Below are positions 1 to 64,000 of a stretch of 64,000 bases of DNA, piece after piece (positions within the stretch are counted from its first letter, which is position 1; each line of letters opens with the position of its first letter). The stretch is from an uncultured Acidobacteriota bacterium (GTDB lineage Bacteria > Acidobacteriota > UBA6911). The notes under the pieces are model-generated. The model was not told the origin of the DNA and ran no database searches. It saw only the letters and a program-made list of their open reading frames with translations. The stretch is from contig CAWHCF010000002.1 of NCBI GenBank assembly GCA_963827655.1, forward strand, positions 168,956 through 232,955, read 5' to 3'. The position numbers and the translations under genes were made by a program.

Positions 1-1
1 G

Positions 2-376
2 GCGCGGGGCGAGCGAGTGGTGCTCACCGCTGAAGACGAAGCTGGAACGATCGTCGGCACCGTTCAGCTCATTCTGGCTCAGCCTGAGAATCAGCCGCAT
101 CGCGGGGACCTCGCGAAGATGCTGGTGCATCGACGAGCGCGCCGGCGGGGCATTGGCGCAGCCCTGCTCGCTGCCGCCGAGCGCAGTGCTCTCGGCGCGG
201 GCAAGACGCTGCTGGTGCTCGACACCGCCTCGGCTGCTGCCGAGCGCTTGTACGCGCGGCAAGGCTGGCAGCGTTGCGGGCAAATTCCGAACTACGCGCT
301 GATGCCAGACGGCACGCCCTGTGCGACCACGATTTTTTTCAAGTCACTGGGTGTTTCCGACATCGACTGTTTCTAG
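2..376 (+). CDS. GNAT-family N-acetyltransferase (5' end probably outside the window)
   Basis: Acetyl-CoA motif VHRRARRRGIG, LLVLDT and LYARQGW; the frame is open to the window edge. Confidence 0.88.
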   Translation, partial: ARGERVVLTAEDEAGTIVGTVQLILAQPENQPHRGDLAKMLVHRRARRRGIGAALLAAAERSALGAGKTLLVLDTASAAAERLYARQGWQRCGQIPNYALMPDGTPCATTIFFKSLGVSDIDCF

Positions 377-447
377 CTCGGTTGCAACTCCCATGCCGTC
401 TCCCGACCACGTTGAATCTCCTGCGCTGCAATGCGTAGAATGTCGTC

Positions 448-1044
448 ATGAGCGATGAGATCCAGACGACTGTCTCGCGCCTGGTGCACGAGCTTCAGAA
501 CGGCAACCGAGCGGCTCTCGACGAGCTGTTTCCACTGATCTATGAAGAGCTGCGTGCGCTCGCGCACCGGCACCGGCGTCGGTGGCACGGCGACACCACG
601 CTCAATACCACCGCGCTCGTGCACGAACTCTATTTGAAGCTCGACGGCCAGAACAGAATGGGATCGAGCGGCCGCGCGCACTTTTTTGCCGTGGCGTCCA
701 AGGCGATGAGGCATATCCTGAGCAACTATGCCCGTGAGCACAGGGCGAAGAAGCGCGGAGACGGCGCGACGAGAGTCTCCCTGGATGAGATGACCGTCCT
801 TCCGGAAGAACCGCACACCCAACTTTCCGAGCAGCAGGCCGATATGCTTGCGGAGCTCGACGAGGCGCTGCGGCGCTTGGAGCAGGTCGATCAGAGGCGT
901 AGCGAGGTGGTAGAATGCCGGTTCTACGGAGGAATGACCGTCGAAGAAACGGCGGTTGCGATCGGAATCTCGCCCCGAACCGTCAAACGCGACTGGCAGC
1001 TCGCCCAGGCATGGCTGCACCGGGAAATAAAGTCTAACAAGTGA
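448..1044 (+). CDS. ECF-type RNA polymerase sigma factor (kinase-associated, TIGR02999-like)
   Basis: LFPLIYEELRALA, TTALVHELYLKL, ECRFYGGMTVEETA and RTVKRDW motifs; stops 3 bp before the kinase start. Confidence 0.93.
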   Translation: MSDEIQTTVSRLVHELQNGNRAALDELFPLIYEELRALAHRHRRRWHGDTTLNTTALVHELYLKLDGQNRMGSSGRAHFFAVASKAMRHILSNYAREHRAKKRGDGATRVSLDEMTVLPEEPHTQLSEQQADMLAELDEALRRLEQVDQRRSEVVECRFYGGMTVEETAVAIGISPRTVKRDWQLAQAWLHREIKSNK

Positions 1045-1047
1045 GCC

Positions 1048-3708
1048 ATGGACGCGACCCGGCGGGAAAGGCTCGGTGATGTGTTCGAACGCGCACTGGC
1101 GCTTCCCGTCGACCAGCGGCCCGCGTTTCTCGAAAGAGCTTGTCGGGACGACGCCGAACTGCACTCGGAGCTGATCTCGCTGCTGGCCTCGCACGAGGAG
1201 GCTCCGGACTGGCTGGAAGTACAGGCTGACGTAGTTCTCCCAGCGGCGCTCACCGGCATCGGCCAGGAGCTGCCCCCCGATCCTTCGATCGGGTCGAAAG
1301 TCTCACACTACGAAATCCTGGAGGAGCTCGGCGGCGGGGGCATGGGCCTCGTCTACAAAGCCCGCGATCTCGCACTCGATCGACTGGTCGCGCTCAAATT
1401 CCTGCCGGCTCACCTGAGCGCCGACGCGGAGGCGCAGGAACGTCTTAAGTCGGAGGCAAGGGCCGTCTCGGCCCTCGATCATCCGAACATCGCGGTCGTA
1501 CATGAGATTGCAGCGACCGATCCTCCTCCCGGGTCCCAGCAAGCAGCCCGGCTCTTCATCGTAATGGCCCACTACGGGGGTGAGACCATCAAGCGGAAGA
1601 TCGCCCGCGGTCCATTGCCCTTCCGGATGGCTCTCGATTTCGCCCTGCAGGTGGCCGACGGGCTGAGCAGTGCGCACGAGGCCGGAATCGTCCACAGGGA
1701 CATCAAACCAGCCAATCTGATCGTCACCGACCGCGGGCGCGTCATGATTGTGGATTTCGGATTGGCCAAGGCGGTCACCGGTGAGGTGACTGCGGAGGCG
1801 ATCGCACTCGGGACGGCCGCGTACATGAGCCCCGAGCAGACGCGCGGTGGTCCCGTCGATCACCGAACGGACATCTGGTCGCTGGGCGTGACGTTCTACG
1901 AGATGTTAACGGGCCGGCGTCCGTTCCGGGGCGAGAGCGATGGGACGCTGGCGCGCGCCATTCGCGACGACGAGCCCGAGCCGGTGGAGCGGCTGCGTCC
2001 CGAGATCCCACTCCCCCTCGCTGACATGGTTCAGCGCTGCCTCGCGAAGGATTCGGCCAACCGGTATCAACGCTGTGAAGATTTTATGGTCGCCCTACAG
2101 AGCGTCGATCCGCGAAGCACTCCCGTACGGCAAAGCATCTGGCTTCGCTTGTGGCGCAGGCCAGCTTGGCGGTACGCCGCGATGCTCGGCCTGATCGGAT
2201 CGATCCTCCTGGGATCATTCTATGGGATGCAGCTGTTGAAGCAACCAGACCCCTCCAGTTCGGCAGGTGATTCCGTTCTTGCCGCACCGCCGCAACTTGC
2301 CGTGCTGCCCTTTATCAACCTGCAAGCGAATGCGGAGACCGACTTTCTCGGCTATGCCCTCGCCGATCAGATCATCAGCCAGATAGGCTATGTGCGCGAC
2401 CTGGTCGCGCGTCCCTCAAGCGCGGTGCGCCGGTACCAGGGAAAGACGGTCGATCCTCGGCAGGTGGCGAAGGAGCTGCACGTCCAGTATGTGCTGACCG
2501 GGAACTACATAAAGGAAGGAGCCACGCTTCGCTTGAATGTCGAGCTGGTGAAGGCCGTCACTAACGAGGTGGTGTGGCGCGAGGGCATTCACGTGGCCTA
2601 CGACAGTCTGCTCGGCCTGCAAGACCGGGTTGCCGAGACGGTTTCCCGGAAGCTGGCTCTTGGCTTCACTCGTCAAGAGCGGGCGCGGATGCAAAAAGAC
2701 GCGTCCGCGCATCCGCTCGCGTATCACTACTACCTGCGCGCGCTCGCGCAGCCCGTCGGCACCGAGGAAGGCCTTCGTTCTGGCCGCGAACTGCTGATCC
2801 GCTCCGTAGAGCTGGATGCGTCGTTTGCGTCCGCACTTGCCGCGCTCGGGTTTCGCTCCTACGTGCTCGGCCACACGGGCTATGTCGCCGGGGAGGAGCG
2901 CCGCCGGATGCTCTCTGAAGCGGAACAGGCGCTTCAGAAAGCCCTCGCACTGAACGCGGAGCTGCTGAGCGGCCTCAGTTACCTGGCTATTCTTTATCTC
3001 GAGACGGCGCGCATCGAAGAAGCGTTGGACGTTGCGCAGCGGGCCCTTGCGATCAATCCGAACAGCTCGGACGCCTCAATTTCGCTCGGCCACATCTACC
3101 GGTTCGCCGGCGTATTTGACGAATCGGAGCGCACCTTCGCGCGGGCGAAGATGCTCGATCCCTATAATCCGAGATTGATCACGTCCGGCCTCACGTACCT
3201 CTACCACGCAAGGTACGACCAGGCGCTGGAGATGTTCGCTCTGACCGAGCAGTACGCCCCGTTTTCGCTGCTTTGGCAGGGCATGGCCCTCCTGGAGATG
3301 GGTCAGCTGGAGGAGGCTCGCAAGCGGTTCGATGCCGTTCTAGCGACGCGCACCACGAGCTCAGCGCGCTGGGTGGCCGAGGCCCATCTCGCGTACATGG
3401 CGCGCAATCTCGATCAAGGGCTGGCGGCGGTGCGCGTTCTGGAGCGTACGTTTGCGCCGGCCGGTGAAGGCGGAGAGGCGCTGTACCATTACGGCCGGCT
3501 GTACATCGCGCTCGGCGACTCGACCTCGGGGATCACCATGCTGGAGCGGGCGATAGACCGCGGGTTTTTCCCATATCCTTACCTCCGGGTCGATCGGTTC
3601 CTCGACCGCGCCCGCGCCGAGCCTGACTTCAACCGCGTCCTCGCAAAGGCAGAGACGCGCCACGAGACGTTCAAGAAAAGACTGTCGCGCGGCAGGCAAT
3701 CACTGTAG
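1048..3708 (+). CDS. Hanks-type Ser/Thr protein kinase with TM segment, TolB-N-like domain and TPR repeats
   Basis: LGGGGMGLVY, VALK, HRDIKPAN, DFG and YMSPEQ motifs; a hydrophobic helix, LAVLPF and C-terminal TPR-like repeats follow. Confidence 0.95.
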   Translation: MDATRRERLGDVFERALALPVDQRPAFLERACRDDAELHSELISLLASHEEAPDWLEVQADVVLPAALTGIGQELPPDPSIGSKVSHYEILEELGGGGMGLVYKARDLALDRLVALKFLPAHLSADAEAQERLKSEARAVSALDHPNIAVVHEIAATDPPPGSQQAARLFIVMAHYGGETIKRKIARGPLPFRMALDFALQVADGLSSAHEAGIVHRDIKPANLIVTDRGRVMIVDFGLAKAVTGEVTAEAIALGTAAYMSPEQTRGGPVDHRTDIWSLGVTFYEMLTGRRPFRGESDGTLARAIRDDEPEPVERLRPEIPLPLADMVQRCLAKDSANRYQRCEDFMVALQSVDPRSTPVRQSIWLRLWRRPAWRYAAMLGLIGSILLGSFYGMQLLKQPDPSSSAGDSVLAAPPQLAVLPFINLQANAETDFLGYALADQIISQIGYVRDLVARPSSAVRRYQGKTVDPRQVAKELHVQYVLTGNYIKEGATLRLNVELVKAVTNEVVWREGIHVAYDSLLGLQDRVAETVSRKLALGFTRQERARMQKDASAHPLAYHYYLRALAQPVGTEEGLRSGRELLIRSVELDASFASALAALGFRSYVLGHTGYVAGEERRRMLSEAEQALQKALALNAELLSGLSYLAILYLETARIEEALDVAQRALAINPNSSDASISLGHIYRFAGVFDESERTFARAKMLDPYNPRLITSGLTYLYHARYDQALEMFALTEQYAPFSLLWQGMALLEMGQLEEARKRFDAVLATRTTSSARWVAEAHLAYMARNLDQGLAAVRVLERTFAPAGEGGEALYHYGRLYIALGDSTSGITMLERAIDRGFFPYPYLRVDRFLDRARAEPDFNRVLAKAETRHETFKKRLSRGRQSL

Positions 3709-4040
3709 CGTGCGGGACCACGTTATCAAGCGAGCATCTCCCCAACAGTGCTCTCTTCCGTGGCGTAGAGCCCGGGGCCGGACGAACGGTTGTCCGGTCC
3801 GGGCTCGATTCACTTGAAGCTGATCTTGATGCTTATCGTCACGTTGTCGCAATCGAACCTGGATACTGGAACGACCGGCCATTCTGGAGCGCGCCGTGGG
3901 CGATCATGGTCGAATGGCCGGGGTCTGCTAGCCTGGTTCGAGTTGTGTATGATCATAGGGAAGTCGCGTCTTACAGTAACCGCGCGCGTTCGTTCATGGC
4001 CAGGTCAGGAGGCCCTAGTCTGGGTGGCGACAGGACGTTC

Positions 4041-5111
4041 TCACTTGCCGCAGCCGTCGGCCAGGATCTGTTCGATCGACACGAGCAGGGCAATGTCGTT
4101 GATCGTGAAGCCAACTGCATTCGTGACCGGCAGGACTCCGTTCGCTCGCCACTCCATCAGAGTGGCAAAGTTGTCCGCCAGGACTTCCTCGGGGTGGATG
4201 ATGAAGTTCGAGTTGCGTCTCATCAGCGGTACCCAATTCGTGTTGCCGAACGTGTAGGCGATGAGGGTGCCGTTGCTGTGCCGGAGGGCCTCACTGGTAC
4301 TGGTATCAACGGCAAGGAGAAGGATGTCGAGTGCATCGAAAAAGTTCGGGAGCAGGATAGCCTCCTCCAGCGGCACCAGAGACTGAATCACCGGCACGAC
4401 GTCCGCGCTCCCGGATGCGGTTTGAACGGTCACCGCGTGTTCGTAGGTGTACGCGTCCGGGTTACTCACGCGACGTTCCTCGAGCTCCGCCGGAAACTCA
4501 ATACCGTCAAACCGATTGGCTCCAAGAAGAGCATAGGTCTTGTCGCGCAGGTCAGAATCGTTTCGGGACAGGACGTGAAAGAGCTCGTGCGCAAGCAGGA
4601 AGAATGCATTGCGCGGTTGGGTGGCGGCCAGGCCGGCCAACCTTTGCGGGAACATGATCGCTCGTTGCCGCGTGTACGCCGCGTCGAATTCTTCCTTTCC
4701 CGTGGTCTTTACCAAGTCGATGTTTGGCAGGTCCACGCCCAGATCTTCCATCGCGTGGCTCAACTTGTCGATCATCGCCCCCCAACTCGCGCGCTCCTCG
4801 GGGGTCCACTTCAAGGCTGCTTCGGAAGCGAAGTCGAGGAACTCGTGCAGCCTCGTCGGTTGTGCTGTCTGCTGGCGGACGCCCAAATCAAAGGCACTCA
4901 ATTGCCGCGCCCAGTCATCCTTCTTTCCAAGAATTGTACTTGCCCGATCAGCGCTCGCGAACTGCAGCCGGTCGGAAAGGGTCTTATTCTTGCACGAAGA
5001 AGCATGCTTGTCGGTGCTGCTGAAGGTACCCGGCTTCGCCCCTTCGTCGGCGGTGGCCGACGCGGTGAGCGCGAGGACGAAAACCAGCGGCAGTGTTCCC
5101 AGAGTCTTCAT
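4041..5111 (-). CDS. Secreted hypothetical protein, putative zincin metallopeptidase
   Basis: RBS AAGGAGG before ATG 5111, signal peptide, HELFH (HExxH) motif and downstream HPEE. Confidence 0.65.
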   Translation of the reverse strand: MKTLGTLPLVFVLALTASATADEGAKPGTFSSTDKHASSCKNKTLSDRLQFASADRASTILGKKDDWARQLSAFDLGVRQQTAQPTRLHEFLDFASEAALKWTPEERASWGAMIDKLSHAMEDLGVDLPNIDLVKTTGKEEFDAAYTRQRAIMFPQRLAGLAATQPRNAFFLLAHELFHVLSRNDSDLRDKTYALLGANRFDGIEFPAELEERRVSNPDAYTYEHAVTVQTASGSADVVPVIQSLVPLEEAILLPNFFDALDILLLAVDTSTSEALRHSNGTLIAYTFGNTNWVPLMRRNSNFIIHPEEVLADNFATLMEWRANGVLPVTNAVGFTINDIALLVSIEQILADGCGK

Positions 5112-5838
5112 TGCGACCTCCTTCATTTGATTTAGGTGTATTGTCAAAACTTTCAAACATTAAGCCGCCAACTCGTTGTTTCAACGAGATGGTTGCCCTC
5201 CGTCCTTTTCCCCCCGCGCTTGCAGAAACATTGCGTGAGCTGCGCGAATGAAGGTGTGTGATTGTGTGGAATCTGTCATTGCGGCCTCATGGAATTCCTG
5301 GCACTACCCGTCATTTGCCGGTGGAGTTTGTCTAGGACCGAAGAGGCCGAGCGGGTCGGGGTGACCGGCGCAACTCAGTCTCGGCTCCTCATCCTCGAAT
5401 ACACGGCTCTGGACAAAAGGGGGCCATCGCCGGTCCCGTTTTCCTTGGACGTTCTGGAGTGACCGCGATTCTTGCAGAGGCGATTGTCAAGCCCTTGAGT
5501 CTGCGGCCGTGAGCCGTAGTGGGCATCAGCGATCGTAAGGGACACGGTCGATGCTGCAAGTGCCGCGACTCTGTCTGAAAAAGGGCGCCAAAAACGTGTC
5601 AGGAGAGTATCGAATGACGTGCTGTTACCGCGGCACCTCGATGCGAATTATGCTCGGATGCTTCGTGCGTGCCACGTGGCACTGGGCGCCACCGACGGCG
5701 CACCTCGAGCTCGGCTGGCGCACGGCAGGACCCCAGGAGAGCCGAGGTTGGTGCGGGCGCAGACGGACGGCCATCTCGCGAGGAGATTCTCCCCCCAATT
5801 TTCTCTTAGGACCGGCACTGACGCGGATCTTCGTCCGC

Positions 5839-7326
5839 TCAGCGGCGAACGGGATCAGGCTGAGGCGACCTGGATGGCGGTCGGATGCCGTAGAGCATCT
5901 TCGTCCGCAGCTCGATGCTTTGGCTTAGCGCCTCGCCCAGATGCAGGCCGTTCATGGCTTCCGCGTTGTTATACCAGGTCAGGTACTGACGGGCCAGATC
6001 GGGCTCGCCGGCCTTGTAGAGGGCTTGCGCCGTTTGCTCCACCGTGGGTTGCCCCGAGATGAGCCGCGACTCGAAGGCTTCGAGCGCTTGCGTGACCTCG
6101 GGCAGGAATTCCCGACTGCGCTCTTCGGTCAAGTAGAACAGTCTCTTGAATACGTGGAACGCGTAGCGCGTGGATTCGATACCGCGGAAGGCGGCGTCCA
6201 TGAATCCGTCGGCCTCGCCTTCGGTAAGATATCGGTGCCGTTTGAACTCCGGCGGAACGTCGTTGACTCCCACGTGGTTTGGGATAAACGGAGCCGTGAC
6301 AGGCGTCGTGGCGGCGATCCAGAGCACACCCAGATCCTGATGGATGTCCTTGCGCAAGTGGGCGACCTGTCCATATCCCGCTGAATCGCGCGTGACTTCG
6401 GTCGTCCGCACAGCGGCGATGATTTCTTTCAGGCTGATCTGACCCTTCCGTTTGCGAAGTCGTTCCTCGATCAGTACCACTGCTTCGTGCCGCATCTTTC
6501 CATCGCCATACACCCGGTTCACATTGAATGGCTGGCCGGATTTGGGGTCGTGCCAACCCTGCTTCTCCGCGAACGAAATCAGGTTGGGCGAACCCATGTA
6601 GCCCGGCCGAGTCCGGAAATCGACTGGAATCTCGCCGATATAGCCGGGGCGGGAAACGCGGATGTCGTCCGGGCCAAGCCGCTCGGCGACCCAGAGTCCT
6701 TGCCCTCCGGCAAATTCGATCAGGATCCAGCCTTCGGCAGGATCGGCGAACAGATGCGAATTACCTCCGTAGGTCGAGTAACCATATTTGTCGATCAGCG
6801 CGCCAATAATCTCGACTGCCTCTCGGGCGGTTTTGGCACGCTCCATGACGATGCGCGACAGGTCGCTGTAGTTCGGTCCGCGCTGGGGGTTGGGTGTCAT
6901 CTTCCGTAATTCCTCACGAGACGGCGACCAGATGTCTCGCGCGGCCACGTGATGTTCGTTGAGTCCCCCGTTGGTTAGCGGCGCCGGAAAGCCGGCGAAC
7001 GCGGAGTAGTTCATGGTGATGTATTTCAGGGTCTGGGCAACCTGGGGAATTTCTATGAGAACTCCCGGGTATCGCGCGGCCGCGGTCCCGCCGACTTTGA
7101 TGCTTGCCTGCGGTGGATGATCGCGCCGCGGGACAATCTCGAGCCAGTGACTGGACGGTTCGTCACCGTAGCCGGCAAGAAATACGCTGCCGTCGGCCGT
7201 GAGATTCTTGCCGACATAGATGCCGTAACTGGCAAAGGCACCCGAATGCCAGACAAGCATGAGCAGTGCGATCGCCATCGCGATCATGGATCTCTTCCTT
7301 CCCGTCCGTGCTGGCTTCGTCGTCAT
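5839..7326 (-). CDS. Peptidase C69/secernin-like Ntn hydrolase, secreted
   Basis: Signal peptide ending AFA followed by SYGIYVGKNLTADGS; GGLNEHHV, ERAKTAREAV and LWVAERL match C69 dipeptidase motifs. Confidence 0.8.
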   Translation of the reverse strand: MTTKPARTGRKRSMIAMAIALLMLVWHSGAFASYGIYVGKNLTADGSVFLAGYGDEPSSHWLEIVPRRDHPPQASIKVGGTAAARYPGVLIEIPQVAQTLKYITMNYSAFAGFPAPLTNGGLNEHHVAARDIWSPSREELRKMTPNPQRGPNYSDLSRIVMERAKTAREAVEIIGALIDKYGYSTYGGNSHLFADPAEGWILIEFAGGQGLWVAERLGPDDIRVSRPGYIGEIPVDFRTRPGYMGSPNLISFAEKQGWHDPKSGQPFNVNRVYGDGKMRHEAVVLIEERLRKRKGQISLKEIIAAVRTTEVTRDSAGYGQVAHLRKDIHQDLGVLWIAATTPVTAPFIPNHVGVNDVPPEFKRHRYLTEGEADGFMDAAFRGIESTRYAFHVFKRLFYLTEERSREFLPEVTQALEAFESRLISGQPTVEQTAQALYKAGEPDLARQYLTWYNNAEAMNGLHLGEALSQSIELRTKMLYGIRPPSRSPQPDPVRR

Positions 7327-7351
7327 GTCTCTCTACTCCTTGCTACCTGCG

Positions 7352-7415
7352 TTTCTTCGTGTCTTCGTGGTTAGAGCTGTCTAACAAATACCACGAAGAC
7401 CCAAAGACACGAAAA
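7352..7415. repeat. Palindromic REP-like element (ACCACGAAGACACGAA type), copy 1
   Basis: Perfect 11-bp stem GTCTTCGTGGT/ACCACGAAGAC; matches 10962-11030 in inverted orientation. Confidence 0.75.
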
Positions 7416-7515
7416 CACTGCGTGATTTGATTTGACGCGTCGCCGCCCACTGTGCAAGGCTGAATTCATCCCTGGCACCCTCTTTGCCAATTCAATCCCC
7501 CTACGGAGGCATTTC

Positions 7516-10500
7516 ATGACTCGACTTCTGCTCGGCGTTGCCTTGGTCCCCGTCGCCGCTCTTGCCCTCTGGGCCCAGAGCTTTACGGCTAACCTGACGG
7601 GTGTCGTGACCGACCCTCAGGGGGGTGTCATTGCCGGGGCCGACGTAGTCCTCACTAACACAGCGACGGGACAGGCCCGGACGGCCATTACAAGCAGCGA
7701 CGGACGTTACACGTTCTCTCAGCTCAACCCGTCGACCTACGGCCTTTCCGTCAAGCTCGTCGGCTTCAAGGAGTACAACCAGACAGGCATCCTGCTCTCG
7801 ACCAACCAATCGGTCGAGCTCAACGTGAAGCTCGAGGTCGGAAATCTGGCCGAGACGATCGAGATCACAGCCGAAACGCCGCTGCTCGACACGCGAACTG
7901 CGAATCAGTCGGTGACGCTGGAAAGCCGGGCGATCCAGGACTTGCCGGTCAATGCGCGCAATCCGTTCGTGCTCGCCCACGCGACTGCGGGCGTCGTGGC
8001 TGTCCGCACGGGTGTGTCGACGGCGACCCAGGACCAGAACCATAACCGAATCGCGATGAACGGGGGTCGCGATGAAACGGTGCTCGTGCTGATCGACGGC
8101 GTTCCGGCGTCGGCGGGCGACTGGGGTGGCCTGATTGCGACTCCCGGCGTCGACTCGGTCAACGAGGCGCAGATCGTGCGCAACACATACGAGGCGCAGT
8201 TCGGCAAGACCGGCGGCGGCGTGATCAATCTGACGTCGAAAGGCGGCTCGCAGGACTATCACGGCACGTTGTTCGAATACCACCGGAACGACGAGCTCGA
8301 TGCCAATAGCTGGTTCAACAACAAGTTCAACCGACCGAAGTCGGAATTCAAGCGCAACCAGTACGGCGGCAACATCGGCGGCCCGATCTGGAAGAGCAAG
8401 CGGATTTACGGGTTCTTCGGTTACGAGGGCCTGCGGCAGGGGACCCCCTCGTCCCGCACCGCCACCGTCCCGACCGAGCTCGCAGCGCCAGGGCGATTTC
8501 TCCCAGACCTTCAACGCTGACGGCTCGCTCGCGGTCATCTACGATCCCCTCACCACGCGGGCGGACCCGGCCAACCCCGGACGTTTCTTGCGCGACCCGT
8601 TTCCGGGTAACCGAATCCCATCCAACCGGTTCGATGCTGTCGGAGTCAATGCCCTGAAGCTCTTTCCGCTTCCGAACGTCGCCGGCACCGGGGCGGCGCA
8701 GATCAACAACTACTTCAAGACCGGAACCGAGGCGGTTACGAACGACCGCTACGACGCGCGCGTCGACTGGACCCCAAGCTCGCGCCATACCGTGTTCTGG
8801 CGCATGACGAAGTCGCCTCAGGCCGGGATCCGGCCGGAGCTGTTCGAACGCGACGCCGAGACGCAATGGGACGACTACAATCCGCGCTGGCACACCTCGC
8901 TCGGCAACACCTTCACGCTGAGCCCGAAAACGGTCGTCAACGTGCTGCTCGGCGGCGGCCAGTGGACCGAGAAGCAGATCTCCAAAGGCCTTGGTTACGA
9001 CTTCACGGCGCTCGGTCTGTCGCCGTCCCTCGCGAGTCAGTTCAGCGTCGAGACACCCTTCGTCTGGAACTTTGGCGGCGATTATTCGGCCCTGGGCAAC
9101 AACAGGCTCCTGATTTTCGCGCGCAACATCATCAACGCTCAGGTCAATGTCAGCCGCGAGTTTTCCGCGCACAGCTTGAAGTTCGGCTGGTCGGTCGAGT
9201 ACTCGCAGCTCAACGACATCGACTTCAACTCCGGGACGTTCAATTTCGACCGGTTCTTTACCAGCGGGCCCGATCCCGACTCTCGCGTCGCGCGGGCGGG
9301 CAACTCCATCGCCTCACTGCTGGTTGGCGCCGGCTCGGGAGGCTCCGCTCCGGTGCCGATTGCCCCGGCGGCGACTCAGACCTACTGGGGTTTTTACGTC
9401 CAGGATGCCTGGAAGCTGACCCCGAAGCTCACCGTCAACTACGGGCTGCGGTACGAGCTCCAGCCAGGACGCACCGAGCGCTTCGACCGGTTCAACTACT
9501 TCGACCCGGCCGCGCCCAACCCGCTCGGGCCGAAAGTTGGGCTCCCGGACCTGCGGGGCGGACTGGTGTTCGTCGGCGACGACGACCGGTCTCAGTGGAG
9601 TCCGTCGTACCACGACTTTGCGCCCCGGATCGGACTCGCCTACAGGGTCAACGACCGCCTCGCCGTGCGGGCCGGCTACGGCGCCTTCTATCTGACCGCG
9701 GTCAACGTCGGGCCGCTGGTCGGCACCGACGGATTCTCCACGACGACGCCCTGGCTATCGACGCTCGACAGCGGCCGAACCCCCAACAACCTCTTGCGTG
9801 ATCCGTATCCGAGCGGATTGTCGCAGGCGACGGGAAGCTCGGCCGGGCTGGAGACCAATGCGGGGCTGGCGATCAATGCTTTCCTGCGCGACCGCCCGAC
9901 GGCGTACATGCAGCAGTATAGCCTCGACCTCCAGTATGAGATCAGCAAGTCGATCGTGCTCGAGGTGGGGTACGTGGGCAATCAGGGGCGCCGGCTCGCG
10001 CTCGGGTACGGCGTCAACATCAACGAGATCCCTAGCTCGGCGCTCGCCCTCAGGGATGGGCTGCGGGAGCAGGTGACGAACCCGTTCTTCGGCTCGATCA
10101 CGAGCGGGTCGCTCGCGGCACGCACGGTGGAACGGCGGCAGCTTCTGCGCCCCTACCCGCAGTTCGCCAACGTGACGATCCAGGACTTTCCCGGAGCATC
10201 GTCGAGCTACAACGCCCTGGTGGCGAAGGTCAACAAACGATTCTCCGACGGCCTCAGCCTGATCGCGACTTACCAATGGTCGAAGGCAATCGACAACGCC
10301 TCCGAAAACCAGGGTTGGGAGATCGTTGACGGCTACCGGAGCTATAACAACCTCAGCCTCGAAAGGTCGATCAGCGGCCACGACATCCCGCAGAGCGTGG
10401 CGGTTGCGTGGATCTACGAGCTTCCCGTGGGCAGGGCCGGCAAGGTGGGGACAGGCCTCCATCCTGTGGTCAATGGCATCCTCGGCGGCTGGCAGGTGAG

Positions 10501-10937
10501 CGGAATCTACCGCTGGACCTCGGGGCTGCCGCTGCGGTTTTCGGCGCCCGACAACGTGTTCGCGTTCGGCGGAGGGCAATACCCTGACGTTACCGATCTG
10601 AAGGCGAGCGAGGCTCGAACAGAAGACGATCGACCGCTGGTTCAACACGGCCGTCTTCGCCCAGCCGGCGCCCTACACGCTCGGCAACGCGCCACGTTGG
10701 TTCTCCAACATCCGCTATGACCACACGGACAACTGGGACATCGCGCTGGCTAAGAACTGGCAGGTCCTGGAGTCGATCCGGATCCAGTTCCGGGCGGAAA
10801 TGTTCAACGCGTTCAACCGTGTTCAGTTCGGGAGAGCCAACACGACGTTCGGCGCCGCGGCCTTCGGCACCGTGGCCGGCACGGCGCCTGGCGCCGGCCC
10901 GCGTAACATCCAGTTCGGCCTGCGCGTCGCATTCTGA
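7516..10937 (+). CDS. TonB-dependent receptor with carboxypeptidase-regulatory-like N-domain; two frameshifts (~8480, ~10610)
   Basis: GVVTDPQGGVIAGA, YEAQFGKTGGGVIN, YVQDAWK and GLRYE motifs; C-terminal QFGLRVAF. ORFs 7432-8520 and 8300-10720 plus a third frame join into one gene. Confidence 0.88.
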
Positions 10938-10961
10938 AGGAGCGCGGCGAGAGCAAAACGA

Positions 10962-11030
10962 TTCTTCTTCGTGTCTTCGTGTCTTGGTGGTTAGCACAGC
11001 TCTAACCACAAAGACACGAAGACGCCGAAA
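10962..11030. repeat. Palindromic REP-like element, copy 2; probable bidirectional terminator
   Basis: Stem GTCTTCGTGTCTTGGTGGTTAG/CTAACCACAAAGACACGAAGAC (21/22 paired), lying between convergent genes. Confidence 0.78.
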
Positions 11031-11032
11031 AT

Positions 11033-13258
11033 CTAAGGTAACCCGCGCAATCGCTCCTGAGCCTCGCGTTTCACTGCTGCATCCTCACTCGAGGCAGCCT
11101 TCTTGAAGTGCTCCTTAGCCGCTTGCGTCTTGCCCTGGGCCAGCAGCGCCACGCCGAGGTAGAGATATGCCTGGGGCAGCTCCGGATTGCCTGCCAGCGC
11201 CGCCTCGAGCTGCGTCTGAGCCTCAGCGTAGCGCCGATTGGACAGCAGGTGAGACGCCAGATACACTCGCGACGAGTGCGCTGCGGGATTGCATTCGATG
11301 GCTTTTTCGAAGTGCGAAGCCGCCGCTTCCGCCTCACCCAGGTCCAGAAGCAACAGCCCGAAATTATGGTGCGCGCCCCAAGACTTAGGGTCGTGTCGCA
11401 GTGCTTCCTCGAAGAACGGCCGCGCCTCCCGCAAACGTTTGGTACTTGCCAGCGTGATCCCGAGATTGACATATGCGTGCGCGTAGTCGGGCCGCACGCG
11501 GATCGCCTCGCGGAACGCCGCCATGGCCTCGTTGTTGGACCCAAGCCCCAACAAAGCGGTCCCGAGCGAGTTGTGCGCGACCGGAATATCGGCATCGAGC
11601 TTGATTGCCTGTTCGAGCACCGCCGCCGCCTCGGCGAATTCTTTGATTACCGCAAGCGCCGCTCCCAGGTCCGCGAGCGTTCGCGGATTGTCCGGTTCGA
11701 GCGCTCGCGCATGACGCAGTTGCTCGATCGCTGCCCGGGGTTCGCCCGACTCCAGCAGGGATCGCGCAAATGCGACTCGCACGGTAGCGTTCTGCGGATC
11801 CCGTTCGACGGCGACGCGAAACCATCTGGCCGCCTCCCCATACTCTCTCAGCCGGTGATGCGCTCGCGCGAGCTCGAACCAGGCTTTCGGCGGCGGATTC
11901 GCCACCGCCTCGATCGCCGCCTTCAACTGCACAATCCCCATCTCGGTATCAGTACCTTCCATCACCTGCGCCAAAGCGACGGTCAGTCGCACCTCGTTCG
12001 AGGCGGGGAGGCCGGGCGGATAATACGGCACCAGCTCGCCTCGATACGGACCGTGCTGCCTTTCCGGCAACGCCGCCAGCAGTTCTCCGGGCGGTGGACG
12101 GCGTGGAATCGCGTGGTCGGTCATCACCACGTGCACCACGTCTTCGGCACGACGTTTCGGCATGTGACAGGAAATGCACTCCGTGGCTCGAGGATGCTGC
12201 TGACGCAATTCCATCTCGGCCATGCGCTGACTGTGGCAGCGCAAACACGCCTTGGTGTAGTGTCGAACTGCCTCCTGGCCGCGCACCGCCTGGTGCGGGT
12301 TGTGACACGTCGTGCACAGCAGTTTTCCTGCGCTGCCCCGGTAGCACTCCGATTGGAGCATTCGATAGCCGGCGCTGTCGATCTCGAACCTCGTCTTCGC
12401 CGTGCCGTCCTTCGGCTCGAAGTGAATCGCGTGCGCGCCCGGCGACGCGCCGGGCTGAAACCCAAAGGGTCCCCGGCCCGGCATCGGAACCGAATGCGGC
12501 ATATCCGCCATCGATTGCAGGTGGCACTGCATGCACACGTCGAGCGCGCGACTGCTGTCCAGCCGCGAGGGATTCACGATGGCTGCACGCATCGCTTCCA
12601 GAGCGTCTCCGCTCCGGGCAAGACGAGCGTGCTCGTCCCCCGCGCCGTGACAGCGCTGGCAGTCGATTCCTTCCGGGAGACCGGCAGGATACACCGGCGG
12701 CTCTTCACGACGCCCCTGATCGGCGACCGCCGGATAGGCGTTGTGACACGCAATGCATTGGTACGTGATCTCCCGCCGGAAATCCTCGTGGTTCGGCCGA
12801 TCGTAGCCGGGGCTCATCGCCCACTTGCCGCCGCCTTCGCTGTACCAGCCAAGCGGTAACTCGAGCAGCGTCCCCCGCGGAGTCCGGTGGATATAGGTGC
12901 GGGCGTGGTTGCCCGAACCCATGACATAGTGGATTTCTTTCTCGACGACGTTCACTTCTCTGCCACTGCCGTCGAGTTGATGACGCCGCTGATAGTACCG
13001 TCCGTCGCGCTCGATTACGGCGTAGTGGCGATTCGAAGCCGCGTGATAGTAGGAGTTGTTCCCCCGAAGTCCCTCGCCCAGCTTATCCGCGGTGGGTCGG
13101 TAGAACGACCGGCCCATGCCGGTCTCGAGAAAGCTGCGCGCGATTGCCGGATGGCATGGGCGGCAGGCAGACACCTGCGCGATGGCGGCGGGAGCGGCGG
13201 CAAGCCCGACCGCGAAGGAAGCGTACAGGCAGAGCAGAGGATATTTTCTTCTTGGCAT
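11033..13258 (-). CDS. Multiheme cytochrome c domain plus TPR-repeat protein
   Basis: Signal peptide; seven CxxCH motifs (CRPCH, CIACH, CQRCH, CMQCH, CTTCH, CLRCH, CISCH); long C-terminal TPR array. Confidence 0.88.
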   Translation of the reverse strand: MPRRKYPLLCLYASFAVGLAAAPAAIAQVSACRPCHPAIARSFLETGMGRSFYRPTADKLGEGLRGNNSYYHAASNRHYAVIERDGRYYQRRHQLDGSGREVNVVEKEIHYVMGSGNHARTYIHRTPRGTLLELPLGWYSEGGGKWAMSPGYDRPNHEDFRREITYQCIACHNAYPAVADQGRREEPPVYPAGLPEGIDCQRCHGAGDEHARLARSGDALEAMRAAIVNPSRLDSSRALDVCMQCHLQSMADMPHSVPMPGRGPFGFQPGASPGAHAIHFEPKDGTAKTRFEIDSAGYRMLQSECYRGSAGKLLCTTCHNPHQAVRGQEAVRHYTKACLRCHSQRMAEMELRQQHPRATECISCHMPKRRAEDVVHVVMTDHAIPRRPPPGELLAALPERQHGPYRGELVPYYPPGLPASNEVRLTVALAQVMEGTDTEMGIVQLKAAIEAVANPPPKAWFELARAHHRLREYGEAARWFRVAVERDPQNATVRVAFARSLLESGEPRAAIEQLRHARALEPDNPRTLADLGAALAVIKEFAEAAAVLEQAIKLDADIPVAHNSLGTALLGLGSNNEAMAAFREAIRVRPDYAHAYVNLGITLASTKRLREARPFFEEALRHDPKSWGAHHNFGLLLLDLGEAEAAASHFEKAIECNPAAHSSRVYLASHLLSNRRYAEAQTQLEAALAGNPELPQAYLYLGVALLAQGKTQAAKEHFKKAASSEDAAVKREAQERLRGLP

Positions 13259-13270
13259 TGCCGATCCGGA

Positions 13271-13307
13271 CGGCCCAGCTTCCTATAAGGTCGGTGGTAT
13301 GTCAACC
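13271..13307 (+). other. dif-like (Xer-type) motif, copy 1
   Basis: GCTTCCTATAA-8 bp-GTATGTCAACC; 19/20 identity with 45699-45718. Confidence 0.4.
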
Positions 13308-13518
13308 TCACGTCGTTCCGTGGATCGGCTGGCGAAGTTCGCAGCCGGCCGGGCGCCCGGCCCGGCTTTTGTGGCGCGGGTCATCACGGGCCGTTGCAAA
13401 ACTCAGCTCTACCCTGGAATGCGGCTCAGACACTTTCCGAAGCCTTCTGTGGCGACGGGTCAATGACCCGTCGCGTGGAGTTCGGACATTTCACGGCACA
13501 GAAGCTCAGGTGCCGGTA

Positions 13519-13625
13519 GCCGGGCCGAAGGCCCGGCAGTAAGTAGCCACGCCCGTCAGGGCGTAGTTTATGTGCAGATGACATGCGAGGTCCTGACGGG
13601 CCTCGGCGGGCTTGATAGCCCGTCC
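13519..13625. repeat. REP-like hairpin cluster
   Basis: GCCGGGCC-GAA-GGCCCGGC hairpin and a perfect 10-bp inverted pair GCCCGTCAGG (13551)/CCTGACGGGC (13592). Confidence 0.55.
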
Positions 13626-13750
13626 GCACATGTATCGGGTCGTTTTGCGACAGATGACGCGTCGCCACAGGATGCTCGGAAAGTGTGCTCGCTTCGTCTG
13701 GAGTCCGAGTGCAAACTCGCCTGCCCGTAAGCCTCGGCCTCTCCACGGTA

Positions 13751-14773
13751 TTACTTCACCCCCACGACCATCGAATCCGGACCGGCCAGGTGCACGACGC
13801 GAGTCTCACGGAAGCCGACTTTTTTCATCCATGCTGAACAGTCGGCTCCGGTGTAGTCGAAGCCACCCGGCGTTTCGATCAGCATGTTCAAGCTCATCAG
13901 CAAACCGAACGCATTTTCTCGCCGATCATCATCGATCAGAGCCTCGAAAACGATGAAAGATCCTCCCGTTGGCAGTGTTCGATAGGCGGTCTCGATCAAA
14001 CGCATTTTCTCACTGAGATCCCAGTCGTGGAGGATGTGTCCCATGATCAGAACTTCGGCCGATGGAATCGGGTCCTTGAAAAAATCGCCCGGAATGAAGC
14101 GCAGACGCTCACTGACACCCATCGCTCTGGCGTAATCTTCGAAAATGGGCTGAACAACCGGCAGATCGAAGTTCGCCCCCGCCAGATGCGGGTGCGCCAG
14201 CGCAACCTGCACGGCAACGCCGCCCTGTGCGCCTCCGACATCGATGAATGTCTTGTACTTGTCCCAGGGGAACAGCGTCGCGATGCCTTTCGCCGCCCCC
14301 ATACTCAGACCGGTCATGGCCCCGAGAAAAAGGCGTAGCCGCTGGGGATCGTTATAGATGGTTTCGAATAAGCCTGTACCTCCGCGTTTGATTTCATTCT
14401 GAGGTTGCCCCGTGCGCAGCCCTTCAGTAAGCGATCCCCAGAACGAGTAGAGTCGTTCATTGGCCATTTCCAACATTCCACCGATATACGCTGGGCTGCC
14501 GCGCACCAGGAATGCGGCTGTTTCGGCGGTATTCGCGTAGCGGCCATCTCTCCGATCCAGGAAGCGCAGGGCCACAAGTGCGTCAAGGAAATCCCGGTAG
14601 CTCCGTTCGTGAAGACCCAATCTTCGGGACAGTTCTGCGCCTTCGAGCGGACCAGCAGCCAGTTCACTAAACAAACCCAGTTCGATGGCACTCAGAAGCG
14701 TCTTCGAACCCCAGAATCCGAGACCGATCTGCATGATGTTCGCGGGCGTGATTTGCGTGGCTTCTTGCGTCAT
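13751..14773 (-). CDS. O-methyltransferase family 2 (dimerisation plus SAM-binding domains)
   Basis: [17 protein letters not shown] and GHILHDW motifs. Confidence 0.92.
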
Positions 14774-15159
14774 GTATCTTCCTCTAATGAATTCTGCATT
14801 TCACAATTACGGTGACGTATTCTGGAGTGCGGCAGCTTGCTGACGCCTTGATCCGGCAAAACTTGCTTCGCAAGCATCGCGGCTCTCGATTGCTCCCGAA
14901 CGACGGAGCTCTCGGGGCAAATGACCGTCGGGTGAGAGTCATTCGGCCCCTGGGAAGCAAGCTTGCAAGCGCACGTCACAGGCCTGGGTGCATACTCGGT
15001 CGTCCGGAGGGCGCAGCGTCGTCCCCGGCTAATCTGTTCGCCCCTTCGAAAGAGGATCGGCGCCTGGTAGAGCCGGGGGCCCAACAAACGGCGTCGAGCC
15101 CCCAAACTTCCCTCTCCCGCGATCCGATGGTGCCGGAAGAAGACGCGGTTATGGGCCAC

Positions 15160-18100
15160 TCAGAACACCAACTTGGCTCCGAGCTGGATGACGCGGGTCG
15201 TAACGCCTTGCACGCCGCCGCCCACCGCGCCGAACGTGGCCGACCGTATATTGCGGTCCACGGTAGCGGGGTCCGGGTTGAAGTGGTTCGTCAGGTTGAA
15301 GAATTCGGTCCGGAACTCGAGGTGGCGCCCCTCCGATATCGGGAAGATCTTGTTGACGGAAAAGTCGCCGGTGGCAATCCCGGGCAGCCGGATCGCGTAG
15401 GTGCGAGGCGAAGTGCCGAAGCGGCCGAATGGCGCCTCCGCGAACGCGGCGGTGTTGAACCATTTCGTCCACGTGCGCTCGTCGCCTGGCAAGTTGCCAT
15501 TCTGACCGGATAGCAGGTCGGGGCGCGAGCTGATTCCCGTGCCCGTCGTGTCCACGTTGTTCGTCACTGGCGCGGGAAAACCGCTCTGGAAGGTTACGAT
15601 GGTCGAAAGCTGCCAGCCGTCGAGCAACCACCGCGCAGCGCCGCGCGTATCCTTGAAGAACGGTAACTGGTAGAGCACCGTCTGAACAAAGCGCTGCGTC
15701 ACGTCGAAACCCGATACCGAACGATCGCCAGCAAGATTGTAGATATCCTGCGGGGCGCCGATGAAGTTGCCGCCGCCGACCTGCCCGCCGATGTCGTTCG
15801 GTCCGGAGATCGACTTCGACCAGGTATAGGCGGTAAGGAAGACCAGCCCGCTGCTCATGCGGCGCTCCGCCCTCAGCTGGAGCGCGTGATAGATCGCGTT
15901 GCCGACGGATTTGTCGGAACGAACGTTGCGCTGATAGGCCTGATTTGGACGGCGCGCATTGAGCGAGGGCAAGCCGGGTGTCCGCGGATCGACCAGCTGG
16001 ATGGGTCGGTTGAGATCCTCGAACGTTACAATCAGCCTGGTACTCTTCGTGCCGATATAGCCCACATCCATGAGGATCTTGCCCGGGAGGGTCTTCTGCA
16101 CGTTCAAGTTCCACTGCTGGATATAGGTGTCGCGCAGGTTCTGGTCATTGCTGACCGCGAAGTTCAGCGCGCCGGTGGTCACGGCCGACGAAAACGGGTC
16201 GTTGAAGAAAAGATTGGGCACGCCCGTCGGGTTCCCAATCACGCTCGCGCCAGCAGTAGCCTGCGCGCCCTCGGCCATCGCGAAGATCGCGTTCGAAATC
16301 TGCGGCGTGTAATACCAGCCGTAGGCGCCGCGGACCACGGCGTCGTTCATGAAAGTTGGACGGTAGGCGAAGCCTACCCGGGGAGCCCAGTTGTTGCGAT
16401 CCGGCGCGATCAGCCCGCGCCCATAGCTCGAGGTCTCGGGCGTTGTAATACCCGCGACGACAAAGCCGTTCTGCTCGATGTTCACGAACTTGTCGTCCAC
16501 CTGCGTGTAGGGCTGGAAGTAGTCGTAGCGTAGACCAAGGTTGACTGTAAGCCTGGGAGTTATTTTCCAGTCATCATTGAAATAATAGGATTGCCACCAG
16601 TTCCACAGGTCGGTGGACGTGTGAGCCGGATTGATACTCGCGTTTCGCACATAACCCAGCATGAAATCGGCGAGCGCGCTTCCGGTATAGGTTCCATCGA
16701 AACCGAAGCTGCCGCGGGGCGCGCGGGCCTGTTCGAAGGTCACCTGGCGCCTGACGATATCGGCGCCGAACTTCAGGAAGTGTGTGCCATGCTGCCAGGA
16801 GGCAGAATCCACGAACTGAAAGATCTGGTTGGAGCGATCGCGGGGTCCGATCTGCCGCTGCAGGTCGTACATGCTGAAGGCTCCGTCCGGGCCGTTGATG
16901 GTAATGGTCGGCGGCCCATACTCCTGCGGCAGCCGGGATACCAGCGGAATTCCCATCTTTCCGGCGATGTCGTAAGCGGGATCGTTGGTGGTGCCGAAGA
17001 TCTCGGTCTCGAAGAACTTGTGCCAGCCGCCACGAAACTCATTTATCAGCGTCGGTCCAAAGGTATGGGTCCAGGCGCTCACAAAATTCTGCGAACGGCC
17101 CAGGTTGTCGCGCTCGTCGTGGCCCCAGAACGGTACGCCGGCTTCGTAAGTGTCATTGAAGATATAACGACCCGACAGTGTGTCCGTGCTGGAGAAGATA
17201 TGATCGATGCGACCGTTGTAGTTGTCCTGTTTCGAGACGGCGCTGGCGGGAGTGCTGGCGAAGTTCTGGGTCCCTACCTGGGTGTTGGGAAGAGGCATGA
17301 ACTGGAGAAAAGTCAGCGACTGACTACTCAGCCTCGATGCGGGAATGACGTTGTTCGCGATCCCGATGTTGAGCGGGTCGTTCAGCGTAATCGGGGCCCC
17401 GGTGCGCGAATTGGTTAGACCCCGGAAATCTCCGGTCCGGATGGCTGCCGGCGGGATCAAGCGCAGCGAACTGACCGCGCCCTGGGCCAACCGGCCCGAT
17501 TCCCAGTTGAAGAAGAAGAACGTCTTGTCCGTTCCTCGGTAGAGCCCAGGAATATAGACCGGCCCGCCGATATTCGCGCCGAACTGATTCCGGTTCAATC
17601 GGGGCGGGTCGACGCTCTTGCGGGCGATCGCATCGTAGGCCTGCGTGAGCGCGTCGTTGCGATTGAACTCCCAGAGGGTCCCGGTGAGCCGATTGCCGCC
17701 GCGCTTGGTGAGCATATTGACCTGCCCGCCTGGCGCGCCGCCGGACTCCGACGACGAGTTGCCGGTCTCCACCTTGAACTCGGCGAGCGAGTCCACCGAC
17801 GGCGCAAACGAGTACGTCATCGCGTCGTAGTCCATGAACTCGATACCGTCGAGAAGGTAGCGATTGGCGGTGTCGCGCGAGCCATTGGCAGACATGGCTG
17901 TGGATCCGAATGGCGCATCCTGCTGGCCGATGGATCCGCGCCCCCGCCGGACGGTAATGGAGCCCGGCGTGCCGGCCTGAACGCCAGGAATCAGTTGCGC
18001 CAGCTGAATAAAGTTGCGTCCGTTGAGAGGCAGGTCGACGATTTTGCTTCCGTCGATGACCGCGCCCACCGTGGCATTGTCGGTCTGCAGGACCGCCGCG

Positions 18101-18462
18101 AAAGCCTCGACGTTGATCGTCTCGGCAACGTCGCCGATCCGGAGTTGCACATCGACCCGCGCGGTCTGCTGCACCTGCAGGGTGATACGGTCGATCTTCT
18201 GCTTCTGAAAGCCAGGGGCAACGGCAGTCACAGAATAATCGCCGGCAGGCAAGAAGGGGAGCGTGTAGCTGCCCGTCTCGGCGGTCAAGGTTTCGCGGAC
18301 CGCGTTCGTGGCCAGATTGGTGGCTGTGATCGTCACACCCGCGACCACGGCGCCCGTCGGGTCTGTGACGGTGCCGGTTAGAGTCGCGGTGGTCTGCTGG
18401 GCGTGCGCCGCGCTTATAAGGATTGCAACTGCGAGAACGGTTCTCGTGAACGCTTGGAACAT
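15160..18462 (-). CDS. TonB-dependent receptor (intact)
   Basis: Signal peptide, GTVTDPTGAVVAG, LPLNGRNF, NLGLRYD and C-terminal QLGAKLVF. Confidence 0.93.
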   Translation of the reverse strand: MFQAFTRTVLAVAILISAAHAQQTTATLTGTVTDPTGAVVAGVTITATNLATNAVRETLTAETGSYTLPFLPAGDYSVTAVAPGFQKQKIDRITLQVQQTARVDVQLRIGDVAETINVEAFAAVLQTDNATVGAVIDGSKIVDLPLNGRNFIQLAQLIPGVQAGTPGSITVRRGRGSIGQQDAPFGSTAMSANGSRDTANRYLLDGIEFMDYDAMTYSFAPSVDSLAEFKVETGNSSSESGGAPGGQVNMLTKRGGNRLTGTLWEFNRNDALTQAYDAIARKSVDPPRLNRNQFGANIGGPVYIPGLYRGTDKTFFFFNWESGRLAQGAVSSLRLIPPAAIRTGDFRGLTNSRTGAPITLNDPLNIGIANNVIPASRLSSQSLTFLQFMPLPNTQVGTQNFASTPASAVSKQDNYNGRIDHIFSSTDTLSGRYIFNDTYEAGVPFWGHDERDNLGRSQNFVSAWTHTFGPTLINEFRGGWHKFFETEIFGTTNDPAYDIAGKMGIPLVSRLPQEYGPPTITINGPDGAFSMYDLQRQIGPRDRSNQIFQFVDSASWQHGTHFLKFGADIVRRQVTFEQARAPRGSFGFDGTYTGSALADFMLGYVRNASINPAHTSTDLWNWWQSYYFNDDWKITPRLTVNLGLRYDYFQPYTQVDDKFVNIEQNGFVVAGITTPETSSYGRGLIAPDRNNWAPRVGFAYRPTFMNDAVVRGAYGWYYTPQISNAIFAMAEGAQATAGASVIGNPTGVPNLFFNDPFSSAVTTGALNFAVSNDQNLRDTYIQQWNLNVQKTLPGKILMDVGYIGTKSTRLIVTFEDLNRPIQLVDPRTPGLPSLNARRPNQAYQRNVRSDKSVGNAIYHALQLRAERRMSSGLVFLTAYTWSKSISGPNDIGGQVGGGNFIGAPQDIYNLAGDRSVSGFDVTQRFVQTVLYQLPFFKDTRGAARWLLDGWQLSTIVTFQSGFPAPVTNNVDTTGTGISSRPDLLSGQNGNLPGDERTWTKWFNTAAFAEAPFGRFGTSPRTYAIRLPGIATGDFSVNKIFPISEGRHLEFRTEFFNLTNHFNPDPATVDRNIRSATFGAVGGGVQGVTTRVIQLGAKLVF

Positions 18463-18870
18463 AGGTCTCCTCTAATATGACTTGCGACGGGATTCTAGCG
18501 CATCGAGGCTTGCGGGTCCGGTCCACTCATTTTCGGAGCTCTGAACAAGCCAGTGCGCCCAGGAACTTCACAATGAGCGTACCTGACCCCTTCTATCTTC
18601 GATTCTTGATTCTTGCCAGGAAAGTCAGTGTACCATTTCCTGACGTCCGGTCACGTGATTTTGTCCGGGAGCCTCGGGCCGAGCAGTTCAAACATTTTTG
18701 TTACTGGAAAGCTTCGCGAGACGTTTTGGGCAATGTCTATAGCAAGACCAGGCAGGTAGGGAAGGAGGATTAGAAACCGATTCGGAGGCGCAGATGAGCG
18801 AACCCCCCGGATCAGAAGTGCATCACTCCAAACGGAGCTTCATGTATTCCGTCACGATATTCTGTAGTTC

Positions 18871-20278
18871 TCAATCGGTGCGCGGCAGCAGGGCTTCTTT
18901 CAATACTGCCTCGATTCGCGCCTCCGAGCCGGGTCCCACCCAGCACCAGTCCTTCAAGTTCTCGTCGCCTTCATTGAAGGCCCGTTCGATCGGAACATAG
19001 CCGGGAGCACACTCCCCATACCCCAATGTCATCACAAACGAATCTGGCCGGAGCTTCTGTGCCATCAACTGAAACTCCACATACATCTCACCGGGCAACA
19101 AGACCAGGTTCGCCGATCCGAAATCAAGGACCGGCACATCAATCGGGTGGCCGGCCTCCACTCGCTCTCGCCAGCTCAGGCCGAGGGCCGCCAGGCATTG
19201 GCCAAACGGCTTCGGATCTGTTCTGAGGCGCGCCTCCAGGTCCGGCTTGGAGAATCCTGACATCGCTCCGAGGTTCCAACTCCAGCGGTAACGATCGGAA
19301 CTTAAGGGACGTCAGTGGCTGGCGTCGCGTGTCCTTCCATGCTTGCGCCATTGCCCGGTAGATTCGGTCCGCCAGGACAGATCGGTTCTCCGGAGCACCG
19401 TCATTGTATTTGCCGGCGGTGACATTTCCGCTGCAGCCTGAAACGTAGATCTGTTTGACATCCCGGTCTTCCTTTTGGCGGCGATCACGGGCCATTCCCA
19501 TGAAATCGCTCGAAACAGCCCCCTTTCCGTAATAGCTCATGGGATGGGTGGCATAGCAGCTCAGTGCGAGCACAGGACGTTCACCGTCCCAGAAGCTGAG
19601 GGTCTTGAGCCAGGGGTCGACTGTTCCCTCAGGCTGCGCGCGGATCCAGGCATCTCGGGTAGCGCTGGTTCTGTTGAAGAACAGCTTTCCTTCCGGGCCA
19701 ACGTATCGCCGGTTGGAGGCGACTTTCTCAACTTGCGCTTGTCCTAGTCCCAAATGAGTCACTCGTCGACTCGCCCGCTGGCCCTCTCGCAGTGCCTGAA
19801 CCACGCGTTGAACCGCGGTTTCGTGAAACTCCAGATCGCAGATGCTGCCTGAAGATCTTGATTCGTTCAGAAACCGCTGAGCGGTCAGGTCCGCGATTGG
19901 AGCATCGTGCTGGTGAATGCAGCTCAGCAAGACTCGCTCCTTTGAAGTTCCAGCAGTCTTGGCGAGCACCGTCCGCCAGCGATCATAGGCGTCATTGCGC
20001 ACTTCGCACCAGTCCAGTGAAACCAGCACGACGGGGAACCCTCCGCCTCTGAGCACAAACCCATGGGCCAATAACCGATCGTCGATTCGCTGAGCGGGGG
20101 TAATACCTCCTCCCATGAGCGCGTGACCGAGAGGCGGCGTAATGTCAGCCTGAAAAGTCGAAAGCTCATGGGACGCCGCAACCGCGGCTCGGGATGAACC
20201 CACGACCGTAACGGCGCATCCTGCCGCCAGTCCTTTCAAGACTTGACGGCGAGTCAATCCGCATCGGATCCGCATCAC
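18871..20278 (-). CDS. Tat-exported neutral/alkaline ceramidase-like protein; frameshift near 19260
   Basis: TRRQVLK Tat motif, ADITPPLGH, HQHDAP and YATHP; C-terminal LPGEMYVEFQL and GYGECAPGYVP lie in the second ORF. Confidence 0.72.
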
Positions 20279-20304
20279 GCTCCCCCTTTCACTCAGAAAA
20301 ACGA

Positions 20305-20461
20305 CTGCGTTGATCCGGTCGCGCGGGAACGCAGCGACGCACTCGTCGAGAAATCAAACGAGGGCGAGCTCTGACCTGACGAGCGCGCCGAATACGCGCT
20401 GGACGTATCGACTGGTACCTCCTGCGAGCTCTTCCGGCGGAGCATGCGAACTCGTGAATGA
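20305..20461 (+). pseudogene. Remnant of a small antitoxin-like gene
   Basis: Reads VDPVARERSDALVEKSNEGEL*PDERAEY, with an internal stop and no start codon. Confidence 0.35.
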
Positions 20462-20705
20462 AACATCACCAACTCCCTCGGGCTACGAGGTGGTTCAAGA
20501 TCATCGTACGATCTCCGAGAATCCAGATTGATGATGACGTTTCTCAAGTATCGGATGCTACTCCTCAACGTGGAGTTCGACTATCGCGTTCTATCCGTTA
20601 GGCACAACCCATAGAGTGCTTGGATCAAGCCGGCGAGGTTGTGGCGTAAGTGAAGATTTCGGGACGGACGACGTTTGGCGAAGGACATGAGAAAGTCTCA
20701 TGGGA

Positions 20706-22799
20706 TTAATAATTCGAAACTTCCAGGGCTTGAGGCAGGCTGTCCGCCTGGCCAAGATTGGTGGAATTTCCGTACAGGTTGTAGATTTTGCGAGTATAGC
20801 TGAAAGCTTCGGGAAGATTCGTCAAACAGACGATCCGTCTGGGTGCAAAGGCTCCTGCCACCTCGGGAATATCAGTAAGCCGCAGGATATTAAGGAGCGC
20901 CGGCCTCTGCCAGTGAGATGAAGGCGGATCGTTGAGAATCACTTGCTTGACCCGCTCGTCGAAGAGACCCGCATAGAGGGCGAGAATGCCCATCTCTCCC
21001 TTGCCATAAATGGAAATCAACGGAGGGGAAATCTTTTCTTCGCCGGTTACCCACTCGATGGCGCGCAAGATATCCCAGATCTGCATGGAAGCTGTGGTCC
21101 TGCCAATCCAGGAGGCGGTTCGTTCAATTTCCGCGTACTGAAAGGCACTCACCGGATGTTCGGTCAAACGGGGGTTCAGGATCAGGACATTAAACCGGCC
21201 CAACAGGGGCAGGAGTTCGTCCAGATCAAGGAAATAGTGGGAATCGCCCGCACGCTTCACATAGATGAGAAGGGGAGAGCTGCCTGAACGAACTCTGGGC
21301 CTCAAGAGTTGAGCCCGGACTCGCACCCCCGACTCGCTGCTAAACTCAACGTCTTTGTAATCGGCGTAACGGGACGCCCATCCACCTCGGTTCTGGCTCA
21401 CTTTGGTCTCGAAAGGCGCTTTCGTACGAGGAAACCAGCGAAAAGTCCGTTCTCTAAGACCCTGCAATAATTCCTGGCGACGGTTATTCCACTCTGCCAG
21501 AGAAGGCCAACTCTTCAGAGTTGCTACAGGAATGAGCTGATTGTGGATACTATAGTTAGTGGCATCCGGGGGCAATTTGGATAGGCAAGCCAGATCTTCC
21601 GGTGTTTCTTTGCCCACGGGTTCCACTTCCGGAGAATCGCTCTCATTCTTCAGCCAACGTTTCATCCACTGGCGTGCTTCCTTAAGAAAGAGCGGAACAT
21701 CGCTATGCCCGACGTCGGCGTCTATTTCCTTAACTCGGTCTGACTCTCCGCGAGTTCCGGCGTAGAGATCATAAACTCCCTTCACCTTTCGAAACACCTC
21801 ATGATAGCCGTCGGGTGGAAAATCCGGGTCCTTCCGACCACTCATCATGATCAATGGACGCGGTGCTATTAACGCACCGACGATGGGAAAATCTTCCAGA
21901 TAAGTATTGTGGAAATATATACAATCGCATTGTCCCGCCGCGACCCAATGGGCAGCCTGTGATCCGAAGGTAAACGTAGAGCAGACCGGAGCCGCTGCCT
22001 GAACTCGTTCATCTACCGCGGCCGTATACCACGTAGTAGCCCCGCCACCAGAAATGCCGGTCATTCCAATCTGCTGTTTATTGACTTCCGGGCGAGCTTC
22101 CAAATAATCCAGGGCGCGTATCGCATTCCATACTTCAGTCCCTGCCGGCGTATATCCCAAAGACAACCAGTGCCACATATTCAAGTCATGGATGCCATGA
22201 TGGATGCCTGCCACTTCGCCGAATTCGAGCGTGTCCAGAATCAGACAGGCATAACCGTTCGAAGCAAACCAGATTGCCCGATCCTGGTAATAGGATTTCG
22301 CCCCTAACGGATGGGGCGAATGGCCACAGACGTAAAGAATCGTAGGTAGAGGATAAGGATGCTTTGTGGGAAGATAAAAATTACCCGTTACATAGAGCCC
22401 CGGCAGGCTCTGGAAGACGATTTTTTCAATGGTGTAATCAGGCCGATTGATTTTCCCTGTGATCCGCGCATTAAGCGGCGTGCGTTTTGGCAGGGGGTCT
22501 AACCCCAGCATGTAAAGCAGCTGCTGACGCAACACGAGTCGCTGCTCCTTCCAGGCTTCCAGGCTCTTGATCTGGGTTAGAGAATGAGTGGAAATCTCGG
22601 CGGCGGTTTCCTTAAGGTAATTGAGAAACAGTCGGTGTCGATTGGCGGCATCTTCCTGAGCCAGGACCAAGGTACACAAGAAGAGACTCATCACAGGAAG
22701 GACCAGGTGCCTGATGGTTGTGGTCTTCATTGCGAATAGCCTGAAATCCAGAGACTCTGCGAGTGTGGCCCGTTTGGGGGTAGAGCCATGGATCATCAA
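20706..22799 (-). CDS. Acetylxylan esterase-like alpha/beta hydrolase with duplicated domain (likely start MKTTT near 22730)
   Basis: FQSLPGLYVTGNFY, GISGGG nucleophile elbow and IAPRPL; a degenerate second hydrolase domain; signal peptide. Confidence 0.82.
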   Translation of the reverse strand: MMIHGSTPKRATLAESLDFRLFAMKTTTIRHLVLPVMSLFLCTLVLAQEDAANRHRLFLNYLKETAAEISTHSLTQIKSLEAWKEQRLVLRQQLLYMLGLDPLPKRTPLNARITGKINRPDYTIEKIVFQSLPGLYVTGNFYLPTKHPYPLPTILYVCGHSPHPLGAKSYYQDRAIWFASNGYACLILDTLEFGEVAGIHHGIHDLNMWHWLSLGYTPAGTEVWNAIRALDYLEARPEVNKQQIGMTGISGGGATTWYTAAVDERVQAAAPVCSTFTFGSQAAHWVAAGQCDCIYFHNTYLEDFPIVGALIAPRPLIMMSGRKDPDFPPDGYHEVFRKVKGVYDLYAGTRGESDRVKEIDADVGHSDVPLFLKEARQWMKRWLKNESDSPEVEPVGKETPEDLACLSKLPPDATNYSIHNQLIPVATLKSWPSLAEWNNRRQELLQGLRERTFRWFPRTKAPFETKVSQNRGGWASRYADYKDVEFSSESGVRVRAQLLRPRVRSGSSPLLIYVKRAGDSHYFLDLDELLPLLGRFNVLILNPRLTEHPVSAFQYAEIERTASWIGRTTASMQIWDILRAIEWVTGEEKISPPLISIYGKGEMGILALYAGLFDERVKQVILNDPPSSHWQRPALLNILRLTDIPEVAGAFAPRRIVCLTNLPEAFSYTRKIYNLYGNSTNLGQADSLPQALEVSNY

Positions 22800-22810
22800 G
22801 GATCAGCTAA

Positions 22811-23185
22811 TTAATTGTCAATGGGGATCCATGGCTTGGTCACTGACGCAATTGAATAGGGAGTGTCGACTGTTGCCGGCACGCGGGCTTCGCGATCAGC
22901 AAAACCAAACCCCTCGCTCCACAGGATTCGACCGCCGCGCGCCACGGCGACGACCAATGATGGAGTCGCCCCGTCGGCCACGATCTTCCGGATCTTCGCG
23001 CGAAAATCTTCAATGTTGAGCTGCTCGCGCTGGCTCGGCGCGAGTGCGACGGCACACGCCAGCAGCAGTCCGAGGGTAACGGTCGCACGCTGAATGATCA
23101 GCCCAACTCCTGGAGAACAGCCCGCCGAACTATGTGGCTCCGAATTGGTCGGCACTAAATTTGTCTTGGGCGCCACCGTCGCCAC
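22811..23185 (-). pseudogene. Truncated serine hydrolase (beta-lactamase-like) N-terminus
   Basis: GFGFADRE and SIASVTK (SxxK), then the ORF ends within a few codons. Confidence 0.75.
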
Positions 23186-23263
23186 CTGGAACGGCGTTCA
23201 ACGGACAATCTGAGGCTGTTGTTTCGCGCCAGCGACATCCTCGTCGGCTGTAGCAATGAAATC

Positions 23264-23920
23264 TTATCTGTGGATGGAGACCCAGCATGGACCATCGTGG
23301 CAGTAGGCAACCTCGCCGGTCGCCAAATCCACTGCTGCCCTTTTGCACTGATTCTCATCCTTATCGATCGTGCTGAAACCCCACATGAGGAGCCTCCCGG
23401 TCAGGTTCTCAAACCCGATGTCGGACCAATTCGGTTGCATTCCCTTTTCGCAGCTTTGGAAAGCTCTCTCTACTTTCAAGCGCGACACAACTTTGGGAAT
23501 AGTAAGTTGGTCAGTCTCTCGAATGGCCAGCCGTACTGCCCGTGCAATGACCTCCTGGTCTGGTTCCCTATCTAGCGGATACTCTCCAAGATCGACACTC
23601 GCTGCTTGGACCAAACGCACCCAGTCCAACACAAACACATAGTCGATCCTGCACCAGACGTAAATGGGACCCTCTACAAGTTGGACGTTCGAGATTTCGA
23701 TCCGCTTGTCAAACATGCCTTCCGACAAACGGTTCCTCGTCAGGAACTGCCTCTTCCATTCCGCAAATACCTTTGCTGGTAAACCTTGCTGGACCGGAAT
23801 GCGCTGTGAAATCCTACCGTTCGCCAGTGCATCGTCAGAGTAACCGGACAAAAACAGGAGCCAAGGAATTAAAGTTAGGCGGGCCAATCTTATCAAAGGG
23901 AAAAAGTCCTTTTCTTTCAC
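23264..23920 (-). CDS. Hypothetical secreted protein
   Basis: 218-aa ORF with N-terminal hydrophobic segment and C-terminal cysteines; no recognised motif. Confidence 0.6.
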   Translation of the reverse strand: MKEKDFFPLIRLARLTLIPWLLFLSGYSDDALANGRISQRIPVQQGLPAKVFAEWKRQFLTRNRLSEGMFDKRIEISNVQLVEGPIYVWCRIDYVFVLDWVRLVQAASVDLGEYPLDREPDQEVIARAVRLAIRETDQLTIPKVVSRLKVERAFQSCEKGMQPNWSDIGFENLTGRLLMWGFSTIDKDENQCKRAAVDLATGEVAYCHDGPCWVSIHR

Positions 23921-24159
23921 CGACGCTTAGTCAGTTTCTTTTCGTTTCGACACTCGCCTGAATTGGACACCAAGCTACGCAGTTTTGTTTCGTTCAGTGA
24001 CCGGTTCAGAGGTCGATGGTTGTAAGGTCGAAAAACTCGATCCCCTTAGACATCATTGCTCGGTAGCACTCAAGGGCAGTTGGGCTGGGTGTCTCCGTGC
24101 TATAGTGCTCCCGTGAGAAAAAGTGATTTCCTATCTATTCTGTCCAGTTCACTCGCCCC

Positions 24160-25371
24160 ATGAATACTCCCCATCTTGCCTGTTTCCTCTTCGCTCTCTT
24201 GCTCGCTGCGCCGGTCATCGTATTTTCCCAGTCCGCTCTCGATCAACAACTGCGCGCCGCCATCGAGCGCAAGGACGTGCCGGGCGTGGTTGTGATCGCG
24301 GGCGACCGCAAGGGCGTCATGTACCAAGGCGCGTTCGGCATGGCGGAGACCGACGCCGGGCGGGCGATGACGGCCGATGCGATCTTCCGCATCGCCTCGA
24401 TGACGAAGGCGGTCACTGCCGTCGCCGCGATGCAACTCATCGAGGAGCGCAAACTCGCGCTCGACGATCCCGCCGCGAATTACCTGCCCGAGCTGGCGAA
24501 CCCGATGGTGTTCGAGTCGTTCGACGCCGCGACCGGTGCCTACAAGCTGCGGCCCGCCGCCTCGGCGATCACGGTGCGGCAGCTCTTCACTCATACCTCG
24601 GGGCTCGGCTATCCGTTCACGAGCGCGGTGCTCAACAAATTCAAGCCACGCGAGGGCGAAACCTATCCCGCCGGTCCGCTGCTCTTCGATCCGGGCACGG
24701 ACTGGATCTACGGCACGAGCACCGATCAGCTCGGCAAAATCGTGGAGAAACTCTCGGGTAAGAACCTCGAAGCATATTTTCGCGAGCGCATCTTCGGCCC
24801 GCTCGGCATGAACGACACCGGCTACAACGTCCCCGCCGAAAAACACGCGCGCATCGTGAATGTCCACCGCCGCGGCGCCGATGGCGCGCTCGCCGAGCAG
24901 CCGCGCAACCCGCCCCAAACCGCGACGCGCTTCAACGGCGGCGGCGGGCTCTACTCGACGGCGGGTGACTACCTGCGTTTTCTCCAAATGCTGCTCAACG
25001 GCGGCGAATTCGGCGGCGCGCGCGTCCTTTCGCGCGAGTCGGTCGCGCTCATGGGCCAGAATCACATCGGCGCCGTGGGCGTACGCGCGGCGAAATCGAC
25101 TCAGCCGAACCTGAGCAGCGATTTTACCTTCGTCGACGACGGTCGCGACAAGTGGGGCCTCGGTTTCCAGATCACCACGGCCGCGGTCGCCGGCAAGCGC
25201 TCGCCCGGCAGCCTGAGCTGGGGCGGCATCAACAACACGTTCTTCTGGCTCGATCCCTCACGCGGCGTGGCCGGCGTGGTCATGATGCAGTTCTTGCCGT
25301 TTGCGGATACGAAGGCGCTGGGGGTTTACGATGCGTTTGAGCGCGGCGTCTATCAACTGCTCGGCAAGTGA
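24160..25371 (+). CDS. Serine hydrolase (class C beta-lactamase-like)
   Basis: IFRIASMTK, LFTHTSG, PLLFDPG, GGGGLYST and WGG motifs; signal peptide. Confidence 0.92.
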   Translation: MNTPHLACFLFALLLAAPVIVFSQSALDQQLRAAIERKDVPGVVVIAGDRKGVMYQGAFGMAETDAGRAMTADAIFRIASMTKAVTAVAAMQLIEERKLALDDPAANYLPELANPMVFESFDAATGAYKLRPAASAITVRQLFTHTSGLGYPFTSAVLNKFKPREGETYPAGPLLFDPGTDWIYGTSTDQLGKIVEKLSGKNLEAYFRERIFGPLGMNDTGYNVPAEKHARIVNVHRRGADGALAEQPRNPPQTATRFNGGGGLYSTAGDYLRFLQMLLNGGEFGGARVLSRESVALMGQNHIGAVGVRAAKSTQPNLSSDFTFVDDGRDKWGLGFQITTAAVAGKRSPGSLSWGGINNTFFWLDPSRGVAGVVMMQFLPFADTKALGVYDAFERGVYQLLGK

Positions 25372-25621
25372 GCGTCTTCGCGGGGTTGATGTCTCTAAAC
25401 CATCGGACAATCCGCGCATCGCCATGCGCGCGCCAGGGACCTCGACCGAGTCCCCGCCAACGCCATGGTCAACGTGGCCTGGCGCAACGGACCCGTGGAG
25501 GACGTTCACGCCGAACTGGCGTGCGACTACCTGGTAACCCAGCGGCGGGTGGCTACGCCCTGGCCTCGATGTGGCTGATCACCCGGTCGGACTGGAGAGT
25601 TTTGATAAGGAGGAGTTTAAG

Positions 25622-27310
25622 ATGACGAATGCGATCACAAGCGTCCCCCACAGTGCGCCAGAGTGGAAGAACTGGAGCGGGAACCTCGTCCATAATTCGA
25701 TCAATGGGGAGACCTACTACTACGCGCCGAGGAACCCGGCCGAGTTGAAGACCGTACTAGAGAATGCCGCGAAAAATGGTGTGATCGTTCGGGTTTCCGG
25801 ACAGCGGCACTCACAATCGCCACTGGTCGTGGACGACAATCGGGGCGGGTCGCCTACGACCGCGAAGACCTGGCTCGTCGACCTATCCTGCTATGCGGAC
25901 CTGGGAGCCAGCCGGAACGAACGCATTGTGCTAGGACCGGGAGCAAGGCAGGTTACGGTGAATACCGGTGTGCGCGAGGACGAACTGGACGCGTTCCTGA
26001 CCGTTCATAATCTGATGCTGAAAACAGTCACGGCCGGAGGGTTCTTCAGTCTCGGTGGCATGACCGCGGTCGACGTGCATGGCGGCACGATGGACGCGCC
26101 GATTTTCGCTGAGACGGTGTCGGCGTTCATGATCGTACGAGCCGACGGCTCCGAGATGACGATCGACGCGCAGTCGCCGGCTATGGGCAAATGGTCGCCT
26201 TTGCAGTTCGCTCGGGTATCGATGGGCGGACTGGGCATCGTGACGTCGGTCACAATCGATGTCATGGACCGCCCGTGGGCGACGACGCTTCAGGGGGGCA
26301 CCGAGCGATTAGGACTTGCTGACAAGTCGGCCTTCGTGAAGACATTTCAGACGCTATTGAGGGACCACACTCGGTTGGAGACGTTCTTCACCCCTTACGC
26401 CACTGACCATGTAGGGAGCCCTTTGTATGCCAAGAACTTCCTCGCGCTGTGGTGGGATGTGGTAAAAGATCCATCTCAGAAGATTCCGAACGGGCCACCG
26501 AACCCTGATCCCCCAAATGCATGTATCCTTGCCAGCAAACAGCCACCAGAATACGGCGCGCCTTATCTGGAGGGATTCGCCCAATACGGTGCCGACGTAG
26601 CCCAACGGGCACAGTATGCAGTAAGCCCAGGCAATAGTTTATCTGGTGCCATTCAAGATGGCATCGACAATCCTGCTATTATCTCAGCAATCACCTTCGA
26701 CGTGATCGAGCGGGAAATTGCTACGGCCAACAAGTCGCATTCGGACTTGTGGTTGACAGGTGCGGTGCGCGTCATTTTCATGTCGTATTACATTCCGCTC
26801 CCCGGACTCGACGAGGCAGGGCTCGGCAAAGTGTGGGACGGCTTGGATGCCGTTTCCCAGATCGTCACGAAAGACCGCCACTTCCACATCGCAGCACCGA
26901 TGGAGTTCCGCTTCGTCAAGGGCGGCAACTCGGCCATGTCGGCGACATTCACAGAGGATCCCGAGCACACTTGGTTCGTCAACTTAGACATGATCGGTTT
27001 CGTGGAGAAGGATCGAAAGGCGGCCGATTATCCCGCTGCGCTGCTGCAGTTCTTCGCCGACGTCGAGCGGAAGTGGGTCGAAATGGGCGGCTTTCCACAT
27101 AACGGCAAGATGTATGGTTTCTACGACCCAACCGCGGCTCCGACTACCTCCGCAACGGCGCCTTTCAACCCGAACTTCCTGGCCGACCTCCGCCGGCGCC
27201 GCGGCGCACGCCTGGAGTCCTTCAACGCCTACCGCAACAGACTCGATCCGAATGGCCTCTTCTACAACGGCTTTCTGCGCGCTTTGCTGGAAGGTCTGGG
27301 AAACAAATAG
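25622..27310 (+). CDS. FAD-linked oxidase (aldonolactone oxidase/GULO-like)
   Basis: RBS AAGGAGG; WKNWSGN, GQRHS (His for covalent flavin), GGLGIVT and PHNGK motifs. Confidence 0.82.
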   Translation: MTNAITSVPHSAPEWKNWSGNLVHNSINGETYYYAPRNPAELKTVLENAAKNGVIVRVSGQRHSQSPLVVDDNRGGSPTTAKTWLVDLSCYADLGASRNERIVLGPGARQVTVNTGVREDELDAFLTVHNLMLKTVTAGGFFSLGGMTAVDVHGGTMDAPIFAETVSAFMIVRADGSEMTIDAQSPAMGKWSPLQFARVSMGGLGIVTSVTIDVMDRPWATTLQGGTERLGLADKSAFVKTFQTLLRDHTRLETFFTPYATDHVGSPLYAKNFLALWWDVVKDPSQKIPNGPPNPDPPNACILASKQPPEYGAPYLEGFAQYGADVAQRAQYAVSPGNSLSGAIQDGIDNPAIISAITFDVIEREIATANKSHSDLWLTGAVRVIFMSYYIPLPGLDEAGLGKVWDGLDAVSQIVTKDRHFHIAAPMEFRFVKGGNSAMSATFTEDPEHTWFVNLDMIGFVEKDRKAADYPAALLQFFADVERKWVEMGGFPHNGKMYGFYDPTAAPTTSATAPFNPNFLADLRRRRGARLESFNAYRNRLDPNGLFYNGFLRALLEGLGNK

Positions 27311-27581
27311 TCCGGCACGTCCTCGCTGAACGCGGTGACCTTGTAGCCCTGTGGATGTCCGGGCGAATGTAGACATGACCGGCCGGCCCGGCGATGGTGA
27401 TGATGGCGGCGGCGTCGTGCCAGCGGCTGCCGATGGACGAGTTTCAGGTCATATCGATCGCGCAGTATTGTCGCGGACTGTTTCAAACGCCAATAGCGGC
27501 ATGAAGCTCCGCAGTCGTGAGCGTCAGGCAAGCGAATAGGACTGAGTAATTTGCTCAACGCGTCAGACGAACACGTTACCC

Positions 27582-27699
27582 TTTGAATAGCCCGGTTTGA
27601 ATTTGCTTGCCGCGTTTGAAGCTCAGAAAATCCAAGGATTGCGACAATTCGTCCTGGACCCGTGGATGATGACGGCAAATTCGGAATTCGCCAGGGACA
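27582..27699 (+). repeat. Dispersed ~120-bp repeat, copy A (probable mobile-element terminus)
   Basis: TTTGAATAGCCCGGTTTGAATTTG...GGAATTCGCCAGGGACA; inverted homologue at 42591-42713. Confidence 0.75.
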
Positions 27700-27725
27700 G
27701 GGTGGGACCCCGGCCCTTGCGCCGG

Positions 27726-28475
27726 CTATTCGGGCGCGTCGACGGCGGCCGCCCCGTCGATCCGGTACTTCACGTCACGCGAGACCATGGTGTGGGGGCC
27801 AACGATCCGGACGCTGACGGTGACTTCCGACGCGGTCTGCAGCCACATGCCGCCGACCTCGCCATAGCGAAAGGCGATGCGGACGTCTCGCAGCCACCAC
27901 GAGGGGGACTTCGCGGGCTCCCCCTCGCTGCGCCGGACGAGGTAGGTCGTGGCATCGACCCAGACGCGGCCGCGCAGGAGGTTGTGGTCCTTGCGCCGCG
28001 GGAGCAACTCGAGCAGATAGCAGCGGACGCCGGCGTCGTCTTCCTCGCGCACGAAACGGACGGCGTAGTTGGCGTCCGAGAGGTCGGTGGCGGCGTGCTG
28101 GCGGGTGATCTCGGCCTCGCTCTCCAGCATGCGGCGGACGACCCGCTCGCCGAGTCCCGCGCCGCTGCTCCGCCGGATGGTGTACTGCTTGGAGTCGGGC
28201 GGGACGAAGGCAACGTCGGACGTCACCCGTGACTTCGCGCGGTCCCGCTCCCTGCCAAAAAGCTCGTAGTCCCGGGTTACGACGTAGGGGCGGAAGCGGG
28301 CCCGGTTCAGGGCGCGGGCCTCGGCCATCCGCGCCATGATCGTCGCCACCGGCGGCACCGGCCTACCGGGCTCGGCTGAAGCGGCGGCCACGATCGCCAT
28401 CGCGTAGAGACAGGTGAGCCGCGCTATCGGCCGCCGCAACGGCCCCTGCTCCTCGCCGGATCTCTTTCCGGGCAT
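27726..28475 (-). CDS. Hypothetical secreted protein (LolA/outer-membrane-sorting-like); true start may be near 28400
   Basis: CYLLELLPRRK, GRVWVDATTY and EGEPAKSPSWW; very high GC. Confidence 0.65.
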   Translation of the reverse strand: MPGKRSGEEQGPLRRPIARLTCLYAMAIVAAASAEPGRPVPPVATIMARMAEARALNRARFRPYVVTRDYELFGRERDRAKSRVTSDVAFVPPDSKQYTIRRSSGAGLGERVVRRMLESEAEITRQHAATDLSDANYAVRFVREEDDAGVRCYLLELLPRRKDHNLLRGRVWVDATTYLVRRSEGEPAKSPSWWLRDVRIAFRYGEVGGMWLQTASEVTVSVRIVGPHTMVSRDVKYRIDGAAAVDAPE

Positions 28476-28693
28476 TGCCTCTCCCCTCCTGAAGCGACCT
28501 CACTCGCCGCCGCGGGTCTCGTTCACCGCGTGCAGCTTGGCCCAGCTGAAAGACCCGCGCCACGACAGGATCACGTCACGGACCCGCCAGGCGACAAATG
28601 GTCCGGCCCAGTCGCGGTCGAATCTCTTTCATTGCTGGAGGAGCCGCGGAGGACCGCATGCGAGGACACGCAAGCGGGGCACAAGTTGGCGTG

Positions 28694-28907
28694 CTCACAG
28701 GGCGCTCAAATTCGGAGGTGAGGTTAGGACGCCAGCTATGCAAGCCGGGCTGACCACTCGACGGCTGAGGTTAAGAGAGATCTTCCCGTCGGCGATGGTT
28801 CTCTGGGTATCGGAGAAAGTCATGTTCGGACAACCGACCGTCTTGGTCGTTGTCGATGCTACGCCGATGCCTCTTGCGGCATAGCAACAATTGATGACGG
28901 AAGCACC
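28694..28907 (+). mobile_element. IS1-family element 3' remnant with right terminal IR
   Basis: HRALKFGGEVRTPAMQAGL, as at ~51465-51520; ends in GCAACAATTGATGACGGAAGCACC. Confidence 0.8.
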
Positions 28908-29033
28908 TCCTCCGGCGTGCTTTGAACAGTTTCAATGCCAGGTCGGCTCCGTGACACTTCGCGGCCTTGAGCCCTAAATGTTCTGACAGCCACGAGACAG
29001 CTACTCCGACCCGTTTGTTCGCAGCCTGAGACG

Positions 29034-30028
29034 TTATGGAATGTTGGCCTGCGCCGCACAGCTTTGGATCGCGCCCTTCTGCTGACCAGTGATAATCCCG
29101 ACTTTCTTCAGCTGATTGGTCAAATGGGAGACACAACTCACGAACTTGCCGTGATTGCGGGCGCCCTCGGCGCATGCCACAATCAGGTCAGAGATCGTGC
29201 CCCCGCCGGGGAACACGGCATTGGGTACGCCGGAATCGCAGCCATCAATGACGACGCTACCGCTTAAGCCGGTCAAGCCCGCAATGCGAATACCCGTGTT
29301 GAACAGCAACGTCTTACCCCCTGTGAGGGGGTCAATGATGAACAGGTCTCCCGTTGGCGATCCGCCATAGAGCGTACCAGCGGCGGCATCAAACCAGATA
29401 TCGGATATGACGTTCGTGGCTACGCCAATCGGCGTATGCTGACCAGTGATGACATCGATTTGGATCAGATCTTCGGTTCGTCCATCCGCATTCCCTCGGG
29501 AACCGAACAGTTGGTTAGTCGCATCAAAAGCAAGACCTGCTACAAAACTGTTGCCACTGCCGGACATAGCAATGTTGCTCAAGATGTTTGCGTTTGCTGG
29601 ATCAATGGCGAGCAAGCGCCCGGTGCTTCCGTCCCAGCTTCCACCATAGAGGGTTCCCCCGGCATCAAACGCCAGGGCATCCACACCTTGGATGCCAGAC
29701 AGCGCACCGATAAACGTAGCCGTCCCATTGCTCGAGTTAATCGTATACAAGAAAGATGGCCCTGAGGAACCGCCGTCCGCGGTGTACAGGACTCTGTTAC
29801 CGTCGAAAGCGAGGGCCCCCAATCTACTGAGTCCGGTATTGCCAATGAGCGTCACCGTTTGCGCAACGGGGTCTATGGTGTAGAGACGTCCACCGCCATT
29901 GCTGTTTGCATCTCCTGTAGAAGCGTACAAGAGCGGCCCAGCCCAGCCCACGCTCCTCTACCGCCACCGACCAGTAGTACGAGTACCACGACACCCGATG
30001 CCGATAACAATACGCGTCGCGGCAACAT
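29034..30028 (-). CDS. Secreted beta-propeller-like protein, frameshifted in a (GCCCA)3 tract at 29936-29950
   Basis: RBS AAGGAGG, ATG 30028 and a signal peptide; repeated LYTIDP/LAFD..G.LYG units; C-terminal NHGKFVSCV..QSCAA domain. Confidence 0.78.
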
Positions 30029-30075
30029 ACGATGTCCTCCTTGACGCTGTTAGAAGCCTGTTGCAACCATGGCGC

Positions 30076-30282
30076 GGTGCTTCCGCCATCGACTGTTGGT
30101 AGCTCGATCGCAACTCCTGTGCATAGTATCATCTGAGACTCAATTCAAAACTATCAGTTCCTCATGGTCCAGTATCAATGAAGAGTCTCAGCTGTCCAAA
30201 CGGGGGTTGAGCGTACGGTAGTGTTAAGTGTTGCTGGGATCGACTTAACTTTTTTTGAGGCAGGATATTACAGATGAATTTG
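30076..30282 (+). mobile_element. Degenerate IS1-family left-end remnants
   Basis: GGTGCTTCCGCCATCGACTGTTG at 30076 resembles the IR; 30226-30281 matches 41069-41124. Confidence 0.55.
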
Positions 30283-30472
30283 CCTTCAGCAATTCTAGTT
30301 CGTTGTTATCGCCAGTTTTGGCGCATTTCGGAGTGGTTTTCTCACATGGACTCTCACACGGAACCGACGATCTGGAGTCGGACTCAAGTCAAACGGATCG
30401 AGGCTCGCTTCGGTCCATATGAGTTCAGAGAGTAATAGCTATTCTGTCCCCATCAAGGCCTGCATGCAATGC

Positions 30473-30793
30473 TTATGGTGGCAAGACCAGTTCGCGAAAG
30501 TCCCCGGAGCCGAGTGAGCTGACCGCGGCCACTACTTCGGACAGATGACGCTGAATCCGGGGCCAGCTGGTGGTCGGGAGCACCAAAATGGCGATTTTTC
30601 TCCCGATTAGGTTTCGTTGATAGGACAGGCTTTGATCAGTTGTTATGAAGATATCAAACCCTGCTTCGGCCAATTCTAATAACTCGCCGTTCTCCAGCTT
30701 TGCCCAGCCCATCTCATAGGCGGTGGTGACCCGATGGCCAACCAACACATGGCGCAAGGGCGCCGGCGTTCCTTGATCGAAGAGTATCCGCAT
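30473..30793 (-). CDS. DUF5615 PIN-like toxin
   Basis: MRILFDQGTP, GWAKLENGELL and FITTDQ; lies downstream of a DUF433 gene. Confidence 0.82.
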   Translation of the reverse strand: MRILFDQGTPAPLRHVLVGHRVTTAYEMGWAKLENGELLELAEAGFDIFITTDQSLSYQRNLIGRKIAILVLPTTSWPRIQRHLSEVVAAVSSLGSGDFRELVLPP

Positions 30794-30820
30794 GCTTTCC
30801 CGCAACCGGTTTAGGCGCCG

Positions 30821-31039
30821 TCAAGCTTCAAGCAGGCTGCGCTCCGCGTGCGCAAGTACTGCCTCGACCTGTTCGCGTGTCACACCGGGAAACCACTCTA
30901 GAAAATCATCCACCCGCGCTCCATCTTCTAAGTTTTCGAAGAGCGCCTTCACGGGCACACGCGTTCCTTTGAACACCCATGCGCCGTTGAGCTTCCCCGG
31001 CACACGTTCCACACTCGGGCACTGACTCCAATCAAGCAT
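30821..31039 (-). CDS. DUF433 antitoxin
   Basis: GAWVFKGTRVPV..LFENL..G..VDDFLEWFP motif. Confidence 0.88.
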   Translation of the reverse strand: MLDWSQCPSVERVPGKLNGAWVFKGTRVPVKALFENLEDGARVDDFLEWFPGVTREQVEAVLAHAERSLLEA

Positions 31040-31148
31040 GGTTCAAGAGTATGACAGCTACCGCATCTCGACAAGGGACAAACTCGTTCTCGACATCCGG
31101 CAATGACGAGTAGGACGCGCGAGAAGCGGGTCCGGATGGACTCGGGGC

Positions 31149-31343
31149 GGGATTGTCAACTTACCGCGATCATGATCTGATGAGGCGGATGAATACTTCG
31201 CCTTGTGTCCTATCTGCCGGTCTCTACAAAGGCCATCGCTTTCCCGCCGAGATCATCAGCCACTGCGTCTGGTTGTATTTTCGATTCTGCCTGAGTTACC
31301 GCGACGTGGAGGAGATGATGGCCGAGCGCGGCATTGCGGTCAT
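31149..31343 (+). mobile_element. IS6-family left end with transposase N-terminal fragment
   Basis: IR GGGATTGTCAACTT; YKGHRFPAEIISHCVWLYFRFCLSYRDVEEMMAERG, then unrelated sequence. Confidence 0.88.
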
Positions 31344-31792
31344 CCTTTCCGTCTCGAAATATGTCGATCGCAATTCCGGCTTCCTCCACTCCGCAACCAC
31401 ATCACTGCGCGGCGCTTGCATGTCGGCTCAGTTTATTGACCAAACGCGGAAGTTTTATCTCTAGATGAAACGAGAATGGACGAACGTTACGTGTTTGTGT
31501 TGGTGCGCGCTCTTTTCGTTTGGCGTTTTCACAGAGCGCCGGCGCAGCCCAGAGATGTTCAGGTGAATTCAACCTTCATCCTAACGTCGATGACGGCGAG
31601 CCCAAGATTCAAGTGCTGCGAGCGAGCGGCGCGTCGCGGCAAAGCAATAGACTCGAAAAAGTGTTGCGCATATAGCTTTACGCAAGGCCGGGTTGGGCGG
31701 GCGAAGTGGAAAAAGACGTCAGCCAGTAGAGCGGGCCTTGTGATAACCTGTGTGTAACTTCGAGCGATAACGCCAGAAGGCGGAGCGTTGGC

Positions 31793-34291
31793 ATGACCAT
31801 GTCACGAGCACACATCCAAATGACGAAACTGCTTTGCCTCTTTGTCCTTGCAGCGGCAGTTCCAGGAGCAGGCACGCGAACTACTCTCGGGCAGACCTCG
31901 CCTTCTAACGACGAGTTCCAGCGGCTGGTGCGGCCGCTGTTGTCGAAGACATGCGTGACGTGCCACAGCGACCGCGCTCGTACCGCTGGCCTAAGCCTTG
32001 AGTCGTTTCGCGATGAGGCCTCGGCATCCGTGGCGCCGGAGGTGTGGCAGAAGGTTCTCGATAAGCTGAACGCTGGACAGATGCCGCCGCCGCCGGCAGC
32101 GCCTCTTTCTCGATCGGATCTCGCCGCCGTAACCGGATGGATACGAAAACTGCCCGGTATCTCGGACGCGGCAGCGGGCGATTCACCGATTCAGCCCGGC
32201 CGTGTAACCGCTCGTCGCTTGAACAGAACCGAGTACAACAACACCATTCGTGATCTGCTCGGCGTTTCCCTTCGGCCGGCCAACGAGTTCCCGGTCGACG
32301 ATTCCGGGTATGGCTTCGACAATAACGGCGACGTGCTTTCGCTTTCGCCCTTGTTGATGGAGAAGTACATCAACGCGGCCCGCACGGTGTCGCGGGCGGC
32401 GGTATTTGGTGAGCCGTTTCCAGAGCGCCCCACGCTGCTCGTCAAGCTGCAATCGAAGAAGGTGCAGGATGACCTTCAAGCGCGTGGCAACGTGACGCCA
32501 TACTCGCTGCGCGGCGCGGTCTATGCGACGTTCCATGCGCCCGTGGAAGCCGAGTACGAGTTCCGCATCCGCTACCAAAACTTCCGCGGCAGGGAAACCG
32601 TCGTCCAGGATGACGGACCGCAGCGGGGAGCACCTCGGGACGGGGCCGGAGCACCGGCGCAAGCCGCGCCGACCGTGCCGGCGCGTGCCGCCGGCACAAC
32701 GCGACGATACTCAAACGACGAACAGAATCGCCTTGGGGCTCCGCCCGTGGAAATGAAGCTCGCCGTTGATGGAAAGCCCGTCTTTTCCTACGTTGTAGAG
32801 GGCAACTCCGACTACAACTACGCTCGCGGCGAGAATATCGTGCGCGTGAAGCTCAGCGCAGGCGATCACTCGATCCGTGGGTCTTTTCCCGAATACGCGA
32901 ATCTCGCCGACGCTCGCAAACAGTTGAATCCCGATGGCAGGCGCAAGCTCTATATTGATTACATCGACATCGCCGGTCCCTTCGCCGTGGCGTCGACGCG
33001 CCCACCGGGATACAAGAAGATTTTTGTCTGCGGCGAACCCGGAAGCTACTCCGCAGAGTGCGCGCGGGAGATCGTGACGAATCTTCTGACGCGCGCCTAT
33101 CGCCGCCCCGCCACGGAAGACGAAATCGGTAAGCTGCTGGATTTGGTCTCGCAGATCCAGAGACGGGATTCGTTCGAAGAAGCTATCCGGTTTGTCATCG
33201 AAGGCGTCCTGCTTTCACCCAGTTTTCTCTTCCGCATAGAGCGTGACGCACCTGCCCGCCCTGGCTCCAACACTTACGAAATCGATGATTACGAGCTCGC
33301 GTCCCGGCTCTCGTACTTCCTGTGGAGCAGCATGCCGGATGACGATCTGTTCCGCGCGGCGCAGGAGAAGCGACTTCGAGATCCCGTGGGATTGGCGGCA
33401 CAGGTTCAAAGGATGCTCGCGGATCCGAAGTCCTCTGCGCTGGTCGATAACTTCGGCGAACAGTGGTTGAACTTGCGACTGATGGACCGGACGAAGCCCG
33501 ATGCGGAGAAGTTCAATCGTGTCGATGACGAGCTTCTGGCGGCGATGCGCCAGGAGACTCGCCTTTTCATGAACGCCGTGTTCCGTGAAAATCGGAGCGT
33601 GTTGGATTTCATCGATGGCCGTTTCACTTACGTCAATGGCCCGCTGGCGCGCTACTACGGTATTGAAGGCATTGACGGTGAGCAGTTCCAGCGGGTCGAA
33701 CTGGACGGCGAGCAACGCAGCGGCATCGTAACGCAGGCGTCGATCCTCAGCATTTCGTCTTACGCAACACGCACGTCGCCCGTCCTGCGAGGCAAATGGG
33801 TGCTCGACAACCTGCTTGGTACGGCGCCGCCACCTCCACCCGACGGTACACCACAGCTCGTCGAGACCGATATCGGTACGGCGGCGTCGATGCGCCAGCG
33901 TCTGGAGCAGCACCGTGCCAACCCGAGTTGCGCCGCCTGCCACAATTCCATGGACCCGATCGGATTCGGCCTCGAGACCTACGACGCCGCCGGTGCGTGG
34001 CGCACCAAGGATGGGAATTTCGACATCGACAGCTCCGGGACGCTGCCCGACGGCCGATCCTTTGCAGGTGCGAAAGGCTTGAAGGAAGTCCTGAAGGCCG
34101 ACGCTGCACTCTTCGCGCGCAACTTTACCGAGAAACTTTTGACGTTTGCGCTGGGTCGTGGACTGGAACGACCGGACCGCCCAGCCGTCGATCAGATTCT
34201 CGGACAGTGCGCAAGTGACAATTACCGGTTTGCTACGTTGGTGATCCAGATTGTGAACAGCCGTCCGTTCCGGATGCGGGCTAGAGCCTAG
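31793..34291 (+). CDS. DUF1592/1587/1588/1585/1595 (PSD) protein with c-type heme motifs
   Basis: CVTCH, RRLNRTEYNNT, ELASRLSYFLW, TSPVLRGKW and CAACH..DPIGF. Confidence 0.92.
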   Translation: MTMSRAHIQMTKLLCLFVLAAAVPGAGTRTTLGQTSPSNDEFQRLVRPLLSKTCVTCHSDRARTAGLSLESFRDEASASVAPEVWQKVLDKLNAGQMPPPPAAPLSRSDLAAVTGWIRKLPGISDAAAGDSPIQPGRVTARRLNRTEYNNTIRDLLGVSLRPANEFPVDDSGYGFDNNGDVLSLSPLLMEKYINAARTVSRAAVFGEPFPERPTLLVKLQSKKVQDDLQARGNVTPYSLRGAVYATFHAPVEAEYEFRIRYQNFRGRETVVQDDGPQRGAPRDGAGAPAQAAPTVPARAAGTTRRYSNDEQNRLGAPPVEMKLAVDGKPVFSYVVEGNSDYNYARGENIVRVKLSAGDHSIRGSFPEYANLADARKQLNPDGRRKLYIDYIDIAGPFAVASTRPPGYKKIFVCGEPGSYSAECAREIVTNLLTRAYRRPATEDEIGKLLDLVSQIQRRDSFEEAIRFVIEGVLLSPSFLFRIERDAPARPGSNTYEIDDYELASRLSYFLWSSMPDDDLFRAAQEKRLRDPVGLAAQVQRMLADPKSSALVDNFGEQWLNLRLMDRTKPDAEKFNRVDDELLAAMRQETRLFMNAVFRENRSVLDFIDGRFTYVNGPLARYYGIEGIDGEQFQRVELDGEQRSGIVTQASILSISSYATRTSPVLRGKWVLDNLLGTAPPPPPDGTPQLVETDIGTAASMRQRLEQHRANPSCAACHNSMDPIGFGLETYDAAGAWRTKDGNFDIDSSGTLPDGRSFAGAKGLKEVLKADAALFARNFTEKLLTFALGRGLERPDRPAVDQILGQCASDNYRFATLVIQIVNSRPFRMRARA

Positions 34292-34301
34292 AGGAGGAGT
34301 C

Positions 34302-35651
34302 GTGAGAAAGCTGTCTCGTCGTGCCGCGCTGCGCGGTTTTGGAGCCACTGTGGCGCTTCCATTTCTCGACGCGATGTTGCCCGCATTTGCAGCGCCCGCC
34401 CTGCAGAAAGGCGCTGCACCGGGCCGGATGGCGTATTTGTATGTGCCGAATGGCATCGTCATGGACCAGTGGACGCCCGCCGGCGGCGCCGGTTCAACGC
34501 CGTTCGGCGAGCTGCCGCGTATCACGAGCGCGCTCGCGCCCTACCGAAATGACATTCTGATATTGAGCGGCCTCACATCCGACGGTGGACGAGCTCACGG
34601 AGACGGGCCGGGCGATCATGGCCGTGCGGGCGCCGCATATCTGACGGGGGTCCATCCCAAGAAGACCTACGGCAAGGATATCAAAACCGGCGTCTCCATG
34701 GATCAGATTGCAGCGAGGAACCTGGAAGGAAAGACGCGGTTCGCGTCGCTGGAACTCGGCTGCGAGGAAGGGATACAGGGCGGCAACTGCGATAACGGCT
34801 ATAGCTGCGCGTACAGCAACAGCATTTCCTGGCGTACGGAGAATACACCTAATCCTCCGGAGATCCGCCCGCGAGCCGTTTTCGAGCGGATGTTCGGTTC
34901 CACGGATGACGAGAAGGATCCAGCTAAAAGGCAGCGACAAGCGGAGTATCGCAAAAGCGTGTTGGACCTGGTGCTCGGCGACGCACAGCGGCTGAAGACT
35001 ACTCTGGGTGGAGACGACCGGCGTAAACTCGATGAATACCTGTCTTCGATTCGCGATGTTGAAAAACGCATCCAGAATACCGAGCGCAACAACAGCGTAA
35101 ACGTACCCACGACGGCGCCGGCGGCGAGCATTCCCATCGATTTCGCCGAGCATTCGCACGTAATGCTTGACCTGCTTACCCTGGCGTTCCAAACCGACAG
35201 CACACGCGTGATCACGGTACTACTCGGCATCGAGCAGAGTCCTCGTAACTATCCGGAGATCGGCATCACCGAAGGACATCACGGTCTGACGCATCATCAG
35301 GGTGACAGGGCCAAAATCGAGAAGGTCACCCAGATCAACGAGTACCACATCAAACAATTCGTTTATCTGCTCGACAAGCTCAAGGCCTCGCGCGATGGTG
35401 ACGGCTCACTCCTCGACAGTTCCATGATTGTCTATGGCAGCGGCCTCGCAGACGGCAACTCACACCAGCATCACAACCTGCCGACAGTGCTTGCGGGGCG
35501 CGCGCGCGGCACTATTCGTCCCGGCCGGCACATCCGCTATCCGAATGAGACGCCAATCACGAATCTGTATCTGTCGATGCTCGATCGGCTGGATGTCAAG
35601 GTGGAGTCGATCGGTGATAGCACGGGAAGACTCGAAGGCTTGGATACCTGA
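34302..35651 (+). CDS. DUF1552 (HXXSHH-like) Tat-exported protein
   Basis: SRRAALRG, YVPNG, SMDQ, HHGLTHH and DGSLLD; usual partner of the upstream gene. Confidence 0.92.
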   Translation: MRKLSRRAALRGFGATVALPFLDAMLPAFAAPALQKGAAPGRMAYLYVPNGIVMDQWTPAGGAGSTPFGELPRITSALAPYRNDILILSGLTSDGGRAHGDGPGDHGRAGAAYLTGVHPKKTYGKDIKTGVSMDQIAARNLEGKTRFASLELGCEEGIQGGNCDNGYSCAYSNSISWRTENTPNPPEIRPRAVFERMFGSTDDEKDPAKRQRQAEYRKSVLDLVLGDAQRLKTTLGGDDRRKLDEYLSSIRDVEKRIQNTERNNSVNVPTTAPAASIPIDFAEHSHVMLDLLTLAFQTDSTRVITVLLGIEQSPRNYPEIGITEGHHGLTHHQGDRAKIEKVTQINEYHIKQFVYLLDKLKASRDGDGSLLDSSMIVYGSGLADGNSHQHHNLPTVLAGRARGTIRPGRHIRYPNETPITNLYLSMLDRLDVKVESIGDSTGRLEGLDT

Positions 35652-35820
35652 AACGTTGGAAATTCTGGCGACAGGCTATTACCGAATTGGGAGTTGGGAG
35701 TTGAGTAACCTAGAAGCTGTGAAAAAATAAAGAAAACCACGGAGAAAAAGTAATTCTGATCAGGCTTTTCTCCACGATTTCCGTGTCCTCCGAAAATGAC
35801 TCTTTGTTCCGCCTATCCGC

Positions 35821-35995
35821 CTGTCCATCGCAAAAACCCCGGCCTCATTAGGGTTGACTTTACGTACCATTGAGTCCGACACTCGTTGGCCATGATGCTG
35901 ACGATTCTGCGACTGCTCTGTCTGATTCAGACCGCCCTCAGGCTGCGTTCGGAGCTGGCTCTTGAGAACCTGGCGCTGCGACAGCAGGTTGTGTT
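35821..35995 (+). mobile_element. Remnant of an rve-integrase-type transposase N-terminus
   Basis: LRSELALENLALRQQV at 35943-35990; possible terminus CTGTCCATCGCAAAAAC at 35821. Confidence 0.5.
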
Positions 35996-36202
35996 CCGCA
36001 AATATTCGATCTGACAAGAAAATTGGCTTTTGAGCATGTAAGATTTTGTCCGCCATGCTGAACCTGCCCCAACTTGCAAAGTTTCGGACAACAAGGTGAC
36101 GGGCCACCGTGACGCGGGTGGTCACGGATTCGAACGGCCAGAGTGTCCCCGGCGCGTCATTGCGCGAAACCAGTCAGTCCTCCAGCTCGGCGAGACTTCC
36201 GC

Positions 36203-37126
36203 TCAGGGTTTGCTCTTTGACCGGCTCGCGCTGACGTCCTCGGTTGAAAAGTGAATATAAGTGAAACATTCAGGAATATGAGAGTCCCAGATCCCGTGCC
36301 GGCTCCAGGCCCAGCCGCCCGAGTCTTTGGCAGGCGCGGGAGCCTTGTACTGATTGAAGCGCGAAAAATCCATACGCCAGATGTCGCCGTTCTTGGGGGG
36401 CAGCGACCGGCCATCTGCCCGAGCCAGCCATTTCATTCCCGGCCAGGGAAACGCCAACTCAACCGTCCAACCGCTGTCTGTGTCCCCACTCTGGTTGAGA
36501 GTGCCATTCACATGGACTGCAGTTTGCAATCCCGGAAAGTCCCACGCCCAGGAGCCCAGGCGGCGTCCGCGAGGATGCGTTTTGAAACCGACTCCGTTGA
36601 ACGGCCTGACTTTTGGATTGGAGCGGGAAAACTCCGGGACACCAGCGAAGCCACCCTGTTCGTAGCTCTCTTCCCAAATGAAGAACACTTCGTAGATGGT
36701 GTTGAAGGCATTGATTTCGAACTCATAGTAGCTGTCCTTGCCGGCGATAAAGAGCTCAACATCATTGTTCTTGTAGATGGGAGAATCCCGCTCGGTCAGG
36801 GTCGCCGCCACGTTCGGCTCTTCCACCCAGTAGCCGACATAGAACTGGTTGTCGTCCCAGAGCAAAGCGGCTCTCGTGTCGTACAATGTCGCCTGACCAC
36901 TGATTAAGTCGACAAAGCGGGACGAGCGGGGAGCCGAGCGCCAGCCGGGTTCGTCGAGAACCCCGTCGACCTTGATAGGTTCCTTCAGGCGATAAGCCGT
37001 GTAATGAGGAATGTCTTTCTCTGCGCAGGGAAATTGCGACTTATCTTGAGACATGGGGGTGCCGGCCAGGAGGCCGAATCCGATGATGATGCCGACCAGA
37101 TAGCCTATGGAAGTTCGTGTCTTCAT
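36203..37126 (-). CDS. Carbohydrate-binding family 9-like protein
   Basis: IKVDGVLDE, LLWDD, YYEFEINA, WTVELAFPW and WRMDFSR; signal peptide. Confidence 0.85.
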   Translation of the reverse strand: MKTRTSIGYLVGIIIGFGLLAGTPMSQDKSQFPCAEKDIPHYTAYRLKEPIKVDGVLDEPGWRSAPRSSRFVDLISGQATLYDTRAALLWDDNQFYVGYWVEEPNVAATLTERDSPIYKNNDVELFIAGKDSYYEFEINAFNTIYEVFFIWEESYEQGGFAGVPEFSRSNPKVRPFNGVGFKTHPRGRRLGSWAWDFPGLQTAVHVNGTLNQSGDTDSGWTVELAFPWPGMKWLARADGRSLPPKNGDIWRMDFSRFNQYKAPAPAKDSGGWAWSRHGIWDSHIPECFTYIHFSTEDVSASRSKSKP

Positions 37127-37634
37127 CTTGCTCCTCGCCGCGACGACGGCCTGATCGTGCTTTCCAAATTCGAAACGTATTAAATTCCTTGAAGTCGGTG
37201 GTGTGGCTTGCAACTGATGCAACATCTTGAGAGAAATTTGTCAGTACGCGCGTCTTTATTCTCCAAGCGACGGTTCTGCGTGAAAAGAACTTGTGAGAAT
37301 TTTATCGGCGAGGGGTGAGTCGCCGTATTCCCGCGAGGCTTTTTATCATACCACCGTCCTATTTCGAACGGACAAGAAGGGCGGTAGCCATGACGAGACA
37401 GCTCCGAACCACACCAGCGCCTGCCATCGTCCTGGGCTGTTTGCTGAGCCTTACACTGCGGTCAGCCAAGCCCAGGAAACAGGCCAAGCTGGGAGAGGCT
37501 TGATCGGGCCCGGGATCGAGTCCGCCGGCGTGTTCCCTGAGGAGGTGCCGAATGCGGGTTCGATGGAGTATACGGTCCCCACTGGAGGCGCCTGCAGCTA
37601 GAGGTGGCAAGACCACACCTGCTCTGCGACTTCA

Positions 37635-37721
37635 CTATTCTTCGGCAGTCCTAAGGTAGGCCTGCAAAACGAGGGCATTGTGGCCGGTTCCAAGAATTAT
37701 GGCGTCGAAGGTTTCGCTCAT
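37635..37721 (-). pseudogene. N-terminal stub of a phytoene-dehydrogenase-like FAD oxidoreductase
   Basis: MSETFDAIILGTGHNALVLQAYL followed by a stop after 28 residues. Confidence 0.55.
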
Positions 37722-37763
37722 CGCGCGTCTGGCCGTGCAAATTGCAGCAGAGGATCCGGCGGA

Positions 37764-39368
37764 TCAGAATGGAGCTCGACACTCGAAGTTCTTAGCGTCA
37801 TCCGTGCTACCGCGCCCCTTGTACCGGGCGACCAGCGGATAGGGGCAGAGAGGTCGTGATCGGATTACAACACCTGTCGCATCACGGCGAATAGCCGGGA
37901 GAGAGTCAGGGGCCGCGCTGTCCTCTACCCACCGCAGCAGCGCGTCCAGAAATCCGCTCGGTTGTGGTCCAGGTCCGCCTCCGCAATGACCCACGCCAGG
38001 CGCCATGAACAGGCGCATGAACTTCTCGGTCTCCCTTCGCCCGCCCATGCGTTCGACCACGCGGTCGTAGTAGTCGATGCTGCCTTCGGGGAAGATGAGT
38101 TCGTCAGACCAGCCGTGCCAGACGAGCAGTTTGCCATTCGACTTCCGGAAAAGCGACAGGTCGGGATTGGCCGTGCCGATGACCGCGTCATACTGCTCCA
38201 CCGACTGATCGAAGAGCTGCTCGAAGCGTTTGGGAGTGAGGGTCGTCCAATCCCAAGATGGGTCCTGCTGGAGAAAATATCGGAGCCACTCTAGTGAGAT
38301 CCTGAATGGCCGGCCGGTTAGTGGCGTGCCGTCTGTCCCAGCAAGGCGGGTGAGCGGTGCCCCGCGCGCGAGCCCGTACCACATCTTAGTGCCATCGGCG
38401 CGGCGCGGCCCATCCCACACTTTCTGGATAACGGCTGCATCGGCTAGAGTGAACACGCCGCAGTTTTCGGTGCTCGTTCCGACCAGCGTCTTTGGATCGA
38501 ACGTGCAGCGCCGCGGGTCCTCGAGTACACCATCCTCGACGCCGTCCATCGTGTCGCAGGATTTTACGGCCGCGGCCGTCGCCATGTCGGCCTTGCAGGC
38601 CGGCAGGAAATTCCGCGTGTCGAGCATCACGACCTGGGGCCAGAAGTCTGCGGGAATGAATTGCCCCCAATTGATTGCCGGTGCGATCGCAAGAATCCCG
38701 TCGTAGTCGTCCGGGAATCGTTGTGCCTCCATGAGGCCCTGCCGGCCGCCGCTCGAACAGCCGTTGAAATACGAGTAGCGCGGCGGCACCCCGTACAACC
38801 CTCGCGTGAGTTCTTTCGCGACGACGGTCATCGCGTGAATGCCGAGCGAGGCGTTGTCACGGATCAACTGCCAATTGAGCCGCCCGTTGGCATCGAGAGC
38901 GAAGCTCCCGCTGCCACCCTCATGACCGGTATCGGTTGCGGCGGCGACATATCCCATGTCGGCGGGTTGGATGATGTTGTTTGCGCTCCCGCCGGCATAG
39001 CCGCCTCCGCCCGTGGCTTGAAAACGGCCGTTCCAGTCTTGCATCGGAAGTGCGACGAACACCTTGATCCGATCTCCAGCCGGCGGGTGCGTGACCGTAG
39101 CCGTGACACGGCACACGGGACCACTCTTGCGCTGGTCGATTGTCGCGCTGTCGATTGTGGTGTCACGCAATTCGACTGATGCGAGACTCTCGCACAATCG
39201 CACCGGTCTGGCGCCCGGGATGGCGGGCTTGGGCGCGACCGGCGGAGGACCGGAAGACTGCACACCAGGCTGCACCTGCACGGGAGCGGCGGGTGCCGGC
39301 GTGCCAACCTGCTGGACGTTGAGGACGAAAGTGCCGAGAGCCAGCACAAATCCGAACGATCGGAGCAT
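37764..39368 (-). CDS. Tannase/feruloyl esterase family hydrolase
   Basis: WNGRF, TDTGH, GCSSGGRQG, HGWSD and PGVGHC (CS-D-HC motif). Confidence 0.93.
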   Translation of the reverse strand: MLRSFGFVLALGTFVLNVQQVGTPAPAAPVQVQPGVQSSGPPPVAPKPAIPGARPVRLCESLASVELRDTTIDSATIDQRKSGPVCRVTATVTHPPAGDRIKVFVALPMQDWNGRFQATGGGGYAGGSANNIIQPADMGYVAAATDTGHEGGSGSFALDANGRLNWQLIRDNASLGIHAMTVVAKELTRGLYGVPPRYSYFNGCSSGGRQGLMEAQRFPDDYDGILAIAPAINWGQFIPADFWPQVVMLDTRNFLPACKADMATAAAVKSCDTMDGVEDGVLEDPRRCTFDPKTLVGTSTENCGVFTLADAAVIQKVWDGPRRADGTKMWYGLARGAPLTRLAGTDGTPLTGRPFRISLEWLRYFLQQDPSWDWTTLTPKRFEQLFDQSVEQYDAVIGTANPDLSLFRKSNGKLLVWHGWSDELIFPEGSIDYYDRVVERMGGRRETEKFMRLFMAPGVGHCGGGPGPQPSGFLDALLRWVEDSAAPDSLPAIRRDATGVVIRSRPLCPYPLVARYKGRGSTDDAKNFECRAPF

Positions 39369-39663
39369 GGGTCCCCTCTATAATGTGCATTGAATCCCGT
39401 GGGCCTTCAATACTGCGCGGCTCGAACGGTGCGCCAGCTTGAACGTCGCGTAGAGACGTATAGGCGGAAAAGGCCGCTCTTTCGAAGAGGAACTGAGTTA
39501 CGACTTCTTTCCACTGCCTCTGGATTGGGTGATCATATTAACTTCCGACTACGCCAGCGCCGACAGGGAGGGATTCTATACCGAAAAAGAGTTGCCCCAC
39601 GCAGCGAATTTGCACACGGCTATCCCTGGGCAGGTTGATGGGATCTATCACGAAGGCAAGCGC

Positions 39664-41028
39664 ATGAGCGTTCCTCGCTTTGAGCTGCGCGCGGCGGCCG
39701 CGCTGTTCCTCGAGCGCCAGTGGCTCGATCGCCCGCGTGGCCGCAGACTGTCGGAGAGCTCGCTGGACGCGTTCGCACGGGCGACCGGTGGCATCCAGCT
39801 CGACTCGATCAACGTGGTGGAACGCGCGCATCACCTGACGCTTTGGAGCCGCTTCGGCCCGTATCGCCTCGAATCGCTGCGCAGGCTGATCGAGGAGAGG
39901 CGTGTGTTGTTCGAGTACTGGGCGCACGTCGCATGTCTGATTGCGACCTCCGACTTCCCGGCGTGGCGCCGGGCGATGCTCGACTATCGGCACCGCCACA
40001 AAGGCTGGGCGTTCCTGCTCGAGAAGCACAGAGACATAATCCCAAAGGTCGAACAGGCAATCCGCGAGCACGGACCAATCGGAAACTCGTACTTCAGCTA
40101 TCCCACGGGCGAGGCCGCCGGCGGCTGGTGGAACTGGAAGCCGGCGACCCACGCGCTTGACTGGATGTTCATGAGCGGGCGCATCACCGTTCACTCGCGC
40201 GTTCACTTTCACAAGCGCTTCGATCTGATGGAGCGTGTGCTGCCGGAAGCCCTCGCGCGGGAACCATTGTCGGCCGCGGCGTTCAAGACCTGGCACCTGC
40301 GCCGCTCGCTGACCGCGATGGGAGCGGCGACCGAGACGGATCTGCGGCTGTACCTCACGTACCCGCGTATGCGGTCGACGGAGCGCCGGGCGGTCTTCCA
40401 GGAGGCGGTGCGCACCGGCGAAGTGGTGGAGATCGCGCTCGAAGGCGATCATGGCCGCTGGTTCGTGCTGCGGGACGATCTGCCGGCGCTCGAAGCCGCG
40501 GCCCGCAAGCGCGCACCGTCTAAAGGCTCGGCGCTGCTCGCGCCGTTCGATTCCTTCCTCTGGCACCGCGAGCGCACGCGACGGCTGTTCGGGCTCGACT
40601 ACCGAATCGAGGTCTACACTCCGGACCACAAGCGCACGCACGGGTACTACACGCTGCCGATGCTGGTGGACGGGTACCTGATCGGGCGCGCGGACGTCAA
40701 GACGCACCGCGGCGAGGGTGTGCTCGAGCTTCGGCGCGTGCAGTTCGAGCCATGGCTGGTGGCGGGCGACCCGCCGCCCGCAGCAAGTTGGAAGCCACTC
40801 GCCCTCGATCGCGCGCTGGCCGGGGTGGCGGAGGCAGCACATTCGCTCGCAGCGTTCGTCGGCGCCACGCGTGTGCAGTTGTCGCGCACCGCACCCACCA
40901 GGCTACACGCGCCGCTGCGCAGGTCGCTGGAAGCAGCCGCTGCCGACGCCCCCCGCCGAGCCGAACGCGGTGGGCGGGCAAGAGGAAATTCCCGGTGGCG
41001 AACCTCCGACTCGGAGGCGCTGGTCTGA
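39664..41028 (+). CDS. YcaQ-like (AlkZ/HTH_42) DNA crosslink-repair glycosylase
   Basis: IQLDSINVV (QxD), FEYWAH, LLAPFD and YRIEVYTP..KR.HGYY motifs. Confidence 0.88.
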   Translation: MSVPRFELRAAAALFLERQWLDRPRGRRLSESSLDAFARATGGIQLDSINVVERAHHLTLWSRFGPYRLESLRRLIEERRVLFEYWAHVACLIATSDFPAWRRAMLDYRHRHKGWAFLLEKHRDIIPKVEQAIREHGPIGNSYFSYPTGEAAGGWWNWKPATHALDWMFMSGRITVHSRVHFHKRFDLMERVLPEALAREPLSAAAFKTWHLRRSLTAMGAATETDLRLYLTYPRMRSTERRAVFQEAVRTGEVVEIALEGDHGRWFVLRDDLPALEAAARKRAPSKGSALLAPFDSFLWHRERTRRLFGLDYRIEVYTPDHKRTHGYYTLPMLVDGYLIGRADVKTHRGEGVLELRRVQFEPWLVAGDPPPAASWKPLALDRALAGVAEAAHSLAAFVGATRVQLSRTAPTRLHAPLRRSLEAAAADAPRRAERGGRARGNSRWRTSDSEALV

Positions 41029-41053
41029 TGGCAGCCTCCCACGCGAAACCGCG

Positions 41054-41127
41054 GGTGCTTTCGTCATCAAGTGTTGCTGGAAGGGCCTTAAAACTTTATG
41101 AGGCATGATATTACAGACTAATTTCAC
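41054..41127 (+). mobile_element. IS1-family left end interrupted by IS6
   Basis: GGTGCTTTCGTCATCAAGTGTTGCT is the inverted counterpart of 28883-28907. Confidence 0.7.
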
Positions 41128-41742
41128 GGTATTGTCAACTTGGCATCCTCGGATCGAGGTCGGGACGGTTGTGGGGTTGACGCCTTGATTGATCAGGCAA
41201 ATGTTACTTCATGCCAAAATAAGGAAGGAGCGGGCTCGCAATAGCCGGTGGTTGGCTGACCGGAGCAGGTGCCGTCCAACTCGGAAGAGATTGTGGATGA
41301 TTCCGTGGACCGACAGGAATCGTTGCGCTTGAGCGGCGGATTTAAACCCTCGCATTTGTCGCTCGCGTTGTCGAGTTGGCTCGTGTGAGACTTCAGCGCG
41401 ATTGTTGGCGTAACATTCGGTGTCATGGATGACAGAAGGCATGATGGTCCGGAGCGCTGCGCCGTAGCTCCTCAGCCTATCGGTTACCAGCCGCCAGGGT
41501 TCGCTTCCCTGGCCCTTCAAAAGCCGACGAAAGAAGCGTTCCGCTGCACACTGATCGCGACGGCGCTGGACAAGAATATCGATTACGTCCCCGTCCTGGT
41601 CAACCGCGCGCCAGAGATACTGTCGCTGACCCTGGATAGTCACGAAGAGTTCGTCCAGGTGCCAAGTGTCACCCAAGCGGCCCTGTCGTCGCTTGAGTGT
41701 CCGGGCGTATCGGCACCGAACTTCTGACACCACTGTCGGATG
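41128..41742 (-). mobile_element. IS6-family transposase 3' two-thirds with right IR
   Basis: WHLDE, YLWRAVDQDG, VTDRL and NNRAEVSH; IR GGTATTGTCAACTT; 5' part missing. Confidence 0.92.
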
Positions 41743-41855
41743 GCCTCGAGGAGACTTGAGAATCACGCGCTCTGCCGAAAGTCTCAACATCTCGGGTCAG
41801 GCTCTCGGTAGAATGGGGTTGATTAACGTTAATCAATCTCAAGGAGGTCTTTCCT

Positions 41856-42179
41856 TTGCGCAAAAAGACCGCAGCTATGGTCCATCGTCTCCCCATCACC
41901 AAAGCACGGATCAACCTTGGCCAGGTTGTGCGTAGAGCGCATGTCAACAAGGAGTACTTCATCCTGGAAAAAGACGGCATTCCCGTGGCCGGAATCATGG
42001 ATGCCGATGAACTTGAGGATTATCTTGAGCTACAGGATCCCAAGGTCCGGCGCTTCATCAAGGAGAGCCATCAGGAATACCTTGCCGGCAGATCAAGACC
42101 CGCCGAGGAACTCTTGGCAGCACTGCGACGCAAGACGACACAACGAGCAAAGAAGACTCGTAAACCCACGAAAGCATGA
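41856..42179 (+). CDS. Phd/YefM-family antitoxin
   Basis: LPITKARINLGQVV..ILEKDGIPVAGIM; overlaps the toxin start (ATGA). Confidence 0.82.
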   Translation: MRKKTAAMVHRLPITKARINLGQVVRRAHVNKEYFILEKDGIPVAGIMDADELEDYLELQDPKVRRFIKESHQEYLAGRSRPAEELLAALRRKTTQRAKKTRKPTKA

Positions 42180-42460
42180 CGGCGTCTTTTGTCGTTCGCA
42201 CGACTCCCAAGGTAGACCGGCTTCTCAAGAAGCTAACCAAGCGCCACCCAGATTTACCCGTCCGATTCGCCGAAACAATGGCGATCTTGGGAGAGGACCC
42301 GTATAACGTCACCCGCTCCCATCCAATCAAAAGGCTCGAGGGTAGCAAGCCGGGCGAAGGCCAATATCGGTTGCGGCTGGCTGGCGTTTTCGCTACGACA
42401 TCGCTGGGCAAGCGGTTGTTCTTCACTACTGCGGACTGCGGAGAAGATACCTATCGCTAG
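42176..42460 (+). CDS. RelE/ParE-family toxin with two compensating internal frameshifts
   Basis: IKRLEG..GQYRLR; the RelE-like segment WRFRYDI..VVLHYCGLR lies in another frame. Confidence 0.75.
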   Translation: MTASFVVRTTPKVDRLLKKLTKRHPDLPVRFAETMAILGEDPYNVTRSHPIKRLEGSKPGEGQYRLRLAGVFATTSLGKRLFFTTADCGEDTYR

Positions 42461-42590
42461 AGTGGGGCGAACGCAAGATTCCCAGCAACAAACGAGCGCG
42501 GGGGTCAATCCCCTGGCTTGTTTGAGTTGGACTTTCCTTGTTTGCCCTGCACACCGAGCGTAAGGCGGTTTTGCGGCTTGCGTTTGAACG

Positions 42591-42713
42591 TGTCCCTGGC
42601 GAATTCCGAGTTTGCTCTGCATTTCCATCCACGCGTCCAGGACGAATTGTCGCAATCCTTCGATTTTCTGATCTTCAAACGCTGGCAACCAAATTCAAAC
42701 CGGGCTATTCAAA
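42591..42713 (-). repeat. Dispersed ~120-bp repeat, copy B
   Basis: Reverse-complement homologue of 27582-27699. Confidence 0.75.
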
Positions 42714-42844
42714 AGGCGAACGTCTTAGTGGGAACTAAGCTATTTATAATAATCCTCGGTGCCGAACCAGTGCCAGAGAAGATTACAGACTTCGAACCTC
42801 CTAACCTCCTTAAAAGCAAACCACGACACTTTCCATCGGCAGAC

Positions 42845-43270
42845 CTATCTTGAAACCAATTCCTTGCTTGGTACCCGAACGAACGCATTCGGATTCAAAC
42901 CAAAGTAAGCGCACAGTTTTTCAATGTGAGAAACATTGAAGTCGCGCCGCTGAGATATCAATTCCGAAATCGTCGATACCGGAATGCCAGTCGCCCTTGA
43001 GACTTCAGTTTGCGTAACGCCTCTAGTGTCGATTGACATCGCAAGCATCTTGTGCGGCGGCAACGGTTCGATAGAATGTGCCTTTTTTTCGTACTCCTCG
43101 ATGAGATTCCCAAGAATCTCAAGATAGTCCTGCTCCGGTGCCGATAGTGTCGAAGCGTCCAGCAGTTGATAGAGCACCGCTTCAGCACGCTCGAGATCAG
43201 CTTCAGACCTAATTGGCCGGAGCGGAAATGCGCGAATCAATTCCAGATACTTCGATGGAACTTTGGCCAT
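42845..43270 (-). CDS. higA: HigA-family antitoxin
   Basis: FPLRPIRSEADL, LIEEYE and a C-terminal Xre-type HTH. Confidence 0.88.
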   Translation of the reverse strand: MAKVPSKYLELIRAFPLRPIRSEADLERAEAVLYQLLDASTLSAPEQDYLEILGNLIEEYEKKAHSIEPLPPHKMLAMSIDTRGVTQTEVSRATGIPVSTISELISQRRDFNVSHIEKLCAYFGLNPNAFVRVPSKELVSR

Positions 43271-43276
43271 AAGGGA

Positions 43277-43564
43277 TTACTCCTTCCATTTAGCGAGGTC
43301 GTATTCCTTGTGGGTCAAGATGTGCCGGACATAAACCTTTTGCCGATTGTAATGAATCACTGCGATTAGGCGGTACTTGTTGCCGGCGATGTTGAACACT
43401 GTGAACTTGGCAACCTGATCCGCAGTCCCGAATAATTTCCTGACGTCGGCAAAATTGTTCCAGTCGGCAGTCTCAACAGCCCTAATCCAATGCCGCAGCG
43501 AGGTCTCAGCATCGGGATATTTCATCCAGAACTGCTTTAACGGACTGCGTGAGATCAAGTGCAT
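43277..43564 (-). CDS. higB: HigB-family toxin
   Basis: MHLISR, VFNIAGNKYRLI and ILTHKEYD; toxin-first gene order. Confidence 0.92.
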   Translation of the reverse strand: MHLISRSPLKQFWMKYPDAETSLRHWIRAVETADWNNFADVRKLFGTADQVAKFTVFNIAGNKYRLIAVIHYNRQKVYVRHILTHKEYDLAKWKE

Positions 43565-43635
43565 TCACACGCATTTTCGCAAATTGCGAAGATGATTAGC
43601 AAGGCTAATTTTGCACAATGCTGACCAAACAGGGA

Positions 43636-44334
43636 ATGGGCTTTGTCTCCGGTACCGGAAGTATCATTCGCCACGGTTTCTACAATTCAGGTAAGCGTCG
43701 TCGCTACCGTTGCCGGACTTGCGACAAGACATTCTGCGCGAACACCGGCACACCTTAAGATCGACTCAACATCGTCGGGCGACCTTCGACGAAGTTGCCA
43801 CCCTCAGCGTCGAGGGCCTGAACAAGTCTGCAATCGCACGGTAAAGCAGATGCCTGGAATACAGTCGCTCGATGGCTCGAAAAGGCCGCCCATTCGTGTC
43901 GTCGGTTCAACGATCGAATAGTAGTTGCGCTTTCCCTCGCGGAGCTTCAGGCCGACGAGATTCGGACGGTCGTCGGCAGCAAGAAACACCCGATCTGGAT
44001 CTTCACCACGATTGACGTCTGGTCTCGGCTTTGGCCTGCGACCGTCATAGGGAGACGAAGCTACCGAAACACGCTCGCTCTCTTTCAAGACGTAGCCAGC
44101 CGAATGAATCTTGAACGTGACCTCCTGATCGCCACAAACGGCTTCCAGTTTTACAAGAGAGTTATCTGTCGCATTTTGGGGCCAGCTTGTCTGTACGGCC
44201 AGGTGATCAAGACCCGTAGGAACGATCGCATCATCAACGTCGAGCGAAGAACAGTGATCGGCGACGCGTGGCGATTCGAAGAGACGCTGCGCGACTCCGA
44301 GGACTCCTCGAAACTGAACACCTCTTTCGTCGAG
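43636..44334 (+). mobile_element. IS1-family transposase pseudogene (5' portion)
   Basis: Zn-ribbon RYRCRTCDKTF, HTH (AWNTVARWLEKA), LQADE, IDVWSRLW and LNTSFVE; contains stops and frameshifts. Confidence 0.8.
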
Positions 44335-45254
44335 GGCAGGACATCCACTTTCTGCATGTGCGCTCCTCCGAACCTGAAGCACTGCCGCTGCTGCTGATCC
44401 ACGGATGGCCGGGTTCGATCGTCGAGTTCGTTAATGTCATCGGCCCCCTCGCCAACCCTCGGGCGTATAGCGCCGATCCGAAACAGGCATTTCATGTTGT
44501 GGCACCCTCAATCCCTGGCCATGGTTTCTCGATACCGCTGAACGAAGTGGGCTGGACGCATCGTCGCAACGCTAGGGCGTACGCCGAAGTGATGACGCGG
44601 CTGGGCTATGCGACCTACGGCGTCCAGGGCGGCGATCATGGCGCTTTCGAAGCTCCCGAGGTGGCCAGAGTGGATCCTGGCCGCGTGCTTGGCGTGCACG
44701 TCAACGCTCTGCTGACTTTCCCCTCGGGAGATCCGGCAGAGCTGGCCGGCCTCACTGACGGGGAGGCAGATCGGCTGCGTCGGCTGAAGGAGTTCAATCA
44801 GGAGCAGATGGGCTATATCCACCAGCAGGGTACGCGTCCGCAGACCCTTGCGTACGCGCTTACCGACTCACCGGTCGGACAGCTCGCCTGGATTATAGAA
44901 AAGTTTAAGGAGTGGACCGATCCGGCCGCCAAGCTGCCCGAAGACACGATCGACCGCGATCTGCTTCTTACCGACGTCACGCTGTACTGGCTGACACGCA
45001 CCGCCGGCTCCTCCGCACAGCTCTACTACGAGACCAACCATGATCCGGCCGCATGGGCGCCTAAGGAACGTGGTACCACGCCGACTGGCGTCGCGGTCTT
45101 CACCCCGCACGACATCACCATCCGAAGGCTCGCTGAACGCGACCACAACATCGTGCACTGGACCGAATTCGAGCGCGGCGGCCACTTCGCGGCCATGGAG
45201 ACGCCCGACCTCCTCGTCGGCGACGTGAGGGAGTTCTTCCGACGATTCCGGTGA
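44331..45254 (+). pseudogene. Epoxide hydrolase, 5'-truncated at the IS1 junction
   Basis: IHFLHVRS, HGWPGS, QGGDHG, DSPVGQ and GGHFAA; the N-terminal part is replaced by IS sequence. Confidence 0.85.
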
Positions 45255-45376
45255 TATGAACTGCCGACTTCCGCTGCAACCGATCAAGCGGCGCCCTCGG
45301 GTGGTAGCTGCTACAAGGTACTTCTCGGGCCCGCTCGCGGCTGAGCATTCCGGCCCGCTGGAGCTTCTCGGTCGCT

Positions 45377-45655
45377 TTGGCCAGCGCACCCGGCCGGTTA
45401 GTCTACGAGTCACCGGAAGCTTTTGCGACCCGGAACACGGACCACTACATCGGTGCTTGGCGGGCATACTATAAGGCTCTCGTCGAGGCTGGGATCTACG
45501 GCGGCGGCTCTCCACTTGAAGTGCCGGAGACAGGGACCACGGTGCGACTTAAGGAAGAAAAACGACGGGTACAGGATGGCCCCTACGCTGATACCAAGGA
45601 TCAACTGGGGGGATTCACATTCCTGGAACTCCCCTCGCTTGACGCAGGCGGATAG
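45377..45655 (+). pseudogene. YciI/DGPF-family protein fragment
   Basis: TTVRL..VQDGPYADTKDQLGGF; lacks a clear start and the usual C-terminus. Confidence 0.75.
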
Positions 45656-45698
45656 GCCGAACAAAAGCCGTTTTCCTCGCGCCCCCCGGCTGCGGGGT

Positions 45699-45736
45699 CG
45701 GCCCAGCTTCCGATAAGGCAAGACATAATGTCAACT
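45699..45736 (+). other. dif-like (Xer-type) motif, copy 2
   Basis: GCTTCCGATAA-9 bp-TAATGTCAACT; shares CGGCCCAGCTTCC.ATAAGG with 13271. Confidence 0.4.
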
Positions 45737-46283
45737 TGAGCGCCCGGTCCGACCGTTCTGCGGCATCCGATTGGCCGATCATAGACCAAAACTTTTAGGC
45801 TGGGATGAAATTTTGCAGGCTTTCGCCACGGCGGCGATCGGGCGGTCAGTCAGACCGGTTCATCAGGGTGAGAGGACGAGCGTCCCGCTGCTGAGACGAT
45901 CGGTGGCGCGCGCGCTGCAGGATCGAGATAGTAGATCTCGATTTGATTCAACCAACTCGCGTGAATAGGGGCCGTGGACAACAACCAGGCTGGAATATTT
46001 GGCTTGCAGCCGTGCAATTTCAGTCATAGAACACGTTGTCGTATTTACGAACAGGTGCACTAAGTTCCCATTACTCATCAGCGCCGCGGACTCGCCGCTT
46101 CCTACGCTCGATGCGACACGAATCCCGGCGCGGGCGGGCGGCGGTGGGTCAGTGGTCCTAACTATAGGATGGAGGAATTGAACTGAGGATAGAAATTTGG
46201 GGTAGTTAAAGGAGAGCCGATTCGAGAGCAGATTGGACGTCAGGCAAGGCAGATGGAAACGATCAAACCATGAGGAGGACAAC

Positions 46284-47172
46284 ATGATCACTCTAATGGG
46301 AGCAACCGGGCACACCGGAAAGAAAATCACCGAAGCACTGCTCAAAGCCGGCGAGCAGGTCCGCGCACTCGGCCGCTCGGAGAGCAAACTGGCGGAACTC
46401 AAGCGGGCCGGGGCCGAAGTGCTCATCGGGCGATACGACCGACGCCGCCTTCCTGACGAAGGCCTTTCGCGGCGCGGATGCCGTCTACACGCTGCTGCCG
46501 ACTGATCCAAGCTCACCCGACTTCCGCGCCGAGCAGGATCGGCAAGGTGAGGCCATCGTGAAAGCCATTCGCGAGAGCGGGGTCCGGTACGTCGTTGCGT
46601 TGAGCAGCCTGGGCGCAGATTTGAGCGAAGGGACAGGCGTGATCGCGGGTCTGCACGCACAAGAAGAACGCCTCAGGCGGCTTGAAGGCACGAACGTGCT
46701 GCTGCTTCGTCCAGTATCCTTCTTCGAGAACTTTTACGACAAGCTTGGGCTCATCAAGCACGAAGGAATCAACGGAGACTCCGTCGCGCCAGACCTCGCC
46801 GTCCCGATGATCGCGACCCGCGACATTGCCGACATCGCGGCGAGGGCGCTCAAAGCCCGCGATTGGAAGGGCGTCGGCGTGCGCGAGTTGCTCGGCCCGC
46901 GCGATCTCAGCTATTCCGAGGCGACGCGTATTATCGGAGAACGTATCGGCAAGCCCGATCTCAAGTACGTTCAGTTCCCCTACGCCGACGAGGCCCAGGC
47001 GCTCGTGCAGGCGGGCATGTCCGAGAGCTTCGCTCACCTCTATGTCGAGATGACGCGCGCCTTCAACGAGGAAAAGGTCAAGCCGCACGCGGGCCGTACG
47101 TCCGAGAACACCACGCCCACGCGGTTCGAGGACTTCGCGGGCGAGCTCGCGCACGCCTACGAGGCGCTGTGA
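46284..47172 (+). CDS. NmrA-family NAD(P)-binding protein; frameshift near 46430
   Basis: RBS GAGGAGG, MITLMGATGHTG, LRPVSFFEN and IATRDIA. Confidence 0.85.
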
Positions 47173-47194
47173 AAGGGAATGAGGAGGTCCCAAG

Positions 47195-47683
47195 ATGATT
47201 GATGATTTGATTCGTGTCTTGACGCTTGTGTCAGCACTCGGCTGCGGGCTGATGGCCGGATTCTTCTTTGCTTTTTCGGCTTGCGTGATGAAAGCCCTCG
47301 CGCGCCTTCCTGCAAGCGCGGGCATTGCCGCCATGCAATCGATCAATGTCGCGGTGATCAATCCCTTGTTCATGATCGCGTTTCTCGGCACGGCTGCAGC
47401 TTGCGTCACGCTGGGTGTCTCTTCGCTGCTCATGCGACACAGACCCGGTGCGATCTACCTGCTCATCGGCAGCCTGCTTTATCTCGTCGGCACTGTGCTC
47501 GTGACGATTGTATTCAATGTTCCGCGGAACGACGCGCTGGCGGCGGTCGAACCGGCGAACGCCGATGCTGCCGCCCTATGGGGTGGCTATTTGACCAGTT
47601 GGACGGCCTGGAACCACGTGCGGACAGCAGCGGCGCGCTACTCGGCGTGGAATTCCGGAGTGAGGTGGCTTGGACATTCTTGA
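47195..47683 (+). CDS. DUF1772 (anthrone oxygenase-like) membrane protein
   Basis: GFFFAFS, AMQSIN, NVPRNDAL and WTAWNHVRT. Confidence 0.87.
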   Translation: MIDDLIRVLTLVSALGCGLMAGFFFAFSACVMKALARLPASAGIAAMQSINVAVINPLFMIAFLGTAAACVTLGVSSLLMRHRPGAIYLLIGSLLYLVGTVLVTIVFNVPRNDALAAVEPANADAAALWGGYLTSWTAWNHVRTAAARYSAWNSGVRWLGHS

Positions 47684-47699
47684 TGGAGGGAGAAGCAAA

Positions 47700-48176
47700 A
47701 TGAGTTCAGCATCCGATGACGAAGCCGCCATCCGCGACCTTTACCATGAACTGATGGATGCCTGGAACAAGGGCAGTGGCGAAGCCTTTGCCGCTACGTT
47801 CACCGAGAACGGTGATCTCATCGCGTTCGATGGGACTCACTTCAAAGGACGCCAAGAGATCGCCCCGTTTCACCAGCGACTCTTTGAAACACACCTCAAG
47901 GGGACGCGCCTTGTCGGCAAGGTGACGAGCCTCCGGTTCCTGAGTCCCGACGTTGCCCTGATGCACGCCATCGGCGGAACTGTGATGCGAGGGAAATCAC
48001 AACCTTCGCCCGAGCGAGACTCAATTCAGACACTCGTAGCCACGAAACGTGGCGGCGACTGGCGCCTCGCAGCCTTTCAGAACACCAGGGTCAGGCCGAT
48101 GGGCCGTAATGCTTGGGGTACTCTCATATGGCTGTTCTCGGATTGGTTGTGGAAAACGTTCGGTCCAAAAAGATAG
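47700..48176 (+). CDS. SgcJ/EcaC-family (NTF2/SnoaL-like) protein
   Basis: DEAAIRDL..AWNKG, FDGTHFKGRQEI and WRLAAFQNT. Confidence 0.85.
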   Translation: MSSASDDEAAIRDLYHELMDAWNKGSGEAFAATFTENGDLIAFDGTHFKGRQEIAPFHQRLFETHLKGTRLVGKVTSLRFLSPDVALMHAIGGTVMRGKSQPSPERDSIQTLVATKRGGDWRLAAFQNTRVRPMGRNAWGTLIWLFSDWLWKTFGPKR

Positions 48177-48243
48177 GTGGTGTGGCCCGTATCTGTCCTT
48201 CGGGCGCCATCTGACGATCAGCTTCTATTCAAGAGCAGGTTTT

Positions 48244-48768
48244 ATGCAACTGTTGTTTCTGCTTCTGCTTATTGTTGGTCCTTACCTGTTACTCACTCTG
48301 GCGGGGCGGCGGATTACCGGCCTCAAAATCGCTCCTGCCACACGGGCGAGAGTGGGCCTGTCGCTCTTCTTCCTTTTCACATCTCTGGGACATTTCATCA
48401 GAACCGAAGAGATGTCGGCGATGGTGCCGCCCGTTATCCCGTACCGTGTGGAACTAATCTACATTACCGGAGTGCTGGAGTTGCTCGGAGCCATCGGCGT
48501 GTGGATCCCCCGTCTGACGAGATTGACGGGTCTTTGCGTCATCTTAATGCTCATAGGTCTCTTACCCGCGAACATCTACTCGGCTATTCAGCGGGTTGAC
48601 TTCGGCGGCCACGGCGCTGGCCCGGCTTATCTGCTTGTGAGAGTGCCGTTTCAGGTATTTGCGATCTGGTGGACGTATTTTGCGACAGAACAGAAATTGA
48701 CGCTCGCATTTCGCCATCAATCGCCAGGTTCGTACGGCCACCGGCGCGAGCGAGGTGGAGGATTATGA
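48244..48768 (+). CDS. DoxX-like membrane protein
   Basis: GHF..M..MVPP, TGVLELLGAIG, PANI and RVPFQ. Confidence 0.8.
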   Translation: MQLLFLLLLIVGPYLLLTLAGRRITGLKIAPATRARVGLSLFFLFTSLGHFIRTEEMSAMVPPVIPYRVELIYITGVLELLGAIGVWIPRLTRLTGLCVILMLIGLLPANIYSAIQRVDFGGHGAGPAYLLVRVPFQVFAIWWTYFATEQKLTLAFRHQSPGSYGHRRERGGGL

Positions 48769-48871
48769 AATCAGAGTCAGTAAATGTCAACGGAGGAGAG
48801 TCGTACTCCTCGTTGAGCCACTCGATGATGATTGAAGTATCCAGGCTCCCGAATAGGCGAGCACAACTCTT

Positions 48872-49870
48872 TCAGACCTCGGCGCTCCTGACCGGGAAGC
48901 GGCCCATACCGCCACCCAAAAGTAGGAGAAGAATGGCTTTCTGGATGTGCATTCGATTCTCAGCCTGGTCGAAGGCGACAGAGCGCTGAGAATCAATGAC
49001 TGCGTCGGTGACTTCCTCCCCACGGTGTGCAGGGAGGCAGTGCATGAAAACAACGTGCGGCGCGGCCTCAGCCATCAACTCGTCGTTGACTTGATACGCC
49101 GCGAAATAAGCGGCCCTATCGTGGGCTTCGCTCTCGCGACCCATGCTGGTCCAAACATCGGTATATACAGCGTCGGCGTCCGCTACGGCCTTGTGTGGAT
49201 CGATAAGTACCTCAATGACAGCATCGGTCTGTTGTGCGACCTCGCGAGCCTCTGCAACTACCTGCGGGTCGGGTCCGTACCCAGGCGGAGTCGCAACCGA
49301 AATCCGGGAACCGAGTGCGGCCGCAGTGCGCAATAGCGAATGACTGACGTTGTTGCCATCTCCGACGTACGCCAGGCGAACATTCTTCAGATCCCCGAAC
49401 TTTTCCTGCAAAGTGAAGTAATCGGCCAGTGCCTGGCAGGGATGCTCACAGTCGCTGAGCGCGTTAATTACAGGAATACCAGCGTACTCTGCCATGTTCG
49501 CGATCGTGTCATGCTTAAATGTGCGAAGCACGATCACGTCGACCCAGCGCTCGAGATTGTGCGCAATGTCACTCAGCGGCTCGCGTGCGTCAATGCGGTT
49601 TTGAGTCTGGTCGACGAAGAACGAGACCCCGCCCAGGCTCGCCATTCCAGCTTCAAAAGTGAGCCGGGTGCGCAACGACGGCTTCTCAAAGAACATGACC
49701 AGTTGTTTTCCGGTCAGCGCTCCTCGGAAATCTGCCGGCCGTGACTTCATCAGACCCGCAAGGTGAAGCACAGCTTCTACGTCTTGTGGCTTCAGATCAC
49801 TAATTGACACCAGATCGCGGCACGAGAATTCCGTCGCTACTGGTGGATAATAAATCGGTACAGTTCTCAT
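48872..49870 (-). CDS. argF: Ornithine carbamoyltransferase
   Basis: FEKPSLRT, HPCQALAD, GDGNNV, WTSMG, HCLPAHRG and QAENR. Confidence 0.95.
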   Translation of the reverse strand: MRTVPIYYPPVATEFSCRDLVSISDLKPQDVEAVLHLAGLMKSRPADFRGALTGKQLVMFFEKPSLRTRLTFEAGMASLGGVSFFVDQTQNRIDAREPLSDIAHNLERWVDVIVLRTFKHDTIANMAEYAGIPVINALSDCEHPCQALADYFTLQEKFGDLKNVRLAYVGDGNNVSHSLLRTAAALGSRISVATPPGYGPDPQVVAEAREVAQQTDAVIEVLIDPHKAVADADAVYTDVWTSMGRESEAHDRAAYFAAYQVNDELMAEAAPHVVFMHCLPAHRGEEVTDAVIDSQRSVAFDQAENRMHIQKAILLLLLGGGMGRFPVRSAEV

Positions 49871-50054
49871 TGGTTGACTACTCACGTCTGCTCCTGCTGG
49901 CTTCCGTGTCCTACGCGCTTCTGCGCCAATCGACACTGTTTCTGCGTCACGCCTCATCCAAGCCGCCGGCGTTTCACTGATATAAGATCAAACCTGGAAA
50001 AAGACTACAGTTGAACTGTCCTCAGCCCTTTGAGCTAGTTGTTCCGTGTTCGGT

Positions 50055-50976
50055 TCACATAATCTTTTTTCCGAACGCCGATGAGATCAGCTGCACGCCC
50101 AGCTCGGCCGTCCGGTTTGCGATGTCAAGCACCGGATTGACCTCGGTCAACTCGAACGAAAGCATCCTTTCCTGAGTCCGCGATCTTCTCCATTGCGAGA
50201 TGGCTTTCACGATAGGTTGGACCGCCCGGAACCGGCGTGCCGACACCCGGCGCGTAATCAGGATCCACAAAATCCATGTCCATGGTCACGTGAAAACCCA
50301 CAGTGTGCCGCGAGGCCAACCCCATCGCTTCGTCCATGACCGCGCTCATCCCACGTTCGTCGAGCTCGCTCATCGTCACCACCCGGATGCCGGAATTTTT
50401 GAGGGTAATGGCTTCTTCTGGATCAACGCTGCGTGCCCCTATCAGTACGCAGTCTTCAGGATAGACTTTGGGCGAGAACCCGCTGATGTGTGTCAACTCT
50501 TTCGCCCCATGACCCAGGATCGCGGCGAACGGCATTCCATGAATATTTCCAGAGGGCGATGTATCGGGCGTGTTCATGTCTCCATGAGCATCGAACCAGA
50601 TGACGCCGACTCTATCGTCACGTTTGCGGTGAAAGGAGGCGAGTCCGGAAACGCTGCCGATCGCGATGGAATGATCCCCGCCGAGGATAATCGGGATAGA
50701 GCCCCCTTCGAGGGCAGCTTCAACGTGATGGGCGAGCTTCTGACAGGCGATGGCGATTTCGGGCAAATATTTCAGCTTGCGATCCGTGATCTGCATCATC
50801 TCGGAATTGCGCACTACGAGATTGCCCTCGTCAGTGACGTCATAACCCAGCTTGACGAGCCGATGGTAGAGGTCGGCAACGCGGAGCGCTGAGGGCCCCA
50901 TATCCACGCCGCGCCGATCGGCCCCCAGATCCATCAAGACGCCGATAATCGTGACTTTCTTGCTTAAGACCAACAT
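50055..50976 (-). CDS. rocF: Arginase; frameshift near 50168
   Basis: [26 protein letters not shown] and DMDFVDP; C-terminal EVNPVLD in the next frame. Confidence 0.92.
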
Positions 50977-51196
50977 AACTCAGTAAATATCGTTATTCAT
51001 GTGAGTTTTTTCTTAACGCCGCGTGCCCTCAACGAACGACCTGCACGAGCGTACGAATGAGTGGACGCTCTACTCAACGCGTTCCACTTCACTCTCGCTT
51101 AGATCAGAAGAAATCGAGCAAAAGACTACAGCCCAATTTACGGGTAGGTAGACTGGATGTACTGGAATCGCAGTTGGTCGGCTAAGAGGATGGACT

Positions 51197-51647
51197 CGGC
51201 CAGGTGATCAAGACCCGTAGGAACGATCGCATCATCAGGGTCGAGCGAAGAACGCTAATTGGCGACACGTGGAGATTCGAAGAGACGCGGCACGACTCCG
51301 AAGACTCCTCGAAACTGAACACTTCTTTCGTCGAGCGGCTGAACCTCACGATCCGACAGGGCTCAGCCTATCTTTTTCGGCGGACGATCAGCCACGCCCG
51401 ATGGCATGAGCGTCTCGAGGATCACCTGGAGTTGCTTCGCTGCTACTATAACTTCGTCAGGCCTCACAGGGCGTTGAAATTCGGAGGCGAGGTTAGGACG
51501 CCAGCGATGCAAGCTGGGCTGACCACCCGACGGCTGACGTTAAGGGAGATCTTCCCGTCGCCGATGCTTCCTTCGTTTTCGGAGAAAGTCAAGTTCGGGC
51601 AATCGACCGTTTTGGTCGTTGTCGATGAGACGCGGATGCCTCTGGCA
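51197..51647 (+). mobile_element. IS1-family transposase 3' portion
   Basis: NTSFVERLNLTIR, YYNFVRPH and RTPAMQAGL; the first 139 bp are ~91% identical to 44196-44334. Confidence 0.85.
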
Positions 51648-51830
51648 GGTATTGTCAACTTGGCATCCTCGGATCGAGGTCGGGACGGTTGTGGGGTTGA
51701 CGCCTTGATTGATCAGGCAAATGTTACTTCATGCCAAATAAGGAAGGAGCGGGCTCGCAATAGCCGGTGGTTGGCTGACCGGAGCAGGTGCCGTCCAACT
51801 CGGAAGAGATTGTGGATGATTCCGTGGACC
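51648..51830 (-). mobile_element. IS6 right end, interrupted by the IS66-derived element
   Basis: Identical to 41128-41311 except one indel in an A-run. Confidence 0.9.
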
Positions 51831-51913
51831 GTGTCCTTTCGGCACGCTTGCATGACTTGACCAACTGAACTTGCTACCGTCTGCTTTTGCCCTCAACGGG
51901 GCGAGGAGGAAAG

Positions 51914-52405
51914 ATGGTAGCCAACCAAGTTCAGGATCTTCCCCCTGACATACGAAAGACTTACCGGCGTTTCGAACGGTGGCGGAGCTTGCACACCGGG
52001 CGGTACCGCTTGCCGATTCCGGAGCCGTTGTGGGCTGGGGCTGCGGAACTGGCACGGGTGCACGGGGTTTTCCGCATCGCGAGGGCTCTGCATCTGGAGT
52101 ACGGCAAACTGAAAGAGCTGGCAGGAGCGGTGGGTCCGGCGACAAAGAAGCCGGCAGACAAGACCCCGGCAGCCTTTCCCCGAACCCAGGCTGGCCGGCA
52201 CAGTCAGACCGCGGTCTTGAGCCGCACGCGATCACGGCCTCGACCACCGGCGTTTGTCGAGCTGATCGCACCGAGCCCCGGCACTTCCCTTGAATGCCGG
52301 GTGGAATTGGAGGGACGGCGCGGGAAGATGAGGATCGAATTCAAGGGCATCGCCACAGCGGAACTGGTGGCGCTCGGCCGGGCGTTGTGGGACGGTGAGG
52401 CATGA
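51914..52405 (+). CDS. tnpA: IS66 TnpA-like accessory protein
   Basis: RBS GAGGAGG; IPEPLW..A, PPAFVEL and CRVEL; overlaps tnpB. Confidence 0.7.
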   Translation: MVANQVQDLPPDIRKTYRRFERWRSLHTGRYRLPIPEPLWAGAAELARVHGVFRIARALHLEYGKLKELAGAVGPATKKPADKTPAAFPRTQAGRHSQTAVLSRTRSRPRPPAFVELIAPSPGTSLECRVELEGRRGKMRIEFKGIATAELVALGRALWDGEA

Positions 52406-52770
52406 TCCAGATCACGCCACAGATGCGCATCCTGGTGGCGTTGGAGGCCGTGGACGGTCGCAAAGGCATCGATTCGCTGGCGCGCCTGTGTCAGGAGAAG
52501 CTCCGAGCGGACCCTTTTTCAGGCTGCTTGTTTGTTTTTCGGAGCCGGCGCGGCACGGCGATTCGTATTCTGGTGTACGACGGCCAAGGGTTTTGGCTGG
52601 CGCAGAAGCGACTGTCACGGGGGCGTTTTCGCTGGTGGCCGACAGGCCGCGATGCATGGGAAGTAGCGAAGTGTCTGGAGGCGCATCAACTGCAGGTTTT
52701 GTTGGCGGCGGGTGACCCCACTGCCACGCAGGCAGCGCCGCTGTGGCGGCGCGTAAGCGCGTCGGGGTGA
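52402..52770 (+). CDS. tnpB: IS66 accessory protein TnpB
   Basis: VDGRKGIDSL, LFVFRSR, YDGQGFWLAQKRL and F.WWP. Confidence 0.93.
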   Translation: MIQITPQMRILVALEAVDGRKGIDSLARLCQEKLRADPFSGCLFVFRSRRGTAIRILVYDGQGFWLAQKRLSRGRFRWWPTGRDAWEVAKCLEAHQLQVLLAAGDPTATQAAPLWRRVSASG

Positions 52771-52824
52771 GAAACGGCCGCTTCAGACTTGCGTTCTATC
52801 GGCGCTTCTGCTACCCTGCCGGAC

Positions 52825-53709
52825 ATGGAGGTGTTCCGTTACCGTGGGCGTGTGATCAGCGCAGCCGAGGTGGAGTTCATTCGCCAGCTAATCGCGTCGC
52901 TTCCGGAGGCCAGCCGTCGCCAGCTGTCCTTGAAGCTGTGCGAGGCATGGCAGTGGAAGCAGGCCAATGGTGCCCCGCGCGACATGGTGTGCCGAGGGTT
53001 GCTGCTCGGGCTCGAGCGGGCGGGGCAGCTCGAGTTACCAGCGGTGCATCATGTCCATCGCAATGCGTCGACTCGACGCAGAGCGAAAGAAGGCGAAGTG
53101 GTATTGGCGCCACTCGATACCACACGGCTCGACGCTCCGCTCGGGGCGATCCGGCCCCTTGAGTTCCGGCAGGTGCGGCGGGGGCCGGAGGAACCACTCT
53201 TTAATCACCTCATCGCCGAGTACCATCCGCTTGGATACACGCAGCCGGTGGGGGAGCACCTCAAGTACCTGGTGTATGCCGCGGGCCGTCCGATTGCCTG
53301 CCTGGCATGGTCGTCGGCGCCGCGACATCTGAGCGCCCGTGATCGTTACATCGGCTGGACACCTGAGGCGCGGCGCCGCAATCTCCGTTTCCTGGCCTAC
53401 AATCCTCGCTTCCTCGTCTTGCCCTGGGTCCAGGTTCGGCACCTGGCATCGCACATTCTGGGTCAGATGGCGCGGCGGCTCGCGGGCGACTGGGAACGTC
53501 GCTACCATCACCCGGTCTATTTTCTGGAAACCTTCGTCGACCCTGAGCGGCACCGCGGCACCTGTTATCGGGCTGCGAACTGGGTAGTGATGGGGCGGAC
53601 GACAGGCCGGGGGAACAACTGTCCTGACAAGCGACCGAACCGTTCGATCAAGGAAGTGCTGGGCTATCCGCTCACGCCGCGCTTTCGTGAGTTGCTTGCT
53701 GAGGGATAG
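52825..53709 (+). CDS. DUF4338 (DruA-domain, Mom/GNAT-like) protein
   Basis: YHPLGY, RDRYIGW, NPRFLVLPW, LASHIL and LETFVDP...GTCYRAANW..MGRT.GRG. Confidence 0.85.
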   Translation: MEVFRYRGRVISAAEVEFIRQLIASLPEASRRQLSLKLCEAWQWKQANGAPRDMVCRGLLLGLERAGQLELPAVHHVHRNASTRRRAKEGEVVLAPLDTTRLDAPLGAIRPLEFRQVRRGPEEPLFNHLIAEYHPLGYTQPVGEHLKYLVYAAGRPIACLAWSSAPRHLSARDRYIGWTPEARRRNLRFLAYNPRFLVLPWVQVRHLASHILGQMARRLAGDWERRYHHPVYFLETFVDPERHRGTCYRAANWVVMGRTTGRGNNCPDKRPNRSIKEVLGYPLTPRFRELLAEG

Positions 53710-53710
53710 G

Positions 53711-55344
53711 ATGAAGCCCGGATGCGAGGTGATTGAAGTGAATTTTGAAGAACTGACAGCGCTGATGGAGCGGGCGCGCCAGGGGCCGTTGGGAGAAGAG
53801 GATTGTCGGAAGCTTGAAGCCGCGATCCAGGCCCTGAGCCATCTGATCGAGATGATCGGGGACAAGGACACGACGATCAGCCGCCTGCGCGCGCTATTGG
53901 CGAAGCCGAGCACGGAGAAGACGAGCAAAGTCCTCGAGCAGGCGGGCCTGGGAGCGACTCCGAAAAGCAGCCCCTCCCCGTCGTCGAGCGGGAAGCCCAA
54001 ACCGGGGCACGGCCGCAATGGCGCGGCGGCATATCGCGAAGCCCGGCGCATCCGGATTGCGCACACCGCGTTGACGCCGGGGGATCGCTGCCCGCGCTGT
54101 TTGAAGGGCAAGGTCTACAGGCAGAAGGACCCCGCCCTGCGGATCCGCGTGGTAGGCCAGGCGCCGATCGAGGCAACGGTCTACGAGTTGGAACGCCTGC
54201 GCTGCAATCTGTGCGGTGACCTTTTCGAGGCGGAAGCGCCGGAGGGCGTGGGTGAGAAGAAATACGACGAGACGGCGGCGGCGATGATCGCGTTGCTGAA
54301 GTACGGAAGCGGTGTCCCGTTCTATCGGCTGGACGGGCTGGAGGCGAGTCTGGGCACTCCGTTGCCGAGCTCGACGCAGTGGGAGATTGTAGCGGAAACC
54401 GCGGGCGTTATTCGTCCCGCTTTCGACGAACTGATCCGCCAGGCGGCACAGGGGGAGGTTTTTTATAACGACGACACGAGTATGAAGGTCCTGGCGCTGG
54501 CGCGTCCTCGCCGCGCGGAGGTGAAAGAAGCATCCGCTAGCTCCGATGAGCGGACGGGGCTGTTCACTTCGGGGATCGTGTCGACGCGGCAGGGGCAGCG
54601 GGTGGCGCTGTTCTTCACCGGGCGGCGGCACGCGGGCGAGAACTTCGCCCGGGTGCTGGCGCATCGGGCTGAGGGGCTGTCTCCGCCGATTCAGATGTGC
54701 GACGCGCTTTCGCGCAACCTCCCCAAGCTGCCGAAGAAGCTGGAAATCATGGTGGGGAACTGCAATGCCCATGCCCGGCGTCACTTTGTGGAGGTGACGC
54801 CCAACTTTCCCGAGCAGTGTCGGTTCGTGCTGGAATCCCTAGGCCAGGTCTACGGCTATGATGCTCAGGCCGAGGAGCAAGGTCTATCGCCGCAGGAGCG
54901 GCTGCGCTTTCACCAGGAGCACAGCCTCCCGTGATGAATGCTCTGCACGCGTGGCTAGAGGCCCAGTTTGCCGAGAAGAAAGTCGAACCGAACTCCGGCT
55001 TGGGCTCCGCGATCGCATACGTCCTCCGTCACTGGGATCGCCTGACGCTCTTCCTGCGCCAGGCGGGCGCTCCGCTGGATTCGAACATCGTCGAGCGCGC
55101 CCTGAAGAGAGCGATTCTGCATCGAAAGAACTCCCTGTTTTATAAGACCGAGAATGGCGCCGAGGTGGGCGATCTGTTCATGAGCCTCATCCACACCTGC
55201 GAACTGAACGGCGTCAATCCCTTCGACTACCTCACCGAATTGCAGAAACATGCTGCGGAGCTGATCCGGGATCCGGCGGCGTGGACGCCGTGGAATTACC
55301 GCCAGACTCTCGAGCAGGCCGGCACGGGCGTGGATTCCTCGTAG
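53711..55344 (+). CDS. tnpC: IS66 DDE transposase TnpC; frameshift near 54930
   Basis: KPGHGRNG, CPRC..CNLC, YNDDT, MCDA, CNAHARR and DSNIVERALK. Confidence 0.92.
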
Positions 55345-55398
55345 GCCCTGCCTGGCCGAAAACCATAGATTACGGCATGGCAGATTGACCGTTTCGAA

Positions 55399-56058
55399 AT
55401 GGGCCAAAAACACAGGCTTTCGAGATCCCGATCCGCAGGGGTTTTTGGCCACCCCTTCGGACGAACCCAAACTGCACTGCGTGTGGGGCTTTACGCGCGC
55501 GTATCGACGCACGACCAGCAGACTCTGCCCATGCAGAACCGCGCGATGCGGGAATACGCCACCCGCCGGGGCTGGAGAATCGTTCTACAGGTGAAGGAAA
55601 TCGGCTCGGGCGCTTCTCAGCGTGAGAGAAGGGAGCAGCTGCTGGAGGCGGCGCGGCGCCGGGAGATCGACCTCGTATTGGTGTGGCGGCTGGATCGCTG
55701 GGGCCGGTCGGTGACGGACCTGCTGGCGACGCTGCAGGAACTGGAGCATCTGGGAGTCGGTTTCGTGTCGCTGACGGAGGCGTTGGATCTGACGACACCG
55801 GCCGGTCGAGCGATGGCCGGCTTGCTGGCGGTCTTCGCCGAGTTCGAGCGGGAGATCCTGCGTGAGCGGGTACGGGCCGGCCTGGCCCACGCACGCCAGA
55901 ACGGCCAACGTCTGGGTCGGCCGCTGACGGCGGCACTCCACGCCGACCAAGTCCGGAAGCTCTACCGCACCGGCGTCACCAAAGCCGAGATCGCCCGCCG
56001 GTTGCAGATGGGCCGTACATCCGTACGCCGTATCTTGAAAGAAAGGACAGAACGATGA
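55399..56058 (+). CDS. Serine resolvase/invertase
   Basis: YARVST, VWRLDRWGRS, FAEFERE, LGRP and a C-terminal HTH. Confidence 0.93.
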   Translation: MGQKHRLSRSRSAGVFGHPFGRTQTALRVGLYARVSTHDQQTLPMQNRAMREYATRRGWRIVLQVKEIGSGASQRERREQLLEAARRREIDLVLVWRLDRWGRSVTDLLATLQELEHLGVGFVSLTEALDLTTPAGRAMAGLLAVFAEFEREILRERVRAGLAHARQNGQRLGRPLTAALHADQVRKLYRTGVTKAEIARRLQMGRTSVRRILKERTER

Positions 56059-56447
56059 GCAGCCCTTCTACGGCATTCCATAAGATCTGGATCGAACAGT
56101 GTGCGGCGACGGAAGACATCCGCCAACGCTTCGGATTGGAAAGCGCCCTGGATTATCTCATCGGGGAGAAACTCTTCACCTTTGTAGAGGCCTCAGAAAA
56201 AGATCACCTGTTCGAGCAGGAGTTGCCGGCCTTCGTCGCTGAAATCCGACGGCTGTTTACTGCCCAAGAGATTCGCGCCTATCTTGAGCGCCTGGAGCGG
56301 ACCAAGTTCCTTGCGCCCGTAGAACCAGAGTTAGAGATGGATGATCTGGACGACGAAGCCGAGGAAGAACCTTGGCCGAACAATCCCGTGATGGGAGCGG
56401 AAGAACTGCTTCGTTTTTGCCGTGTCCGGCAACTTCTCCAATACTGA
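56055..56447 (+). CDS. Hypothetical passenger protein
   Basis: ATGA overlap with the resolvase; IWIEQC..ALDYLIGEKL and an acidic tract. Confidence 0.75.
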   Translation: MSSPSTAFHKIWIEQCAATEDIRQRFGLESALDYLIGEKLFTFVEASEKDHLFEQELPAFVAEIRRLFTAQEIRAYLERLERTKFLAPVEPELEMDDLDDEAEEEPWPNNPVMGAEELLRFCRVRQLLQY

Positions 56448-56469
56448 CGCGACAGGAGGGACTTCACCC

Positions 56470-56838
56470 ATGGCCAAAACCAAAAGGGACCCTGTGCGAG
56501 AGGAGCGAATCCGCAACGAAGCGGTCGTGGATGCTTATGGGCCGGAGGAGCAGGCCCTGGGTTGGTATTACTACCTGGAGAACAAAATCCGCTTTCCGTT
56601 CCAGGCAAGGTGCACCGTCACGAAAGCCGTTTCACCACTCCGCAAAGGCGAAACAGTCGAAGTATGGCGCCTGGCACCGGAAGACGCCTGCTCCACGGAC
56701 ATGCTGGTGCAGATCCGCTGGCACGGCCGAACCATAGCGGTGCCCCTGTCCCAACTGGCTGGAGTGAAGGTGGACGAATCAACCGCCGAGGCCGTTGGCG
56801 ACTGGCATTACTGGGTGGCGCAAGGCTACTGCTTCTGA
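56470..56838 (+). CDS. CcbP-like 'calcium-binding' family protein
   Basis: RBS AGGAGG; VVDAYGPEEQALGWYYYLE...FPF, VPLSQL and DWHYW. Confidence 0.78.
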   Translation: MAKTKRDPVREERIRNEAVVDAYGPEEQALGWYYYLENKIRFPFQARCTVTKAVSPLRKGETVEVWRLAPEDACSTDMLVQIRWHGRTIAVPLSQLAGVKVDESTAEAVGDWHYWVAQGYCF

Positions 56839-56895
56839 GAAACCACCCTGCCCCGCCTCTCTTGCCGCATCTACGCAAGCCTACCGAAAGCTCAC

Positions 56896-57254
56896 GATGC
56901 ATGTTCGGCTTCGACGGTAATCTTTCGCGGCCAAATCGACATCTCGCACAATGGCGCAGAAGCGCTGACATTAAACGGGAACAGCCTTGCCGAAATTCGC
57001 GCGGGCATCTGCAGGTCAACAACAATGCAGGAGGGTTGTTAATCAGCACTCACTCCACTCTCTGGAAATCTTTGGATTTCAGACCTGTCAACGGAGCCAA
57101 CTCACAACTAACGGGAACCAGGGTCCAGGAAATCGTTATCGGTAGTGGACACCTCTTTGTGGCAGGAAGCACGTTCGCGCCCGGGGGCGTTCTGATTACA
57201 TGCTGTTCATCGAACCCGGTCTATGAGTGCTGCGCCAGATGCGGCCCTTTCTAG
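56896..57254 (+). pseudogene. 3' remnant of a probable beta-helix-like protein
   Basis: ISHNGAEALTLNGNS..HLQVNNNAGGLLI pattern across shifting frames, abutting the IS66 IRR. Confidence 0.35.
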
Positions 57255-57341
57255 CGTGAAAGGATGATCAAAAATTTGATCATGCTGTGAACATTCTCGC
57301 CACCAAAAGGCCCCCAGCGCCGCTGCGCGGCTGAACGTTCC

Positions 57342-60165
57342 TTACCTCAGCTCCATCATCCACAGCTCTGGTTTCCCTGGTTTAAATTGGACGTAGGCTA
57401 TCACTCCTTTCGGGGAAACGTCCGAAAAATTGCCATAAGGTGGCAGCGGCTGGAGTTCCGCAACGAGTTTCTCATCGGTCCCACCTATAGACACTGAAAA
57501 GAGACCTCGATTCTGCCGCTGAACCGATGGAAATAGACCCGAGAACCATCGTGAGACCAGATTGGGCGGTTGCCACGAGCGGCTATTTTGCGGCACTCGC
57601 CCGTGGAGACAAGGCAAATCACGATGTCGCCGAACGCGTCGCCGCGGGTGCCGGAGTTCACTTCAGCGCCTAGAATCAATTGGCCGTCTTTCGACCACTG
57701 AGGCTCGTACATGCGCTTGCGGAACAGGGTTTCTTTTCCGGTGCCAATCTCCCGAATAAAAGTTCCGATAACGACAAAGCCGCTCTCAATCTGGGAGTGG
57801 GCAAGAGCTTTTCTTGCGGATCGACATGCGCCAGCCAGTGGGATTCAAAAGTCCAGCCGCGCATCAGTTCGACACTCTGCCCTCCTTGGAGCGAAATTTT
57901 TCGAAACGAAGGAATAGGTCGTTCTTGATAAAAATAGAGCGCCGATCCGTCCCGGGACCAGCGCGGAAAGTGGTTAATCTCACGTTCACCTTTGGTCACC
58001 TGGGTCAGGTTGCGGCCATCGGCATCTATCATAAACAGATGCCGGCCCCCTTCCGCCATCTGGCAAAGGCAATCTTGTCGCCAGCAGGAGAGAAGACCGG
58101 CGCGCGCATCTCCGTCCGGACTTCCCGGAGCTCCCGCTTCAGTTGTGTTGCCGGGTCAAAAACGGCCAGGATGAAAAGGTTGCGCCTCGTGGAGTAGATC
58201 AGCTTCCTGCCGTCGCGGGAAATTTCCGGATTCGTGTCTTCACCTGCACTGAGTAGCACCGGCTGAGGTTCTTCACCGTTTACGGCAATTTCCCAGAGGG
58301 TCAGGCTGCCACGCCGACTGGGAAGAAAAAATGATGTGACCTCCATCCGGCCTCCAGACGGGAGTTCCGGTAATTTCATAATCGAAGGTCAGTTGACGCG
58401 GTTGCCCACCCTCGGATGGAATCACCCAAACGTCCCCGAAGGGTCCGGAGCCGCGAAAAATAGGCGATCAGGGAACCGTCCGGAGAAAATGTAGGCGTTT
58501 TCGCATAACAGCGACGCCTTCGACCTTTCTCTGGTTGCTGCCATCGGCATTGGCCGTCCAGATCTCGTTCGCTCTCGTGAAAACAATTCGGGACCCGTTC
58601 CAAGAAAAACTCGGGTCCCTGCCGCCTTCGGGATGGCTTGTGCCATCTGGATTATGACCTCGATCAATGAGAAGGCGGAGTTGGCCGCCGAGCGGTGGAA
58701 CCGACCATATGGATTGCCAACCCGGAGTACTGGCCCTCGCACGGCTGAAAATGATCTGGTCATTCCTGGGAGACCATCGCGGCCGGCCAGCAGCGCCACG
58801 CGGATCAAAAGTGACCTGGATCGGATCGCTCTGGGCGAGGTTCTTGATCCAGATCTGTGGTACACCAGCCCCATCCCGCATCGGGAATGCGATCGTGCTG
58901 CCATCCGGTGAAAAACTGGCAGGCCCAATCGCTTCAGGGAAAGTGGAAATGAGCCGCAGGACGGGCTGCTGCGGCTTTTGCCAGGGCCGCCACCACAGAG
59001 CGGAAGCCAAGGCCACGAGCGACAACGCACTAAGGACGATAACCCACACCGCTCGAAAGGTTTTTTGACTAAGCTTTGGTTCTCCAGGAAATACGACCAG
59101 CCCCGAAACAGGCGAGGAATGTGTTTCAATCTTCCGGCGGAGTTCTGAGGCGCTTTGCGGCCGGCGCTTTGCGTCCGTTTGCAAACTCTGCTGCAGCAGA
59201 TGCCGCAACTCGAGAGGCGTAGATTCAGGCAGCAGGCTCCAATCGGGCTCGGCTTTCAGAATAGATGCGCTGGTCGCTGCTACCGTGGTTCCCTCAAAAG
59301 CTCTCCGTCCCGTCAGTAACTCGAAGACCACACATCCGAATGCCCAAATGTCTGTGCGATGCTCCACTGCGGTTCCAACGACCTGTTCGGGACTCATGTA
59401 GGCTGGCGTGCCGCGGAAACTACTGGTTCTATTTGAAGAACTGCGAACCAGGCCCGCAGCCGACGGATCGGCCTCCGTCAGGCCGTCTGTAAACACTTTC
59501 GCCAAACCGAAATCGAGAATCTTGACGATGCCGTTCGGGGTCAATTTAATGTTGGCCGGCTTAAGATCCCGGTGAACGATCCCCTTATCATGCGCCGCTT
59601 CCAAGGCCAGTGCGATCTGGTGGGCAATGTGAAGGGTCTCATGCAACGGAACCGGTCCTTTGCTTAACCTCTCGGCCACCGTCGGGCCCTCCACGTATTC
59701 CAAAATAAGGAACGAATCGGCCAGATCACGCTCCAACACGTCGTAGATCGTTGCCACATTCGGGTGATTCACCGAGGCCAGCAGAGTCGCTTCGCGTCGA
59801 ATCCGCGCCAGAGGTTCTCCGGCAAGTGTGAATTCAACAGGAAGCGCTTTGATGGCGACGTCGCGGTTCAGTCGCCGATCGTGGGCACGATAGACCTGGC
59901 CCATCGCGCCGATGCCCGTGACACCCAGCACCTCGTATGGTCCAAGCATGGTTCCGGGCGCGAGCGTCGTGCTGATCAAGTCGAGCATCGGAGTGTCGAG
60001 AAATTTTTCGGCCGTCTCGTCCTCCTCGAGCAGCATCTCGATGGTGCGACGCAGTGCTAAATCCCCTCCGCACTCCTGGCTTAGGAACCGGTCACGATCT
60101 TCTCCCTTGAGCTCGCGCGCTTCGTGAAATAGTCTTTCGATCGCTTCCCGTGCCTCAAGCTTCAT
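57342..60165 (-). CDS. Ser/Thr kinase with PD40/TolB-like beta-propeller sensor; several frameshifts in the 3' third
   Basis: VAIK, HRDLKPAN, DFG, YMSPEQ and a TM helix; repeated FSPDG/WSRDG/WSKDG/WSHDG units spread over several ORFs. Confidence 0.87.
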
Positions 60166-60739
60166 CGATGTGCTTTCCGTTCATTGCTGCCCCCAACCAT
60201 GCACGGGCAAAGTTCCAGTCGCGAATCACGGTCAAACGCGAGACATTCAAAAGTTCGGCAATCTCATCAATCGAATGGCCGCCGAAGAACCGCATCTCGA
60301 CCACTTCACTCTTTCTCGGATGAATTCGAGCCAGCGCCTCCAGCGCATCGTTCAGCGCTAGCAACTGGATTGCTTTTGATTCGGAAACAAAGTCGATTTC
60401 ATCCAGTGGCATCCCGGAGGCAGCTGCATCGCGTTTGAGACAGTGGCGCGCTCGGGCGTGATCCACGAGGATCTGTCGCATCATCCGCGAGCACATCGCG
60501 AAGAATTTAGCGCGACTCTCCCACTGCGTATTCTTCAAACCCGTTAGTCGCATGTAGACCTCGTTCAACAAACCGGCGGATTGCAACGTGTGATCGTATC
60601 GCTGATGAGCCAGGTGTCGCCGTGCCAAACGCTTCAGTTCGGCGAATACCAGGGGCCAGAGTTTTTCTTCGGCATCACGGTTACCGGCGCCCCAACTTTG
60701 GAGGAGGTTCGTGATCTCAGCTTCGATATTCGCGTTCAT
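60155..60739 (-). CDS. ECF-type sigma factor (kinase-associated, TIGR02999-like)
   Basis: LVFAELKRLA, ILVDHAR, EMRFFGG and TVIRDWNFARAWL; overlaps the kinase start. Confidence 0.92.
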   Translation of the reverse strand: MNANIEAEITNLLQSWGAGNRDAEEKLWPLVFAELKRLARRHLAHQRYDHTLQSAGLLNEVYMRLTGLKNTQWESRAKFFAMCSRMMRQILVDHARARHCLKRDAAASGMPLDEIDFVSESKAIQLLALNDALEALARIHPRKSEVVEMRFFGGHSIDEIAELLNVSRLTVIRDWNFARAWLGAAMNGKHIDEA

Positions 60740-60892
60740 GGGGTGGGCCAGGCAGTCTCAGGTGAGAAGGAATGTTACCAATTTTGTGCCGTTTTCGTTC
60801 TTGCAATATGAAAGGGTTTTTCGCGCCGGTTTTATCGGCAGCAAATGAACATCCCATCACACTAAGCGACCAAATTCGCAAAGGAGCATGTT

Positions 60893-62986
60893 ATGTCCGC
60901 GAGGGTCATTCGACAGAGCAGAAACGCAGCAATCGCTGTAGCGCTTTTGGCAGGTCTCGGCTTCATGGTGTTCAGCTCCCAGGCGCAGGTCGCTGCCAAT
61001 CCACCCAACACCGGAATGGCCGACCCGGCCATGCTCATCAGCGCCTTCGACCGCTTTGTGTCGGCGGGGACAGGGGCTCCGCTGGTCATTCCGCTGGTCA
61101 GTCTGCGCGGCATAACCAGGGAGGGGTTGAACGCCGGCGGGAGAGTAGCGATTGACCTGGTCACCGGGCAAGTCGCCTCTCAAGTTCGCTTAATGCCGCC
61201 CGGCGAGACATTCGAGCTGTGGCTCATGGACAACCGGCCCGGCACCGGGCACTCGACTTTGCCCGACCCGCAGGATGTACAAGTAAAGGTGGGTGCCTAC
61301 ACCGAGCAATCGCCGCCGGGAACGTACAGGCTCTCGGTCACTCTGGGGGCCTCGGCCTTCTCCGGATTCTTTCCCGACCGAGCCTTCGTCGTTCGAACTA
61401 ATCAGAGCCCGTCGGCGGGGTTCCTGCTAACTGGATCGAGCACTACGTTCGACCGTCTACTGCGGCGGCAGGTGCGTTTTGTAGATGATCCCGGCGCTTC
61501 GCTCGGCTTCGATCCGATAGCCCCGACCACGCGGGCGGCCAACTTCACGAGGCTGGTCGCGCAGGGGCGGCAGCTTTTCCTCAAGGAGACCTTCGCTGGA
61601 AATGGCCGCACCTGCGGGACGTGCCACGTCGAGAGCAATAACTTCACCAACGATCCGGAATTCATCGCCACCTTGCCCGCCAATGATCCGTTGTTTGTGG
61701 CGGAGTTCAATCCGGCGCTGGCCACTCTCGAGAGACCCGATCTGTTACGGAGCCTCGGGCTGATTCTCGTAAACGCGGATGGGTTTGACTCACAAAGAGG
61801 ATTCACGCTGCGATCGATTCAAAACGTGCAAGCACTGGGAAACTCCACAACTCCTCAAGATCCAAGCTTTGGCATTGACTTCAGCACCAACGGGAGGAAC
61901 CCTAATCCGCCTGAGCGCCTGGGCTGGGGCAATGACGCCGCTCCTCTGCGGGACTTCGCAATTGTCGCAATCGTGCAGCACGCTACTAAGGCGCTGGACC
62001 GCCGAGTTGGTGTCGATTTCCGCGGGCCGACGGATGAAGAACTGGATGCGTTGGTCGCGTATCAACTTCCGCTCGGCCGGCAGGAAGACTTCGACCTGCC
62101 CTCGCTTGAGCTGAAGAGCACCCTGGCGCGGACCGGTAAGGCCTTGTACCTGGATAGTGGAAACATTGCTGAGCCGGGGCATAAGAACTGCAACGGTTGC
62201 CACTTCAGCGCCGGCGGCACCGCCGGAATGTCGTTCAACCCAAACACGCCAGGATTTCCGAAAACAGACGGCAGTCCACGCGGGTTCAACATCGCTGCGG
62301 CCACCAACGTGAACGAGACGCCGCTCGCGCTAGCCCTTGGTCTGCCGCGTGATGGCGGGTTCGGACAGATCCGGACGGTGTTCGGCTCATTTGGCAATAC
62401 GGAGGACCTTCCGCCGCCTTTTGGTCATTTCGAACTCGAGGAATTCAATAGTCCGCCGGTGGTCGAATCGGCAGACACGGGCCCCTTCTTTCACAACCAC
62501 ACGGTGAAAGATCTCGAGTCGGCGGTAGCGTTTTATGGAACACAAGCCTTTCAGACCAGCATCGGAAACGGTGGCGTGCCGGTTAGCATCAGCCCCGATC
62601 CCAACGACCCCGAGGTCCAAGCGATCTCGGCCTTCCTGCGGGTATTGAACGCGCTCGAGAACATCCGCTCCTCGATCAACGTGGCGCAACGCGGACAACA
62701 GATGAGCAGCCCTGAGGACGCGCGCGAACTCGCGGGCTTGGCGCTCGCCGAGACCGTCGACGCAATCCAGGTGCTCTCGGACGGCGCACTGGCGAAGAGC
62801 GTTGAGCCTGCCGTTCTGTCGGCTCGGGCTCATCTGATGGCGGCTCGGAGTCTGCTCGACGCCGCGCGCCGGACGCAGTCTAGCGCCGCTGTCGGGAACA
62901 TGCTCGAAGCGGCCGCGCGCAGCCTGCGGGCAGCTAGGTCGGCACTGGCCGACTCCGCCACTCTGCCGCCGTCGTTTCGCAATTAG
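60893..62986 (+). CDS. Secreted di-heme cytochrome c (CCP/MauG-like) protein
   Basis: Signal peptide, GNGRTCGTCH, CNGCH and DTGPFFHNH; extra N- and C-terminal domains. Confidence 0.78.
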   Translation: MSARVIRQSRNAAIAVALLAGLGFMVFSSQAQVAANPPNTGMADPAMLISAFDRFVSAGTGAPLVIPLVSLRGITREGLNAGGRVAIDLVTGQVASQVRLMPPGETFELWLMDNRPGTGHSTLPDPQDVQVKVGAYTEQSPPGTYRLSVTLGASAFSGFFPDRAFVVRTNQSPSAGFLLTGSSTTFDRLLRRQVRFVDDPGASLGFDPIAPTTRAANFTRLVAQGRQLFLKETFAGNGRTCGTCHVESNNFTNDPEFIATLPANDPLFVAEFNPALATLERPDLLRSLGLILVNADGFDSQRGFTLRSIQNVQALGNSTTPQDPSFGIDFSTNGRNPNPPERLGWGNDAAPLRDFAIVAIVQHATKALDRRVGVDFRGPTDEELDALVAYQLPLGRQEDFDLPSLELKSTLARTGKALYLDSGNIAEPGHKNCNGCHFSAGGTAGMSFNPNTPGFPKTDGSPRGFNIAAATNVNETPLALALGLPRDGGFGQIRTVFGSFGNTEDLPPPFGHFELEEFNSPPVVESADTGPFFHNHTVKDLESAVAFYGTQAFQTSIGNGGVPVSISPDPNDPEVQAISAFLRVLNALENIRSSINVAQRGQQMSSPEDARELAGLALAETVDAIQVLSDGALAKSVEPAVLSARAHLMAARSLLDAARRTQSSAAVGNMLEAAARSLRAARSALADSATLPPSFRN

Positions 62987-63585
62987 CCTTCTCCTGCGCA
63001 GCCGAGCAGTGAGTCGTATGCGGCGTACCCGCGGCGGTCCCACGCATAACCCGTACTTGCTTCACATACGCCGCAGGGATCGAGCTCGGGATACGCCGTT
63101 GCTGCAACGGCCAACCTGTGTTCCGCGGCGGTATGTCGTCGTGATCGCCAGATGGGTAATGAGTAGTCGCCTAGTGTTTAGGAATCGCCTCTATACAGCC
63201 ATCGGCTGTCACCGGACGTGTAACGGGCTACTCGTAGAAGTTGACGAAGTCTTTAACCGACTAGTTCGTTGAAAATATGCGGGTGCCAAGGCATGCAATT
63301 TGACGGCGCATTTCACGTCCTCGAGGAAATCGATTCCGGAATAGCCGGTATCGGGGGAACTTAGGCCGCTCGACCATGGTAGTACCGTAGCATATTTCCT
63401 AGCGCTCGCGGCACGCGATCTCGCCGGTCGTGCAGCCCACTTCGGCAGACGTAGTTTCCTAATCGTCTACGTTGCCGGAGATTTCGGCTTTTTCCTCACT
63501 CTAAGCACAGCGGGTCGAGGACGAAAACCTTGTCTGGAGGAGTCGCGGTGTGCAGTGGTATATTCCGATTACTAGAGGAGGAAAC

Positions 63586-63780
63586 ATGTCCGGAAAAAAG
63601 CAAAAGCCCGCGAGCGTTGAGGATGCAGCCATCCCCAAACGACCAATCGACAGCGAGCTCTCGGAGACAGAAAAACAAGATTTAATTGATCAGGTTGAAG
63701 AGTTTGAGGGACCGGACCGGCGCGAGATCCGAGGACAGGAGCCGAAGAAACCGCACGTTCCTGGCGTGTCCCACTCCTGA
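63586..63780 (+). CDS. Small hydrophilic hypothetical protein
   Basis: Strong RBS GAGGAGG before ATG; 64-aa charged ORF. Confidence 0.55.
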   Translation: MSGKKQKPASVEDAAIPKRPIDSELSETEKQDLIDQVEEFEGPDRREIRGQEPKKPHVPGVSHS

Positions 63781-64000
63781 ATTGTTTTCGTTCTCACCCA
63801 CGACCAAAACTTAATAGTCATCGCATTCTGCGTTCCGTGATGGTACAGCGGGCAAATCGAGTGGTTGGGATCGCGGGTTGGCTGATGGCGAAGGGGTAGG
63901 CTACTTGTAGAAGGGGCAGGACAGCCGCAAAACGTTGCCATCGCGGCTCAACTTCTCCAATCCCGACTACCATTGAGCCAGATGAGTAAACACTGCGGCG

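Follow-up and report, generated by a model that had tools for sequence, protein, structure and literature searches.

A DUF4338 gene in the transposase operon of an IS66-derived element and its likeness to phage Mu Mom

IS66 is a large and poorly understood family of insertion sequences, and accessory enzymes inside insertion-sequence operons are rare. Canonical members (IS66, IS679 and ISRm14) have the gene order tnpA-tnpB-tnpC, terminal inverted repeats and 8-bp duplications. These three-gene elements transpose without a DUF4338 gene, so that such a gene is not required for IS66 chemistry as such. In a literature search run without ISfinder and subscription journals, we found no paper linking DUF4338 or Mom-like domains to insertion sequences, and the literature yielded no biochemical or genetic test of any DUF4338 protein.

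DUF4338 is the domain of DruA, whose gene comes first in Druantia type I and is uncharacterised. It also serves as a variable N-terminal domain in some versions of the defence protein DndF, where it has been called a GCN5-like acetyltransferase domain, in a context of DNA modification and restriction; the passage concerned draws no link from this domain to transposases or to Mom (PMC10853773). The accessible part of a preprint on YprA and Druantia holds nothing on the fold of DruA (10.1101/2025.09.15.676423). Mom of bacteriophage Mu is a Gly-tRNA(Gly)-dependent modifier of N6-adenine in double-stranded DNA that protects Mu DNA from restriction (PMC13219725; also the accessible part of PMC7261163). 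Its residues S124, D149, R151, Y159 and H58 are essential or important, R111 is essential, and an HTH-like insertion (residues ~175-209) is reported as essential for activity (PMC13219725, whose residue numbers are those of the sequence record plus 10).

The IS66-derived element and its relatives

The window (the whole stretch of 64,000 nucleotides analysed here, from an uncultured Acidobacteriota bacterium) contains a mobile unit at 51831-56895, bounded by terminal inverted repeats and larger than IS66. It comprises tnpA-tnpB-DUF4338-tnpC, a serine resolvase gene and two small ORFs; the preliminary description had ended the element after tnpC, which leaves out the resolvase gene and the two ORFs that follow it up to 56895. 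Its features are as follows.

51831..51853, plus strand: left terminal inverted repeat, GTGTCCTTTCGGCACGCTTGCAT...; the repeat tips of same-genome copies match
51914..52405, plus strand: ORF at the tnpA position, 163 aa, position conserved in related loci
52402..52770, plus strand: IS66 tnpB (PF05717, E 2.7e-27; NF033819, E 6.4e-26)
52825..53709, plus strand: DUF4338 gene, 294 aa, PF14236 match; N-terminal domain at residues 1-~75, basic low-confidence linker, predicted Mom-like GNAT domain at ~105-292
53711..55344, plus strand: IS66 tnpC (DDE transposase; PF03050, NF033517), broken, with parts 53711-54934 and 54931-55344 in different frames
55354..55450, unstranded: three GGCCRAAAAC copies, two in direct and one in inverted orientation, in the interval that separates tnpC from the resolvase gene
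55483..56058, plus strand: serine recombinase of resolvase/invertase type (PF00239, E 8.3e-42, the match beginning at residue 31 in the long frame; HTH_7)
56055..56447, plus strand: orfX, 130 aa, no family, variable cargo
56422..56838, plus strand: orfY, CcbP-like, 138 aa (PF11535 'Calcium binding', E 9.1e-38), cargo
56873..56895, minus strand: right terminal inverted repeat, ...GCAAGCCTACCGAAAGCTCAC

The ends were placed by comparison with 80 related loci. Homology begins at 51829-51831 in 18 of them and ends at 56892-56900 on the right, and contigs from the RNA library X20 match from exactly 51831 at the left end and up to exactly 56895 at the right end, being unlike the window beyond these points. 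By reading, 17 of the first 21 positions agree between the left and right ends. The flanking 8-mers differ (CGTGGACC on the left, GATGCATG on the right), and the window copy therefore has no target-site duplication. It is the only copy in its genome. tnpC, previously taken as intact, turned out to be frameshifted by a one-base deletion near 54926 relative to L034, L004, L014 and L002; a DNA contig (X1) has one extra base behind 54926, and of the 71 related loci with both parts, 67 have them contiguous in a single frame. The break splits PF03050 into profile positions 4-206 and 208-283, and NF033517 likewise. Because of the frameshift, the missing target duplication and the single copy, this element is probably dead as a transposon, with its DUF4338 frame intact.

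That frame runs from an ATG at 52825 to a TAG stop at 53707-53709, and one base (53710) separates it from the tnpC ATG at 53711, just as first described from the letters. The YHPLGY, RFLVLPW and LETFVDPERHRGTCYRAANW motifs pointed out at that stage are all there, at residues 133-138, 195-201 and 234-253. Assignment to the DruA domain family likewise stands: PF14236 matches with an E-value of 5.1e-31 (108.4 bits against a gathering cut-off of 27) over residues 64-264, corresponding to profile positions 3-222 of 297. The family has at least 8000 homologues, with 8480 clusters at 50% identity. Across 951 pairs with dS of 0.05-1.5, the median dN/dS of the gene is 0.16 (range 0.06-0.29); it is under purifying selection.

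The ORF at the tnpA position has no Pfam or NCBIfam match. It recurs at the same position in related loci with 29-63% identity, and its stop overlaps the start of tnpB (ATGA at 52402-52405). Between 51700 and 57000, a sigma-70 promoter scan returned no site against 0.6 expected, and terminator-like sites numbered 4 against 4.8 expected; these numbers say little, and the bacteria concerned may use other promoters. The element showed no further regulatory signal either.

Downstream of tnpC, the resolvase frame is open from 55399 and, as read from the sequence, probably starts at a GTG at 55483. The resolvase lies inside the mobile unit in same-genome copies, and of the 62 loci whose sequence continues for 900 bp or more past tnpC, 42 have it. 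Its occurrence within the inverted repeats hints that some IS66-type elements form cointegrates needing resolution. GGCCRAAAAC has three matches in the whole window where 0.30 are expected, a number reached in none of 100 shuffles, and of the 43 loci listed with a resolvase, 42 retain the inverted copy, which lies about 42 nucleotides ahead of the start of that gene; this cluster is a candidate resolvase or operator site. orfX gives no Pfam match below E 0.01 and is found in a minority of related elements, while orfY follows the resolvase in many of them.

Among the 80 related loci, tnpB is adjacent upstream of the DUF4338 gene in 75 and tnpC adjacent downstream in 79, every exception being cut by a contig end. 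The placement between tnpB and tnpC noticed in the window recurs in 74 of the 80, and the spacing between the end of the DUF4338 frame and the first base of tnpC is mostly +1 or +2 nucleotides (range -17 to +49). Related units measure 4.4-5.4 kb and share the order tnpA-tnpB-DUF4338-tnpC, behind which a serine resolvase and small cargo ORFs are often found. A genome may hold up to 7 copies of the gene. Same-genome copies are 99.9-100% identical and have the same inverted-repeat tips, different sites and 8-bp duplications; repeats of about 22 bp with 8-bp duplications were found in L041, L046, L020, L025, L006 and L029.

These elements resemble canonical IS66 in TnpB (PF05717), in the DDE transposase TnpC (PF03050, NF033517), in gene order, in their overlapping or closely coupled genes, and in their terminal inverted repeats and, for the relatives, 8-bp target duplications. 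They differ from it by the fourth gene inserted between tnpB and tnpC, by the serine resolvase and small ORFs inside the inverted repeats, with units of 4.4-5.4 kb, and by a tnpA-position ORF with no family match. The DUF4338 ORF is the fourth gene, and a conserved one, in a family of IS66-derived transposons that has apparently not been described. Sequenced plasmids and phages contain almost no member, which may be why the family has gone unnoticed.

Predicted fold and comparison with Mom and DruA

The preliminary description had proposed, from motifs read by eye, a Mom- or GNAT-like protein. The structure model (pLDDT 91.1) bears out the fold: Foldseek returned 271 GNAT-type matches at E<=1e-3, among which Mom (8bv8_B) comes third, and the model belongs to the GNAT fold. 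Mom stands 1.6 Z units over the next GNAT. The other top structural matches are mostly N-acetyltransferases of proteins or small molecules (NatF, RimI, SpeG, GCN5). The proposal as a whole is partly supported. The window protein scores 13.5 bits (E 0.058) with Pfam Mom (PF25680), under the cut-off of 27.1. At E<=1 the same profile finds 28 of the 53 family members (best value 1.7e-6), and a fused relative, P0235, passes the cut-off with 29.6 bits. Among non-DruA families, Mom is the only one matched at the sequence-profile level. Direct alignments with hhalign have weak statistics, both for the DUF4338 profile against the Mom profile (E 0.0034, probability 9%, 150 columns) and for the single sequence against Mu Mom (E 0.025, probability 2%). 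Once DruA clusters are set aside, phage Mom clusters come nearest in the ESM-Atlas, with scores of 0.87-0.89; these lie under the 0.9 level and count as leads only. A sequence-profile search of solved structures matched neither GNAT nor Mom; its sole match joined the N-terminal domain to ribosomal protein eS25, a winged-helix protein (E 0.3).

This N-terminal domain of about 75 residues had been described as helical. It is modelled as a small strand/helix domain, winged-helix-like. It is conserved in all transposon-linked DUF4338 forms and probably binds nucleic acid. Foldseek on the domain alone found nothing at E<=1e-3.

Is the conservation pattern of the GNAT domain that of Mom? Each of the five key Mom residues has a DUF4338 counterpart in the weak hhalign alignment (E 0.0034), with conservation counted over a 53-sequence alignment: S124 corresponds to S209 (kept in 52 of 53), H58 to H134 (52), Y159 to Y248 (all 53), R151 to R242 (43) and D149 to D239, where 31 sequences have D and 17 have E. 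Mom Y59 faces position 135, which is Y in 37 of the 53 and P in the window protein. Two features of Mom have no counterpart in this alignment. R111 (R101 in the record), which never varies among the aligned Mom sequences, is part of a two-residue insertion that faces a gap in DUF4338; six positions upstream, DUF4338 has a near-invariant R195 of its own (52 of 53), which may reach the same site. The HTH-like insertion (175-209) aligns to gaps, and the last two strands of the DUF4338 model are separated only by an 18-residue loop, residues 259-276. Conversely, the DUF4338 protein has the extra N-terminal winged-helix-like domain, and its gene belongs to a transposase operon, whereas that of Mom lies in a late phage operon with com.

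GNATs carry an acyl-CoA pyrophosphate-binding signature, Q/R-x-x-G-x-G/A, at the beta4-alpha3 junction. By eye on the predicted structure, this signature is absent from the window protein, which reads VQVRHLASH there. The family consensus over the 53 sequences is x-V-x-x-L-A-S-H, the G-x-G/A part being absent, and at position 205 P occurs 19 times, K 16 times and R 9 times. The nearest characterised relative of the DUF4338 GNAT domain is phage Mu Mom (Pfam PF25680; PDB 8bv8). GNATs binding the acceptor end of tRNA are related in structure. In published superpositions, Mom was set on TacT and FemX (PMC13219725).

The window protein belongs to the same Pfam family, PF14236, as DruA of Druantia type I, but it spans less of the profile, and its neighbours are transposase genes. 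In a quick tree, a long branch (99% SH-aLRT support) sets the 35 transposon-linked forms apart from the canonical, full-length DruA group. The locus is not Druantia, because the protein matches no PADLOC family at E<=0.01 (a full-length DruA, L082, used as positive control, reaches 2.2e-123 on PADLOC DruA) and because no DruB-E was found: none of the five window ORFs of at least 700 aa, the largest of 1100 aa, matches a PADLOC Druantia model. The earlier remark that no other Druantia gene is present holds over this range.

Other transposases and distribution

The association with transposases extends well beyond IS66. Short-form DUF4338 precedes, or is fused to, at least five transposase types besides IS66, with N-terminal fusions to DDE_5, ISAzo13, Tn5-like and ISAs1-type transposases. 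In 26 other genomes of the phylum, 29 loci show this arrangement with several types, namely IS66 (8), Tn5-like (4, fused), DDE_Tnp_1 (2), DUF4277-bearing (2), ISAs1-type (1) and DUF772/IS5-type (1); an unpublished genome, G049, is the source of both an IS66 case (L093) and a Tn5-like fusion (L110). In the quick tree, the IS66-linked forms need at least three changes on starred branches (SH-aLRT) and are therefore not one clade.

Members of the DUF4338 family abound in soil bacteria. Plasmids seldom carry one (2 of 72,556 records), and a search of 50,697 phage records gave none at E<=1e-5. Near-identical DNA occurs in metagenomes of 14 studies. Two metatranscriptome libraries from two studies (X17 and X20) hold contigs 95-99% like gene parts 53030-53330 and 52991-53195, and cover also parts of tnpC, orfY and both element ends; these are short contigs of close relatives from libraries that may contain DNA, so they cannot show transcription, and gaps in their cover carry no meaning.

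Possible roles beside the transposase

What could a Mom-like protein do in a transposase operon? Direct support extends here to the gene and its conservation under purifying selection, its fixed operon place, its fold, the alignment of key Mom residues and the links to several unrelated transposases. Our tentative reading, held at somewhat less than even confidence, is that the DUF4338 protein is an active Mom-like enzyme on nucleic acid, coupled to the transposase, and that it assists or regulates transposition instead of being carried as free cargo. It would be made together with the transposase by translational coupling, would act beside it at the element's own DNA or its target, and would transfer an acyl or aminoacyl group, most likely to a DNA base.

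A GNAT placed beside a transposase could equally acylate a protein, be it the transposase, TnpA/TnpB or a host protein, and so tune transposition. The fold and the N-acetyltransferases that make up most of the non-Mom top structural matches fit this view, and tight coupling or fusion with transposases would bring enzyme and substrate together. We nevertheless consider it unlikely. Mom outranks the next GNAT by 1.6 Z units and is the sole non-DruA family found by sequence profiles, the conserved residues are those important in Mom (PMC13219725), and no acyl-CoA signature can be seen in the beta4-alpha3 junction, with its consensus of x-x-L-A-S-H. Moreover, at least five unrelated transposase families are associated with the module, a pattern that disfavours one specific protein substrate.

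Alternatively, the gene could be cargo with no part in transposition, a Mom-like modifier that shields the host replicon or transferred DNA from restriction, as Mom does for Mu (PMC13219725; accessible part of PMC7261163), or a minimal defence gene. DUF4338 is also found in Druantia type I as DruA (L082), and the element bears other cargo in the form of the resolvase and the CcbP-like ORF. Yet the gene sits between tnpB and tnpC in those 74 of 80 loci, one nucleotide from tnpC, and away from the cargo end; other IS families have it as a fusion with the transposase; plasmids rarely and phage records never yielded it in the searches above; and the window offers neither a PADLOC match for the protein nor Druantia partners among its ORFs of at least 700 aa. 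This makes a cargo role quite improbable.

A pseudo-enzyme with an architectural or targeting role in the transpososome, bound to DNA or tRNA, would agree with the winged-helix-like domain in all transposon-linked forms and with the lack of counterparts for Mom R111 and the HTH-like insertion. However, S209, Y248, E235, H134 and R195 are near-invariant among proteins of only 34-40% identity, at positions of the Mom catalytic site; a retained active site therefore fits better than a scaffold, and we regard the latter as very unlikely. Least probable is a toxin role like that of the GNATs TacT and AtaT, in which the protein would acetylate charged tRNA as an addiction module of the element: related GNATs do bind tRNA, but no antitoxin-like small gene is paired with the DUF4338 gene, whose neighbours are tnpB and tnpC, transposase fusions and up to 7 copies per genome exist, and a winged-helix-like N-terminal domain is not known from such toxins.

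Returning to a Mom-like transferase coupled to the transposase, DUF4338-bearing transposons may chemically mark DNA. In a broader form, which we judge unlikely as a whole, elements of IS66 type and of at least five other DDE families would carry a Mom-like enzyme that uses a charged tRNA or an activated acyl donor to hypermodify DNA bases within the transposition cycle. The mark might label element ends, donor site or target, and might serve self-recognition, target immunity or coupling of the process to the translational state of the cell; DruA would then be the DNA-marking component of Druantia type I. If a Mom-like transferase does work with the transposase, this would be the first transposon-encoded base-hypermodifying activity tied to transposition, it would show that tRNA-dependent DNA-modifying GNATs, a class defined only recently, are not confined to phages, and it would provide a concrete, testable idea for DruA.

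A conserved DUF4338 gene between tnpB and tnpC

The DUF4338 gene runs from an ATG through 294 codons to a TAG (53707-53709). Our reading of the sequence bears out the preliminary description: the frame is intact, its stop lies one base before the tnpC ATG (53711), and the protein carries the motifs YHPLGY (residues 133-138), RFLVLPW (195-201) and a third at 234-253. The product matches Pfam PF14236 (DruA/DUF4338; E 5.1e-31), and no model matching it was found in PADLOC or NCBIfam. The flanking ORFs are an IS66 TnpB upstream (PF05717, NF033819) and an IS66 TnpC downstream (PF03050, NF033517).

Homologues are numerous: at least 8000 by a word-indexed search, and 8480 clusters at 50% identity in a full HMMER scan. 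As related loci we used the best 80 of 206 relatives from a scan with one genome per species; most are Acidobacteriota MAGs, two are labelled Verrucomicrobiota and two Proteobacteria. A census of the position had been proposed, and in these best 80 the arrangement recurs: tnpB lies directly 5' of the gene in 75 and tnpC directly 3' in 79, while both adjoin it in 74, all exceptions being contig ends. The spacer from tnpB is 47-77 nt in all of these loci but one, with modes at 57-59, and the gap to tnpC is most commonly +1 or +2 nt. Pairwise dN/dS has a median of 0.16 (range 0.06-0.29; 951 pairs with dS 0.05-1.5, from 63 distinct sequences). Judged by these patterns, the gene belongs to the operon as a conserved part under selection; it is neither a chance ORF nor a recent passenger.

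Is this a Druantia gene? L082, a canonical DruA of full length from the same phylum, matches the Pfam profile throughout and the PADLOC DruA model at 2.2e-123, whereas the match of the window protein is limited to profile positions 3-222. In line with the earlier statement that no other Druantia gene is present, none of the window's five ORFs of at least 700 aa matches a Druantia model, and no ORF exceeds 1100 aa. Partial profile cover, no PADLOC match and no partner genes among these long ORFs place the gene outside Druantia. A quick maximum-likelihood tree (39 sequences) splits three full-length DruA and the form at a further locus, L107, from all 35 transposon-linked forms (branch support 99% SH-aLRT). 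Elsewhere in the window, 1048-3708 encodes an 886-aa protein with a Ser/Thr kinase domain matching the PADLOC kinase model PD-T4-6 (E 7e-87); Ser/Thr kinases matching PADLOC kinase models are common.

The mobile unit, its cargo and its state in the window

DNA homology with related loci begins at 51829-51831 and runs beyond tnpC to 56838-56900; the element is larger than an IS66. Same-genome copies, 99.9-100% identical, have common end points in different surroundings, and these shared end points define mobile units of 4413 to 5401 bp. The ends are imperfect terminal inverted repeats opening GTG(A/T)(G/C)(C/T)TT(T/C)CGG. Target duplications of 8 bp were seen at the related loci L041 (ccgccgcc), L046 (ggtctggg), L020 (caccggtc), L025 (atttggac), L006 (gattgttc) and L029 (aatgctcc). 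The unit in the window spans 51831-56895; contigs of a metatranscriptome library (X20) match up to exactly these two positions and diverge beyond, which supports the boundaries independently. Between the inverted repeats lie:

first gene of the unit: ORF in the tnpA position, without family match
second gene: tnpB
52825-53709 (+): DUF4338 gene
53711-54934 and 54931-55344: N-part and C-part of tnpC, in different frames
probable start GTG 55483: serine recombinase (PF00239, E 8.3e-42)
within 56055-56838: orfX, small cargo ORF without family
within 56055-56838: orfY, small cargo ORF, CcbP-like 'calcium binding' (PF11535, E 9.1e-38)

The 8-mers flanking the window copy are unlike (CGTGGACC vs GATGCATG), it is the sole copy in its 8.18-Mb assembly, and its tnpC is frameshifted, one base being missing near 54926 relative to relatives. 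On these grounds the copy is probably an inactive relic in which the DUF4338 frame is still intact. Of the 71 related loci with both tnpC parts, 67 have them joined in a single frame, and a contig from a DNA metagenome run (X1) has the base, with five other differences over 526 bases; the lesion (54926-54934) may be genuine decay or a fault of the assembly. The open frame 51204-51860, immediately to the left of the element, resembles the C-terminus of an rve-type (integrase core) transposase (PF13683, a weak match, E 0.003). The element may have a remnant of another IS next to it or around it, and this may be the reason for the absent target duplication. At two related loci about 3.9 kb separates tnpA from tnpB (L016 674-4570, L017 526-4110), as if the element had taken up a secondary insertion there.

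The presence of orfX and orfY differs between related elements. A resolvase lies 3' of tnpC in 42 of the 62 related loci whose sequence extends 900 bp or more past tnpC. In the window, the 138-bp spacer ahead of it contains GGCCRAAAAC three times, against 0.3 expected in the whole window, and one copy is kept in 42 of 43 listed resolvase-bearing loci, making this spacer a candidate resolvase site. That an IS66-type element has its own resolvase (55345-56058 with the spacer) suggests that cointegrates form and are resolved, or that there is an inversion switch. Three same-genome copies (L058, L060 and L062; units of about 4.69 kb) have no resolvase, a match being limited to a 25-residue fragment, and yet tnpC lies about 1.4 kb from their right end. 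In phage Mu (L112 593-2103), the serine recombinase gene gin lies directly ahead of com-mom; the joint occurrence of a Mom-like gene and a serine recombinase in Mu and in this element is probably a coincidence.

Soil and rhizosphere metagenomes from 14 studies contain sequence words nearly identical to the element. Short contigs with 95-99% similarity to parts of the DUF4338 gene, tnpC, orfY and both ends were seen in two metatranscriptome libraries, each from a different study; these contigs represent presence in RNA libraries, not transcription.

Fold and resemblance to Mom

The GNAT fold suspected earlier was recovered by AlphaFold2 and Foldseek: a model built from 53 sequences (mean pLDDT 91.1) shows it at residues 105-292, with 271 Foldseek matches at E<=1e-3. 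The N-domain appears, with modest confidence, winged-helix-like, and is shared by DUF4338 forms that are joined to other transposases. In work on DndF, the Aravind group classed DUF4338 as a GNAT domain (PMC10853773), and a structural-annotation preprint describes DruA-like proteins in six Synechococcus phages (10.1101/2025.08.05.668817). Among freely accessible papers, our searches found none tying DUF4338 or Mom-like domains to insertion sequences.

At the sequence level the statistics for a link with Mom are weak, but the results agree in their direction. Of 53 family members, 28 are matched by the Pfam Mom model PF25680 at E<=1 (best 1.7e-6); at 13.5 bits the window protein stays under the cut-off of 27.1, which is passed in one fused relative. 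An alignment of 34 sequences around Mu Mom, set against the DUF4338 alignment, gave E 0.0034 and a probability of 9% over 150 columns. Once DruA clusters are set aside, phage Mom clusters are the nearest named ones in ESM-Atlas (0.87-0.89), to be taken as leads only.

Mom moves glycine from Gly-tRNA(Gly) onto adenine N6 of double-stranded DNA; R111, S124, D149 and R151 are reported as essential, H58, Y59 and Y159 as important, and Mom also needs an HTH-like insertion at about 175-209 (PMC13219725). The numbering of that paper appears to be that of the GenBank record plus 10 (record H48-Y49 being paper H58-Y59).

Table. Mom residues, their partners in the window protein (from the Mom-DUF4338 comparison above, with the offset of 10) and conservation in the 53-sequence DUF4338 alignment
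S124: S209; 52/53
D149: D239; D in 31, E in 17 of 53
R151: R242; 43/53
Y159: Y248; 53/53
H58: H134; 52/53
Y59: position 135; Y in 37/53, P in the window protein

Mom R111 falls inside a two-residue insertion without a partner in DUF4338, a near-invariant R195 being close by. DUF4338 also lacks the HTH-like insertion, whose role may have passed to the N-terminal winged-helix-like domain. The Mom-like reading of the preliminary description is supported in part.

DUF4338 with other transposases and its proposed function

PF14236 matches occur in 27 of 301 sampled genomes of the phylum, some with up to 7 copies. Among ORFs of at least 250 aa in 29 loci from the other 26 genomes, we found canonical DruA (3 loci), DUF4338 followed by an IS66 transposase (8) or fused to a Tn5-like transposase (4), and DUF4338 beside DDE_Tnp_1 (2), an ISAs1-type protein (1), a DUF772 (IS5-type) protein (1) or a DUF4277-bearing protein (2); 8 had no recognisable neighbour at E<=1e-5 or were too short. 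A single genome, G049, flagged unpublished, is the source of one of the IS66 cases (L093) and one of the Tn5-like fusions (L110). Longer library proteins carry N-terminal DUF4338 fused to DDE_5, ISAzo13, Tn5-like and ISAs1-type transposases and to an HTH_29/HTH_23 module; one fused form is annotated plainly as 'ISAs1 family transposase' on a RefSeq plasmid. IS66-linked forms require at least three changes on well-supported tree branches; the module has therefore passed from one transposase family to another repeatedly.

In two complete genomes from the same class (G148 and G260; e.g. L097 1174-3507, L098 1162-3483) there are up to 7 matches each, mostly 796-aa open frames; the two frames scanned are DUF4338 fused to a Tn5-like transposase. 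Such fusions would be active insertion sequences, with the Mom-like module part of the transposase itself.

What could the protein do? The literature searched reports no chemistry for any DUF4338 protein. The classical acyl-CoA loop signature is not visible at the beta4-alpha3 junction, which would fit, and does not prove, a donor other than acyl-CoA; acylation of proteins is unlikely. The module always stands just ahead of a transposase or is fused at its N-terminus, across unrelated DDE families, and the simplest explanation is that it works where the transposase works; a role as free anti-restriction or defence cargo seems distinctly unlikely. The closest match to the enzyme domain is the only GNAT known to act on DNA bases, and most key residues of that enzyme are kept; a non-catalytic accessory protein is improbable, and a tRNA-directed toxin very improbable. 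Our tentative preference, at a little under an even chance, is that DUF4338 would be a Mom-like transferase whose action on nucleic acid goes together with transposition.
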